The notes under the pieces: model-generated
What the model was told of the DNA's origin: nothing
Database searches by the model: none
Seen by the model: the letters and a program-made list of their open reading frames with translations, nothing else
Shown: piece by piece, positions 1-64,000 of the stretch
Position numbering within the stretch: the first letter of the stretch is position 1
How the letters are laid out: each line of letters starts with the position of its first letter
Position numbers and translations under genes: made by a program
NCBI GenBank assembly: GCA_964016885.1
Contig: OZ024749.1
Location: 56,296,001-56,360,000 of the forward strand
Direction of reading: 5' to 3'
Source: Eledone cirrhosa
Lineage: Eukaryota
DNA: 64,000 nt

Positions 1-556
1 GTTTTATATTATTTTGTTGATTGTATATATATATATGTACTTATATATATATATATGTATGTATGTATATGTATATATTATATATCTATATATATATATG
101 TATGTATTTTATTTATATATATATATTGTTATTATTATATTGTAATTAATTTCTCTGTACATTCCAGCTGTTTACTGTTGAATTATGGGGGGGGGGGGGC
201 TGATGCTGAGGTGGGGAATGTCATCCATCCTCCAGCACTGATATACATACATATATACATATATACATACTTAGAGACAGGCAGACGGATAGATAGATAG
301 ATGTACATCCATACACGAACATACAACACACACACACACACACACACATACATCAATACACACACACACACACACACACATACATACATCAACACACAGA
401 CAGATAGACAGAGAGACAAGATAACTTCCTTCAAGGTATTTCAAATAACAAGAACAGATATGAGGCTATGTCATCCACCAACAAATCTACCATCTCTTTG
501 TCTTTGTAAAATGAAATATATGAATATATATATGCATTTATATACATATATATATA

Positions 557-838
557 TCATCACCGTTTTACGTCCGTTCTTCCACGCTAGCATGGGTTAG
601 ACGGGTTGTCCTGTTGTGGGCAGTGTCCGGTCGGCTGACTATGCCTTGCTCATACGGGAACTGATTCTGGCTTGATTTCTACAGCTGGATGCCCTTCCTA
701 ACACCAACCTCATTTACAGTGAGTGCTGGGTGCTTTTTTCTGTGGCGCCTACACGTCCACTTTACAGTGTGGGCTGGGTGCTTTTTTTGCCGTGGCACCT
801 CCACGACCACTTTGCAGTGGGAGGGCTTCGGGGCATAT
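557..838 (-). mobile_element. 5'-truncated RTE-clade LINE 3' UTR fragment (same family as 46903-47277)
   Basis: The reverse complement matches 46987-47277 nearly end to end. It ends in CCCATGCTAGCGTGGAAGAACGGACGTAAAACGGTGATGAT and is flanked by (TA)n. Confidence 0.75.
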
Positions 839-1726
839 ATATATATATACACATGTACATATACCTATGCATTAATATATATATGGCTGCAAACTTGTGT
901 TCGAGCATATATATATATATATAAACACATGCACACACATATATATATACATATACACTCACATGCATATACACAGAGACACACACATACACATATAAAC
1001 CTACACATATATATATATATACATAACGCTCAGGGCCAGAGGTGTGAAATATATCTGACATAAGACTTTCAGCTAACTTTTATAAAAGTTTTCTCTCATC
1101 TTTGTTACATGTCTTGTCTTCCCCAATCAATAAGTCTAGATTAGGGCAACAGTGTCTAAGACATTTAGGGCCCAATCATCAGTATTTTACCCTTTTGGTT
1201 ACCAAGCAACGCCTGGTTCTGTCATACAAACCTGTTTGGTTTAACCTGTTGACCGCTGCGCATATATTTTATACAGCTATTTTATCGACCCTGGAAAGAT
1301 GAAATTTAAAGTTGACCTTGATGGGGTTTGAACTCAGATTGTGTTGTAATGGTATTTGTCTGACAGACACTCTAACTACTTAGACAGTCCATTGCCCTTA
1401 GTCATCACCATTCACCTTTACATGTCACAACCATCATCATCACTCATCATCATCATCATCGTCGTCATCATCATCACTCATCATCATCGTCCAGTTTAAA
1501 GTCTTCTTTCCATGTGACAATCATTGGATGTTTTGTTAGCCTCTTTCCAAGTATCTCTCCATAATGTCTGTTCCAGAGATCAGTGTATAAAATCTGGGTT
1601 AATTTGTGGCTCAACAGACAGACAGACAGACAGACAGACAAATGATAAAACTCAGAATAATTGTTGAAATAATTGTTTTTATTATATTTTTTTTTTTTGT
1701 TAATATTTTTATTTTATTTTTATATG

Positions 1727-1915
1727 AATTGGCAGTATCGGTAGATGGTCAGATGCCATGCTTTCCAGCATAGAGTTACGCCCCTTGAACGTTCTGAGTT
1801 CAAATCCGCCAAGGTTAACTTGGCCTTTCATCATTACAGGGTCGATAAAATAAAGTACCACTGGGATAATTTCTGGCCTTGTGCCAAAAGTAGAAACAAG
1901 AAGAAACAATTATTA
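1727..1915 (+). mobile_element. tRNA-derived SINE (abundant family in this window)
   Basis: A-box-like TGGCAGTATCGG, B-box-like GAGTTCAAATCC, conserved middle GCCTTTCATC..GGGTCGATAAAATAAAGTACCA and an ATT-rich tail. More than 10 dispersed copies occur in the window. Confidence 0.85.
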
Positions 1916-2067
1916 TATCATTTTTTTTTAATAATTTATTTATAATTGGTTTTCAGTTATGAAAGAAATTAACAGGTAACATTTTATGATAAAATATAAG
2001 AAAGTCCATTGGATAATATGATACAATGAAACAGAATGTTTGGTTCTCTGGGAGAATACCTAGACCG

Positions 2068-2284
2068 CCTTTAAACCAGCCGTATCTAGCCAGAATTCTC
2101 TCACCGCTTTCTGTTCAAACCAGCTATAACCGGCCACTCATAGTGATGTTAAGGTATTGTTCTCAAAATAAATAACATCAAAATCTCATAGATTCAATAT
2201 TATGTGAGATAATTATGTGAGGTAAAGACTTTACCATGAAAATACAATAGTATATATAGAGTAATGTAAATGGTAAAGATTTAA
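2068..2284. mobile_element. Degenerate copy of piggyBac-type MITE (inverted relative to 8959-9191)
   Basis: The reverse complement aligns by eye over ~210 bp with 8959-9191. Confidence 0.65.
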
Positions 2285-2926
2285 TTTACCAAACAAATGG
2301 ATAAAAAGAGAAAATGCTAACAAAACCAATGATACATATTGTCAATTTTTGTAGATGAGATTCTGTAAAATCTTGTGCTTACACTTAGGGCCAGAGTAAA
2401 GCCTTTTAAAATGAGCAGTTGTGTATCATAAAATCACGACTGTTTCAGGTAGGCTGGTAGCTGGTATCAAAAGTGTTAATAATTTCCTAAGTGACAAACA
2501 TAAACAAAAAGAAATGTCTCTCAGATTCCAAGGATTGCTAAGGAGAGAGAGAGAGAGAGATGCAGGATGCTATCAAAAGGGTTCATTATGATGTCTTGGT
2601 TTATTAACTCAAGCATTCCAATACACACTTTACCATGAAAGTATATATGTGCGTGAGTCAGAGAGAGACTGAGAGATAGTGAGAGAGAGTTAGTGAGAGA
2701 GAGTTAGTGAGAGAGAGATAGTGAGACAGACAGGGGGTGAGAGCGACTGGGTGTGAGAGAGAGACAGTGAGAGAGAGGTGGGGAGTAGGTGGGAAAAAGA
2801 TTGACTGTGTGAGTAAATGAATGACATACAACAATTCCCCATGAATGAGTTCATACAACAGAAATGTAATGACCCAGTCAAGGTAATATGTTTCCAGTAT
2901 GGCACAGTAAAAGGTGTTGTCTAATA

Positions 2927-3028
2927 CTATTTCATTCGAACATTTGTTGCTGCAGGTGGTGGTCTTTCTTTCTCCTGTTGATACTCCATTGATACTTTAG
3001 CTTGCACCTTCTTCCAGTCCACTTCAAT
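2927..3028 (-). CDS. IFT80: Intraflagellar transport protein 80, terminal coding exon
   Basis: The minus strand has a polypyrimidine tract and acceptor (TTTTTTCTCTCTGTAG, AG at 3030-3029), then encodes IEVDWKKVQAKVSMEYQQEKERPPPAATNVRMK*. This matches the remembered IFT80 C-terminus (IDWEKIKAKIEME..KER) and joins in phase 0 with the exon at 56358-56481. Confidence 0.9.
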   Translation of the reverse strand: MEVDWKKVQAKVSMEYQQEKERPPPAATNVRMK

Positions 3029-3094
3029 CTACAGAGAGAAAAAACAGAGAACAGGAAAGAAATGAGAGTAATAAGCAAAATAAACATGAAACCT

Positions 3095-3930
3095 AAATTG
3101 TTGGCCTTGTACCTATATCAAAAACTATTATATTCCATTACTTAAGGGGCAGTGGATTGGCATAATTGGTAGAGCATTGGATAACATGCTTTACCTTTCA
3201 TCCGTACAGGATCAATAAAATAAAATAAAGTACCAGTAATGCACTGGGGTCAATTTAATCAACTTTCTCCTCTCTACCCACCTCCACCAAATTGTTGGCC
3301 TTGTACCTAAATTAGAAACCATTATATTCCATTACTTAAGGGGCAGTAGATTGGCAGAATCGGTAGAGCATCGGATAACATGCTTTGCAGCATAGAGTTA
3401 CGGCCCTTTACGTTCTGAGTTCAAATCATGTCGAGGTTAACTTTGCCTTCCATCCTTACAGGGTCAGTAAAATAAAGCACAAGTAATACACTGGGGTAAT
3501 TGCTGGCCTTGTGCCAAAACAATTATATTCCACTACTTAAGAACATTATATTATTAGACTGGCGGTGGATTGGCAGTATCGGTAGAGGGTCGGACGCCAT
3601 GCTTTCTAGCATAGTTACGTCCCTTTACAGTCTGAGTTCAAATCCCGCCGAGGTTAACTTTGCCTTTCATCCTTACGGGGTCGATAAAATAAAGTACCAG
3701 TAATGTACTGGGTAATTGCTGGCCTTGTGCCTAAAGTAGAAACAATTATATTATTAGACTTCTAGTAATTGGTAGAATCAGTAGAGCATCAGACAACATG
3801 CTTTACCTTTCATCCTTATGGGATCGATAAAATAAAGTACCAGTAATGCACTGGGGTTGATTTAATCAACTTTCTCCTCCTCCCTTAAAAACAATTGTTG
3901 GTCTTGTACCTAAACCAGAATCCATCATTG
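3095..3930 (+). mobile_element. Tandem stack of 4-5 tRNA-SINE copies (full and internally deleted)
   Basis: Successive SINE heads at ~3146, ~3340, ~3561 and ~3765, separated by repeated spacers (TATTCCATTACTTAAG, ATTATATTATTAGACT). Confidence 0.85.
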
Positions 3931-4470
3931 AAGATTTACAATAGTTTTCAGTTTCCCACTTGCAGGAATAATTCTAGGATTAGAAAACTTGGAAAACATT
4001 CGGCAATAAAGAAAATCAAAAATATATTTAAAGAAATCTGAGAAAATTACAGAAACTTATTTCAACATGTGAAATATATTTCATGAAATTTTATGTTTGT
4101 GTGTGTATACATATCTCTGTGTGTATGTATCTGTGTATGTGTATATATATATCTGTGTATATGTATATCTGTTTGTGTGTATATATATATATATCTGTGT
4201 GTGTATATGTATATCTCTGTGCGTGTCTATGTTTATCTCTGTGTGCGTATATGAATCTGATGTATCTGTGCATAAGAATGCATATGTATATGCGTATGTA
4301 TATGCAAGAGTCTATATATCCAAGAGCATGATATATCATATGTCTGCGTGTGTATATGTATAGGTGTGTGTTAGAATATATATACATATATATGTATGTG
4401 TATGTATTTGTGAGTGTCTATACGTGTCTGAGAGAGATTCTGCTATATGTAATGATATTATTATCATTAC

Positions 4471-4503
<33 letters not shown>

Positions 4504-5084
4504 ACGTATTTTCATTTTAGACTTCCAGTAATTTAAAAGATATTTTAATAAAGCTTGTTTACTTGTGAACGGATTTATCAAAACTTGCATATACTGACCA
4601 TATTCTAAACTTCAGATGTCTGTGTATTTCTATGTGTATATGTGTAAGTGTATGCATGTGTATGTGTGTGTGTGCATGTGAGTGCGTGTGTGTGTGTGTG
4701 CAAGTGAGTGCGTGTGTATGTGTGTGCATGTGAGTGGGTGTGTGTACGTGTGAGTACGTGAGTATTGACATAACATTTTATAACTTCAGGGGATTTTATG
4801 TTTATTATTGATAAATCAAAACTTATTATAAAACATAAATGACAAAATAAATTTAATTTCATTGCGACGATAACAACAACAGCAATAATAATAAAAACAA
4901 TAATGATAATAATAATAATCTGAAATAAAACTATTACATGATATTAATTCGAATTTGAGACAAAAGGTAAAAAAAATTAAAAGAAATCTAGTAATTCCAA
5001 AAGACAATATAACCAGCATAATGTTGTATATATAAACCACTGAGAGAAACATGAAAACACACACACATCTATCTATCTTTATAA

Positions 5085-5271
5085 CAAAGGAATTGTGGTA
5101 AGGAACCAGATGGACCATAACGCACCATAGTACTCAATACTTAGGGTAGTAGAGTGGGTAATAGGAAAAAGTATGACCCCGACGACAGAGCTCAAGCCGT
5201 TTCGACGGCTATTTCTGAAATAGCCGTCGAAACGGCTTGAGCTCTGCCGTCGGGGTCATACTTTTTCCTAT
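5085..5271 (+). repeat. Short hairpin-ended element (55-bp arms, 1-nt loop), probably a Penelope-like terminus
   Basis: 5161-5215 is the reverse complement of 5217-5271 with one mismatch. The preceding GTACTCAATACTTAGGGTAGTAGAGT segment recurs at 6240, 32690 (inverted) and 62850 (inverted). Confidence 0.7.
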
Positions 5272-5579
5272 CTATATATATATATATATATCATCATCAT
5301 CAATATATATATAGAGAGAGAGATATATAAAGAGAGAGAGAGAGATAAATGTGTATATAAACCCATATACAATATATTTCTGTATAATAACCACACATTT
5401 TAGTGTTATTGTAAGTATTTTAACACTTTTAATACTAACCAGTCCAAAACTGCCTCAGCTTTTATGAAACAAAACCATCACCAATTTTAAAGGGTTTCTA
5501 TTTATGTTAAAATCCTCAAACATAATTTTACTTTTGCTAAGTTATATTACAAATACCATCTTAATAATGAACTAATTAA

Positions 5580-5770
5580 TAATTGTTTCTACTTTTGGCA
5601 CAAGGCCAGCAATTACCCAGTGCATTACTGGTACTTTATTTTATCGACCCCGTAAGGATGAAAGGCAAAGTTAACCTCGGCGGGATTTGAACTCAGAATG
5701 GCAAGTGCCGTAACTCTATACGTCAAAGCATGGCGTCCGACCCTCTACCGATACTGCCAATCCACCGCCC
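5580..5770 (-). mobile_element. tRNA-derived SINE, full length
   Basis: Reverse complement of the 1727/3561 family. AATGAACTAATTAATAAT occurs on both sides (TSD-like). Confidence 0.85.
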
Positions 5771-6199
5771 TTGAACTAATGAACTAATGAACTAATTAAT
5801 AATGGACTAATGAACTAATGAACTAATGAACTAATTAATAATGGTTTCTAATTTAGGTACAAGGCAAACAATTTGGGGGGAACAGAAAGTCAATTAAAAT
5901 GACCCCGTGCTTTAGCTGGTTTAGTTGCCAACCACCCAACTATGAAGCAGGTTATACTAGGTTACATGTAACCAGTAGCAGGCTGAAGCCTTACCTGACT
6001 CTGACTTGCTCTGGTGAGGTTGCCAGTTTAGTCATCGACCACTCGACTATGAAGCAGGTTATACTGGGTTACATGGTACCTGATTAAAATCAATATTATC
6101 CATGTGTATGTATTTCCATTTTTTTTTAAATGGTAGAGCATGATTTGAAGGAGATTTAGCTGCTAATTCCACCAGATTAAGCAACTATATATATATCAG

Positions 6200-6387
6200 G
6201 ACAGAACCAGTTTAAAACTAGTTAGATCAATACTCAACAGAATACTCAATACTTGGTGTAGTAGAGTATGGCTATATCATAAAGAGCCAGGTGCCAATCG
6301 TTGAGCTTTTGCCGTTTCAACAACAAGTTCCAGAACTATCTATTGAAAACGCCAGGACTCAGCCGTCAAGACCTCACTCTTTATAAT
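6200..6387 (+). repeat. Degenerate relative of the 5085 hairpin element
   Basis: TACTCAATACTTGGTGTAGTAGAGT motif followed by an imperfect inverted repeat ATAAAGAG...CTCTTTAT, within (TA)n. Confidence 0.55.
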
Positions 6388-6409
6388 ACATACACATATA
6401 TATATATAT

Positions 6410-7136
6410 AAGCACAGCACAGCTCCCATGACTTTTTGAAACATTTTTTCATGCCCAGAGTTGCTGAAGCATGGAACAAACTACTTGCATCAGTTATTAG
6501 CTGTCAGGACACTGCATCCTTTAAAACCTCCATGGAACAAACTACCTGCATCAGTTGTTAGCTGTCAGGACACTGCATCCTTTAAAACCTCCATGGAACA
6601 AACTACTTGCATCAGTTGTTAGCTGTCAGGACACTGCATCCTTTAAAACCTCCATGGAACAAACTACCTGCATCAGTTGTTAGCTGTCAGGACACTGCAT
6701 CCTTTAAAACCTCCATGGAACAAACTACCTGCATCAGTTGTTAGCTGTCAGGACACTGCATCCTTTAAAACCTCCATGGAACAAACTACCTGCATCAGTT
6801 GTTAGCTGTCAGGACACTGCATCCTTTAAAACCTCCATGGAACAAACTACCTGCATCAGTTGTTAGCTGTCAGGACACTGCATCCTTTAAAACCTCCATG
6901 GAACAAACTACTTGCATCAGTTGTTAGCTGTCGAGACACTGCATCCTTTAAAACCTCCATGCTTCCTGAGATTTGCCAACACTACACCTAATATTCCCCC
7001 TCCATACACACTCACACGTGTATATATCATGACTCATACACTATTCACTTCCCTGACATTTGTATATTATTCTATCTACTATACATGCACCTTTGATGAG
7101 TTGTAGTGCACCTGAGCACTGTACACAATTTCATTA
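6410..7136 (+). mobile_element. CR1-like LINE 3' fragment with internal tandem expansion
   Basis: Encodes ..FF..RVAEAWNKL.ASVISC.DTASFKTSM, a CR1-type ORF2 C-terminal motif. The 3' UTR matches the inverted copy at 52280-52705. Confidence 0.75.
6470..6957 (+). repeat. 61-bp tandem repeat x8 derived from LINE coding sequence
   Basis: Unit CATGGAACAAACTACCTGCATCAGTTGTTAGCTGTCAGGACACTGCATCCTTTAAAACCTC starts at 6470, 6531, 6592 ... 6897. Confidence 0.95.
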
Positions 7137-8036
7137 TAAGCAGGGAAAAGTTGACGTAAAATGATGATGATGATGATATTATTATTATATATATATACAT
7201 ATATCAACTCCCTCATTGGTGTAGACTCCCTTGTTTGCTGGTTGAACTGTTGCCAATAGGAAGTGCACAGTAAAACTTTACCAGTACAGTTCTCTCATGG
7301 TTTCCACTGTGTTGCACTGTCTCGCTATTCACTGGAGCAATGAAAAATGAAGGTAGTTTTGACTGGCTTGTATAAAATCTCTCAGCTAAGTATTATTCAG
7401 AGTATATAGTAGAGTTATTAAATCTAAGTAATAGAAGCATTTAATAATATAGTTGGTGTTAGGAGATCAATAAAGATCTTTTTATGTTTTCATCTTGTGT
7501 TTTGTTTCGGGGGTTTCATTTTTCCATAAGACTGTTATTAAATATCCTTTGCTTTCAGTGATAAAGAAAAAAACACAAAAACAGAACACAAAAACAAAAC
7601 ACAAAAACACAAAACACAAAACACAAAACACAACACACAAAACACAACACACCATATTTAATTTTAGCAGATAATAACAAAATTATTAGAGTAGAGCACA
7701 AAATCTGGTCACAATAACACAGTAGCCGGCTGCCATGATGAGTCAATAATGAGACAAACAGCTTTTATAGATTCATGGAGTTGTTGTTGTTGGTGTTGGT
7801 GGTGGTGGTGGAGAGGAGGGAGGGGTGGAGAGGGGAATAAAAGAGGCAAAAAGGGGAAATAAGTAAGTACTAGAATTTGGATATTGAAATAGTTGCGTGT
7901 AAAAAGGATGTAAGAGTGATGGAGAGGAGTGAGAAGTAGGGGGAGTAGAGAAGGGGGGTAAAAGGAAAGGAGGGAAGAACAAAGATGGAAATAGGAAGAG
8001 GAAAGAAAGAGAAATAGTTCCAACTCTGTGTGTGTA

Positions 8037-8083
<47 letters not shown>

Positions 8084-8101
8084 ATGTGTGTATGTGTGTG
8101 T

Positions 8102-8162
<61 letters not shown>

Positions 8163-8339
8163 TATATATATATATATAGGTATATAATATATATATATAT
8201 ATATAATATATATATATATACATATATATTTATATATATTAAAACTCTTTTATTCTTTTGTTGTTTTCAAGCATCATGTTGTGGCCATTCTGGACCACTG
8301 AGTTCATGCTACATATATATATATATATTTATATTTATA

Positions 8340-8372
<33 letters not shown>

Positions 8373-8375
8373 ATA

Positions 8376-8416
<41 letters not shown>

Positions 8417-8425
8417 CACATATAC

Positions 8426-8519
<94 letters not shown>

Positions 8520-8958
8520 AATCACACTTTTGAATGTCAGATGGCAATCAACTGTGCAAGCCCTGAAGGAGAAAAAATAACCCAAAGGACCTTTGGCCAT
8601 TGACGATGGCTCTTTGGGACAGTGTCGGCATAACATCTGACACAACAAAAGCATTACAAATAAATATAATAATAATTGCTTATATGTAGCTGATCTCTCG
8701 GACTTTTACAAAGTGCCGGGGGGATGAAGTTAATGTAAATGGCAGTGTCATGTGTGGAGATGTTATAAAATAGGATGAAGATGTAGCAGCCAATCGCAAC
8801 TTGTTTTCCCGCCCTTAAGGGTCTTCACCCTATTTTATAAGCCATACAACACTCTTTACAAAAATAATAAGAAGTAGAATTACAACAACCACTAAACAGA
8901 ATGTTATAATAGAGTTCATAACTGTTTTAGATGACAATCTTTTAAACTTTTGGTTTAA

Positions 8959-9191
8959 CCCTTTAGTAATTTCATTACTCTATATATACTATTGTATTTA
9001 CTATTATATTTTCATGGTAAAGGCTTTACCTCACATAATTATCTCAGATAATATTGAATCTATGAAATTTTGATATTATTTATTTTGAGAACAATACCTT
9101 AACATCAGTATAAGTGGCCGGATACAGCTAGTTTGAACAGAAAGAGGTGGGAGAACTCTGGTTGGATACGGCCAGTTGAAATGATAAAGGG
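8959..9191. mobile_element. piggyBac-type non-autonomous element (MITE)
   Basis: TTAA at 8955-8958 and 9192-9195. Imperfect TIRs CCCTTTAGTAATTTCA / TGAAATGATAAAGGG. Other copies at ~2068 and ~14298. Confidence 0.8.
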
Positions 9192-9305
9192 TTAAAATCT
9201 CAACTTTAAATCTAAAAGTCTAAATCACAAAATATTCTGAGTTGATCTGATTAAACTATTGTCGAATACATCTGGCGAAAATGTTGAACAGTAAATAGGA
9301 TTGAA

Positions 9306-10558
9306 CAGATAGCTACAGTGTTGTGAAGTAGCAGATAGCTACAGTGTTGTGAAGCAGCAGATAGCTACAGTGTTGTGAAGCAGCAGATAGCTACAGTGTT
9401 GTGAAGCAGCAGATAGCTACAGTGTTGTGAAGCAGCAGATGGCTACAGTGTTGTGAAGCAACAACAACACATAGCTACAGTGTTGTGAAGCAGCAGATAG
9501 CTACAGTGTTGTGAAGCAGCAGATAGCTACAGTGTTGTGAAGCAGCAGATAGCTACAGTGTTGTGAAGCAGCAGATAGCTACAGTGTTGTGAAGCAGCAG
9601 ATAGCTATAGTGTTGTGAAGCAGCAGATAGCTACAGTGTTGTGAAGCAGCAGATAGCTACAGTGTTGTGAAGCAGCAGATAGCTACAGTGTTGTGAAGCA
9701 GCAGATAGCTATAGTGTTGTGAAGCAGCAGATAGTTACAGTGTTGTGAAGCAGTAGATAGCTACAGTGTTGTGAAGCAACAACAACACATAGCTACAGTG
9801 TTGTGAAGCAGCAGATAGCTATAGTGTTGTGAAGCAGCAGATAGCTACAGTGTTGTGAAGCAGCAGATAGCTACAGTGTTGTGAAGCAGCAGATAGCTAC
9901 AGTGTTGTGAAGCAGCAGATAGCTACAGTGTTGTGAAGCAGCAGATAGCTATAGTGTTGTGAAGCAGCAGATAGCTACAGCGTTATGAAGCAGCAGATAG
10001 CTACAGCGTTGTGAAGCAGCAGATAGCTACAGTGTTGTGAAGCAGCAGATAGCTACAGTGTTGTGAAGCAGCAGATAGTTACAGTGTTGTGAAGCAGCAG
10101 ATAGCTACAGCGTTGTGAAGCAGCAGATAGCTACAGTGTTGTGAAGCAGCAGATAGCTATAGTGTTGTGAAGCAGCAGATAGCTACAGTGTTGTGAAGCA
10201 GCAGATAGCTATAGTGTTGTGAAGCAGCAGATAGCTACAGTGTTGTGAAGCAGCAGATAGCTATAGTGTTGTGAAGCAGCAGATAGCTACAGTGTTGTGA
10301 AGCAACAACAACACATAGCTACAGTGTTGTGAAGCAGCAGATAGCTATAGTGTTGTGAAGCAGCAGATAGCTATAGTGTTGTGAAGCAGCAGATAGCTAC
10401 AGTGTTGTGAAGCAACAACAACACATAGCTACAGTGTTGTGAAGCAGCAGATAGCTATAGTGTTGTGAAGCAGCAGATAGCTACAGTGTTGTGAAGCAGC
10501 AGATAGCTACAGTGTTGTGAAGCAACAACAACACATAGCTACAGTGTTGTGAAGCAAC
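9306..10558. repeat. 26-bp minisatellite (~47 units)
   Basis: Unit AGATAGCTACAGTGTTGTGAAGCAGC, with occasional longer variants carrying AACAACAACAC. Confidence 0.95.
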
Positions 10559-11822
10559 AATCTTAACAAAATAAGCTACAGATATGAAAGCAATTTGTCA
10601 TGGATAGATATGTCGAATATATCTAGTGCTTAACTCTCTCTCTCGTTACACTTAAGTAAACAGATGTAGATAAAATAAAGTGCCCCACCTAGAGACAAAA
10701 CTTCCGGTCTAATAGAATTCTCTTTCGTTATCTCTTAGAATATATAATATTCTAATGAGAGTGAAAGTATAAGAAATTCACTCCCTCGCTCACTTGCTAG
10801 CCAGCCAGCCAGCCTGTCAGTCAGTCAGTCTGTCGCTCGGCTGAACTGTCTGCCGTTTATAATCCAAATCTGTGGCGTTATTTATTGACATATGTCTGTA
10901 CATAGACAAAGAGTGAAAGAGCAAATTTCAAAAGCCAGCTTAGTCGCAATTCTTTTTTGTTTTCTTTTTCTTTTTCATTTTTGTATTTTTTTGTTGTTGT
11001 TTTGGTGCAACTACTGCAGACAGAATCTCTTGAACCAAAGATAAAATATGGCCGTTTGAGAGGAGGAGGTGTTGGGGTGAGAGGAAGTGTCGGATGAGAC
11101 GGATGAGAGGTGTTGGGTGTGTGTGTGTGTGTGAGAGCTTGTGGCTGGAGTGGGGTGTGGGGAAGGAAACAAAAACATTTTTTTTTTTTTTTTAGAAATT
11201 TCAAATGGCCTATGTCTGAATCTTGTGCCCAGATAGTTCTCTGAGGTCAGTCATTAGCTGAACAAAGCCATTTCACTTTGAAGTCAAAGCTTGTCACATC
11301 TGTTGCCTATAATTCAAAATCAAAGCCGTCATCAATATTCTTCCATCTATTAATAACAACTTGGAGAGGACAGTAATTGTGAACAGAACGGTGCTACTTT
11401 GGTCAAAAAAACCTTTAGATGATTTTTACAACAAAAACACCAGCGGAATATAAAATATAGAAAAACAAAAACAAATACAAAAACAAAAATAAATACAACA
11501 AAAAAACACAAAAAGAATACCAAAAACAAAATACATTCTCACTGTATTTGTAAGTAATAGAACATATGAATTTTATTATACATTTCGGAGTAAAAAACCA
11601 TCAACAATTTCTCTATCTCTATACCTCGCTGTACTTTTTTGTTTTGTGTGTGTATGTGTGAGAGTATGTGTGTGTGTATGTGTGAGGGTGTGTGTGTGTG
11701 TGTGTGTATGTGTGAGTGTGTGTGTATGTGTGTTTGTATGGGAGGGAGTATTATTTGCCTTTATCTACTTTGAAGATATTTTCTAAAACTATAACATTCA
11801 TATATATTCTCATATGTAAGTA

Positions 11823-14026
<2,204 letters not shown>

Positions 14027-14297
14027 ATGTATGTATATGAATGTTTTTTATGTGTTTTACTTAAAACAAATGCACAACGTCCCCTCGTTTATAAACGAGA
14101 ATGTAGTTTAGTAGTTTAACCCTTCCGTAATTCAAACTTTACTACATTAACTGAATTCTCTAATTATCAAAGGAATGCCCCCCCTCCCCCCACTTCAGAG
14201 TTATATGATAACAAAATAAACCGATAAAATATTTGAATGTTGTAGTTTCCTTGAAGCATTGTGTATAGTTTATAATGTAGAAAATGATATACTTTAA

Positions 14298-14374
14298 CCC
14301 TTTAACATTTACATTACTCTATATATACTATTGTATTTTCACAGTAAAGGCTTTACTTCACATAATATCTCACA
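14298..14374. mobile_element. piggyBac-type MITE left end, truncated by the gap
   Basis: TTAA CCCTTTAACATTTACATTACTCTATATATACTATTG matches the 8959 copy. Confidence 0.65.
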
Positions 14375-14574
14375 NNNNNNNNNNNNNNNNNNNNNNNNNN
14401 NNNNNNNNNNNNNNNNNNNNNNNNNNNNNNNNNNNNNNNNNNNNNNNNNNNNNNNNNNNNNNNNNNNNNNNNNNNNNNNNNNNNNNNNNNNNNNNNNNNN
14501 NNNNNNNNNNNNNNNNNNNNNNNNNNNNNNNNNNNNNNNNNNNNNNNNNNNNNNNNNNNNNNNNNNNNNNNNNN
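14375..14574. other. Assembly gap (200 N)
   Basis: Run of exactly 200 N; true size unknown. Confidence 1.
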
Positions 14575-14996
14575 GATTGCATCAGCTTTCCCACATCCCC
14601 TCTTTCTTTCTTCTTTTCATTTCACTCTCCTTCTCTCTTTCTTTCTATCTGGCTTATTTCCATTCCCCTCACTTGTCCCCCCCCCCCTCTCACCCTTTCT
14701 CCCTTTCTTTTCTGTTTCTTTGCTTCTCTTATTATTGAAATAACTTGTTATGAAGATTTTATTTAATGAAAAGAACCAATTCTTTAGAAAAGTGTTATTC
14801 TTATTTTCCGTTTTCACTATATATTTATTCTGCTAGAGTCTTTGAAGCAATTTTTATTATTATCATATTACTGTCTTATTTTTATTTAAATTCAAATGAT
14901 GATGATGATATATATATATATATTTATATATATATATATACAAATATATATATATATCATCATCATCATCATTTTACGTCCGCTCTTCCCTGCTCG

Positions 14997-15062
<66 letters not shown>

Positions 15063-15067
15063 AATAT

Positions 15068-15360
15068 ATCATCATCATCATTTCATCATTTCATTTTACG
15101 TCCGCTTACCCCCTGCTTGCAAGGGTGGGACGGAAACTGATTCTGGCTCGATTTCTACAGCTGGATGCCCTTCCTAACACCAACCTCATTTACAGTGAGT
15201 GCTGGGTGCTTTTTTGCCGTGGCACCTACACGACCACTTTGCAGTGGAATGATTTGGACCCCAGTCCCTATCATCTCATTTCTACAGCTGAATAAACTGG
15301 AGCAACATGAAATAAAGTGTCTTGCTTCACTTGCTCTAACCAGTAAGCCATGTGCCTCCA
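15068..15360 (-). mobile_element. Internally deleted tRNA/CORE-like SINE with RTE-type body and tail
   Basis: Minus strand reads: head GGAGGCACATGGCTTACTGGTTAGAGC, CORE-like AGCAAGACACTTTATTTCATGTTGCTCCAG, the GGAAGGGCATCCAGC segment, then tail CCCACCCTTGCAAGCAGGG..GCGGACGTAAAATGA(TGA)n shared with the RTE at 51087. Confidence 0.7.
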
Positions 15361-15515
15361 TAAATATATATATAAATATATATATATATAAATATATATA
15401 TATATCTAAATATATATATATATAAATATATATATATAAATATATGTATATATATAAATATATGTATATATATAAATATATGTATATATATAAATATATG
15501 TATATATATAAATAT

Positions 15516-15582
<67 letters not shown>

Positions 15583-15713
15583 AATATATATATATATGTA
15601 TATATATAAATATATATATATATATGTATATATATAAATATATATATATATATATGTATATATATAAATATATATATATATATAAATATATATATAAATA
15701 TATATATATATAA

Positions 15714-15746
<33 letters not shown>

Positions 15747-15765
15747 AATATATATAAATATATAA

Positions 15766-15808
<43 letters not shown>

Positions 15809-16500
15809 TATATATAAATATATAAATATATATATAAATATATATATATATAAATATATATATAAATATATATATATATATAAATACATATATAAATATA
15901 TATATATAAATATATATAAATATATAGATATATATATATATATATATATATTCTTTGTCAAATATGTGTTATATTACACATATACAATGTCTATTACTAC
16001 TCTATTATGCATTCCAGCCAATAGGATGAGGCCATGATGGGGCACTGCATGATTTATTTCAGAAACGGTCTATTTTTTTATTTTCATTTAATTTTAATTT
16101 TATATACATACATATATATATTTTACCTTTCTGTTTTTAATGCACCAGATGTGTGATGGGAGTCATGGGAGTCATGGAAGGCTGGGGGGCAGTTTTACAC
16201 TTCATATAATTAAAATGTTTTGTGTTTTTTTTTAAAAGAATAGTGGTTCTGTCGCTGTTGTCCTAAAAATAATGTGTGGCTTTGATGTAGTGTCTTTATT
16301 ACAAGTGCTAGACATCTTCGGAAATGCAGTCGGGTTAATGAGTGCAGGTTTGATTTCATATAACAGAAGGGGACGAGGGGGGCGAGGGGTAGTGGTGGTG
16401 AGTGGAGGGGGGGTCTTGAGATATGTTTAGAGAATTCTTTCAAGTACTGATTTAAAATGTAATAAATAAATATATAATTAAATAAATAATTAAATAAACA

Positions 16501-16540
<40 letters not shown>

Positions 16541-17048
16541 TTACCACATTCTGAGAAGTCGTATGAGCATAAGCCAGAGTCGGTGATAGAAAACGATCAG
16601 GTGAAGGTGTTGTGGGATTTTAGGATACAGACGGACAAGAAACTGGAACACAATAGACCTGACCTGGTGGTTTTGGACAAGGAAAAAAGATCGTGCCTGA
16701 TTGTGGATGTGGCCTGCCCATTTGACACGAGAGTGCAAGAGAAGGAGAGGGAGAAAATTAACCGATACCAGGACTTAAAGTGGTAGGTAAAAAGGATTTG
16801 GAACTGCCATGAAATGAAAGTGGTCCCGATTGTCATAGGCGCACTAGGTACTATCTCAAAAAGTTTCCAGGAATGGTTAAAGAAAATTGGCCCCGCCACG
16901 CTTTTTGAAACGCTTCAAAGGGCATGCTTGCTGGGAACAGCAAGAACCCTCCGATACGTCCTGAATATCTGAGGCTGCAGGTAGTGGCTTGATATTCATT
17001 TCAACAAACTTTCCAGTTAACTAACATCAATGACTGAGACTCAAAGAA
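16541..17048 (+). mobile_element. 5'-truncated R4/Dong-like non-LTR retrotransposon (restriction-like endonuclease domain, one nonsense codon)
   Basis: Frame 16541-16972 encodes YEHKPESVIEND..LWDFRIQTD..HNRPDLVV..IVDVACPFD..EK..RYQDLKW*..VVPIVIGALG..LQRACLLGTARTLR. In-frame TAG at 16784. (TAA)n on both sides. Confidence 0.85.
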
Positions 17049-17432
17049 CAATAATAATAATAATAATGTCGAGAAGACATTCGGCAAGAAATGGAAACAA
17101 AACTGAAGGAAGAAGAAAGAAAAAGACCACAAATAATAATTTGATATTAGAGATAGAACAGATACTCTATACCATTTCCTGCCAGCATGACTTGGCAAGC
17201 TATTTAGAACACTGGTTTAACCGCTTTACTTCCCTCCGAAGAAGAGATATTATCTTGAAAATTAAGGACATTTAAATAAATCTAAGGTAAAAGACTGTCA
17301 ACAATATCTTTTGCATTTGCATTCTTTATTCTATGTCCATACCTGCATTGTTTTGGCTTTATTATACATATACAAACGTTTATACCTCATTACACAATGC
17401 TTCAAGTGAACTATAACTTCCTCCTTAATAAT

Positions 17433-17643
17433 AATAATGGTTTCTACTTTAGGCACAAGGCCAGCAATTTTTGGGGGGAGAGGGGAAAGTCCATTAACCC
17501 CAATACATTACTGGTACTTTATTTTATCGACCCTGTAAGGATGAAAGGTAAAGCTAACCCCAGCGGGATTTGAACTCAGATCATAAAGGGTCGTAACTGT
17601 GCATATTGTCCGACGCTCTATCGACACTGACAATCCACCGTCC
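17433..17643 (-). mobile_element. tRNA-derived SINE
   Basis: Reverse complement of the 1727 family, with an (ATT)n tail. Confidence 0.8.
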
Positions 17644-18564
17644 TCAGGAACAGAGAGAGAGAGGACAGAGAGAGAGAGAGTAAGAAATAATGACAGTAAA
17701 TATCCATTCATAAGATCCCCGGCCCCTCCTTAATACTTGACAGAAATAACAGATTTATAGAAAATACTTTTGACAAAACTAATTATCGAACAAGACAATG
17801 TCCCCTACACTCCACCCCTTCATATATACACCTACACCGCCCTCCCCCACACACCAATCCCCACCTACACCTCATCTACACACACACAACACCACACACG
17901 ACACCACATACAATGCCACACTACACACACATCCACACCAAACACTCACACTACACACACCCACATACACACCAAACACTCACACTACACACACCCACAT
18001 GCACACACTCACATACACACCAAACACTCACTCACACTACACACACACACCAAACACTCACTCACACTACACACACACACCAAACACTCACTCACACTAC
18101 ACACACACCAAACACACCAAACACTCACTCACACTACACACACACTCCACACACACCAAACACACACTACACACATATACACCAAACACTCACACTACAC
18201 ACTACACACACACACGCACCAAACACTCACTCACACTACACACACACCAAACACTTACTCACACCAAACACTCACTCACACTACACACACACACCAAACA
18301 CTCACTCACACTACACACACACACACCAAACACTCACTCACACTACACACACACTACACACACATCAAACACTCACTCACACTACACACACACTACACAC
18401 ACACCAAACACTCACTCACACTACACACACATACTACACACATACACACAATGAAAGAGATTTTATTAATACCACAAAGAACTAATTTATTAAATCATTG
18501 TTCTGAAAAATATGAATGATTTACACAATCCGAGCTTTAAGATCCTCCATTGTTTATAGAGGAG

Positions 18565-18622
<58 letters not shown>

Positions 18623-18718
18623 CGTACACATATATATATAGAGAGACACAGATATCGTATATATATATATATATTTATATCGTACACATATATATAGAGA
18701 GAGAGAGTCACAGATATC

Positions 18719-18758
<40 letters not shown>

Positions 18759-18792
18759 CGTACACATATATATAGAGAGAGACACAGATATC

Positions 18793-18827
<35 letters not shown>

Positions 18828-18924
18828 ACACATATATATAGAGAGAGAGTCACAGATATCGTATATATATATATATATATATATATCGTACACATATATA
18901 TAGAGAGAGAGAGTCACAGATATC

Positions 18925-18988
<64 letters not shown>

Positions 18989-19171
18989 TACACATATATA
19001 TAGAGAGAGAGAGTCACAGATATCGTATATATATATATATATATCCCCCAAAAGAATGATACCGGAAATCCAAAAGTGTCAATATACAAAAAAAAACACA
19101 CACACACACACACACAGAAAAACACAAACACAAACAAACAAATAAACATACAGACAGACAGACAAACAGAT

Positions 19172-19202
<31 letters not shown>

Positions 19203-19804
19203 TAGACAAACAGACAAACAGAAATATCAACAACAAACATTTTTATTTCAACGAAACAAAAAGGAAAGATAAAATGATGATAAATTCTTTAGAAGTCTTT
19301 AAGAAGTTTATTTATTTTTACTGAAGAATTATTTTTCCCGCTCTGCATAAAACAATAACAATTCTGGGAAAAGCTGGTCAATTTACAATGGAAGATGAGG
19401 AGGAAAAGAGGAGGAAAATATCTTAAATAGATGCTTAATAATGGGTAGACTATATATATATATATATATATCATATATATATATATAAACATATAATATA
19501 GATATATATATATATGATATCTAGGAATAAATTAAGGTGTAATATCAAATAGTTGAAAGAATACGTTATAAAGGTCTATAGAATATATAGAATAGAGAAT
19601 AGAGAAAATACAGAACAATAATACAAAGGGACAAAGTAATAAGTAATAATATATCTTGAGGGGTTTTATTATTTTAATGTTTTCTTCTGAAGAATAAGGA
19701 ACATCAATTAGATAGGAAAACAATGGAATTTAAATCTGAGAACATGGTGGGGGTGGGAGGGAGGAGGGAAATAGTTGGTGTTATGTAATATTACAATATG
19801 TATT

Positions 19805-20356
19805 AAATAATTGTTTCTACTTTTGGCACAAGGCCAGCAATTATCCAGTACATTACTGGTACTTTATTTTATCGACCCCATAAGGATGAAAGGCAAAGTT
19901 AACCTCGGCGGGATTTGAATGTATTAAATAATGGCTTCTTATATAGGCACAAGACCAGTAACTTGGGGGAGGGGAAAGTCGATTAAATCAACCCCAGTGC
20001 GTGACTGGTACTTTATTTTATCAACCCAGTAAGGATGAAAGGCAAAGTTAACCTCGGCGGGATTTGAACTCAGATCATAAAGGAACGTAACTCTATGCTG
20101 CAAATCATGGCGTTCGACCCTCTACCGATACTGCCAATTCCCCGCCCTGTAATATGTATTAAATAATTGTTTCTACTTTTTGGCACAAGGCCAGCAATTA
20201 TCCAGCGCATTACTGGTACTTTATTTTATCGACCCCGTAAGGATGAAAGGCAAAGTTAACCTCGGCGGGATTTGAACTCAGATCATAAAGGGACGTAACT
20301 CTATGCTGCAAAGCATGGCGTCCGACCCTCTACCGATACTGCCAATCCACCGCCCT
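19805..20356 (-). mobile_element. Tandem stack of three tRNA-SINE copies
   Basis: Units at ~19805-19918 (5'-truncated), ~19930-20147 and ~20163-20356, each bordered by TGTATTAAATAAT. Confidence 0.85.
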
Positions 20357-20447
20357 GTAATATGTATTAAATAATTATTAAATAATGACACACAAATATG
20401 TTACATACATAGAACATTCCACATGTGTATGATGTGTGCTGTATATC

Positions 20448-20519
<72 letters not shown>

Positions 20520-21369
20520 TGTAATACCGTAGTTATATCACTGTCATGTCAATACAACATATCTTGGACAATGTTTATAACTGGCGGTATACCCTCTCAC
20601 CAGGTGTCAGGGTGTGTATTTATGTGTGTCAGAGTGTGTATGTGTCTGTGTGTGTCACTGAGTGTGTTTATGTGTGCTAGTGTGTGTGTGTCAGAAAGTG
20701 TGTGTGTGTGCATGTCAGTGAGTGTATGTGTATGTGTATGTCAGTGTGTGTATGTGAAAGAGGAGGGAGAATGAATGTATGTGTCAGATGGATGGAGAGA
20801 GAGAGAGAGAGAGGTGGGAGAGAGGAAAGAGAAAGTCAGAAAGGAATAAATGAAGGGGAGGGTACGTGTGTGTGTGTGCGTCTGTATCATTCATGTTTGT
20901 GTGCATATGGTTATGTGTGTATATGTATATGTGTAAGCATGCATATATGTGTGTGTGTGTACATGCATGCATTTATGTATGTGTACATGTGTATACATGT
21001 GTGTGTGCATATATGTGTGTATGTATATGTAGGTACATCTTTTTTTATTATGATTGTATATTACAAAGAAATTGGAAGAAAGCAGAAGACAGATGAATGG
21101 ACAAACAGACAGAATTATGAAAGAAACACATTTCTTTTGTGTCTTTTTTTTTTGTTTCTTTTTTTCAAATTATACCAGTAAAAGAAGATTTTTTTGAAAT
21201 ATTTTTTATATTTTTTACTTTTGTTGTTTTAATGTTTTATTATTTTTCTTTGTTGTATTTCTCCTCCGTTTTTGACAACTACAAAAATGGAGGAGAAAAC
21301 CTTTCAAATATTTTTCAAAATTTCTTTAAAATAATTTTTTTCTCACATGTCCACTCCTCACTTCTTTCT

Positions 21370-21741
21370 TTCTCTCTCTCTCTCACACACACGCTTTATC
21401 TCTCTCTCACACACACACGCTTTATCTCTCTCTCACACACACGCTTTATCTCTCTCTCACACACACACGCTTTATCTCTCTCTCACTCTCTCTCACACAC
21501 ACACGCTTTATCTCTCTCTCACACACACGCTTTATCTCTCTCTCACACACACACGCTTTATCTCTCTCTCACACACACGCTTTATCTCTCTCTCACACAC
21601 ACACGCTTTATCTCTCTCTCACTCTCTCTCACACACACACGCTTTATCTCTCTCTCACTCTCTCTCTCACACACACGCTTTATCTCTCTCACTCTCTCTC
21701 TCTCACACACACGCTTTATCTCTCTCTCACACACACACGCT

Positions 21742-21781
<40 letters not shown>

Positions 21782-21931
21782 CGCTTTATCTCTCTCTCAC
21801 ACACACACGCTTTATCTCTCTCACTCTCTCTCTCTCGCACACATGCTTTATCTCTCTTTCTCTCACACATGCTTTATCTCTCTCTCTCTCTCTCTCTCAC
21901 ACGCTTTATCTCTCTCTCTCTCACATGCTTT

Positions 21932-21962
<31 letters not shown>

Positions 21963-21995
21963 GCTTTATCTCTCTCTCTCTCTCTCACATGCTTT
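21370..21995. repeat. Compound (CT)n(CA)n-GCTTTAT minisatellite
   Basis: Recurrent ACACGCTTTATCTCTCTCTC units of variable length. Confidence 0.9.
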
Positions 21996-22720
21996 ATATC
22001 TCTCTCCCTCCCATCTTCTCACTTTATATATCTCTCTTGCTTTACCTCTCTTTCTCTCTCACTTTATAACTATGTCTCATTTTCTATCTCTTTCTCACTT
22101 TATCTTTCACTCTATATCTCCCTCTCTCTCACGTTCTTACTTTATCTCTCTCTCTCTCTCAGTTTATCTCTCACTCTCTCATGTTATCTCTCTCTCTCTC
22201 TCCATATTTTCCTCACCTTGAAATACCTGACAAGAAAGTTAATGACAACACACCCAACTCTGTTATCTCAAAGATGGCCAATCTTATCCAGTGATTATTT
22301 ACATTTTATTTTTCTATAAATTCCTTTTTTATTTTCCTATTTCCACCTATCTTTAATATCAAAACATGAACAATCCCCCCCCTCTTACCTTCTCACCACC
22401 CACCACCACCTGAAAAATCAAAAATAATCAAATAAACAAATAAAACTATAGTCAAGTCATTATGAACATTCACTTAACAAACATTACAGTTCCATGTTTG
22501 GCCCCACCATGAACAAACCTTGGACAAGTCTCTTCTAATGTAACCTCAAATTTTCCAATAAGATGTGAGTATAATTTGGCAGATGGAAACTATGCTGAGA
22601 GCCCACTTGCATCACCACCATCGATGTTTTTACATCAGCTTTGCCACACTGACATGAAGAGAATGGGGTCTTTTTGAGGATGTGTTTTATGAGTAGTACT
22701 ATGTCTAATTTCTTTCCGTC

Positions 22721-23517
22721 TCTTGCCTCTCACCATCTCTCACCCCCACCACCCTGACTCTCACCTCCCTCTCTCCCATCATCTCTTGCCTCTCACCATC
22801 TCTCACCCCCACCACCCTGACTCTCATCTCCCTCTCTCCCATCATCTCTTGCCTCTCACCATCTCTCACCCCCACCACCCTGACTCTCATCTCCCTCTCT
22901 CCCATCATCTCTTGCCTCTCACCATCTCTCACCCCCACCACCCTGACTCTCACCTTGCTCTCTCCCATTATCTCTTGCCTCTCACCATCTCTCACCCCCA
23001 CCACCCTGACTCTCACCTCCCTCTCGCCCATCATCTCTTGCCTCTCACTATCTCTCACCCCCACCACCTTGACTCTCATCTCCCTCTCTCCCATCATCTC
23101 TCTTGCCTCTCACCATCTCTCACCCCCACCACCCTGACTCTCACCTCCCTCTCTCCCATCATCTCTTGCCTCTCACTATCTCTCACCCCCACCACCTTGA
23201 CTCTCATCTCCCTCTCTCCCATCATCTCTCTTGCCTCTCACCATCTCTCACCCCCACCACCCTGACTCTCACCTCCCTCTCTCCCATCATCTCTTGCCTC
23301 TCACCATCTCTCACCCCCACCACCCTGACTCTCACCTCTCTCTCTCCCATCATCTCTTGCCTCTCACCATCTCTCACCCCCACCACCCTGACTCTCACCT
23401 CTCTCCCATCATCTCTTGCCTCTCACCATCTCTCACCCCCACCACCCTGACTCTCATCTCCCTCTCTCCCATCATCTCTTGCCTCTCACCATCTCTCACC
23501 CCCACCACCCTGACTCT
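22721..23517. repeat. 63-bp pyrimidine-rich minisatellite (~12.5 units)
   Basis: Unit TCTTGCCTCTCACCATCTCTCACCCCCACCACCCTGACTCTCACCTCCCTCTCTCCCATCATC. Confidence 0.95.
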
Positions 23518-23676
23518 TCTGTCACTGAAGATATTGGTTAATGTACAACTGATTGCAAGAAGTATTCTTCAACACAAACAACAACAAAACATACAAAAAT
23601 AAGCTGTCTTCTCCACTTTCATTTTGTCTGTTTAAGATTTGCCTGTCTATGCTTCTCTCTCTCTCCCTCTCTCCTT

Positions 23677-23729
<53 letters not shown>

Positions 23730-24157
23730 TGTTGCCTTATCCTTCTCTCTCTGCATCTGTCTGTCCCTCTCCTTATCTCTCTCTCTCTCTCTCCTTTACT
23801 GTCCCTCTCTCTCCATCTATGTCCTTCTCTCTCTCTCTCTCTCCGTCTATGTCCTTCTCTCTCTGCATCTGTGTGTGTGTCTCTCTCTCTCTCTCACATA
23901 CACATACAACAAGACCTGAATGCTGACATAAAAATGTTCTGACAATAAACATAAAAGAAGAAGAGCATCATTGAATAAATGACAGCCGTAGTAGAGGGGA
24001 GATGGGGGGGGGTTACTGTTGGGGGGGGTAGTGACGAGATTTGGAGGAGACGAGAGTTGGGAAGAGGAGAGTCAGGGAGGGACATGGAGAAGATGAGAGC
24101 TGGGGGTACAATGGGAGTCGAGAGACAGGGATCGAGAGATGGTGAGCAGCAGAAGAC

Positions 24158-24432
24158 TGGGAGATGAGAGTCGGGCTGCGGGAGAGATGGTGAGAGGCAA
24201 GAGACGATGGGAGAGAGGGCGATGAGAGTCGGGCTGCGGGAGGGATGGTGAGAGGCAAGAGACGATGGGAGAGAGGGAGATGAGAGTCGGGCTGCGGGAG
24301 GGATGGTGAGAGGCAAGAGACGATGGAAGAGAGGGAGATAAGAGTCAGGGTGGTGGTGGGTGAGAGATGGGGTGGGGCAAGAGACGATGGAAGAGAGGGT
24401 GATGAGTCAGGGTGGTGGTGGGTAGAGATGGG
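24158..24432. repeat. Inverted, diverged relative of the 22721 minisatellite (~55-bp units)
   Basis: GATGGTGAGAGGCAAGAGACGATGGGAGAGAGGG..ATGAGAGTC is the reverse complement of the core of the 63-bp unit. Confidence 0.8.
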
Positions 24433-24839
24433 GTGGGGTAGAGGAATGATATACAGGTTAAATACAAGTGGCTGTTATGTCAGTAAATCAGAGCAACAGA
24501 CCTTCCCCTGGCTTGACATATCATATAATGAGAAGAAGTAATGGAGGCAGGAGAGAGATAGATGCTTTTTTTTTTATTTCTTGATATATTCCTTTTACCT
24601 GTCAACTGCATATTGAGACATCAGTTGGAGACAGGTACACACATACAAGCATAGTCAGACTTACATATACACACAGACATACACTCACACACAGACATAC
24701 ATGGACACATACAGACACACACACTCACTCACTCACACAGGCACAGAGTGAGAGAGGTACACACAGAGGTACACTGACATAGACAGACAAATGGACAGAT
24801 AGATATGTAGGTAGATAGATAGATAGATATGTAGGTAGG

Positions 24840-24873
<34 letters not shown>

Positions 24874-24875
24874 TA

Positions 24876-25345
24876 TTTCTTTATTAGCCACAGGGGCACA
24901 AAAGAAGGGGACAAATACAAAGGGGGAAGTTTACATACAATAAAAACGTGTAAAATGTTATCACAGATGGAATTTAAAAGTTAGTCGATTTTCCCCAATA
25001 GAGGGAGACAGTTTATATGGGTAACACAGACCCCCGAAAAAAAATGTGCAACCCTCATCTCCAGGAGTACGAAGAGCTTGTACTCCTTTCCTCTCCTCCT
25101 CCTTTTCCTCAACCTACAGGCTGATATAGAGAGAAGGCCCATTCACTCGGGCCATTCTCGCCACTTTCACCCACCTTTCATAAAACTTGCTGGGGTACAG
25201 CACCTCTCTCTCCATCCTGATTCTTCTTCCAAAGTGGTATTTGAAAAAAAGAATCAGTTGTTGGCCGGAGAGAAAGGTGTCTGACCTCAGCCCTTTCAAC
25301 CTTGTCCACCATACAACCTCTTTCGCCATAGCTATCACACAAAGG
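24876..25345 (-). mobile_element. 5'-truncated Tx1-like LINE, subfamily B (copy 1)
   Basis: Encodes the ORF2 C-terminus (..AMAKEVVWWTRLKG..GPSLYISL*) plus 3' UTR. About 6 differences from 31463-31933. (GATA)n on both sides. Confidence 0.92.
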
Positions 25346-25629
25346 TAGATAGATAGATAGATAAGTTTCTTTTATTTGCCACTAGGGCATCAAAAGTGGG
25401 ACAAGTACAAAGGGGGGGAGTTTACACAAAAAGGCGTCCTCAATAAGGAGGAGGCAATAACAAAATATAAAAATAAAATAAGATATAACAAAAAATAAAA
25501 TTTTTAACAAAATCCTCAATAGAGAGGAGGCGCCTTGGGGGGGTCGCACACACCCCCGAAAAAAGTGTGCAACCCTTTTCCTCAGGAGCACAGAGAGGGG
25601 GTGCTCCCTCGTTCCTTCCTCTTTTCCAC

Positions 25630-28600
25630 CTACAGGCTTATGTAAAGAGAAGGCCCATTCACACGGGCCATTCTCGCCACTTTCACCCACCTTTCATAAA
25701 AACGACTGGGGTGCAGCACCTCTCTCTCCATCCTGATCCTTCTTCCGAAATGATATCGGAAGAAACGGACCAGTTGTTGGCCAGAGAGAAAGGCGCCCGA
25801 CCTCAGTCCTTTCAGACGCGTCCACCATACAACCTCTTTCGCCATGGCTATTACGCACAGAAACACCGCCTCTGCTTCATCTTTGAAGGGGGGAGGCGGC
25901 TTGATCATTACAATAGACTCGGTGGTCAACCGGATCGGTCCCACCCTTGACAGCAGTTGTTCGACATAGCCCCACAGATCGGCTACGCCCGAGCAGTGTA
26001 CCAATGCGTGTGCAACGGTTTCCTCGTCGCACACGCATCTGGGACAGATCTTTTTGGCGGGGTCCCTACCCGGGCGCCCGTGTCTGTAGAGCCTTTCTCG
26101 AACGGGTAAAGCCCCTCGGTAGCACTGCCAGGCCAGGGACTTCTGGAAGTTGTCCATAGGTCCCGGGCTGAATGTCCTACCGAACAGGCTGGCCAGTTCG
26201 TCCTCCTCCATGTCTAGGGCTTCTCCGAGGGCGTCGTCGCACCTGCTGCGTACCAGCCCTCTATAGAATGTTGCGGTGGAGTCTCCACTGATAACCGGAT
26301 CCGCCTGCCAGAGGGCGGTGAGCGCCTGGGCACACTCAGTGTGCCAGGCGCCCAGTTTTCTCGGTCTCTGCTTGACCCAGGATTGCAGTTCGGTGAGTGA
26401 GACGAGTCTGGGAAAGGTTCGTCTCACAAACGGGGCCCACACCGGTTGTCCGGTGAGGAATACGTAGAGGTGCCGTAGCCTTAATGCGTGTTTACGCATC
26501 ATTAGCCACGGCATCCCCAGCCCTCCTTTCGAAGGGTGTTGACAGCAGATGGATCTCCTCACCATAGGAGCCCGCCCCTTCCAAAGGAATTGGAAGAGCG
26601 CGCGCTCCATCTTGGTGAGGGTTTCCCTTGGGCAGGGCACTACGGTCAGGCGGTAGTAGATGACGGACGCTATATAAGTGTTCGCCACCTCCGCCCGACC
26701 TTTCAGGGATAGTTTGCAACTGGCCCACTTCTGGGTCAGTGCAAACACCCTGTTCGTAACCTCCGCCCAGTTTTTCTCCACCTGGAGGTCCGGTCCGAAC
26801 CAGACCCCGAGCAACTTCACCGGGCCCTCCGTCCAGCGTCCGACGACGCCATCGGAAGGCATCGGTCTGCCCCTCCACGTGCCGAGTTGCAAACCGATCG
26901 ACTTGTCCCGGTTCAGCTTAGCCCCTGTGAACTTTTCGTACTCCTCCAGTAAGGTGCCGACCGCCTCGATTTCGGAGGCCGTCGACACCATTACTGTCAC
27001 ATCATCGGCGTAGGCTGACACCGCTTTCCGCAATCCCGGTTCCAAAGGGATGCCCTGCAACAACTCCAACTTCCGCAGTAGTGGCTCGAGAGTCAACACA
27101 TACAGAAGGGAGGAGAGAGGGCACCCTTGTCGGATGGACCGCGCGATTTTGAACGGCTCCGAGAGGTAACCGTTCACCTTGACCCTAGAGCAGATGCGGC
27201 TGCTGTGCATAGCAGTGATCCAGCCCCTGAAAACGGGTCCGAAGCCTGCCGCCGCTAGCACCGCATCCAGGTAACCATGGTCGACCCTATCGAACGCCTT
27301 AGATTGATCCAAGTTGATCAGAGCCCCACCAAAGCCGGGTTCGTTCCCAACCCTCTCTATGATGTATCGCATGAGGTGGAGGTTGTCATGGATGGACCTG
27401 GACGGGATAGCGCATGTCTGCGCATCTCCCACCAGGTTGCCCACGACAAGCGCCAACCTCTTTGCTAGCACTTTGGCCAAAATCTGTAACTCTGTATTTA
27501 GCAGAGTTATGGGCCTGAAGTTACTTATTTCGTCCCCCTTGTTCTCGTCCTTCCTCACTAGCGTGACTACGCCCTTGGTCACAGTACAGGGAATTCTCCC
27601 GTTCTGTTGCCAGTTGCAGTAGACCGCCTCGAGGAGATCGGGGAACAAGTCCGGCATAGCTAGATATAATTCGTAAGGAAGACCATCGAGACCCGGGGAT
27701 TTGCGTTTGCCGCATTGGCCCAGCACGTCCTCTATCTCAGCGGCCGAAATCGGCTCCTCGCAAGACTTCGCCTCCCTGTCCGAGAGGCGCGGCAGGCCGT
27801 CGAGGTATGGATCGAAGTCCACGTTTCCAACCGGCTCCCCGCCCCTCCCGAACAGTCGGGCAAAGTGCCTTTGAAAGGCCTCACACATCTGCTTAGGCTC
27901 AAGAATCGCCCGTCCATCCAGGTCTCGCAAAGACCGGATGGTGGATTTAGTTCCACTGTTGGCCTCTGTCACGCGGGCCCAGCTAACAGCTTTGGCCCCC
28001 TCGTTCCCTAGAGCACGTATTTTACTTCGGACAACGCAGCCTTCGTGCTTCGCGTCGAAAAACTGGCTCAAAGCCGTTCTCGACGCTAGCACTCTGGCCA
28101 CGTCGCCGCTTCTAATTGCCTCTTCTACTCTATCTATTAGCTCCCTTTCCTTCCTATTCCTATCCGCAGCTAGAACCTTACTAAATTCAATCGAGACTAC
28201 TCTAATCTCTCTCTTTAGAGATACCCACCACCTGCTGTTGACGATCGCTCCAGTCAACCGTTCCTTAACTAACGTACTAATCCGATTCCTGTAGGCTCTA
28301 CTTGCCGGCAAGGACAAGTTGAGCTTCCAGTAACCGGGGCCCTGTCTATGCGTTCTATCAAGGTTGACCATGCAGGTCACCAACTTGTGGTCTGAATAGC
28401 CAACCATGAGCATTTCTGGACAACTTAAAAAGTCCCTGTCCTTATTTCTAACTAAAAATCTATCTAGGTACGATCTAGATGATCCGCTGCGATTTGACCA
28501 AGACCAGGTTGGCACCGTCGGAAAATCTAGTCGAAATCTATCGGCCAGGTCAAATCGGCCGAGTAACCCCTTGAGGCTGTTGCACCCCTCTCTATCGGGA

Positions 28601-29067
28601 CATGCCCCTGCATAGTCCCAACGTGCATCCAGGATACCATTCCAATCCCCCACTAAAAGCAGGGAACGGGACGTCCCTAGAAAAGACTCCAGACGCTGGA
28701 AAAAGTCGGGCCGCTCTGTCCCAAAAGGGGCATATGCGGCTATCAGCCTAAAGGCTCTACCTTCACCACTGCCAAGGTCCAGCACCACCAGTCGACCCCC
28801 TGGGTCCAAGTGAACTATCTGTGTTGCAAGGCCCATATGTTTTTGCAGCAGAACGACAACCCCACCCCCACCTCCGGGCTGACAGAGAGATGCGTGCATC
28901 TCAAAGTCGTCAAAGGTGGGGGCTAGCTGTCGCATGCTGCTGATCCGGGCCTCGCAGATAACCATCACATTTATAGATTGTGACCTGAGGTCATTTAGAA
29001 GCATTGCTTGCTTCCAAGACGAGCCCAGGCCACGCGCATTTAGACACCCTACTCTTAGCACAGCCAT
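25630..29067 (-). CDS. LINE ORF2: apurinic-like endonuclease + reverse transcriptase + zinc-binding C-terminus (~1145 aa)
   Basis: APE motifs LNARG, ICE, YAP, GDWN, YLDRF, SDH. RT motifs KSPGLDG, FRPITLLN, LDQSKAFDRV, RQGCPLS, YADD, KLLGV. Zinc motif CPRC..ETVAHALVHC. First ATG at 29067; no stops. Confidence 0.95.
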   Translation of the reverse strand: MAVLRVGCLNARGLGSSWKQAMLLNDLRSQSINVMVICEARISSMRQLAPTFDDFEMHASLCQPGGGGGVVVLLQKHMGLATQIVHLDPGGRLVVLDLGSGEGRAFRLIAAYAPFGTERPDFFQRLESFLGTSRSLLLVGDWNGILDARWDYAGACPDREGCNSLKGLLGRFDLADRFRLDFPTVPTWSWSNRSGSSRSYLDRFLVRNKDRDFLSCPEMLMVGYSDHKLVTCMVNLDRTHRQGPGYWKLNLSLPASRAYRNRISTLVKERLTGAIVNSRWWVSLKREIRVVSIEFSKVLAADRNRKERELIDRVEEAIRSGDVARVLASRTALSQFFDAKHEGCVVRSKIRALGNEGAKAVSWARVTEANSGTKSTIRSLRDLDGRAILEPKQMCEAFQRHFARLFGRGGEPVGNVDFDPYLDGLPRLSDREAKSCEEPISAAEIEDVLGQCGKRKSPGLDGLPYELYLAMPDLFPDLLEAVYCNWQQNGRIPCTVTKGVVTLVRKDENKGDEISNFRPITLLNTELQILAKVLAKRLALVVGNLVGDAQTCAIPSRSIHDNLHLMRYIIERVGNEPGFGGALINLDQSKAFDRVDHGYLDAVLAAAGFGPVFRGWITAMHSSRICSRVKVNGYLSEPFKIARSIRQGCPLSSLLYVLTLEPLLRKLELLQGIPLEPGLRKAVSAYADDVTVMVSTASEIEAVGTLLEEYEKFTGAKLNRDKSIGLQLGTWRGRPMPSDGVVGRWTEGPVKLLGVWFGPDLQVEKNWAEVTNRVFALTQKWASCKLSLKGRAEVANTYIASVIYYRLTVVPCPRETLTKMERALFQFLWKGRAPMVRRSICCQHPSKGGLGMPWLMMRKHALRLRHLYVFLTGQPVWAPFVRRTFPRLVSLTELQSWVKQRPRKLGAWHTECAQALTALWQADPVISGDSTATFYRGLVRSRCDDALGEALDMEEDELASLFGRTFSPGPMDNFQKSLAWQCYRGALPVRERLYRHGRPGRDPAKKICPRCVCDEETVAHALVHCSGVADLWGYVEQLLSRVGPIRLTTESIVMIKPPPPFKDEAEAVFLCVIAMAKEVVWWTRLKGLRSGAFLSGQQLVRFFRYHFGRRIRMEREVLHPSRFYERWVKVARMARVNGPSLYISL

Positions 29068-29122
29068 GTTGGTGGTAAAGAGAAAAGGCACTTACCTCTC
29101 TGCGTCCCGGGAAACGGGCCGC

Positions 29123-30738
29123 TCAATTTCCATGCTGGTTGGGGATGGGTTGTTGGGTGGGGTTGTGGTTTGTGGAAGTGAAGGGGCATCGGTGTGTTGT
29201 GGGGTTGGGGTGTTTGTCGTTGAGTGGGTGTCTGGGTGAGGTGGGGGGGTGAAATTTTTTAGGAGGACGCGGTTGATTGGTTTGGCGCAGGGGGGGCCCA
29301 CGTCCTCCGTGAAATTTATTTTCAGTGTTTTGTACAAGTGCATTGGGACTTTTATCATTTTCAAATGAGGTAGTCCCACAGCAGTTATAAAGTTTGGCCC
29401 TTCGGTTTGGACCGAAGGGTTTGCTGAAATTGTTTTCCGTAATTCTTTGTTGTCTGTGTTCATGTATGTGTATTGTAATGTCTTTTTTTTGTGTAGCAGT
29501 TAGTGTTGTGTGACAGGGAGGGGTGGTTTGTGTGTAGTTTGTGTTCTCTTGGGGGGGGTTAAAGTTAACATGTGTGTCTGTGGTGCGTCTCCTCTTCTTT
29601 CTTTTTACTTGTTGGAAGGGATCTTTTTCGTCTTGCGACGAAAGAGGTTCGTCTTCCTTGTTGGGTGGGAGGGGTATGTTTTCTGGTAGTGTTTGCGGTG
29701 TGCGTGTTTTTGTATTTGTTTTGGGTGGGGAGGGATTGGGTGGGACAGTATTCTGTGTTATTTTTTCACGTGTTTGTTGTTGTTGTTGTTGTGGTGGTGG
29801 TGGTGGTGGGGTTGTTGGTTTTTGTTGTTGTTGTGGTTGTTTTTGTTGTTGTAGTTGGGGTGGTGTTGGTGTTGGTAGCAGTGTTTTTTTCTGTGTGAGC
29901 TGGGGACAGGCAGCCCTCAGGTGACCTCTATTGCCACAGAGGTAACAGGAGGGACGCCTACCCTCCACAATAATGTTGAGGTGGGTACGGTCATCCAGCA
30001 TGACGCGCTCAGGGATTTGGGCGATGCGTTCTGGCCTTATTTGGGTCAGAACTTCGAGGCTCGTTCCACTGAACGCGTCGCCGGATGCCTTCCCTATTGA
30101 GATGAGGTTGTCCTCGTCTAAATTGAGGAAACCGGTTAGTAACCACCAGTAGTTTATGTTTGGGGTGATGGTGGTTATCCATATCCTCTGGGTTTTTTTA
30201 CCCATGTAGGTGGGGAAGAAGGTGTAGTGTGTGGACCGAATTGGCGACACAGAGTATTTTTTTGCCGCCAATTCGTCTTTCATCAATATGGATAAACTCC
30301 CATAGAGTTTATCCTTTTGTATGAAAGTGATGTCTCTCATCGCGTCTTTCAAGACTAACTGAGTTTCTGCTTGAGATGGTTGCGCTGGTTTCTTTGTTTT
30401 ATTTAAAATTGTTCGGAATACGACAGTTCGTAATTCCGTCTGTCTTTTTAGCTCCGGAGGTGAATGTATAGAAAACGATCCGTTTTCGCCAAAAGACACA
30501 TATTTCTTGGCTTTTTCCAGCATTTCTTTTGCTTTTGAAATATCTTCCAGCACATAAGCGACTGATAATTTAGCCGTTTGTGCAAAAGATATTTTGTTTT
30601 CGTTTTGGATATTAGTATTGTTTTGTTTCTCGTCGTTTGAGTTGTTTTCATCTTTGTTGTTGTTGTTGTCTTTCTCGTTTCGTGTGTGGATACTTGTGAC
30701 GTTTGTGTTGTTGTTGTTTTTGCTGTCTTTATTGTTGC

Positions 30739-30769
<31 letters not shown>

Positions 30770-30946
30770 GTTTTCAAATTCTTGTGTAGTTGTGGCTACA
30801 TCTAGTGGTCGGTCAACAGGTGAAGACAATTCTTCCTCTCTCTGACCTCTGCCTTTGGCATCTGCTGCTGTGACAGTGGCAGGGGGAAGCTGTGAGTATA
30901 ACTTCCCCTTTCCTTCTTTGATTGATGGTGAGGATGCTTCAGCCAT
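29123..30946 (-). CDS. LINE ORF1 gag-like nucleic-acid-binding protein (C-terminus uncertain)
   Basis: Long open frame upstream of ORF2 with zinc knuckle CYLCGNRGHLRAAC, N-rich and Q/P-rich tracts and basic KRKKRRR. First ATG at 30946. Confidence 0.85.
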
Positions 30947-31171
30947 TTTTCTCAAAATAGGGTTTTTCGAAGTTTTTCGAAAGATAAAATGTTCACAATA
31001 CTATTTCGCCCAAAGGCGCAGAATATTTTGAGAGACCGACCAGATCAAAATTTGACCTGGCAGTCCCTCTACAAAATGATACAAAAATGAAAGTTTACAG
31101 TTTACAATTTCCGTATGAATTTAAACAAAAACTTACCGAGCGAGCTCAGCACATGTGTCCATCGTAGAGAG

Positions 31172-31172
<1 letters not shown>

Positions 31173-31220
<48 letters not shown>

Positions 31221-31246
31221 TGTAGATAGATAGATAGATATGTAGG

Positions 31247-31304
<58 letters not shown>

Positions 31305-31406
31305 TATAGATAGGTAGGTAGATAGATAGATAGATAGATATGTAGGTAGATAGACAGATAGATATGTAGGTAGATAGATAGATAGATAGATAGATAGATA
31401 TGTAGG

Positions 31407-31462
<56 letters not shown>
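31173..31462. repeat. (GATA)n microsatellite segment between LINE copies
   Basis: GATA repeats with GTAG variants. Further segments at 24785-24872, 25346-25363 and 32221-32245. Confidence 0.95.
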
Positions 31463-31463
<1 letters not shown>

Positions 31464-32220
31464 TTCTTTATTAGCCACAGGGGCACAAAAGAAGGGGACA
31501 AATACAAAGGGGGAAGTTTACATACACTAAAAACGTCTAAAATGTTATCACAGATGGAATTTAAAAAGTTAGTCGATTTTCCCCAATAGAGGGAGACAGT
31601 TTATATGGGTAACACATACCCCCGAAAAAAAATGTGCAACCCTCATCTCCAGGAGTACGAAGAGTTTGTACTCCTTTCCTCTCCTCCTTCTTTTCCTCAA
31701 CCTACAGGCTGATATAGAGAGAAGGCCCATTCACTCGGGCCATTCTCGCCACTTTCACCCACCTTTCATAAAACTTGCTGGGGTACAGCACCTCTCTCTC
31801 CATCCTGATTCTTCTTCCAAAGTGGTATTTGAAAAAAAGAATCAGTTGTTGGCCGGAGAGAAAGGTGTCTGACCTCAGCCCTTTCAACCTTGTCCACCAT
31901 ACAACCTCTTTCGCCATAGCTATCACACAAAGGAAAACCGCCTCTCCTTCGTTTTTGAAGGAGGGTGGCGGTTTGATCATGACAATGGACTCGGTGGTCA
32001 ACTGGATTGGTCCCACCCGCGACAATAGTCGTTCTACATAGCCCCACAGGTCAGTGACGCCCGGGCAGTGTATGAATGCGTGCGCGACGGTTTCTTCGTC
32101 TCGCACGCACCTCGGACAGATCTTTTTTGCAGGGTCCCTGCCCGGGCGCCCATGTCTGTAGAGCTTGTCTCGAACTGGTAGAGCTCCTCGGTAGCACTGC
32201 CAGGCCAGGGACTTTTGGAA
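31463..32220 (-). mobile_element. 5'-truncated Tx1-like LINE, subfamily B (copy 2)
   Basis: An open frame encodes the last ~172 aa of ORF2 (FQKSLAWQCYRG..CPRC..HAFIHC..YISL*), roughly 19 substitutions relative to subfamily A. (GATA)n on both sides. Confidence 0.92.
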
Positions 32221-32655
32221 TAGATAGATAGATAGATAGATAGACAGGAGATATACACATATAAAGAAATGCTTATGAATATAACTGTATAACATGACAT
32301 GTATGCAGAGAGCGGCAGGGAAACAGGTAGAGTTACAGGGAAACAATGGCATATATGTTTTACCTGCATAAATATATACAAGTGAAGGAGGGGGTAGTAA
32401 TATATATATATTAATACCCCCTACTCCACTTGTATATATATATATAACAAGAAGTGTAAGTCAACAGGTTAAAATTAACCTTGTTTATACATATTCGCTG
32501 TTATATATATTTCGTATATATATATTAAAAGTGATTTAACAGCTTATTTCTTCATCTTTATATTTGATTATATATATATATATGTATGTGTATATATATA
32601 TATAGAGAGAGAGAGAGAAAGAGACAAATATAGACATATATATATATATATATAT

Positions 32656-32766
32656 ATAGGAACGAGTAGGGGTCCTACTTGTTCCTATTACCCACTCTAC
32701 TACCCTAAGTATTGAGTACTTTGGTACGTTATGGTCCACCTGGTTCCTTACCACATTTCCTCCGTT
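32656..32766 (-). repeat. Inverted relative of the 5085 hairpin element
   Basis: The reverse complement matches 5090-5168 and ends in a shorter hairpin ATAGGAACGAGTAGG-GGT-CCTACTTGTTCCTAT, within (TA)n. Confidence 0.7.
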
Positions 32767-32793
32767 ATATATATATATATATGTCTATATTTG

Positions 32794-32916
<123 letters not shown>

Positions 32917-33782
32917 ATCCAGAAATACATATATATACATATATAGAGAAAGAGAGATACACACAACAGACATTGCTGCCATGGAACAGTAAAATAGACT
33001 GTGTTGAATCAATTAATCTGGTGCAGCCTTAATTTTGCTGCACATCTTTGCAAACTGTTCTTTTTATAGCTGCAGCTACGGCACTGAGGAAATGGGAAGT
33101 TGACAGCGGATTAATTGTCTTGTAACTATTGGTAATTAGTGCTTTATACAGATCGCTGCTAGAGCCAATATATTTCAGCCATGAAAATGTAATAAATGCA
33201 AGTATGGCTAATGAGAGACACTTGCATAATAAAGCCTCTGAAACAAACCTAGCCAACCCACACACTCTCAATAACAGCCTCCAACCCACACCTAGCCAAC
33301 CCACATCCTCTCACTCACGCCCTCCACACCCTCTCACTCTCACTCACACACTATCACTCACACCCTCCAGCCAACCCACATCCTCTCACTCACACCCTCT
33401 CACTCACGCCCTCCACACCCTCTCACTCTCACTCATACTCTCCACTCATTTGTTGACCTGTGAAACACACAAAAACACCCCAAAGCCGTATTTTCAAAAA
33501 GTTGGAATTTCTTCATAATCAAATCTGAATTCAATTTTATTTCATGTGTATGTATATATGTGTGTGTGTATGCATGTGTATATGTGTGTATGAGTGTGTT
33601 TGTACCTCTATGTATGTATGTACACATGTACTTTTCTGTATGTTTCTGTGTACAGATGAGAAAAAGAAAGAGAGTTGCATGGGTTGGACAGGTCCTTCTC
33701 AGCATCTCTCCATTTACCATAATCTCTCTCTCTCTCTCTTTATCTCTCTCTCTCTATCTCTATCTCTCTCTATCTCTCTCTC

Positions 33783-33825
<43 letters not shown>

Positions 33826-34037
33826 ATCAGGATTTTACCAGTTTTACTGGTAAGACTAGTAGTGCATGTCTGAATGGTAAGATCTCAGCAGTCAAGCCCT
33901 GACACACTGCTATATATATATAGTCAGGCTATGGACATTTCAGCGCATGTATGTGTCCAAGTATATATATAGAGAGATAGATATAAATATATGTGTGTGT
34001 GTATATATAAAGAGTGATTTGTCTTGTTTATTTTTTA

Positions 34038-34137
<100 letters not shown>

Positions 34138-35159
34138 TGGAGAGATAAAGACATAAATAAGAGCTGTCAACAACTAAGGGAATCACCACACTCTGATACT
34201 AATTACTAATTGGCAGCCAGATCACTGGGTTATGTGACCACGTACCATGTGACAGGGGCCATCAAATGCTCTTATGAGACTAACAGGACATCAGTAGAGA
34301 GATCCTACTAATTGGGAGGTGAGGCAGAGCCTGATCAGAGAAAGGTGTGAGGTACCAAAGCAGTGACTACATACACATATAAATAAGATGAAATAAAATA
34401 AAATACAGAAAGAAAAAGAGAAAGAAAAGTATCCATCGTCCCTGTAAAACCCACCCCACATTGCCACACATTATCTTTTATGGTTTCCACACATATATCT
34501 ATGTTGAATATTACATACATATATATACACAGGACACTGACTGACAAAGGGAAAAGCATTTAGAGGTACATATGTATACACACACACTGACACACACATA
34601 TACATAAATATATACAAATACAAATACATATATATATATATACAAAAACATATATATATATATACACACACAAATATATATAGAATGTGCTAGGGGGGGA
34701 TTAAATTAGTAGTGTTAGCCAGTTAAACCACACAAGGTGTGATTGTGAGGCACCTTTCATCTTCTTTCTTTTCCTCTCCACTTCCTAATTAACACCCAAA
34801 TCTGTCTGTTACTGTGTCAGCCTGTCTGTCTCTCTGTCAACTTGTTAGTCTACCTGTCTGTCCCCTAGTTTCACACAGTGTAAGGTATATATATCAGTCA
34901 ACATTGCTGACAGTAATTTTCTATTACATGGATGGTTACCCAAGATTATTACATCCTAAGAATGACTTTTGCCATGGTTCTTTGATGTAAGCCGATAAAA
35001 AGAGAACAGTATATGATTATATATATGTGGAGGGAGGTTGGTAGGGCTTGTGTGTGTACACACACCTGCATATATATACATATATGTGTGTGTGGATATG
35101 CATGTGTGTGTGTATATATATATATATGTGCATGTATATATAAAATAAAGAAAGATATC

Positions 35160-35192
<33 letters not shown>

Positions 35193-35304
35193 TGAGAGAG
35201 AGAGAGAGAGATAATGACTTCAAGTCTAATTATAGACACAGGGAATTACCAAAACTATTTTCCCCTGGAAGCACAGAGATAATGATTAGGAAGACATCTT
35301 AGTG

Positions 35305-35743
35305 GATCTCTACACAAATCACCACATAGATGTCCCCATCTCTACACAAATCACCACATAGATGTCCCCATCTCTACATATATCACCACATAGATGTCTC
35401 TATATCTACACATATCACCACATAGACGTCTATCTCTACACATATCACCACATAGATGTCCCCATCTCTACACATATCACCACATAGATGTCTATCTCTA
35501 CACATATCACCAGATAGATGTCTCTATATCTACACATATCACCACATAGATGTCCCCATCTCTACACATATCACCACATAGATGTCTATCTCTACACATA
35601 TCACCAGATAGATGTCTCTATATCTACACATATCACCACATAGATGTCCCCATCTCTACACATATATCACCACATAGATGTCTATCTCTACACATATCAC
35701 CACATAGATGTCCCCATCTCTACACATATATCACCACATAGAT
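35305..35743. repeat. ~30-bp minisatellite
   Basis: Unit approximately ATCACCACATAGATGTCCCCATCTCTACACAT. Confidence 0.9.
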
Positions 35744-35799
35744 GGTATATATTCATGGCTGGAATTCTTTATCAAACATCAGTCTGTTTGATAAGGGTT

Positions 35800-36325
35800 A
35801 AACTGGGACTCAACAACAACAACAAACATAGGTTTACTTGATCAGAGATCAGAGATGAACTGGGACTCAGGAACATCAGGATTAGCTAAACATAGCTCTA
35901 CTTGATCAGAGATCAACTGGGACTCAGGAACAACAGGATTAACAAACATAGGTCTACTTGATGAGAGATCAACTGGGACTCAGGAACAACAGGGTTAACA
36001 AACATAGGTCTACTTGATCAGAGATCAACTGGGACTCAGGAACAACAGGATTAACAAACATAGGTCTACTTGATCAGAGATCAACTGGGACTCAGGAACA
36101 ACAGGGTTAACAAACATAGGTCTACTTGATCAGAGATCAACTGGGACTCAGGAACAACAGGATTAACAAACATAGGTCTACTTGATCAGAGATCAACTGG
36201 AACTCAGGAACAACAGGGTTAACAAACATAGGTCTACTTGATCAGAGATCAACTCGGACTCAGGAACAACAGGGTTAACAAACATAGGTCTACTTGATCA
36301 GAGATCAACTCGGGCTCAAGAACAA
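35800..36325. repeat. 56-bp minisatellite (~9 units)
   Basis: Unit GATCAACTGGGACTCAGGAACAACAGGATTAACAAACATAGGTCTACTTGATCAGA. Confidence 0.92.
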
Positions 36326-37067
36326 TAACAGCATCATCAGTAACAGGTCTGCATGAATATGGCTAAATTGGGACACAACAACAACAGGTCTGCTTGATCA
36401 AAGTTAAATTGGGACTTCACAACAACAGGAACAATAGCAACAACTACAACTACAACAGTAACAAACACAAAACAAAAAATGTTCATTTTTGTAGTGGTAA
36501 AGAGATAGATAGAGAGAGATAGAAAGATAGATAGGGAGATATAGAGAGGTGGGGGAGAGAGGGGGAGAAGGGGAGAGGAGGGGAATTGGTCGCTATGATT
36601 GCGCAACTACTGCACAATGTAATTTATATGATTGAATCTTTTAATGAGTTGTGAAGATATGATGTTGTAATCAATAATGATTCATAGGTCAGGAGGAAAT
36701 GACGACAACAGCTACTGCGGATATGTAGGAACATACCATGGTGGTGGGGTGGGACGTGACTGTGGGGTTTGGGGGCGAGTGACTATAGTGGTGGTGTGGT
36801 GGTGACTGTGGTGGGTGTAGTGCTGGTGGTGGAAGTGGTGGTGATGATGATGATGATGGCAGTGGTTGACGATGGTGATGACTAATATAATGATGACGAT
36901 GATGATAACAATGCTGATGAGAATGATGATGATGATGATGTTTTTCAATTCTAGTCATCCCTATTTAATCAGATCTACAGCAAGGAGTCTGTTGGTGAAA
37001 CAAACCAGAATTTTCTAAAATCCTATTGCTCAAGATATACCCATTCATTAGCCATACAGTGTACTCA

Positions 37068-37229
37068 GGGAGAAGGGGGAAGTCAAATAACTCAACCCCA
37101 GTTCATTACTGGTATTCTATTTTATTGACCTGAGAAGGATGAAAGGCAAAACCAATCTCGGCAAGATTTGAACTCAGTACCATAAAGCACGTTGTTCGAC
37201 GCTCTACCGATGCTGCCAATCCATTGCCC
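37068..37229 (-). mobile_element. Diverged tRNA-derived SINE
   Basis: Reverse complement of the family middle and head (GATGAAAGGCAAA..GATTTGAACTCAG..CTCTACCGATGCTGCCAATCC). Confidence 0.7.
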
Positions 37230-37461
37230 AGACTTTAGTAATAACAGCTAAAACAACAACAACAACAACAATTGCAGCACGTCAGACAGAATAACAACTT
37301 CAAAGAACATATAGACACGTCAACAACCAGTGGAACATTTGTACGAGAGAGGGAGAAAGAGAGAGAGAGTATCTACATGACAAACTTTACAATGTGACCA
37401 CAAATAGTCTAATGCATGTCACATCCAGGTTTCTAAAGATGGCAGCTGCTCTCTATCTAAA

Positions 37462-37690
37462 ATGTTATACAAACTCTCTTTACAGCAACACCATTCTGTC
37501 CCCTATTTACACCAACCTTTATCTCCTTTTTTGGTGGGAAGATGTTACAAACTCTCTTTACACAGCAACACCATTCTGTCCCCTATTTACACCAACCTTT
37601 ATCTCCTTTTTTGGTGGGAAGATGTTACAAACTCTCTTTACACAGCAACACCATTCTGTCCCCTATTTACACTGACCTTTATCTCCTTTT
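37462..37690. repeat. 80-bp tandem repeat x~3
   Basis: ATGTTACAAACTCTCTTTACACAGCAACACCATTCTGTCCC.. recurs at 37462, 37542 and 37622. Confidence 0.9.
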
Positions 37691-38554
37691 TTTTGTTGTT
37701 GGAGGGATGGGAAGATGGGGTTATTTTCTGATTATTTCAAGACAGAATGCTTGGTTCGGTAGCAAGCAGTTGCAATATTTCGGCAGATTCTACCTGAAGG
37801 GAAACCAAATTATTGTCTGATTTAATAAATATCATTGTGAAATAAATTGCTGTAGACTATATATCTAATATATGGGAAGGAGTGAGACAGAAACAGTAGC
37901 AGAGCCATTCTCTCAGACAATGGCTCTGTATATGGTAAATAAAATTGCCTGGTGGAATATTTGAAAGTTAGGGATGGTTGTTTGACTGTGAGATGTAACA
38001 TACAATGGTGAGATGAATATATTTCAAACTGTGGAGGAGGAGGAGGAGGAGGGGAGGAGAAGGGGGAAGAAGAAGAAGAAGAAGAAGAGTGAGAAGAAAA
38101 AGAAGAGTGAGAAAAAGAAGAGTGAGAAGAAGAAGAAAAAGAAGAGTGAGAAGAAGAAGAAGAGTGAGAAGAAGAAGATGAGAGAAAGAAGAGGAAGAAG
38201 AACAACACAAAGAAGAAGACTATGGAGAAGGTGAAGAAGTGGGAGAAAGAGAGAGAAAGAGAGGAAAGAATCTCAACAATACAAAAGACACATGACACTT
38301 GGCTTCAGAGAGAGAGAGAGAGAATGATGAGGAGAGAGGGAGGGGGAGGGGGCAGTGGAGAGAGAGAGAGGGGGAACTTATGAGGCAGGGAAGTTTTTCA
38401 TTTGAAATTCTATTCAATCCTCGCTGCTAGAAGAGGATGAGAAGCTTTAGCAGTGTTGAGTAAATTCTCGTCTGGTCAGGTTATTTACAAAGAACTCTTC
38501 CACGGGGAGATAACTCCTCTCTATAGGGAAGTCAAGGAAGCCACTTTTAGGCTG

Positions 38555-38723
38555 CCACCGACGCCATGCTTTGCAGCAAAGAGTTACGTCCCTTTATGGT
38601 CTGAGTTCAAATCCAGCCGAGGTTAACTTTGCCTTTCATCATTTCGGGGGTCGATAAAATAAAGTACCAGTAATATACTGGGGTAATTGCTGGCCTTGTG
38701 CCTAAAGTAGAAACAATTATTAT
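38555..38723 (+). mobile_element. tRNA-derived SINE, 5'-truncated
   Basis: Matches the 3561 copy from CGACGCCATGCTTTG through GTAGAAACAATTATTAT. Confidence 0.85.
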
Positions 38724-39253
38724 TTGTAGTTATTATTGTTGCTATTGTTGTAGTTCCTATTGTAGTAGTAGTAATAGTAGTTGTTGTTGTAGTTATTGTT
38801 GTTGTTGTTGTTGTAGTTGTTGTAGTTGTTGTTGTAGTTGTTGTTGTAGTTGTTGTTGTTATTAATGTTTTTCTTTGCTTTCTCTTTTAATTTTGTTTTT
38901 CTTCAGCAATTGTTGCCTCCGTTCACAAAAGAAAGGATGTCCTCGGTATAGGAACAGATCATCTGAAAATGTCACAGTTAGTGTTGGTGGGGAGCAGGGA
39001 CAGATGTGGGGGGCAGGGACAGATGAGGGGGGGGGGGGGGGGGAGTCAGAACTATGAGGAATGATGTACACACTATTAAATATGTCACTAAATGACAAAC
39101 TTTGGAATATTAAAGGAGGGAAGAAGGAGCTGTGTTTAGCAATGAAAAGGACGGCTTGTTGAGGTAAATTAATTGGTTAGACAGATAGATAGATAAATAG
39201 ATAGATAGATAGACAAATAGCTAGGTATATATATAGATAGGTAGGTAGATTGC

Positions 39254-39332
<79 letters not shown>

Positions 39333-39351
39333 ATATATATATATATATATG

Positions 39352-39428
<77 letters not shown>

Positions 39429-40299
39429 CACTCAAGACTGGACTGGTTGAAAATCAATAACATAAGAAGGAGTAAAGATTTTAGAGGACAATAAGGGACC
39501 TTCAGTGGAGAACAATGAGTGGTGGTGTGAGGAGATAAAAGCAGAGGGGGGGTATTGGTTTGGTATTAAAAGTAGGGCAGTTGATCTAACTAGTAGTGGT
39601 GGTGGTAGTGGTGGTAGTGTTGATGAGGGTGGTGGTGGTGGTGGTAGTGGTGGGGAGAAGAAGAAAAAGAAAAAGAAGAACAATAACAACAACAACAACC
39701 GTACCACCAACACCACCAATAACAATAACAACAACAACAACCACAACTAACAGCAACAGTAGCAGCAGTTGCTAATAATGCTGATTTGTGAAGAACTGAA
39801 GAATACTACAGTAACAAAACCCTTATAGAATTTGACAGATCCGGCCAAGAGATGTCCGGAAAGAGGGAGAAGATTGGTCGTGAAGTTGATTAGAGACCTT
39901 TCTAATAAAATGTCCATCTCGCTGAATACCAGCAATATGGTCAAGCTATCTTTAATATAAACTGGAATAAAACTTGCCTTTATTATCTAGCGAACCTTGA
40001 AGGAAGTGCTACAGTAAGGGGGAAGTTGAAATTCTTCACTGCTGCCTTTTTGCCATTTTTGAAAGACACGCTACAAGATTTCAGACAATCTAAGTAATTC
40101 TATTTTCTCTCAGTTCACTTAACTGGAATTAGTCAATAAAGTCTCTTCTGTCGGTGAAGAAGATGATGATTATGTCTCTTCTGTTGGTGAAGAAATGGTC
40201 AAATTAGTATCCTGCTTACACAAAAGCATTTACTATAACAATTCGACTACTACATACACTTACTTCTCAGAATCATTTAACTTTTAACATCCGGTACTG

Positions 40300-40495
40300 T
40301 ATGTAAGTGTATTGGATTTGCGATCATGTCGTGGGTTTGATTCCTGGAGTAGGTTGTATGTTGTGTTCTTGAGCAAAACACTTCATTTCATGTTGCTCCA
40401 ATATACACAGCTGAAAATGAGTAGCTGTAGCTGGGGGTTTAACCTTGCTATGGACTGGTGTCCTGTCTAGGAGGGCATTTTGAACTCTCAGTCTT
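40300..40495 (+). mobile_element. Diverged CORE-like SINE
   Basis: B-box-like GGTTTGATTCC, then TGTGTTCTTGAGCAAAACACTTCATTTCATGTTGCTCCA..CAGCTGAAAATGAGT, homologous to the segment at 15275-15325. Confidence 0.6.
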
Positions 40496-42474
40496 CCTCC
40501 CTTCCCTATCCCTAAATATCTGCCCTAACCCTAAGCCTACGCTAAAACCCCTTATTATAAAAGCGACAATGGATTGGCAGAAGTGGTAGAACGCCAGACA
40601 AAAACCAAAAAAAGAACAACAAAAAACAACTATTAATTTTTCCAAACCAAGTTTTTGCAGAAGATTACAACCGTCTCCTAAACAGACACCAACATATTAC
40701 TGGTATATGTTTTGTGTCAACAATGTAGAGATAAAAAAAAACTTAAAACCCTAATCAAACGCAGCAGTATTTGAACACAAAACAACGAGGGATGAAACTA
40801 GATATTGTGGATTGATGCATTTAATTCAGTGTTCTGTTGCTGCATGGTCAACTGCACCACCTCCCAAAGTATTAATATTCCTAACCAAACATTTAAAAGT
40901 TTCTATAAACAAGAAGCCCATACAGTTATTTTGTTGACACAAAGTGTGAAAGCTCTCACCCTTTATCACATTACACAGCAACCACTAAATATTTAGATAA
41001 GCTACAACAGCCCTATCTAAAACTATCAGTTCTGTCTCTCTCTTTAATTCCATTTAGCAGATAAAATGGATTAACAAAACAGAAAATAAATTTATTCTTT
41101 AAATTAATCTTTTCTTTCTTTCTTTCTTTCTTTTAAGGTGAGAGAAATTTGCAGAATCTTCAAAAAACTCTTATAGCAATTTATCAGTTAGAACAAGGCT
41201 TTGGGTATTATTTCAAGACATCCAGTAAAATATTCTAATGAATAAATCATTCTTATAGTGTCCATTGAAATCTACCACCATCCCATTACATTAATCAAAA
41301 TATTTTAAACAGGACAAAAATAAATAACTAAATAAACAAACAAACAAACATAATAAATAATTAAATAAATACAACAAATAATTAAATAAATATAACAAAG
41401 AAACAAAAAGCAAAAACAAAACACACAAAAAAAACAAAAAACAAAAGCCAAGGGAATTTTTAATTGTACATCTAGATTCTGCTAAATTCTTAACCATCGC
41501 TAATTATGAATGGATCATAAATTATCCACAGTGAGACTGTATGTAGATGCATCTCTTGTATAATGAGCTGTGCATGAATCAAGTAGCTTTTTATCACATT
41601 ACTATTGCAGAGCAATATTTTTCTGTCAATAGCTTTGTAAATCTAATTCTGAAGGCTTGTTCTCACAGTACATTTTTACTGTTTAATTTATTGCAGCACA
41701 ATGAATATCTTCTGCGTTCATTTTTCTCCTGAAATTTATTGCCATACCGTGAATATTTCAAATGAATGAAATTTTGTTTGTACAAGAAGAAACAAAAACA
41801 GACATGATTGTCAATGTGTGTGGGGGGGGGGGGAAGAAGAAGAAGAAGAGGAAGAAGAAGAAGAAGAGTGAGAAGAAGAAGAAGAAGAAGAAGAAGAAGA
41901 AGAAGAAGAAGAAGAAGAAGAAGAAGAAGAAGAAGAAGAAGACAATGGTGACAAAGAGAGAAGAACAATAAAAAGAAGAAGCTGCTTATATGAAAAGAGG
42001 AGAATTTCCATTCTTATTTAACTGGAGTAATTTAGAAAGCCCACTCTAAGAACATCATTGTAATTCCATGTTACAAGAGGTGGTGGTAACAACAAATATT
42101 TCCGAATCTCTTTTTCACTGAAACACTCTCAACAGATTCAATTAACGCTTATTGTCAAAAGCTAAATGAAATCGTCAGCTTTCTTGGAGATTTCAAATCA
42201 AGGAATCTAACTTCACAAGACTTATTGGCCATTGAAAGAAAGGCAAATGGAATAACAAACATGCATGTTCCAATCTGCTGCCATATTTATCTTACTTTTG
42301 AAATTCTTCGTCTTTGAAATTTTTGCTGTTGCAGGGAACTTAAATTAAATTTAGTTATGACTAAGATTTAGTCTTCCTTTCTACTATATACATTAGTTAG
42401 ATATGAATAGATTCTTATAGGTTTCTTCACTTGCATGTAAAGACAGAAATATATAGATACATACAAACATAAAT

Positions 42475-42553
<79 letters not shown>

Positions 42554-43213
42554 TATATATATACATCAACATACAAACATATACACACACATATATAAGC
42601 ACCCATACACAGTAATATAGCACATACACCCACACATATACACATCGACATACAAGCATATACACACATATATATACACATCAACATACGAACATATACA
42701 TACATATATAAGCACACACACAGATATATACACATCGACTTACAAACATATACATACATATACATATAGACATATACACACATATACATACATGGACATA
42801 CAAACATATACATACATAAGCACACATACACATATATATATATATATACATGGACATACAAACATATACGTACATACATAAGCACACATACACATATATA
42901 TATACATGGACATACAAACATATACATACATACATAAGCACCCACAAAATATATATACATGGACATACAAACATATACATACATACATAAGCACACATAC
43001 ACACATATATATATATATTGACATACAAACATATATATACATATATAAGCACACACCCATATATATATATATCGACATACAAACATATACACACAGTAAT
43101 CCATACTTAGAGAAAGGGAAAGTAGAGTCAGGAATCGAATGTCTGATAGTTGAACTATTTCAATAACAAAAGTTTTGGCTACCAAAATAATTTAAGTTTG
43201 ACTGTCAGGCATT

Positions 43214-43299
<86 letters not shown>

Positions 43300-43425
43300 C
43301 AAAAGGAAAACCAAGGTTGTTATTCAAATTTAATCTTTAAGTTCTACAATAGTTTCTATGGAGATAAATGTCATGCCAGTATACAGAATCAATCTATTTA
43401 TATATATATATATACTCTAATACTC

Positions 43426-43465
<40 letters not shown>

Positions 43466-44924
43466 ATACATGTCACTGTTTAAATCATATTTCTATTTAC
43501 AGGATGTGACCTTAAAGACACAGAAATACACATACACTTACACACACAACACACACACACACACTGTAGCAATTAACTAAGAGTTGCTAGTCTAGACCAG
43601 CAGCACCTCAATGTATTTCAATTGTTAGAAATTAATGTTTTGTGGAAATAAGGAGATCAGGTTTGATTCATTTCCATAGAGAGAGATAGGGAGAAAGAGA
43701 TAGACAATTGTGAATGGAAAGAAGAGGAGGTAATTACAAGAAGCCAGCAGAAAGTGGTTAGTACTGCCACCGAGGAAATTAGTATTAATTATCTGATTTC
43801 GGACAATTGACTGAAGAACTATTTCGAGAGAAAAAATTAAATCGTGAGACTAATGACGACAAAGATATTATAAAAAATATAAAATAAAATAAAATAAATA
43901 AAATTCAGAAAAATAATAAAATTAATGAATAAATAAATAAATAAATGAAAAATTGAACTAATTAAAAATAAATACATAAATGAATAGTTGATTGGAAATA
44001 GTTAAATAAAAAAAAATATAGACAAAAACAAAACATACACACATGCTTACACACAAGCACACTCACACACATATACACTTGTACATAAATATACATCAAC
44101 ATAAGCATGCAACATCTACACAAGAAAACACATACAAACACACAAGCACACACATACACACATACAATAGCAGACATGCACACATATACATATATCTATA
44201 CATAAGCACACATAAACACATACGTACAAGCATACCCACACATCCAGACATACCTACACACACACACACCTACACACACACACATATCTACACACACACT
44301 CACACATCTCTGAAACAGTTCCATAAAACTTTATTTTTTCAACAACCAAAAAACAATACAATACAATATAATACAATATAATATAATATAAAACAATATA
44401 ATATAATATAATGTAATTCTCTTTAATAATTCAGGAAAATAATGTTTTGATTACATAACTAACAATTTAGTGTAAGAAGAAACGGTGGGGCCGGGTAGGT
44501 GGGGTGTAATGGATAATAGTGAGGGGAGGGGTTACAAGGGGGGGCTGGAGAAGGGGGTGACTGGTTGGGGCAAACATGTATTATATCTGACAGAGAATCG
44601 GTGGGGTGTGTGAGTGATAGGGGGACAGGGTCTCATGTTTTCTTGTGTTTGTTGTGTTGTGTTGTGTTGTGTTGTGTTGTGTTGTGTTGTGTTGTGTTGT
44701 TTTTACTGCCACCACAATATGCCGTAACTAATGAGTTGGCAAGCTGAAATAGAACATTTATTTGAAGAATATGAAGAGGGTGAGAGGGATGTGGGTAGGA
44801 AATAGAGAGGGTGAGAAGGAAGTGGATAGGGAATAGTGAGGGTGAGAAGAAGGTGGGTAGGGAATAGAGAGGGTGAGAAGAATGTGGGTAGGCAATAGAG
44901 AGGATGAGAGGGATGCATGTAAAG

Positions 44925-45085
44925 GGCCGCTAAGCATGTTGCCCAACGTTCTACCGACTCTGCCAATAATAATAATTGTTTTTACTTTCGGCACAAGGCC
45001 AGTGCATTACTGGTACTTTATTCTCTCGACGCCGTAAGGATGAAAGGCAAAGTTAACCTAGGCGGGATTTGAACTCAGACCGTAA
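44925..45085 (-). mobile_element. Two adjacent partial tRNA-SINE copies
   Basis: Head of one copy (CTACCGACTCTGCCAAT) followed by the tail and middle of another. Confidence 0.7.
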
Positions 45086-46246
45086 CACAAGGGAAGATAG
45101 ATGTGTGATAGAGAGAGAGAGTTGATACCAGAGAGAGCGGGAGACCTGACACCAGGGAAGATAGATGTGTGATAGAGGGAGAGAGTTGATACCAGAGAGA
45201 GCGGGAGACCTGACACCAGGGAAGATGGATGTGATAGAGAGAGAGAGTGAGGAGGGAGATGACACCAGGAGTGAGAGGGGGATGAGAGAGAGAGAGATGA
45301 CACCAGGAGTGAGAGGGGGATGAGAGAGAGAGAGGGAGAGGAGGATGAGAGAGACAAGGAAGATGGATGTGATATGACCAAAACCTCATCACAACAAACT
45401 TTACTGAATAATAATTCTTTTATTTTTTCTTAGTTCAATATTGTTTGCTTTATATTTATTTTATTTTATTGTTGTTATTCATTATTGTTATCATCATCAT
45501 CATCAGCACCACTACCATCAACACCACTACCATCACCATCACCACCATCATCACCACTACCATCATCACCACTACCATCAACACCACTACCATCAACATC
45601 ACCACCATCATCACCACTACCATCATCACCACTACCATCAACACCACCACCATCACCACAATCATCATCACCACCATCATCATCACCACCACCATCACCA
45701 CCATCATCATCACCACCATCAACATCACCATCACCATCATAATAATAATTATTTATCCCCAAAAAATATAAAAAGGAGAACAGGAATTTTGTGGTGTAAC
45801 ATTTTCAAAAATTGATAGAACAATATTCACACCACCACCACCACCACCACCACAATCACCATCACTACCACCACAATCACCATCACTACCACCACAATCA
45901 CCATCACAACCACCACAACCATCACCACCACCGTCGTCCACACTGTCACCACCACCTCCATCGCCACCACCACCGACAACACCAACACTACCACCATCAC
46001 CACCACAACCACCACCATCATCACTACCACCCCTAAAACAACAACACTACCAGCAACAACAATACAATACACACAACAAATAAAAACAAAAAAAAATTAG
46101 ATGTATTGATGGTGGCGGTGGAGGTGGTATGAGGGGGGGGGGGGTATAGAGAGGTTAGAAGTGTGGGTGTTCTTGAGAGAGAGAGAGAGACTTAAAGAAA
46201 GATAGACAGGAACAAAGACAGAGAGAGAGACAGACAGAGAGAAGAG

Positions 46247-46287
<41 letters not shown>

Positions 46288-46802
46288 GAGGGAGAGAAAG
46301 AGAGAGAGAGAGAGAGAGACTGAGAGAGAAAGGGGTAGGGAAAGCGAGAGAGAAAGAAAGAGAATAAGAGAGAGTAGGATAGAGAGAGAGAGAGAACGAA
46401 ACAGAAAGAGAGAGAAAATGAAAGAGTGAGAGAGGGAGAGGGTGAGAGAGAGAGAATGAGAGAGAGTGAGAGTGACAGTGAGAGAGAGAGAGGGTGAGAG
46501 AGAGAGAGAGAGAGGGGGGTTATCTAATTTATATTCATCATTTGTATAAGCTGACAAATATGAGTTGGATGTTTTGTCTAGCCATGGCAACAGGTAATTA
46601 TTTAGAATGACTTCTCAAAAGTTGGAGTAGTTTGTTGACATTAGACACATTCCTTAATATTTCATAGTTTTAGAGATGGCTTGGAACACCACCACCACCA
46701 TAACAGCCATCACCACCACCACAGCCACCAACACCAACACCAACATAACCACCACTCTATGTTTACACACACATATATATATACATATATACATATATAT
46801 GA

Positions 46803-46842
<40 letters not shown>

Positions 46843-46902
46843 CCGATGCTAGAATGGAAAATGGGCGTGAAACGAGGATGATGATGATATATATATATAC
46901 AT

Positions 46903-47277
46903 ATGACACACGACCGTGACTTCTGGCGTCACGCAGTAATACAGGGTACCCGACCTCCCATGGGTACATGCTGAAGCATATAAACAATATGCCCCCCCCC
47001 CCCCACCGCAAGGTGGTCGTGGAGGTGCCACGGCAAAAAAGCACCCAGCCCACACTGTAAAGTGGACGTGTAGGCGCCACGAAAAAGCACCCAGCACTCA
47101 CTGTAAATGAGGTTGGTGTTAGGAAGGGCATCCAGCTGTAGAAATCAAGCCAGATCAGTTCCTGTATGAGCAAGGCATGGTCAGCCGACCAGACACTGCC
47201 CACAACAGGACAACCCGTCTAACCCATGCTAGCGTGGAAGAACGGACGTAAAACGGTGATGATGACGGTGATGATGA
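46903..47277 (+). mobile_element. RTE-clade LINE 3' fragment with long 3' UTR
   Basis: Encodes MTHDRDFWRHAVIQGTRPPMGTC* (stop 46972-46974), homologous to the RTE C-termini at 51107 and 59657. A ~300-bp UTR ends in GGACGTAAAACGGTGATGATGA. Confidence 0.8.
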
Positions 47278-47419
47278 CATATATAAATCATCATCATCAT
47301 CATCGTTTAACGTCCATTTTCCACACTAGCATGGATATATATATATATAGAGAGAGAGAGAGTGACGAAATATATATATATATTATATATATATGTATAT
47401 ATATATATATAGAGTGACG

Positions 47420-47508
<89 letters not shown>

Positions 47509-47637
47509 GAAGTTCTATTTAAATTGTTGGGATATAACAAGCAAATATTTTTATAACTGATTTAAAGCACTCAACAAATTATTGGAGTAAAAATACGATA
47601 TATTAACAAATGGAAACTATATTTATAAAACCATATT

Positions 47638-47702
47638 TATTTCATTATACATATTTCAAGGACACCAAGTTAAATTATGGTGCGCTTTCATCAGATAAAA
47701 TA
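47638..47702 (-). ncRNA. Minimal type I hammerhead ribozyme fold
   Basis: UAUUUUAU-CUGAUGA-AAGCGCACCA(loop)UGGUGUCCUU-GAAA-UAUGUAUA-AUGAAAUA: 8-bp stem I, stem II, short stem III, AUA cleavage triplet. Confidence 0.7.
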
Positions 47703-48093
47703 TAATATAGAGCATTTTATAAATAAATATTGACATACCCTTAGAGAATGACCATTTCTGTTGGAAGCTCCCGGATAGTGGGGTTATTAAATTTATTTAG
47801 TCTATTATGCAAATTAGTGTCGGATATGTTAAAATCACAGTAGATTTAAAATAAGCCGTTGAAGTATGGAAAAAAAAGGGAAAGAAAAGAAAAAGAGAAA
47901 AAAGAGAAAAAGAGAAAACAGAGCAAACTCTAAGAGTAAAATAAGAAAACAAGAGAAAGAGAAAGAGAAAGAGAAAGCCCTAAGTGATAGGTTGTTGTAT
48001 TAGCGTAACTTTTAAGATGAAGTGAAAAAATAAATATTTATTGGATGAGTTAGGAAGAGTAAATAAGCGTGAATAGAAAACTGATCTATATTA

Positions 48094-48158
48094 TATTTTA
48101 TCTGATGAAAGCGCACCATAATTTAACTTGGTGTCCTTGAAATATGTATAAAGAAATA
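48094..48158 (+). ncRNA. Minimal type I hammerhead ribozyme fold (stem I mismatch)
   Basis: Same fold on the plus strand, with the 3' strand of stem I reading AAGAAAUA. Confidence 0.55.
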
Positions 48159-48200
48159 AATATGGTTTTATAAATATAGTTTCCATTTGTTAATATATCG

Positions 48201-48331
<131 letters not shown>

Positions 48332-48647
48332 CAAGTAAATATAAATTAATATATATGATGAAACACAAATACCAACATATCTGTGTTTATATTGTAAAAG
48401 AAATTAAGTTAACTAGAATGAAATATACTAATTATAATATTACAGTTTGCCTATCTCGATTTAAAATAATAAATCAATAAAAACAAACAGTAATGGCAAA
48501 TGGCCATGGTGTTTAGACAAATTTAAATTTCAAAATCAAACCTGTTCCGTAGATAATTTATATTTACTTGTATTATACGGCTCAGAAATATTTCTTTCTT
48601 TGAGCTATTTCATTGTAAAGGAATGCTTGAGTTTTGAACTCAATACA

Positions 48648-48736
<89 letters not shown>

Positions 48737-48737
48737 G

Positions 48738-48769
<32 letters not shown>

Positions 48770-48911
48770 TATATATATATACACAAACACCAATTATTGA
48801 GGAATATTTTTTGTTGACTGTTGATATGTACCTTTGAGCTGTATTGCTATCAGTTATCAGCCATGTTGTATCATCACCATCATCACCATCACCATCACTA
48901 TCATCATCACT

Positions 48912-48945
<34 letters not shown>

Positions 48946-48994
48946 CCATCACCACCATCACCATCATCACCATCATCACCATCATCATCATCAT

Positions 48995-49164
48995 TGGGGA
49001 ATTTTTTTTGTTGTTTTATGTTATTTTATATTTTTATATTATTTTATATATATTCAATGTTAATAGTTTAGTTATGTATTTTTACTTGATTTTATTGTAG
49101 CCCCCCCCCCCCCCTTGTCATTGTATTGTCCCCTATTTGTCGTCCCTTGTGGCCAATAAAGAAA
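48995..49164 (+). mobile_element. 3' UTR fragment of a Tx1-related LINE inserted in (CAT)n
   Basis: Ends CCCCCCTTGTCATTGTATTGTCCCCTATTTGTCGTCCCTTGTGGCCAATAAAGAAA, aligning with the subfamily B end CCCCCTTTGTATTTGTCCCCTTCTTTTGTGCCCCTGTGGCTAATAAAGAAA. (CAT)n on both sides. Confidence 0.7.
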
Positions 49165-49330
49165 TCATCATCATCATCATGATTATTATCATTATTATCA
49201 ATAACATTATTATTATTTAAAAAAAATAAAAATAAAAGGATAAAAATAAAAGGATAAAAATAAAAGGATAAAAATAAAAGGATAAAAATAAAAGGATAAA
49301 AATAAAAAAAAAATTAAATTAAAAAGAATA

Positions 49331-49364
<34 letters not shown>

Positions 49365-50435
49365 TCGCCACCACCATTACTACTACTACTACTACCACCA
49401 CCACCACTCCTACTACTACCACCACTACTACTACTACAACAACAACTACTATCACCACCACCACCACCACCACTCTACTACTACCACCACCACCACCACC
49501 ACTCTACTACCACCACCACCACCACCACCACTCTACTACCACCACCACCACCACCACCACTACAGTAATACAACTCTACACCACCAGCTATAGTTATCAC
49601 TCGACACTCTTGTTCAACATTGTTGCTGCTGAGATATATCAGAGAAATATTGGGGCCATTAGTTTTGGTGTTTTGGGGGGTTTTCTTTGTTTTTGCAATA
49701 TTCTGGGTATTGGGGGTTTTCAGGGAGGGGGTGGGGTGTTATGGAGTTAGGGGGGGGTTAGGGAGCTAGGGGAGGTTGGAAGATTTTTGATTTTTGTTTT
49801 TTCTTAAAAGTTATTGGAGAAAGAAAGAATTATTAATAACACCTTAACCTTTTGACATGTAATGTATATATGTATGTATGTATATATGTATGTATGTATA
49901 TATCTATGTATGTATATATGTATGTATGGAAGTATATATGTATATACGTATGTATATATGTATATATGAATGGAAGTATATATGTATGGGAGTATATACG
50001 TATGTATGTATATATGTATGTATGTATATATGTATGTATATATGTATGTATGGAAGTATATATGTATATACGTATGTATATATGTATATATGTATATATG
50101 TATGGAAGTATATATGTATGGGAGTATATACGTATGTATGTATATATGTATGTAAGGAAGTATATATGTATGTATATATGTATGGAAGTATATATGCATG
50201 TATATATGTATGTATGTATGTATGTATGGAAGTATATACGTATGTATGTATGTATATATGTATGTATGGGAGTGTATATGTATGTATGTATATATGTATG
50301 GAAGTATATAAGTATATATGTATGTAAGTATATATGTATGTATGGAAATATATATATATATAAAAGCTTTTCCTACTGTCTTGGTACACACACAAACATA
50401 CATGCGCACGCACACACACACACACATATATATTT

Positions 50436-50467
<32 letters not shown>

Positions 50468-50672
50468 ATATATATATATATATATATGTATATACAGAAA
50501 GACAGATATTTCATTAAAGACCAACTCAGGCAAATATAGATATATACATGTATGTCAATATTAAAAACAACTGGCGCAAGCATTAAGTTATACAAATAGA
50601 TGGTGTACTTTATCATTATATCTGCAGAGAATGTAGCTATAAAATATATGTCATATCCATTTAACTAGCAGT

Positions 50673-50717
<45 letters not shown>

Positions 50718-50818
50718 TTAACATACTATATACATATTTAATTTGGATTATTGATGCTCTGGGCAAATGTCCATTGAGCCTTTCTCCTGAAAAACACAAG
50801 CATCATATATATGATACG

Positions 50819-50878
<60 letters not shown>

Positions 50879-51086
50879 TATATATATACCTTGATTAAAT
50901 CTTAACCATTTAACATCTCAGGGTATGTCATGTATCATTATATTTTGTCTGATGAGGACGTACTGTTGTATATATATATGTATATATATATATATGATAC
51001 TATTTATATATATATGATACTATATATATCATACTGTATATATATATATGATACTATTTATATATATATATATATGATACTATATA

Positions 51087-51583
51087 TCATCATCATCATC
51101 ATCATTTTACGTCCGCTTTTCCCTGCTTGCAAGGGTGGGACGGGTCTTATTCAGCACAGCATCTCTCCACTCGTCACGGTCCCTCGTCATCTCCACCGTG
51201 AGCTTCAATGATCTGAGGTCTGTTCTCACCACCTCCGCCCATGTTTTTCGTGGTCTACCTCTACCGCTGGCATTTCCTGGCACTTCTTCACCCATCGGTC
51301 ATCCTCCATGCGCATCACATGTCCATACCACCTCAGTCTCCTCTCCCGTACACTACATTCTATCCCTCTCAGACACAGTTTCTCTCTCAACACATTTATG
51401 CTGGGTCGTTCACGCACATTTACACTGCACATCCAACGGAGCATGCTTGCCTCATTTCTCTCCAGCCGTCGCATATCCTCTGCGGTTGCTGCCCATGTCT
51501 CACTACCATGCAGCATCGCGCTCCTCACACAGGCATCATACAACCGGCCTTTCGTACGCAGGGAGAAACCCTTCTTCGTCAAC
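51087..51583 (-). mobile_element. 5'-truncated RTE-clade LINE (frameshifted) with ~25-bp TSD
   Basis: Encodes KGRLYDACVRSAMLHGSETW..RERRLRWYGHVMRM.., then frameshifts to GRPRKTW..DRDEWR..KTRPTLASREKRT*. (TGA)n tail. ATATATATATATATGATACTATATA at 51062-51086 and 51584-51608. Confidence 0.88.
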
Positions 51584-52279
51584 ATATATATATATATGAT
51601 ACTATATAGATATATTTATTTAATGATTCAACATGGTAACAAAGATTTTAGGGTGAAAGTGAAAAATATAGGAGGGGGGGGGAGATGTTGTGATTATTTT
51701 TTAATATAAGGAAAAGTATATATATACCCACAGGTTGATTAAGTCCTACTGTTGATTAAGTCCTACAGGTGAAACTATGTTCTACAGTGAAAACCTGTTA
51801 GCTGTAGTGGTGGTGGGTTGGGGTGGTGGGTTGGGGTGGTGGGGAGGTTTGATAAAGATATATCGATATGGAGTGGTTGAGGAGTATATTTGGATAAAGG
51901 TCTTACAGCTGCAAACATGTTCTACAAGGAAAACATGTTAGAGGTAGTGTAGTGATAAATGAATGGTTGTTAGGTGTGGGGATGAGGGTGGTTGTTGGGT
52001 GTGGGCACGAGCTGGCGAGAGGCAACCCTTTCATGACTGCATTTCTTGACTTTTTCACAAAATAAGTACAGCATGTAGTGTGTAGTGTAGTATGTAGTGT
52101 AGCATGTAGTGCAGCGTGTAATATGTAGGGAGAAGGATTGGCAAATGAGAACTTATCTGGTGGGGCCGGCAACACGAATGCTCCTACAGTGGTCCCTAAT
52201 TACTACAGGGTCATCTGATAACCCTGTGGTAAACAGGCAAAAATCCAGAGTAGCAAGATTCACTTTTGAGTATATGTGT

Positions 52280-52705
52280 ATAATAATAATAATAATAATG
52301 AAATTATTGTGTACAGTACTCAGGTGCACTACAACTCATCAAAGGTGCATGTATAGTACATAGAATAATGTAGAAATGTCAGGAAAATGAACAGTGTACG
52401 AGTCATAAAATACATGTATGGAGGGGGGCATCAGGTGTGTTGGCGAATTTCAGGAAGCATGGAGGTTTTAAAGGATGCAGTGTCTCGACAGCTAATAACT
52501 GATGCAGGGATGTTCCATGGAGGTTTTAAAGGATGCAGTGTCTCGACAGCTAATAACTGATGCAGGTAGTTTATTCCATGCTTCAGCAACTCTAAGCGTG
52601 AACAACTGTTTCCGAAAGTAATGGGAGTTGTGCTGTTTTCTGACTTTGTTGGCATGCCCACGTGTGTTAGACACATGGAGATCAAAAAGGTGCTCAGGGT
52701 TGTGT
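52280..52705 (-). mobile_element. CR1-like LINE 3' fragment with (ATT)n tail
   Basis: Encodes NTRGHANKVRKQ..FRKQLFTLRVAEAWNKLPASVISC. Same family as 6410-7136. Confidence 0.82.
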
Positions 52706-53495
52706 GTACATATATATATATATCTACATACATAAACACACATATGCCTGCTATTGTAAGTACTGCTAGAGCTAGAGGGCTAATTCTGTGAAACTTTTAT
52801 AGAAGCAACAACAAAACGACAACAGCAACAACAACAAAAGCAGCACCAACAGCAACAGTAGTAGCAGCAATAGTTTTCTTCTTTATTATCACACCACTTA
52901 GTAACTACAAAGCTACAAAAGGATTAATGCAATGAACCAATCCATACGAATAGATTACCAATTTAGGCAGCAGGTCGGGGTGGCAAAGAAGGGTGTTGTC
53001 TTATCAGGGGAATATTTTCCAAACCTCAGATAAGAATACCTTCCATCACATGGAATTAAGACAGGTGTGTGTGTTTTTAGAATTTCCATTGAAAACAGAA
53101 TTTTCTATTGAAAACATAAAACTTCCTATTCACACATCTATTCTCTGGCAGTTTTCTAAATGTGGAATTGCTAGTGATAGAATGATAAATATTTGTAGCT
53201 TGTTGTTGTTTTGGTGGTGGTGTTGTTGTTGTTGTTGTTGTTGTTGAATGCTATTTCATAATCAGAATAAATAGCAACAAAGAATCGGCAAGAACCATAG
53301 AATTCTTTTGTTTTAGTATAGAAGAACTGCTTTGCTTTAACTCTTTCACTACTTGCCACCACACCACTACACCACTGCCACACCACCACACCACCACCAC
53401 CGCCACACCCTTTCAAGATGTTTGACAGCATTGGAAGAGATGCTAGATAGAAGATAGCGAGGGGAGAAGAGGCAGCAAGGATGGAAAATTAGTGT

Positions 53496-53577
<82 letters not shown>

Positions 53578-53797
53578 CATACAGACAGACAGATAGACAG
53601 TTAGATACATAAACAGATAGAGACACAGATAGTGAGACAGACATAGATAGATAGACAGTAGCTAGCCAAACAGACAACCAGACATAGAGGCAAATAGCTA
53701 AATCCAATCATGTATAGGTAAATAGACAGAAAAATATATAGGCAGATTAATAGGTAGATAGACATGAAAATAGATAAATTGATATATATATATAAAT

Positions 53798-53870
<73 letters not shown>

Positions 53871-53884
53871 TGTATATATATGTA

Positions 53885-54045
53885 GGATTCCAATGTAAAC
53901 CGGAAGGTGACCATTGTCAAAAATTGTACTCAATACATTAATAGAGTATAGGTTTACTTTTCAGGACTAGAACTGTTTCATTCATAAGAAATCATCAGGA
54001 TTCTCCTGATGATTTCTTATGAATGAAACAGTTCTAGTCCTGTAG
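53885..54045 (+). repeat. Hairpin-ended element (39-bp perfect arms) with hammerhead-like core
   Basis: 53962-54000 is the reverse complement of 54004-54042 and contains CTGATGA..GAAAC..GTC. The upstream GTACTCAATAC..AGAGT resembles the 5085 family. Confidence 0.6.
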
Positions 54046-54069
54046 AACTCATTTCTTTAATAATAATAA

Positions 54070-54125
<56 letters not shown>

Positions 54126-54631
54126 GTGTGTGTGTGTATAGAAAGATGGGGGGAGGGGACGGCAGGGGGAGGAGAAGGGTGACAGACATACAGAATAGAT
54201 AGATAGTGAGAAAAAGAGACATACAGACAGAGAGCTAGCAAAGATAGAAAGCAGCAAGCTAACCATTATTAAGAGATACAATTTTAAAGGTGACAAACCC
54301 CATAGTTCTTCTCAGTTTAATTATATGTTTTCCTTGTTCTAACAATCTCTTACATCTGTGGGGCCCAATTATTTTGGCAGCTCAGTTTTCATATAGAAGC
54401 TTACTTTATATACACATACACATACACACAGGCAGATAGACACACACATATATATATTTATATATATATAGAGAGAGAGAGATAAATATATACATATACA
54501 CACATATATATATATATACATATACACATAAATATATACATATATACATATATATATATATATACACATATCATCATCATCGTTTAACGTCTATCTTCCA
54601 CGCTAGCATGGGTTAGACTATATCATCATCA

Positions 54632-54699
<68 letters not shown>

Positions 54700-54722
54700 C
54701 ATATAAATGTATATATATATTT

Positions 54723-54761
<39 letters not shown>

Positions 54762-54788
54762 TATATATATATACACACATATATATAA

Positions 54789-54819
<31 letters not shown>

Positions 54820-54940
54820 CCCACACACACACACACATATATATACATACATACATATATACATCATATATATATATACACATATATATATATATATATA
54901 CATATATACACACACACACACGTATGTGTGTATATATACA

Positions 54941-54984
<44 letters not shown>

Positions 54985-55555
54985 CATACACACACAGCAA
55001 TGTTGCTAGTTAGGGGCAGGGAACAGCTCTGTAGTCCAACTACTCCAAGACATTCACTGAGGCATGTCTTCATGTCTTCAGCAGACAAATGCAGTTCCAC
55101 ACAAAAGCAGACGCAGATAATAATTGTGCAGAAGGAAAGAATGTGCAATGCATTTCCTATTGTGCATTTTTCCGTCTATTATTCTAGCATGTCCTTTACA
55201 GCTGTCATGTCATTCCCCACCGCACACCAACCTCCCTCTTCTCCCATTGCAACTATGAATTCTTCTCCTTCTTATTCTTGTACTGTCTTGGTCTGCTTAA
55301 AGGGGCAGACATCTACACACATTTCCTTGTGTAGTTTAGTTTTAGTTCAGTCATTGTTAAGGATTACCAAGAAACATTTCTAAACAAAACACATTAAACT
55401 AGGATTAAAAAAAGTTTAATCAATAAACATCTTCTATCAGAAGAGATTATGATAATTAGGATAATGTAACAAACTTAAACTGATAATGTCTCACATTTTA
55501 GTTTTATGGGTTTTTTTTCTTTTTATATTGTGTTTTTTTTTTGTTTTTTTTCCAT

Positions 55556-55885
55556 ATTTGAACCTTGGTTCACAAACACCTCACATCACAAACAAATTGG
55601 TTCACGAACAGAAAACATTTCGGATCATGAATGGTGTCTCAAGTAATGAACACGCAAGCCGGCAACAATGGCTGGCAACAAGCTTGGAGTATCAATGGGA
55701 AAGCGGCACTTGCTGTGTAGTTAGTTATCATGGTGATATCTATCTGTCTTTCACACACAGTCTCTCTCTCTCTTTCTCTCACTGTATTTCATTTTCAACA
55801 TTTCGGATAGTTTCAGTTTACGAACATTTCGGGTAAAAAATGGCTTTCAGGAATGAATTAAGTTCCTAAACCGAAGTTTCACTAT
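55556..55885. mobile_element. Degenerate pogo/Tigger-type MITE
   Basis: Decayed TIRs TGAACCTTGGTTCACAAAC / GTTCCTAAACCGAAGTTTCACTA, followed by TA, with internal sub-terminal GTT(C/T)ACGAACA repeats. Confidence 0.55.
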
Positions 55886-56287
55886 ATATAACCAAAAATA
55901 ATATCAAAAATATTGTAGAACTCTGTAGAAATACTAGTGCCAGAATAGGACTAGAAATTAGCATCACAGAGGCATTGGACCTGACCGACTGATTCCTCTT
56001 TGCCTCGGGTCTTTGTTGAGACATCAACAAATTATTAAATAAATAAGTAAATACATAACAATAATATTTCCATCAAGCTGTGTATTAACACATATATATA
56101 TATATATATATAGAGATAGAGAGAGAGGGGGGGGGAGGGTCTCCTCACATAAACAATTTCTAATTTTAATAAATTCAGAAGTTGAAAAAAAAGAGAACTT
56201 AATGCAAATTGTTGATACTGAAAATAGATTTCCTTCATATATATATACACATATAAATAAATAAATAAATAAATAAATAAATATACT

Positions 56288-56351
<64 letters not shown>

Positions 56352-56357
56352 ACTTAC

Positions 56358-56481
56358 TGTTTCCATGTATTGGAGAAATTTCTTATTTGTTTCATCTTTA
56401 TTGAAGTTTTGCAGATATTTCTGTCTGTATGCTAAAACAGTGTCAATGTGTGTCTTGTGTTTCACAGCTAGCTCGAGAGCC
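56358..56481 (-). CDS. IFT80: Intraflagellar transport protein 80, penultimate coding exon
   Basis: Acceptor TTGTTTCAG, 1 nt plus 41 codons [41 protein letters not shown], donor GTAAGT. Matches the remembered IFT80 motif [23 protein letters not shown]...ETNKRYL. Confidence 0.95.
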
Positions 56482-56609
56482 CTGAAACAACATGAAACAT
56501 TTACAGTTAATAATCTCTCACAAACTAACTTAAGGGAGTTAGTTACTTGGAAATATGACATATATATAGAGAGAGAATCATTAGAACATCTGACTGATAC
56601 AATGACAAG

Positions 56610-56835
56610 TCAGTCAATCATATTGGTGGCCTCCCCACAGCCCTGGCGGACAGAACAGAGGACAGCAAGGGAGACGCGCTGGAAAAGCCATTCCAGCTCG
56701 CGAGGCTCACACCTGCGGCTGGCCAGCTCAGCGCCTATGGTGGTGAATAGAAAGGTAACCCTAGGGCCGAGGACACCAGAAGTCTCCACTGCCAAGGGTA
56801 CGACCGCAAACCTGTTGGAGAATGACCGGATCTTT
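56610..56835 (-). mobile_element. CRE-like (RLE-type) non-LTR retrotransposon C-terminal fragment
   Basis: GC-rich island encoding FAVVPLAVETSGVLGP..EPRELEWLFQRVSLAV, resembling the P.AVET.G..G...QRLSLA motif of CRE-clade elements. Confidence 0.65.
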
Positions 56836-57305
56836 CACAAATAGATATCACACCCACAAAACATTTACAGTTAATACAATAATCCTTCACAACTAGATAT
56901 CACACACCCACATAATCTTCCATTAATGAATAGCGCAGTATCAAGGGAGACAATTCGTAAAAATACCCAGCATGTTAAAGGTGAACAAAAAACATCAACA
57001 AATGGTTTTCTCACTTTGAAAGTTACAGCTGTTGTCTTTAATGGAATAAATCACAAAACCTGGTAGACTACACAGAAATGGTATTTCTAAAACATAAAAC
57101 TTTATTTACAGAAATTCTCCATCTGAATTCTGCTGTCTCATGCTAAATATTATTCAATATAGAAAATAATTAAAAAATAAAATCTGTGATAAATTCATTT
57201 TGACATTTTAGAAACTTAATTTAAATCCAAAATACAGATAGAAAAATGAAAATGGAAAATAAAAAAAAAAATTTCTTAAAGCTGGCTAAGATGTTTATCA
57301 AATTG

Positions 57306-57346
<41 letters not shown>

Positions 57347-57560
57347 CATATAAATATATAAATATTTATAAATATATGTACATATACATGTATATAAATA
57401 TATGTACATATGGACCAATACATATATATATATATATATATAGACCAATGCATATATATATATGTATATATACATATATATATATATCTACATCTACATA
57501 CAAACATATATACATATATATATACATATAGATGTATATATATATATATATATATACATG

Positions 57561-57592
<32 letters not shown>

Positions 57593-57825
57593 TGTACACC
57601 TACACATAACTATATATACACAGCTAGATAGATAGATAAACGCACATACAAACCAGACATAAAAACAAAAACACTATTATGTAAATAAGGAAGAGAACTG
57701 CTAAAAATCAATGTAAAAATAAATATTAAATAATATTATTTCAGAGAAAAAGATGAACAAATGTCAAAGTCGACTGTAGTCTACATGTAGACCTCAGTCT
57801 AGGAACAGAACAGATAATAATAGTA

Positions 57826-58000
57826 ATAATTGTTTCTACTTTTGGCACAAGGCCAGCAATTACTGCAGTGTATTACTGGTACTTTATTTTATCAAACCCG
57901 TAAGGATTTGTCAGGATTTGAACTCAGAACGTAACGGGACGTAACATTATGCTGTAAGGTATAGTGGCCGACACTTTCCTGATACTGGCAATCCACCAAC
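57826..58000 (-). mobile_element. Diverged tRNA-derived SINE
   Basis: Reverse complement of the 1727 family with an internal deletion. Confidence 0.75.
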
Positions 58001-58009
58001 CTTTTATTA

Positions 58010-58093
<84 letters not shown>

Positions 58094-58454
58094 ATTTTTT
58101 TGCCATATAATATAAAGAAAAACAATCGTAACTTCGAAAATGATGAAACTCCAAAGAATGTGAGCCGAGGTATACCTGTACATAGAAATAAAATGATCTA
58201 AAACAATTAAAATAACAAAAGAATAAATAATACTGCATACTAAATTCATTATAAATAAATAATGAAATGTTTGCCCTGCAGTAGGAAATATTTAGGGTGA
58301 ATTATTATTATTTTTATCATCATCATCGTCATCATTTCAAGAAATGAATTCCCTCAGGTTGAAGTGGGTGATAGAAAATGGCTCATTATATGCAGAGCAG
58401 AAGAATATAGAAGAAAAATTAACATAGAACCACAAGATGTAATGTCTGTTGTAA

Positions 58455-58552
<98 letters not shown>

Positions 58553-59281
58553 TATATTTTATATATATAATTTATATAATTATATATATATATTTATATA
58601 ATTATATACGTTTATATATATATGTATATATATATATATATGTTTTTTTTTCAATTTTTACATCAGATTTATATTTTGTTTTTATGATTAAGCAGTTTAA
58701 ATTATTAAAGAAGGCTAATTAAAATAAATAAATAAATAAATAAAACAACAGCAGAGAAAAAAAAGAAAAAACTTCATACAGGTTTAACATGAACAAAGTG
58801 ACTGAGGCTACAGAAGAAGAACAACAACAAATAAATAAATGAATGTATCTCGTTAAATGTAATGCCAGATAATAAATAATAAAAGAACTTGCATAATTTG
58901 AATGACTAAGGCTAACCTTTTGAAATCTAATTAGTACCAGGTAAAATTGGTTTCAGATTCAAAAAATATCTTTCAAATATAGGGCATCCTTGAAATTTAA
59001 AATGTTGGAATAAAAGGCACAAACATATATTCACATATATTCACACATAGGTTGAAATCTACCAACTTTACCATTGACATACCTGTATCTAGAACGAGAG
59101 AGAACTATATAGAGCATGTCCTTCAAAATCACATGTGATTTAGTGTCTGGAAACAGAGCCCATTATTTTGTGTGTGTGTTTGACTACGAGGAGTTTCACA
59201 TACACTAGGTACGACAATAAGGAAGTATACATATAGCCTCATATATCCATCTATAATTCTCAGATCTTCATATATAAACCT

Positions 59282-59875
59282 CATCATCATCATCGTTTAA
59301 CGTCTATCTTCCACGCTAGCATGGGTTAGATGGGAATTATCCCACTTGAGACAAGATTGATTGGGTGACCATGTCTCGCTCATATAGGACCATCTGGAAG
59401 GGTTTCTACGGCTGGATGCCCTTCCTAACACCAACCACATTTACAGTGTGGACTGGGAGGTTTTTACCGTGTTACCTACACGGCCACACTACAGTATGGA
59501 CTGTTTTTTTTTTTTGTTGTGACACCTACACAACCTCATTATTTGGACTGGATGTTGTGGTACCAACATAACTTTACAGAAAAAGGGTGGTGTTGGTGGG
59601 AGTGGAAGGATGGAGTAGGGGTAGTGGGTTGGGGTGTATATTTGGTTAAGAGGTGCCTACTGACTGTAGGTTTCGCTTTGTACATAGGCAAGGCGGGTCT
59701 TCTGTATCACTGCGTGGCGCCAAAGATCTCGGTCCAGTGATATTGTCTTAGAGAGGTGCAAGTGTGTAAGGTCGGAATTTATCAGATCGTCCCAGGTTTT
59801 TCTGGGTCTACCTATTCCGTAACTTCCATCCATTTTGATCGCCCTGCACTTTTTTATACAGCTGTCGTCTTTATA
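59282..59875 (-). mobile_element. RTE-clade LINE 3' fragment with long 3' UTR
   Basis: Encodes DDSCIKKC..GRPRKTWDD..DRDLWRHAVIQKTR (stop 59657). The UTR contains GGTGTTAGGAAGGGCATCCAGCCGTAGAAA and ends CCCATGCTAGCGTGGAAGATAGACGTTAAACGATGATGATG. Confidence 0.8.
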
Positions 59876-61323
59876 TCCATCTACAAACCTCATATCCTTA
59901 AATATATATTCATCTATAAACCTAATCTATCCATCTATAAACCTCATATATTCTTATATCCCTCTATAAACCTAATCTATCTCTCTATAAACCTCAACAA
60001 AGACAGACAATTATATAGGACATGTCCTTCAGAATCACGTATGAGTTAGTGTCTGTAAACAGAGCCCGTTATTTTATGTGTGTGTGTTTGATTATGAGGA
60101 GTTTCCCCTACATTAATTTCAACATCAAGGAGATATCCTCATATATCGATACATATCCATATATCCATCTATAAACCTCAATTTAATATCAGAATTCATT
60201 ATCCAAACATGGCAGCACCAAACTGAAGAATGCCATCTCACAAATAAGAAAAAAGTCAAAAATAAGTTTTTAAAAAAAAAGAAAATCTACCCACAAGTGA
60301 CTTTAAACTAATTTATTTCTCTTTTAATCAATAATCTGTTGTTGTTGTTGTTCATTATCTATAAACCAGCTTGTTTTATTTATCTATTGATAATTATAAA
60401 CTCCCTTAAAAACATCATCATCATCATCACCATAATCTTAATCATCATCATTATTAACACCATAATCATCATCATCATCATCACTATAACCATTATCATC
60501 ATTACCATAATCATCATTATCATCATTATTATTATCACCGTCATTATCACCATCATTGTCACCATTGTAATCATCAACATCATCACCATCATCAATATCA
60601 TTAGCATCAGCAGCAGCATCATTATCGTTAAAACAGCTTTTATCATCATCATAAACATTATCACCATCATCATCACCATCATAATCATCATCACCACCAC
60701 CATAATCGTTATCATCACCATAATCACCATAATCACCATAATCATCATCATCACCTTAATCATCATCATAATAATTATTATCACTCTCATCATCATCATC
60801 ACCACCATCATCATCATCACTATCATCACCACCACCACCACCGCCATCATGTGTGTGTGTGTGTGTGTATACAGCAAGACAGCGGTGGGAGAAGTTACTC
60901 TGGCTTAAGACAATGTTTGCTCGGAAAACGTAGCGAAAAATAATTAAAGAGAAAACAACAGTATTTACCGAAGACCCAATCTAAACTGGGGTGGGGGGTG
61001 GAGACGAGGGGGACCCCCCCCCCGCCCCCGCCGTTCTCTTTCATATTAATTTGTTCACAGGATGATTAAATGTCATAAATTTGCCTGGCTTTGATCTCAC
61101 CCGCCTCTCTCTCTACCAACACTTCCGCCACCACCAGCAAACATTTCTCCCACTCTCTTTCTCTCCTACCCTCTCTTTATCTCTCTCCCTCTGATTCTGT
61201 CCATCTATCTTCCTCTCTCTATTTGTCTATCTCTCACTCTATCTATCACTCCCTCTCTCTCTCTATCTCTACACTCTATCCCTATCACTCACTCTCTCTC
61301 TATCTCTCTATATATCTCACACA

Positions 61324-61385
<62 letters not shown>

Positions 61386-61854
61386 CTCTTCTTCCACAAT
61401 GGAAATTAATGGAAAATTGTAATTAAATTAATGTGGAATATAAAAGCAGCAACATCTACTGGCAGACAAGCCATCAATCATGAATTCCCTCAGGATATAT
61501 AAACAGACAATTTGAAAATCTTAATATCTAAAGGAGAAACAACAAATGTACAAGATGTAATAGAACGAAACGAGGGAAAAAATTATGATCTTCTGTGTGG
61601 CTATGTGTGTATATATATGTTATATATAATATATATTACATATATATATTATATATATATATATTACATATTTATATTATATACATATATAACATATATA
61701 TATATGTTATAAATATATATATATATTATATATATATATTACATATATATATATGTTATAAATATATATATATATTATATATATATATTACATATATATA
61801 TATATTATATATATATTACATATATATATTATATAAATATATATATATATATGT

Positions 61855-61906
<52 letters not shown>

Positions 61907-62408
61907 ACATATATATGTTATATATATATGTATTACACACACATATATATATGATACACACACCCACACACACATATATATATATCATATACACGCACGT
62001 GTGTGTGTGTGTAAACAACGTGTATGTATATATGATGTGTATAAATATATATGTATATAATGGTGTGTCTGTGTTAGTCTGCATATGTGTATGTGGGCGG
62101 TGTAGTGGTATAAAAATACACATCAATAACTTTATCTATGATATGCATATGTAGATCTATTTTAGAAACAGTGTTTCATCTGTATACAGAGTATCACATG
62201 AAAGATTGTGGAGCCTACTTATAACTTATCAACTTTATTGATTGATTGGGGTGTATATATATATATATATATATATATGTAAAAGTTCTATTTAAATTGT
62301 TGGGATACAACAAGCAAATATTTTTATAACTGATATAAAGCACTCAACAAATAATTGGAGTAAAAATACGATATTAACAAATGGAAACTATATTTATAAA
62401 ACCATATT

Positions 62409-62473
62409 TATTTCATTATACATATTTCAAGGACACCAAGTTAAATTATGGTGTCCTTTCATCAGATAAAATA
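62409..62473 (-). ncRNA. Minimal type I hammerhead ribozyme fold (best-paired copy)
   Basis: CUGAUGA / GAAA core, perfect 10-bp stem II AAGGACACCA:UGGUGUCCUU, 8-bp stem I, AUA triplet. Confidence 0.75.
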
Positions 62474-62614
62474 TAATATAGAGCAGTTTTATAAATAAAT
62501 ATTGTCATACCCTTAAAGAATGCAACCATTACTGACTATCCGGGAGCTTCCAACAGTAATGGTCGCATTCTTTAAGGGTATGTCAATATTTATTTATAAA
62601 ACTGCTCTATATTA

Positions 62615-62679
62615 TATTTTATCTGATGAAAGCACACCATAATTTAACTTGGTGTCCTTGAAATATGTATAATGAAATA
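62615..62679 (+). ncRNA. Minimal type I hammerhead ribozyme fold
   Basis: Same fold on the plus strand, with one C:C mismatch in stem II. Confidence 0.68.
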
Positions 62680-62718
62680 AATATGGTTTTATAAATATAG
62701 TTTCCATTTGTTAATATC

Positions 62719-62760
<42 letters not shown>

Positions 62761-62765
<5 letters not shown>

Positions 62766-62900
62766 AAAGAGTTGGGATCTGACGTCTGGAACTAGCTGTT
62801 GAAACTGCAAGATCTCAGCTGTCGGGTCCCGTCTCTTTATAATACATCCATACTCTACTACCCCAAGTATTGTGTACTCTGTTGTGTAATGCTCTAATAT
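62761..62900 (-). repeat. Inverted degenerate relative of the 6200/5085 hairpin family
   Basis: ATACTCTACTACCCCAAGTATTGTGTACTCTGTTG is the reverse complement of the family motif. TAAAGAG...CTCTTTA arms, within (TA)n. Confidence 0.55.
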
Positions 62901-62954
62901 ATTAATATATATATATATTAGACCATATATATATATATATATAGTGGTAAAAAA

Positions 62955-63250
62955 AAACTCTCAGGAGAGCTGGACAGCAGATCTTCAGAGAAGAAACTCT
63001 CAGGGGAGCTGGACAGCAGCAGGTCTTCGGAGAAGAAACTCTCAAGAAAGCTGGACAGTAGAAGGTCTTCAGAGAAGAAACTCTCAAGAAAGCTGGACAG
63101 CAGCAGGTCTTCAGAGAAGAAACTCTCAAGAAAGCTGGACAGCAGCAGGTCTTCAGAGAAGAAACTCTCAAGAAAGCTGGACAGTAGAAGGTCTTCAGAG
63201 AAGAAACTCTCAAGAAAGCTGGACAGCAGCAGGTCTTCAGAGAAGAAACC
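62955..63250. repeat. 42-bp minisatellite (~7 units)
   Basis: Unit AGAAACTCTCAAGAAAGCTGGACAGCAGCAGGTCTTCAGAGA. Confidence 0.92.
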
Positions 63251-63943
63251 CCTCTCAAACAAGTGATTTGGCCCTTCAGTCAATTTGGTCAATTCAGTCA
63301 AGTCTCCCCTTCCTCCAAAATATTGTTGGCCCTATGCCTAAATCTGAAACGATTATCATAAATTCTAGATGAGGGCAACGTCTTCTCCTTCTTTCTGTCA
63401 CACACTCACATACACACTCTCTCTCACTCTCTCTCACTAAATATTTATGTACATCTCTTTTGCTTGGTGCTCTCCCTCTCTATATGAAGTGAGTGTAACA
63501 GACTGATGGACAGACAGCGTTCTTATTATGATATAACTGTCTATCTATCTACCTCTTCTTGCCACCTCAAAAACACATGGTGTTCACTTTTCTCTCTCTA
63601 TGTATATATCTCTTGCTTGGCACTCCCCCTCTCTCTATATCAACTGAGCGTGACGGATGGATAAACAGACAGGCAGTGTTCTTCTTATAATATATATTAT
63701 TATTATTTTTATTTTTTTATTTTAGAAATAATTGTAATTCACTCGTCTGAAATTCCAATCATAGTTTATTCACTTCAACAGACAGATTTAATTAGGTCTA
63801 TAGGCCATACCAGAACTTTCTTCTCTTTTTCCTATTGTTACTTCTCAAATTAAGCATTAAGCAGCCCCTACTCGGTCTCTTTCAAAACTATTTCACCACC
63901 TCACAAATTCTTAAAACTCCTAGTTTTTCCACCAACTCAAACA

Positions 63944-64000
63944 ATAATTATTTCTACTTTTGGCACAAGGCCAGCAATTATACCCAGTGCATTACTGGTA
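63944..64000 (-). mobile_element. tRNA-SINE 3' end, truncated by the window edge
   Basis: TTTCTACTTTTGGCACAAGGCCAGCAATTA..CAGTGCATTACTGGTA matches the family tail. Confidence 0.7.

Follow-up and report, generated by a model that had tools for sequence, protein, structure and literature searches.

A young LINE of the L1/Tx1 type in Eledone cirrhosa very probably uses C|TATCT as its insertion site, chiefly within (GATA)n arrays and likely through endonuclease nicking, and the window analysed here (64,000 nucleotides of contig OZ024749.1) holds a cluster of three such insertions. To the cluster copies we added a sample of their top-scoring matches, a choice that biases it to young relatives. The 3' end reads AATAAA-GAAA followed by two variable bases and then TAT in all 120 sampled copies; TATCT follows in 110 of the 120 and poly(A) in none, and all copies have one orientation relative to the repeat. 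Matching bases beyond the 3' end number five or fewer in 18 of the 120, and copies in imperfect sites show only TAT or TATCT past it, indicating that the 3' repeat is target DNA and not a fixed tail. The sequence after the 3' end varies with the site of insertion, which may be (CTAC)n, (TA)n or unique DNA. One copy (L021) has an extra TATC unit at its 3' end, so some tail slippage does occur. Imperfect sites show duplications of 8-18 bp that start mostly at C|TATCT, the base before them being mostly C (L064, TATCTTAG; L084, TATATTTCA; L083, TATCTGTT; L065, TATCTATTA), with further readable duplications at L150, L172, L114 (18 bp) and L108 (12 bp). C|TAT(C>A)T is a more accurate description of the target, with (TATC)n as the optimum. 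The GATA specificity of the original prediction stands for the optimal site but not as an exclusive one, as (TA)n and unique DNA are also tolerated.

The endonuclease appears to be specific for the GATA strand, and part of the specificity could come from RNA-DNA pairing. It would nick the GATA strand at 5'-AGATA/G-3', which is likely why insertions fall mostly inside (GATA)n. The nicked GATA end would then serve as primer for reverse transcription, with three to four bases of RNA-DNA pairing in support and an RNA that ends in ...GAAA-NN(-UAU) as template, and a second nick 8-18 bp downstream would produce the duplication. Alternatively, targeting could be mainly the work of the RNA, with (UAUC)n read-through annealing to GATA ends that come from a relaxed endonuclease or from pre-existing breaks. 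The invariant TAT after the 3' end, the extra unit at L021, an EN loop of L1 length and the missing poly(A) all speak for this, yet we consider it unlikely because the imperfect-site copies, with just TAT or TATCT past their end, limit the inherited pairing to 3-5 bases at most. Moreover UAU would pair equally well with (TA)n, which is about 230 times commoner than (TATC)n yet received only 9 of the 120 insertions, and the C that mostly precedes the duplication lies outside the pairing region.

Within the window the three copies were recovered head-to-tail on the minus strand, as predicted. A (GATA)n array (24779..24873), which contains 24-bp interruptions of the ATGTAGGT type, forms the 3' flank of copy A (24874..25345), a 5'-truncated LINE of subfamily C consisting of 470 bp (24876-25345) and the two variable terminal bases TA. 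An 18-bp (GATA)n spacer (25346..25363), matching a long target-site duplication in length, lies between the 5' end of copy A and the 3' end of copy B (25364..31167), a full-length LINE of about 5.8 kb from subfamily B that ends in AATAAAAGAAA-CT without poly(A). The 5' end of copy B is joined by a minus-strand CTCTCT leader (31168..31173), likely element-derived, to a (GATA)n array (31174..31460) interrupted like the left one, which reaches to the 3' end of copy C (31461..32220). Copy C is again a 5'-truncated member of subfamily C, with 758 bp (31463-32220) plus terminal bases TC, and is flanked at its 5' end by (GATA)6 (32221..32244). The predicted repeat junctions and poly(A)-free ends were confirmed, with all six junctions on (TATC)n/(GATA)n and each copy ending in AATAA(A)AGAAA, two copy-specific bases (TA, CT, TC) and then TATCT. 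Copies A and C, said to be cut at different points and to differ at about six positions, show 5 mismatches and 1 gap over 471 columns; copy B, said to be a separate subfamily, differs from C at 19 of 172 amino acids and is 82.9% identical to it over 642 bp of nucleotide sequence. Two subfamilies thus describe the cluster (A/C versus B) but not the sharing of the target, in which at least four take part.

Local duplication or an assembly artefact is a highly improbable origin for the cluster. No read spans it, the short-read contigs of four runs giving neither a spanning contig nor an empty allele, and local duplication does occur in the family since some neighbouring copies with the same truncation point are 99.7-100% identical elsewhere (L155, L165/L166). 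Copy A, however, is 98.7% identical to its neighbour C yet 100% identical to L150 on contig C12, and a search with copy A gave 28 other loci, the best match in each being 99.8-100% identical to it. A and C are also unlike in truncation point and terminal bases, B belongs to another subfamily and the same pattern is found on many contigs. These sequence comparisons support the predicted reading of the cluster as three independent insertions.

The original prediction had named mostly non-GATA 5' junctions as evidence against itself. On the contrary, (TATC)n is found at 48 of 60 resolved 5'-truncation points (counted by hand; in three of the 48 a short internal jump had to be bridged) and at 38 of 39 full-length 5' ends, the exception among the latter (L079) being without TATC. 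The truncation count leaves out the window's own copies, L089 (the same element as L104), 12 full-length copies and 11 unresolved ones (L008, L075, L154 and eight running off the locus), and scores three neighbouring pairs once each. Among the 12 truncation points that miss the TATC test, three fall in unique DNA and show a TAT(C/A)T duplication, two are in (TA)n, one has TATC 32 bp upstream and six show nothing of the kind (L004, L019, L070, L080, L082, L175). Independent short-read contigs joined the truncation point to GATA in 10 of 12 cases among those listed. As a control, the TATC test was passed at 0.45% of 398,800 random positions, and (TATC)>=3 made up 40 of 200,000 random bases. An RT fragment beside TATC in a random stretch (L130) is part of a composite repeat common to many loci and was for this reason not counted as confirmation.

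The same junctions bear on the reading that (TATC)n is merely the element's 3' tail and that the repeats at 5' ends are chance or were left as tails by earlier copies. The 3' end of another copy does precede many 5' repeats, but many others are bounded by non-element DNA (for example at L012, L014, L016, L018, L087, L158 and L161), and a tail would not track the local target as the 3' flank does. An RTE control family with a true (TGA)n repeat tail, whose copies were found by protein query (L222 and L228 near the locus edge), had TATC at 0 of 19 5' junctions and no matching 5' repeat. Together with the readable duplications, the 48 of 60 truncation points already refute this reading, to which we give next to no credence. 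Random insertion, after which selection or gene conversion would keep only the copies in GATA arrays, is scarcely believable either: microsatellites are plausibly neutral insertion sites, but far commoner repeats that are equally neutral are little used, strand and phase are fixed, and copies only 1-2 substitutions apart over 5.8 kb already lie in TATC.

Between the duplication and the first element base, full-length copies have additional TATC/CT leader bases that the target lacks. The leader has 11 nt at L114, 14 nt at L108, where it matches the 3' end of a previous copy, and 18 nt of TATC within a (TA)n site at L098; L101 and L104 are further cases. A TAAT variant of the leader is found in five mutually nearest-kin copies on four contigs (two changes on the tree), and in all about five informative loci suggest that the leader is inherited. 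The transcript would start upstream of the element, within the repeat of the donor or the end of the preceding copy, so that a piece of the target would be copied along; with the duplication, this would leave TATC on both sides of each insertion, inviting the next, and would thereby build head-to-tail trains of different subfamilies. The idea that the element regenerates its own target holds through the duplication and gains a second route in the co-transported leader, and this import of TATC-like bases by full-length copies is a new element of the account. Because the leader travels with the element, full-length 5' flanks are not independent evidence of targeting. Subfamilies do form head-to-tail trains, including one of four subfamilies of full-length copies on contig C1, and copies occupy 8 of 18 long GATA arrays, always in one orientation.

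Copy B has an uninterrupted ORF2 of 1145 aa (25630..29067, minus strand) with an APE-type endonuclease, a reverse transcriptase and a C-terminal CCHC-type zinc finger (Exo_endo_phos 7e-7, RVT_1 5e-26, zf-RVT 3e-5), and its EN and RT catalytic motifs are intact. A single-sequence fold of the endonuclease had a mean pLDDT of 37 and was set aside. The ORF1 region (29092..30946, minus strand) contains one CCHC knuckle (zf-CCHC, E 0.0027, under the Pfam cut-off), a predicted RRM-like core and N/Q/P-rich linkers, and gave atlas matches of 0.90-0.92 to CCHC/RRM clusters. In siblings ORF1 stops at a TAA (29092-29094) that is in frame with the ORF2 ATG and 24 nt ahead of it. Relative to these siblings, ORF1 of copy B has a one-base frame shift at an A-run near 29482-29490; the run has one A fewer in 19 of 19 siblings matching the motif, the extra base is absent from most of the depth of short-read run X1, and the shift reflects either a mutation or an error in the homopolymer. 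Both ORFs are open and in frame in 18 of the 39 full-length copies. A splice-donor-like 5' GGTAAGT of subfamily B is missing at that place in subfamily C, and we therefore claim no role for it.

With an APE endonuclease at its N-terminus, an RT and a zinc finger at its C-terminus, ORF2 has the layout of the L1 group, and the copies bear the hallmarks of TPRT, namely 5' truncation, seen also as 3'-biased depth, and target-site duplication. The RT is closer to L1 than to R2-type elements, as judged by a PDB search (L1 ORF2p, E 1.8e-48 over 7-857; R2, E 6e-19 over the RT only). In a tree of 28 rows, which leaves out an RTE row because its overlap was too short, the LINE groups with an Argonauta protein (100/100) and then with unnamed proteins, beside turtle and fish RTs (87/89, unstarred) and apart from plant L1s; the rows include no named Tx1 reference, and strict Tx1 membership is putative. 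A Type I ORF1 (RRM and CCHC) has been described as consistent with Tx1 (PMC5203782). The accessible text of PMC4494074 takes >20% of flanks as the mark of target preference in this clade, and the GATA LINE exceeds it with 110 of 120 3' flanks and 48 of 60 truncation points.

The same text gives Kibi in (TC)n and Koshi in (TTC)n of teleosts, correcting the earlier placement of both in TTC, and the crocodilian Tx1-1_Crp group in (TTCC)n/(TTTC)n (PMC4494074). These are likewise APE-type LINEs in microsatellites, but their targets are pure pyrimidine whereas (TATC)n/(GATA)n is mixed, so that the GATA LINE works like Kibi and Koshi without being filed under them; its 5' repeat leader and multi-subfamily trains go unmentioned for them in the accessible part of that paper. 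Tx1L of Xenopus has an APE endonuclease with a defined target, as we propose here, and Tx1L-EN is sequence-specific in vitro, but its target is a DNA transposon and the hairpin loop of its EN is 11 residues long; that of the GATA LINE, with 9, resembles promiscuous L1-EN in this (PMC1950540). Togen (related to NeSL, in (TG)n) and some families of HERO are microsatellite-specific non-LTR elements too (PMC4640811), but they fall in another group, with a restriction-like endonuclease. Human LINE-1, the best solved-structure match over EN and RT (E 1.8e-48), shares two ORFs, variable duplications and 5' truncation; the GATA LINE differs in lacking poly(A), in its CCHC-type ORF1 and in a putative AGATA/G target in place of TTTT/AA. 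Microsatellite-seeding LINEs of squamates reportedly raise the abundance of a repeat (PMC6050309), as the GATA LINE would. The squamate elements carry their repeat as a 3' tail and are not known to target it. In the GATA LINE the repeat is the target and units are added at the 5' end. We found no GATA-targeting LINE in the literature searched, Repbase and the full target list of known Tx1 families lying outside that search; a look-up of close homologues in clusters named none, and in a metagenome scan the 34 loci obtained were distant (best-segment identity 24-48%), with a GATA run in 0 of the 22 inspected, a result that says nothing about close kin.

In an older sister family the association is with (ATT)n rather than (TATC)n. 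It is quite possible, if somewhat short of probable, that this cephalopod lineage both recognises and makes its own microsatellite, full-length insertions importing TATC via the transcript, with about half of the genome's long GATA arrays built or saturated by the family and sister lineages having switched between (TATC)n and (ATT)n. If so, comparing the sisters as a natural pair could show what determines the specificity of an APE endonuclease. With readable footprints, likely 5' read-through and a sister on another repeat, the determinants of endonuclease specificity become testable. Known microsatellite-targeting Tx1-type LINEs are from vertebrates and have pyrimidine-only targets, whereas here (GATA)n is the target of a very young, high-copy invertebrate family. 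In the Eledone cirrhosa genome, GATA microsatellite markers are often junctions of the LINE, and different loci may have flanks in common.

The window is part of contig C9 in a genome of 3.0 Gb that is rich in microsatellites. One GATA microsatellite in the window (TATC on the opposite strand) carries three minus-strand LINE copies: A (24876-25345, 470 bp), B (25366-31167, 5.8 kb) and C (31463-32220, 758 bp). As originally described, the three are co-oriented and (TATC)n adjoins 6/6 junctions. A recount gave differences at 6/471 columns between A and C and at 19/172 residues between B and C, matching the approximate values first proposed. The claim of independent insertions was also supported, as A shares 98.7% identity with C versus 100% with a copy on another contig (C12), and both the truncation point and the two bases after GAAA differ between A and C. 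Across 28 other loci returned by its own search, A and the best-matching copy at each locus were 99.8-100% identical. B and A are separated by 18 bp, the length of the longest clear duplication found, so A may have inserted directly at the 3' junction of B; B may instead have followed A. Because no reads spanning the whole cluster were found, its assembly is supported only indirectly.

We sampled the best-scoring matches to the C 3' end, the B 5' end, the B 3' end and A (30 loci per query, drawn from 40 scored among 705-1831 candidates, with longer stretches fetched where needed). In all 120 distinct copies among these best-scoring matches, AATAAA-GAAA is followed by two variable positions (CT 61, TA 47, TC 7, CA 4, CC 1) and then by TAT, which is part of TATCT in 110 and of TATAT in 9. 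Poly(A) was found at the 3' end of 0/120, in agreement with the initial description of an AATAAA(A)GAAA end running into the repeat. The 3' (TATC)n run is not a fixed tail, since the match is five bases or shorter in 18/120 copies and the flanks take after local DNA.

The possibility that most 5' junctions are non-GATA was not borne out. Truncation points lay at TATC (at least 10/12 bases matching (TATC)3) in 48/60 resolved copies by hand count (18/21 + 14/22 + 16/17; 3 of the 48 counted after bridging a short internal jump). The same test was passed by 0.45% of 398,800 random positions and by 0/19 copies of an RTE-type control LINE with a real (TGA)n tail. The 12 resolved copies that fail comprise 3 in unique DNA with a TAT(C/A)T duplication, 2 within (TA)n, 1 with TATC located 32 bp upstream, and 6 that show no such feature. 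Short-read contigs from public runs, one of which is possibly the assembly's own sample, joined internal element positions to GATA in 10/12 listed rows. The 3' flanks and truncation points together show a TATC target preference, as predicted for a GATA-tetranucleotide-specific family, and this LINE family is real, genome-wide and strongly target-specific.

(TATC)8 has 127,148 overlapping matches in the genome. Contig C1 was examined for its first 18 arrays of this kind: 8 directly adjoin recognised copies, in one orientation throughout, and a ninth adjoins an apparent related 5' end. The arrays that follow are (TATC)n spacers within a train in which four full-length copies, each from a different subfamily, stand head to tail (G000:C1:22,191,500-22,214,400; L376-L380). 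The two subfamilies first proposed are distinct in the window, but at least six 3'-end variants have the TATC target in common. In a mosaic subfamily (L197, L199, L203) the 3' half is 98-99% identical to that of B, but the 5' UTR and ORF1 are of another type (67-75%), reminiscent of promoter/ORF1 replacement in mammalian L1. Adjacent copies sharing a 5' truncation point occur at L020, L025, L155, L163 and L165/L166; some are 99.7-100% identical and are local duplications, and others (95-98%) possibly reflect homology-guided 5' joining to the neighbour. The RTE-type LINE (L143, L213-L242) is young, very abundant (155,708 first-look candidates) and frequently lands in (TA)n.

Duplications readable at imperfect sites measure 8-11 bp (L064, L065, L083, L084, L150, L172), 12 bp (L108) and 18 bp (L114). 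Because nearly all begin with TAT preceded by C, the first nick would fall at 5'-AGATA/G-3' on the GATA strand, with up to 3 bases of ambiguity since the RNA may end in UAU. Target choice is probably controlled by the endonuclease. Pure RNA pairing is disfavoured: the inherited overlap spans at most 3-5 bases, and 9/120 insertions fell in (TA)n even though it is some 230 times as abundant (9,172 bp versus 40 bp of (TATC)≥3 in 200 kb). A classical Tx1L-type endonuclease is disfavoured by the hairpin loop, which has 9 residues as in L1-EN, not 11 (PMC1950540), and is kept across GATA subfamilies. TATC stands at the 5' end of 38/39 full-length B copies and is partly element-borne. Between duplication and element, L114 has 11 leader bases without counterpart in the target, L108 has 14 not in the target that match the 3' end of a previous copy, and L098 has 18 bases of TATC at a (TA)n site. 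A TAAT leader variant is found in 5 copies on four contigs, mutual nearest relatives 1-2 substitutions apart, and requires 2 changes on the tree. The simplest reading, from about five loci, is that transcription would begin upstream, inside the donor's repeat, with the leader copied along with the element, which could seed its own target in this way.

B ORF2 (1145 aa) is uninterrupted and matches endonuclease, RT and zinc-finger domains; its closest solved structure is human L1 ORF2p. ORF1 has a single CCHC knuckle (weak match), and in B its frame is one base off that of its siblings at an A-run; both ORFs are open in one frame in 18/39 full-length B copies. Among named RT relatives, the closest (67%; grouped 100/100) comes from the octopod Argonauta hians, which points to an octopod host. 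The element belongs to the L1 group and is a likely member of the Tx1 clade. A GGTAAGT that resembles a splice donor site lies across the ORF1 stop codon (29090-29096, minus strand), and a second is found at about 31132-31138 (minus strand), after an ATG and ~30 nt inside the 5' UTR of B; subfamily C has none at that 5' UTR place.

Target-specific APE clades are Tx1 and R1, according to PMC4640811. PMC4494074, whose main text contains neither GATA nor TATC, gives (TC)n as the target of Kibi, (TTC)n as that of Koshi and (TTCC)n/(TTTC)n for crocodilian Tx1; the TTC target originally given for both Kibi and Koshi is right for Koshi only. The Eledone cirrhosa family targets (TATC)n. Octopus vulgaris has 13 recently active L1-Tx1 families, and the words 'target' and 'GATA' are absent from the portion of PMC13282606 available. 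No GATA-targeting LINE appeared in the literature searched, including accessible parts of PMC5203782, PMC3747384, PMC10294476, PMC5786205 and PMC9004415; a named family may exist in Kojima and Fujiwara 2004 or Repbase, both outside this search.

An older sister family (57-73% aa; L284, L289-L291, L303, L305, L307-L336) mostly ends AATAAAGAAA-NN-(ATT)n. Its resolved 5' ends lie in (ATT)n in 4/13 versus 1.1% background and at TATC in 0/13, which suggests, less firmly, a possible target switch between the two families. A composite repeat (L130:6600-7900, L277-L306) that terminates in a hairpin-CTAG-like, Helitron-like end carries an RT fragment of the LINE lineage studied here, including a TATC junction. 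Another repeat (L156, L157, L160, L362), beginning TTGATAGAGT(A/G)AGACACGC, starts directly after TATC runs. The window also holds homogeneous minisatellites with units of 61, 26, 63, 32 and 56 bp (6470-6961, 9306-10524, 22719-23517, 35306-36325) and a 2.2 kb (TA)n array (11827-14038).

Follow-up and report, generated by a model that had tools for sequence, protein, structure and literature searches.

A 170-bp T-rich fragment interrupts a (CAT)n microsatellite in the 64,000-nucleotide stretch of Eledone cirrhosa DNA that we analyzed (the window). A sequence-only reading of this DNA had proposed a sister Tx1-like lineage with (ATC)n as its target, next to relatives targeting (ATCT)n. The locus raises the question of whether a retrotransposon family that targets (CAT)n exists, or whether the fragment belongs to a family with another target. 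We consider it very probable that an L1/Tx1-like LINE of an (ATT)n family left the fragment as an old 3' end, truncated on its 5' side, that it likely landed off target, and that the lineages concerned share one RNA signal but use different DNA targets.

The Fragment and Its Flanks

The insert occupies positions 48995-49164 and carries, as previously described, a C-run followed by the terminal sequence GTGGCCAATAAAGAAA in the window. The features of the locus are:

48870..48994, + strand: (CAT/CAC)n tract with the 5' junction (from the sequence and the family alignment)
48995..49164, + strand: 5'-truncated 3' UTR that belongs to an old copy from the (ATT)n-associated lineage ATT_B and shares 75-83% identity with its nearest copies
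49142..49154, + strand: predicted terminal RNA hairpin with a 4-bp stem and a CTTGT loop, one pair being broken in the fragment copy
49165..49218, + strand: T(CAT)5, then a decayed ATT-type tract (from the sequence)

Exactly five CAT units flank the fragment on each side, followed on the right by ATT-type repeat, and this symmetry fits a 15-bp duplication at ATCAT. The last five units before the fragment (48980-48994) are likely the left copy of a 15-bp target-site duplication, and the (CAT)5 at 49166-49180 is likely its right copy and/or a slipped element terminus; some of the right-hand CAT could stem from a TCATCAT terminus that slipped. ATCAT is one base off ATTAT, and a true ATTAT lies 16 bases away. 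The 5' break shows 2-3 bases of microhomology, i.e., the final AT or CAT before the fragment consists of the same bases as the family's own upstream sequence, which reads CCTAT in 48 copies and CCCAT in nine at the fragment's start point.

The 16-mer terminal motif was found four times in the window at two or fewer mismatches, compared with a mean of 0.14 and a maximum of 2 in 100 shuffles. The other three matches mark the 3' ends of LINE copies flanked by (TCTA)n. The terminal signal that had been noted as common to the fragment and the GATA-associated elements was thus borne out, both by these four matches and by the covarying hairpin predicted for all families (see below).

Family Membership of the Fragment

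The 3.0-Gb genome was searched with the fragment; 40 of the 689 candidates were scored and the first 30 loci taken. The 29 non-self loci among these first 30 of 689 candidates were 75-83% identical to the fragment, and many extended upstream into ORF2 of an L1/Tx1-like lineage, in line with the suspected Tx1-like kinship. None of the 29 had four CAT units after its end; ATT units, counted by eye, followed in about 24. Over the 170 bp, the fragment gave alignment scores of 129-205 with ATT_B-type ends, versus 62-85 with ATT_A/C ends and 78-91 with TCTA ends. Its nearest copies (L002, L004, and L006) fell within the ATT_B clade with support of 97/96 in an ORF2 DNA tree that has no outgroup. A tree of the UTR only did not separate the low-complexity fragment, which has no ORF2, between ATT_B and TCTA.

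LINE Copies and Their Coding Capacity

The TCTA-class relatives in the window form a tandem array at 24876-32220 (- strand), made up of one full-length LINE and two truncated copies:

25366..31165, - strand: full-length (TCTA)n-flanked sister element, with ORF1 at about 30946-29123 and an intact ORF2 at 29067-25630
31463..32220, - strand: 5'-truncated TCTA-class copy flanked by (TCTA)n at either end, placed upstream of the full-length copy in the tandem array
24876..25345, - strand: 5'-truncated TCTA-class copy flanked by (TCTA)n at either end, placed downstream of the full-length copy in the tandem array

The window ORF2 (1,145 amino acids) comprises an APE domain, an RT domain and a C-terminal zinc finger. 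ORF1 has a CCHC knuckle of the form C-x2-C-x4-H-x4-C, and no such knuckle was found in the single ATT_B ORF1 stretch examined. Intact ORF2s are present in both the ATT and TCTA classes, and at least 150 TCTA-class genomic copies are 98-100% identical in APE. The ORF2s of both classes matched Pfam PF03372, PF00078, and PF13966 and have a C-terminal CCHC motif; neither had a Pfam match to RNase H. Among solved structures, ORF2 was closest to human L1 ORF2p (E 2.7e-48, residues 4-852), with R2 at 6e-19, and the nearest named protein was from Argonauta hians (67%). Matches automatically named "Transposon TX1" were distant (38% RT identity) and lay outside the ingroup in an RT tree built without curated Tx1 references. 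Judged by domains, closeness to L1 and target preference, the elements appear to behave like microsatellite-targeting Tx1 families, and it is in this L1/Tx1-like sense that we call them Tx1-like. A large set of unnamed proteins (P0002-P0012, P0050-P0119), with 50-54% RT identity, is the sister group to the present elements and has longer and varied hairpin loops.

The window holds further features. An exon-sized match to an IFT80/172 TPR domain (PF23387, E 3e-18) lies at 56238-56609 (- strand; codons 43-86 of the frame), and the window is probably within an IFT80-like gene. The segments 6470-6961 and about 52300-52800 (- strand) concern a 61-bp tandem array (eight copies), the unit of which matches the 3' region of a presumably CR1-like element found with an (ATT)n end at another place in the window; from this match, we read the array as a minisatellite born from a LINE end. 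The segment at 51226-51615 (- strand) resembles what is presumably the C-terminus of an RTE-type ORF, with no Pfam match there. Ends which we assume to be RTE-like carry (GAT)n in the E. cirrhosa genome, and are likely one source of its (CAT)n tracts.

3' Junctions and Target-Site Duplications

Following GAAA and two variable bases, ATTAT was present in 69 of 91 ATT-class ends and TATCT in 45 of 53 TCTA-class ends, giving the junction formulae GAAA-NN-ATTAT and GAAA-NN-TATCT, respectively. GAAA|TC had been put forward as the junction shared by both repeats. Of the three other window copies, the one that ends at 31463 conforms to it, but the remaining two read GAAA|TA and GAAA|CT, and TC directly after GAAA was found in 57/91 ATT-class and 11/53 TCTA-class ends. 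Given that these two bases vary by family, the "TC" is variable element sequence. The accompanying argument that both repeats contain ATC does not hold either, the junction motifs being ATTAT and TATCT. Duplications of 18, 18, and 16 bp in unique sequence (L094, L095, and L137) start two bases past GAAA. At informative sites in general, duplications measured 15-18 bp. Tandem arrays were also present.

Divergence of the Endonuclease

The TCTA families formed one clade in the RT (98/99), APE (95/93) and whole-ORF2 (100/100, two TCTA rows only) trees. As the TCTA families are monophyletic, one change separates the targets. A placement of TCTA inside ATT in the RT tree (AU p = 0.0035) was set aside, being confounded by two foreign rows, P0001 and P0049, among the ATT rows; ATT monophyly gave p = 0.093 with these two included in the clade and p = 0.37 without them. 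The whole-ORF2 tree favored ATT and P0001/P0049 together (79/97), a TCTA plus ATT_B grouping was not rejected (p = 0.19), and the APE tree gave no resolution of the direction of the switch (p = 0.20). Since the corrected tests were non-significant either way, we make no claim on that direction.

APE identity was about 60% between TCTA and ATT, compared with 72% between ATT_A and ATT_B. The C-terminal region had a similar excess of divergence on the TCTA side and the RT had none. From these comparisons, the APE of the TCTA clade seems to have diverged faster. The beta-hairpin loop was placed by alignment to LR1 and by the T192/S202 anchors (from the cited part of PMC1950540), and corresponds in the full-length copy to:

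28471..28503, - strand: APE beta-hairpin loop codons, with S as the tip residue (28488-28486)

Between these anchors the loop has the length of that of L1. At the tip, the equivalent of L1 P197, each of the 31 ATT loops read had I or M and each of the 11 TCTA loops had S; the position behind the next glycine was more variable in TCTA. A further 23 APE columns were class-fixed (12, 27, and 15 copies; three segments skipped). The loop comparison suggested by the sequence-only reading therefore did reveal a tip that differs (I/M versus mostly S), but between the ATT and TCTA classes and not for CAT.

Point changes at the L1 loop tip left nicking specificity unaltered in the cited part of PMC1950540, which names RNA-DNA pairing as a possible further filter; thus, specificity may depend on more than the loop. 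A tentative alternative, which we regard as possible but somewhat doubtful, is that the target is set mainly by the RNA tail as it pairs with the nicked DNA, with a loose AT-rich endonuclease in both lineages and secondary changes in APE. It would explain loops that differ at essentially one tip residue and the TAT common to both motifs, and it agrees with the L1 tip changes and the pairing filter of the same excerpt. The greater APE divergence on the TCTA side (60% versus 72%) and the 23 class-fixed columns argue against it, yet the C-terminal region diverged likewise. This alternative bears on the mechanism of the split and not on the identity of the fragment.

A Predicted Terminal Hairpin and a Model of Insertion

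The terminal signature common to all families is predicted to be a covarying 4-bp hairpin. The predicted stems are GGCC/GGCC in ATT_B, AACC/GGTT in ATT_A and TGCC/GGCA in one TCTA family, with a loop that is mostly CTTGT, and RNAalifold recovered the hairpin unaided in nine hand-picked ends. Three of the four pairs change on both sides, and the degree of covariation was reached by none of 500 shuffles and exceeded all slid controls; these figures concern four pairs in nine hand-picked, related rows, whose kinship and small stem weaken the shuffle control.

Target-primed reverse transcription is an established model, and the following steps are based on it. The ORF2 protein would bind the 3' hairpin of its own RNA, and its APE domain would nick the bottom strand at ATTAT in the ATT families or at TATCT in the TCTA families. 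The freed 3' end could then prime reverse transcription by pairing with the repeats in the RNA tail, and a second nick some 15-18 nt off would duplicate the target. As the duplicated target regenerates the site, tandem arrays might follow. The lineages would in this way have kept one RNA signal with a different DNA target.

A tRNA-Like SINE as Candidate Passenger

The same terminal hairpin loop is found in a tRNA-like SINE of 183 bp, with at least 122,531 exact ends genome-wide, of which the window holds this example:

3561..3743, + strand: SINE that carries this loop in its terminal hairpin and has a 16-bp duplication beginning with ATTAT

Its terminus reads TGGC-CTTGT-GCC(A/T), then GAAA-CA-ATTAT. 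The head contains motifs that, by eye, look A- and B-box-like; ARAGORN found no tRNA within the window. Among near-full copies, exact duplications were present in 27 of 44 (8-21 bp, median 15) and 26 of the 27 start with ATTAT, a set that includes some duplications made of repeat only and two duplicate loci. SINE sites are often non-repetitive, which suggests that ATTAT is the recognized unit; microsatellites would then be dense arrays of ATTAT.

We favor the view that the SINE is mobilized by the ATT lineages, which its terminal sequence makes probable. Its tail matched five of six Tx1-like families modestly, with scores reached by 15-67 of 2,000 shuffles (262/2,000 for ATT_A). A less probable but serious possibility is that another LINE moves it, e.g., the CR1-like element with an (ATT)n end, and that the Tx1-like resemblance is due to chance. 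Such an ATT-tailed end does exist, and PMC3747384 names CR1 and RTE as the most frequent partners of SINEs. However, the SINE tail showed no match to the CR1-like, Dong-like or RTE-like ends (scores reached by 1,714, 1,134, and 709 of 2,000 shuffles, respectively), and the SINE keeps the CTTGT loop with swapped, i.e., compensatory, stem pairs, as well as the GAAA-NN-ATTAT spacing.

Some SINE copies were also observed inside the LINEs (ORF1 or 5' UTR), where they occupy single ATTAT-like sites and have clean duplications (L098/L100, L111, and L109). Separately, long tandem arrays (L047 2200-8700 and L042 6800-7500) repeat the opening 43-45 bases of the SINE head; by their sequence, we interpret them as a satellite that arose from the promoter region of the SINE.

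5' Flanks of the (ATT)n and (TCTA)n Classes

For the 5' junctions, 144 ends were mapped and 52 dropped (21 at a locus edge, 27 with an unresolved 5' end and four shorter than 40 bp), the flagged copy not being among those kept. The loci were the first matches on one contig, with 20 TCTA loci picked for imperfect 3' flanks, and are hence not a random sample. In the ATT class, an ATT 8-mer was present at 26/50 junctions, ATC at 2/50 (one having both) and TCTA at 0/50; in the TCTA class, TCTA was present at 26/42, with ATT and ATC at none. The background rate of such 8-mers was 0.3-1%. No repeat 8-mer was found at 23/50 ATT-class and 16/42 TCTA-class 5' flanks (about 40-45%), some of which are SINE tails or imperfect duplications. 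Part of the 5' repeat signal is due to tandem insertion into the tail of an earlier copy.

It is very unlikely that the repeats are element tails made by slippage, with non-specific insertion and copies piling into each other's tails. Although 3' repeats outnumber 5' repeats (40/50 versus 26/50 for ATT; 31/42 versus 26/42 for TCTA) and many copies lie in tandem, the class-specific 5' repeat was also found where the upstream neighbor is not another such LINE (e.g., L042, L046, L065, L068, and L070), the classes never cross, and unique duplications begin with ATTAT/ATTAC or TATCT. The split between (ATT)n and (TCTA)n is real and has family structure. Related lineages with a shared signal and split targets had been correctly anticipated, but the counterpart of the (TCTA)n target is (ATT)n, not (ATC)n; the flanks of the sampled copies follow family.

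ATT-class ends were often seen back to back with the (TAA)n end of a presumably Dong-like element (L055, L056, L060, L063, L067, and others). Dong belongs to a different clade from Tx1-like elements. It appears that two unrelated LINE groups use a single microsatellite, each on its own strand, and build mixed arrays.

Search for a (CAT)n-Targeting Family

Exact ends were counted genome-wide in two forms, one with 25,392 occurrences and one, with an extra T, with 4,234; the first 100 listed of each form were nearly all followed by TCTA or ATT. By length-matched patterns across the genome, the extra-T form was followed by four CAT units seven times versus 2,278 times by ATT units. The fragment's own 16-mer was followed by four CAT units five times, itself included, versus 2,057 times by ATT, the ATT pattern having two fewer fixed bases. 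Ends with three CAT units numbered 24. The 12 CAT-followed ends were spread over several families; CAT was at the 5' junction in the flagged copy only, and in five there was ATT or a SINE tail. A TCATCAT terminus followed by TAT units was found at 111 ends from several ATT subfamilies. No (CAT)n was present at a resolved 5' junction in any of 50 TCATCAT-end rows (in one row, a tract lies some 30 bp further upstream); of these rows, a few represent the same place twice, 13 extend past the locus edge and three lack a terminal match. One candidate CAT targeter, L174, was rejected as a TCTA-class copy with a CAT 3' flank and a TCTA-type 5' junction. Four patterns together with the flank checks yielded no (CAT)n family.

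The original model of one sister family targeting (ATC)n and another (ATCT)n is extremely unlikely: CAT at both junctions of the flagged copy, an old TCATCAT-ending subgroup with several CAT-rich 3' flanks and the above-background ATC 8-mers 5' of 2/50 ATT-class copies speak for it, but 12 exact four-CAT ends from several families, one of them with 5' CAT, stand against more than 4,300 ATT ends, the TCATCAT-end rows have no (CAT)n at resolved 5' junctions, and both ATC cases are compound ATT/ATC tracts. For ends matching the searched patterns, an (ATC)n family is largely refuted, and the fragment's family is not a (CAT)n one. The end does occur beside other repeats, abundantly so for ATT and TCTA, whereas the 12 ends before four CAT units represent no family of their own.

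The flagged locus is an ordinary stray copy of the (ATT)n family. It likely arose when an element missed its usual target and inserted at the margin of a compound tract that combines (CAT)n and (ATT)n. Rare CAT insertions of this kind might be permitted by ATCAT being one base from ATTAT, with a (GAT)n primer pairing with an (AUU)n tail through G:U wobbles.

Relation to Known Systems

Related APE-type Tx1 families with differing microsatellites have been described, i.e., Kibi with (TC)n, Koshi with (TTC)n and crocodilian families with (TTCC)n/(TTTC)n (PMC4494074; PMC3812793; both cited from excerpts), so that target switching itself is already known from these excerpts. Here too, related families prefer different microsatellites. 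Compared by published description, the present targets are AT-rich, (ATT)n and (TCTA)n, unlike the pyrimidine repeats of Kibi and Koshi, and both classes have young, intact copies. The same excerpt of PMC4494074 describes SINEU in crocodilians, inferred from a shared target to be moved by Tx1-Mar. SINEU has an snRNA head and a poly(A) tail, whereas the SINE described here has a tRNA-like head and a predicted terminal hairpin in common with the LINE. A hairpin shared by SINE and LINE would be a stringent type of recognition.

The APE fold and the T192-S202 loop length match those of the human L1 endonuclease used for LTx and LR1 grafts (cited part of PMC1950540). In that excerpt, loop grafts between distant enzymes did not transfer specificity, the loops not being modular. 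While those grafts joined distant enzymes, the present pair is natural, 60% identical and separated by one main loop-tip change. As for Dong, these elements target (TAA)n (excerpt of PMC3812793) and Dong-R4 is active in Octopus vulgaris (PMC13282606, in part); the Dong-like ends here carry (TAA)n, the same repeat class on the opposite strand.

In the cited text of PMC13282606, Octopus vulgaris has 13 recently active L1-Tx1 families with 421 insertions, which likely overlap with the families seen here; the word "target" is absent from its main text, which names neither a target nor a SINE partner. In the papers covered, we found no description of Tx1 elements with ATT or TCTA as their target and none of an octopus SINE-Tx1 pair. 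The excerpts of PMC4758252, PMC4824008, PMC3747384, PMC5786205, and PMC9115989 likewise contain no octopus SINE-Tx1 pair.

For microsatellite targeters, the sequence preference of LINE APE is described as not well understood in the excerpt of PMC3812793. The proposed series for mapping this specificity survives as a testable enzyme pair, with (ATT)n versus (TCTA)n in place of a (CAT)n switch. Two intact natural enzymes with 60% identity, non-overlapping targets and a shared RNA signal could, through swaps, allow the effects of the endonuclease to be separated from those of tail pairing. If the link to the SINE is true, the engine of a very abundant repeat would be named, and hairpin-based recognition would be shown in a Tx1-like element. 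The wider reading, on which we are evenly divided, is that an octopod Tx1-like radiation has retained a single stringent 3' hairpin of 13 nt, whereas its endonuclease changed between ATTAT and TATCT, with very young intact copies on both sides making this the closest natural pair for APE specificity. A tRNA SINE with more than 120,000 copies would have captured the same hairpin, and the clade would thereby drive a main SINE expansion and seed (ATT)n and (TCTA)n tracts.
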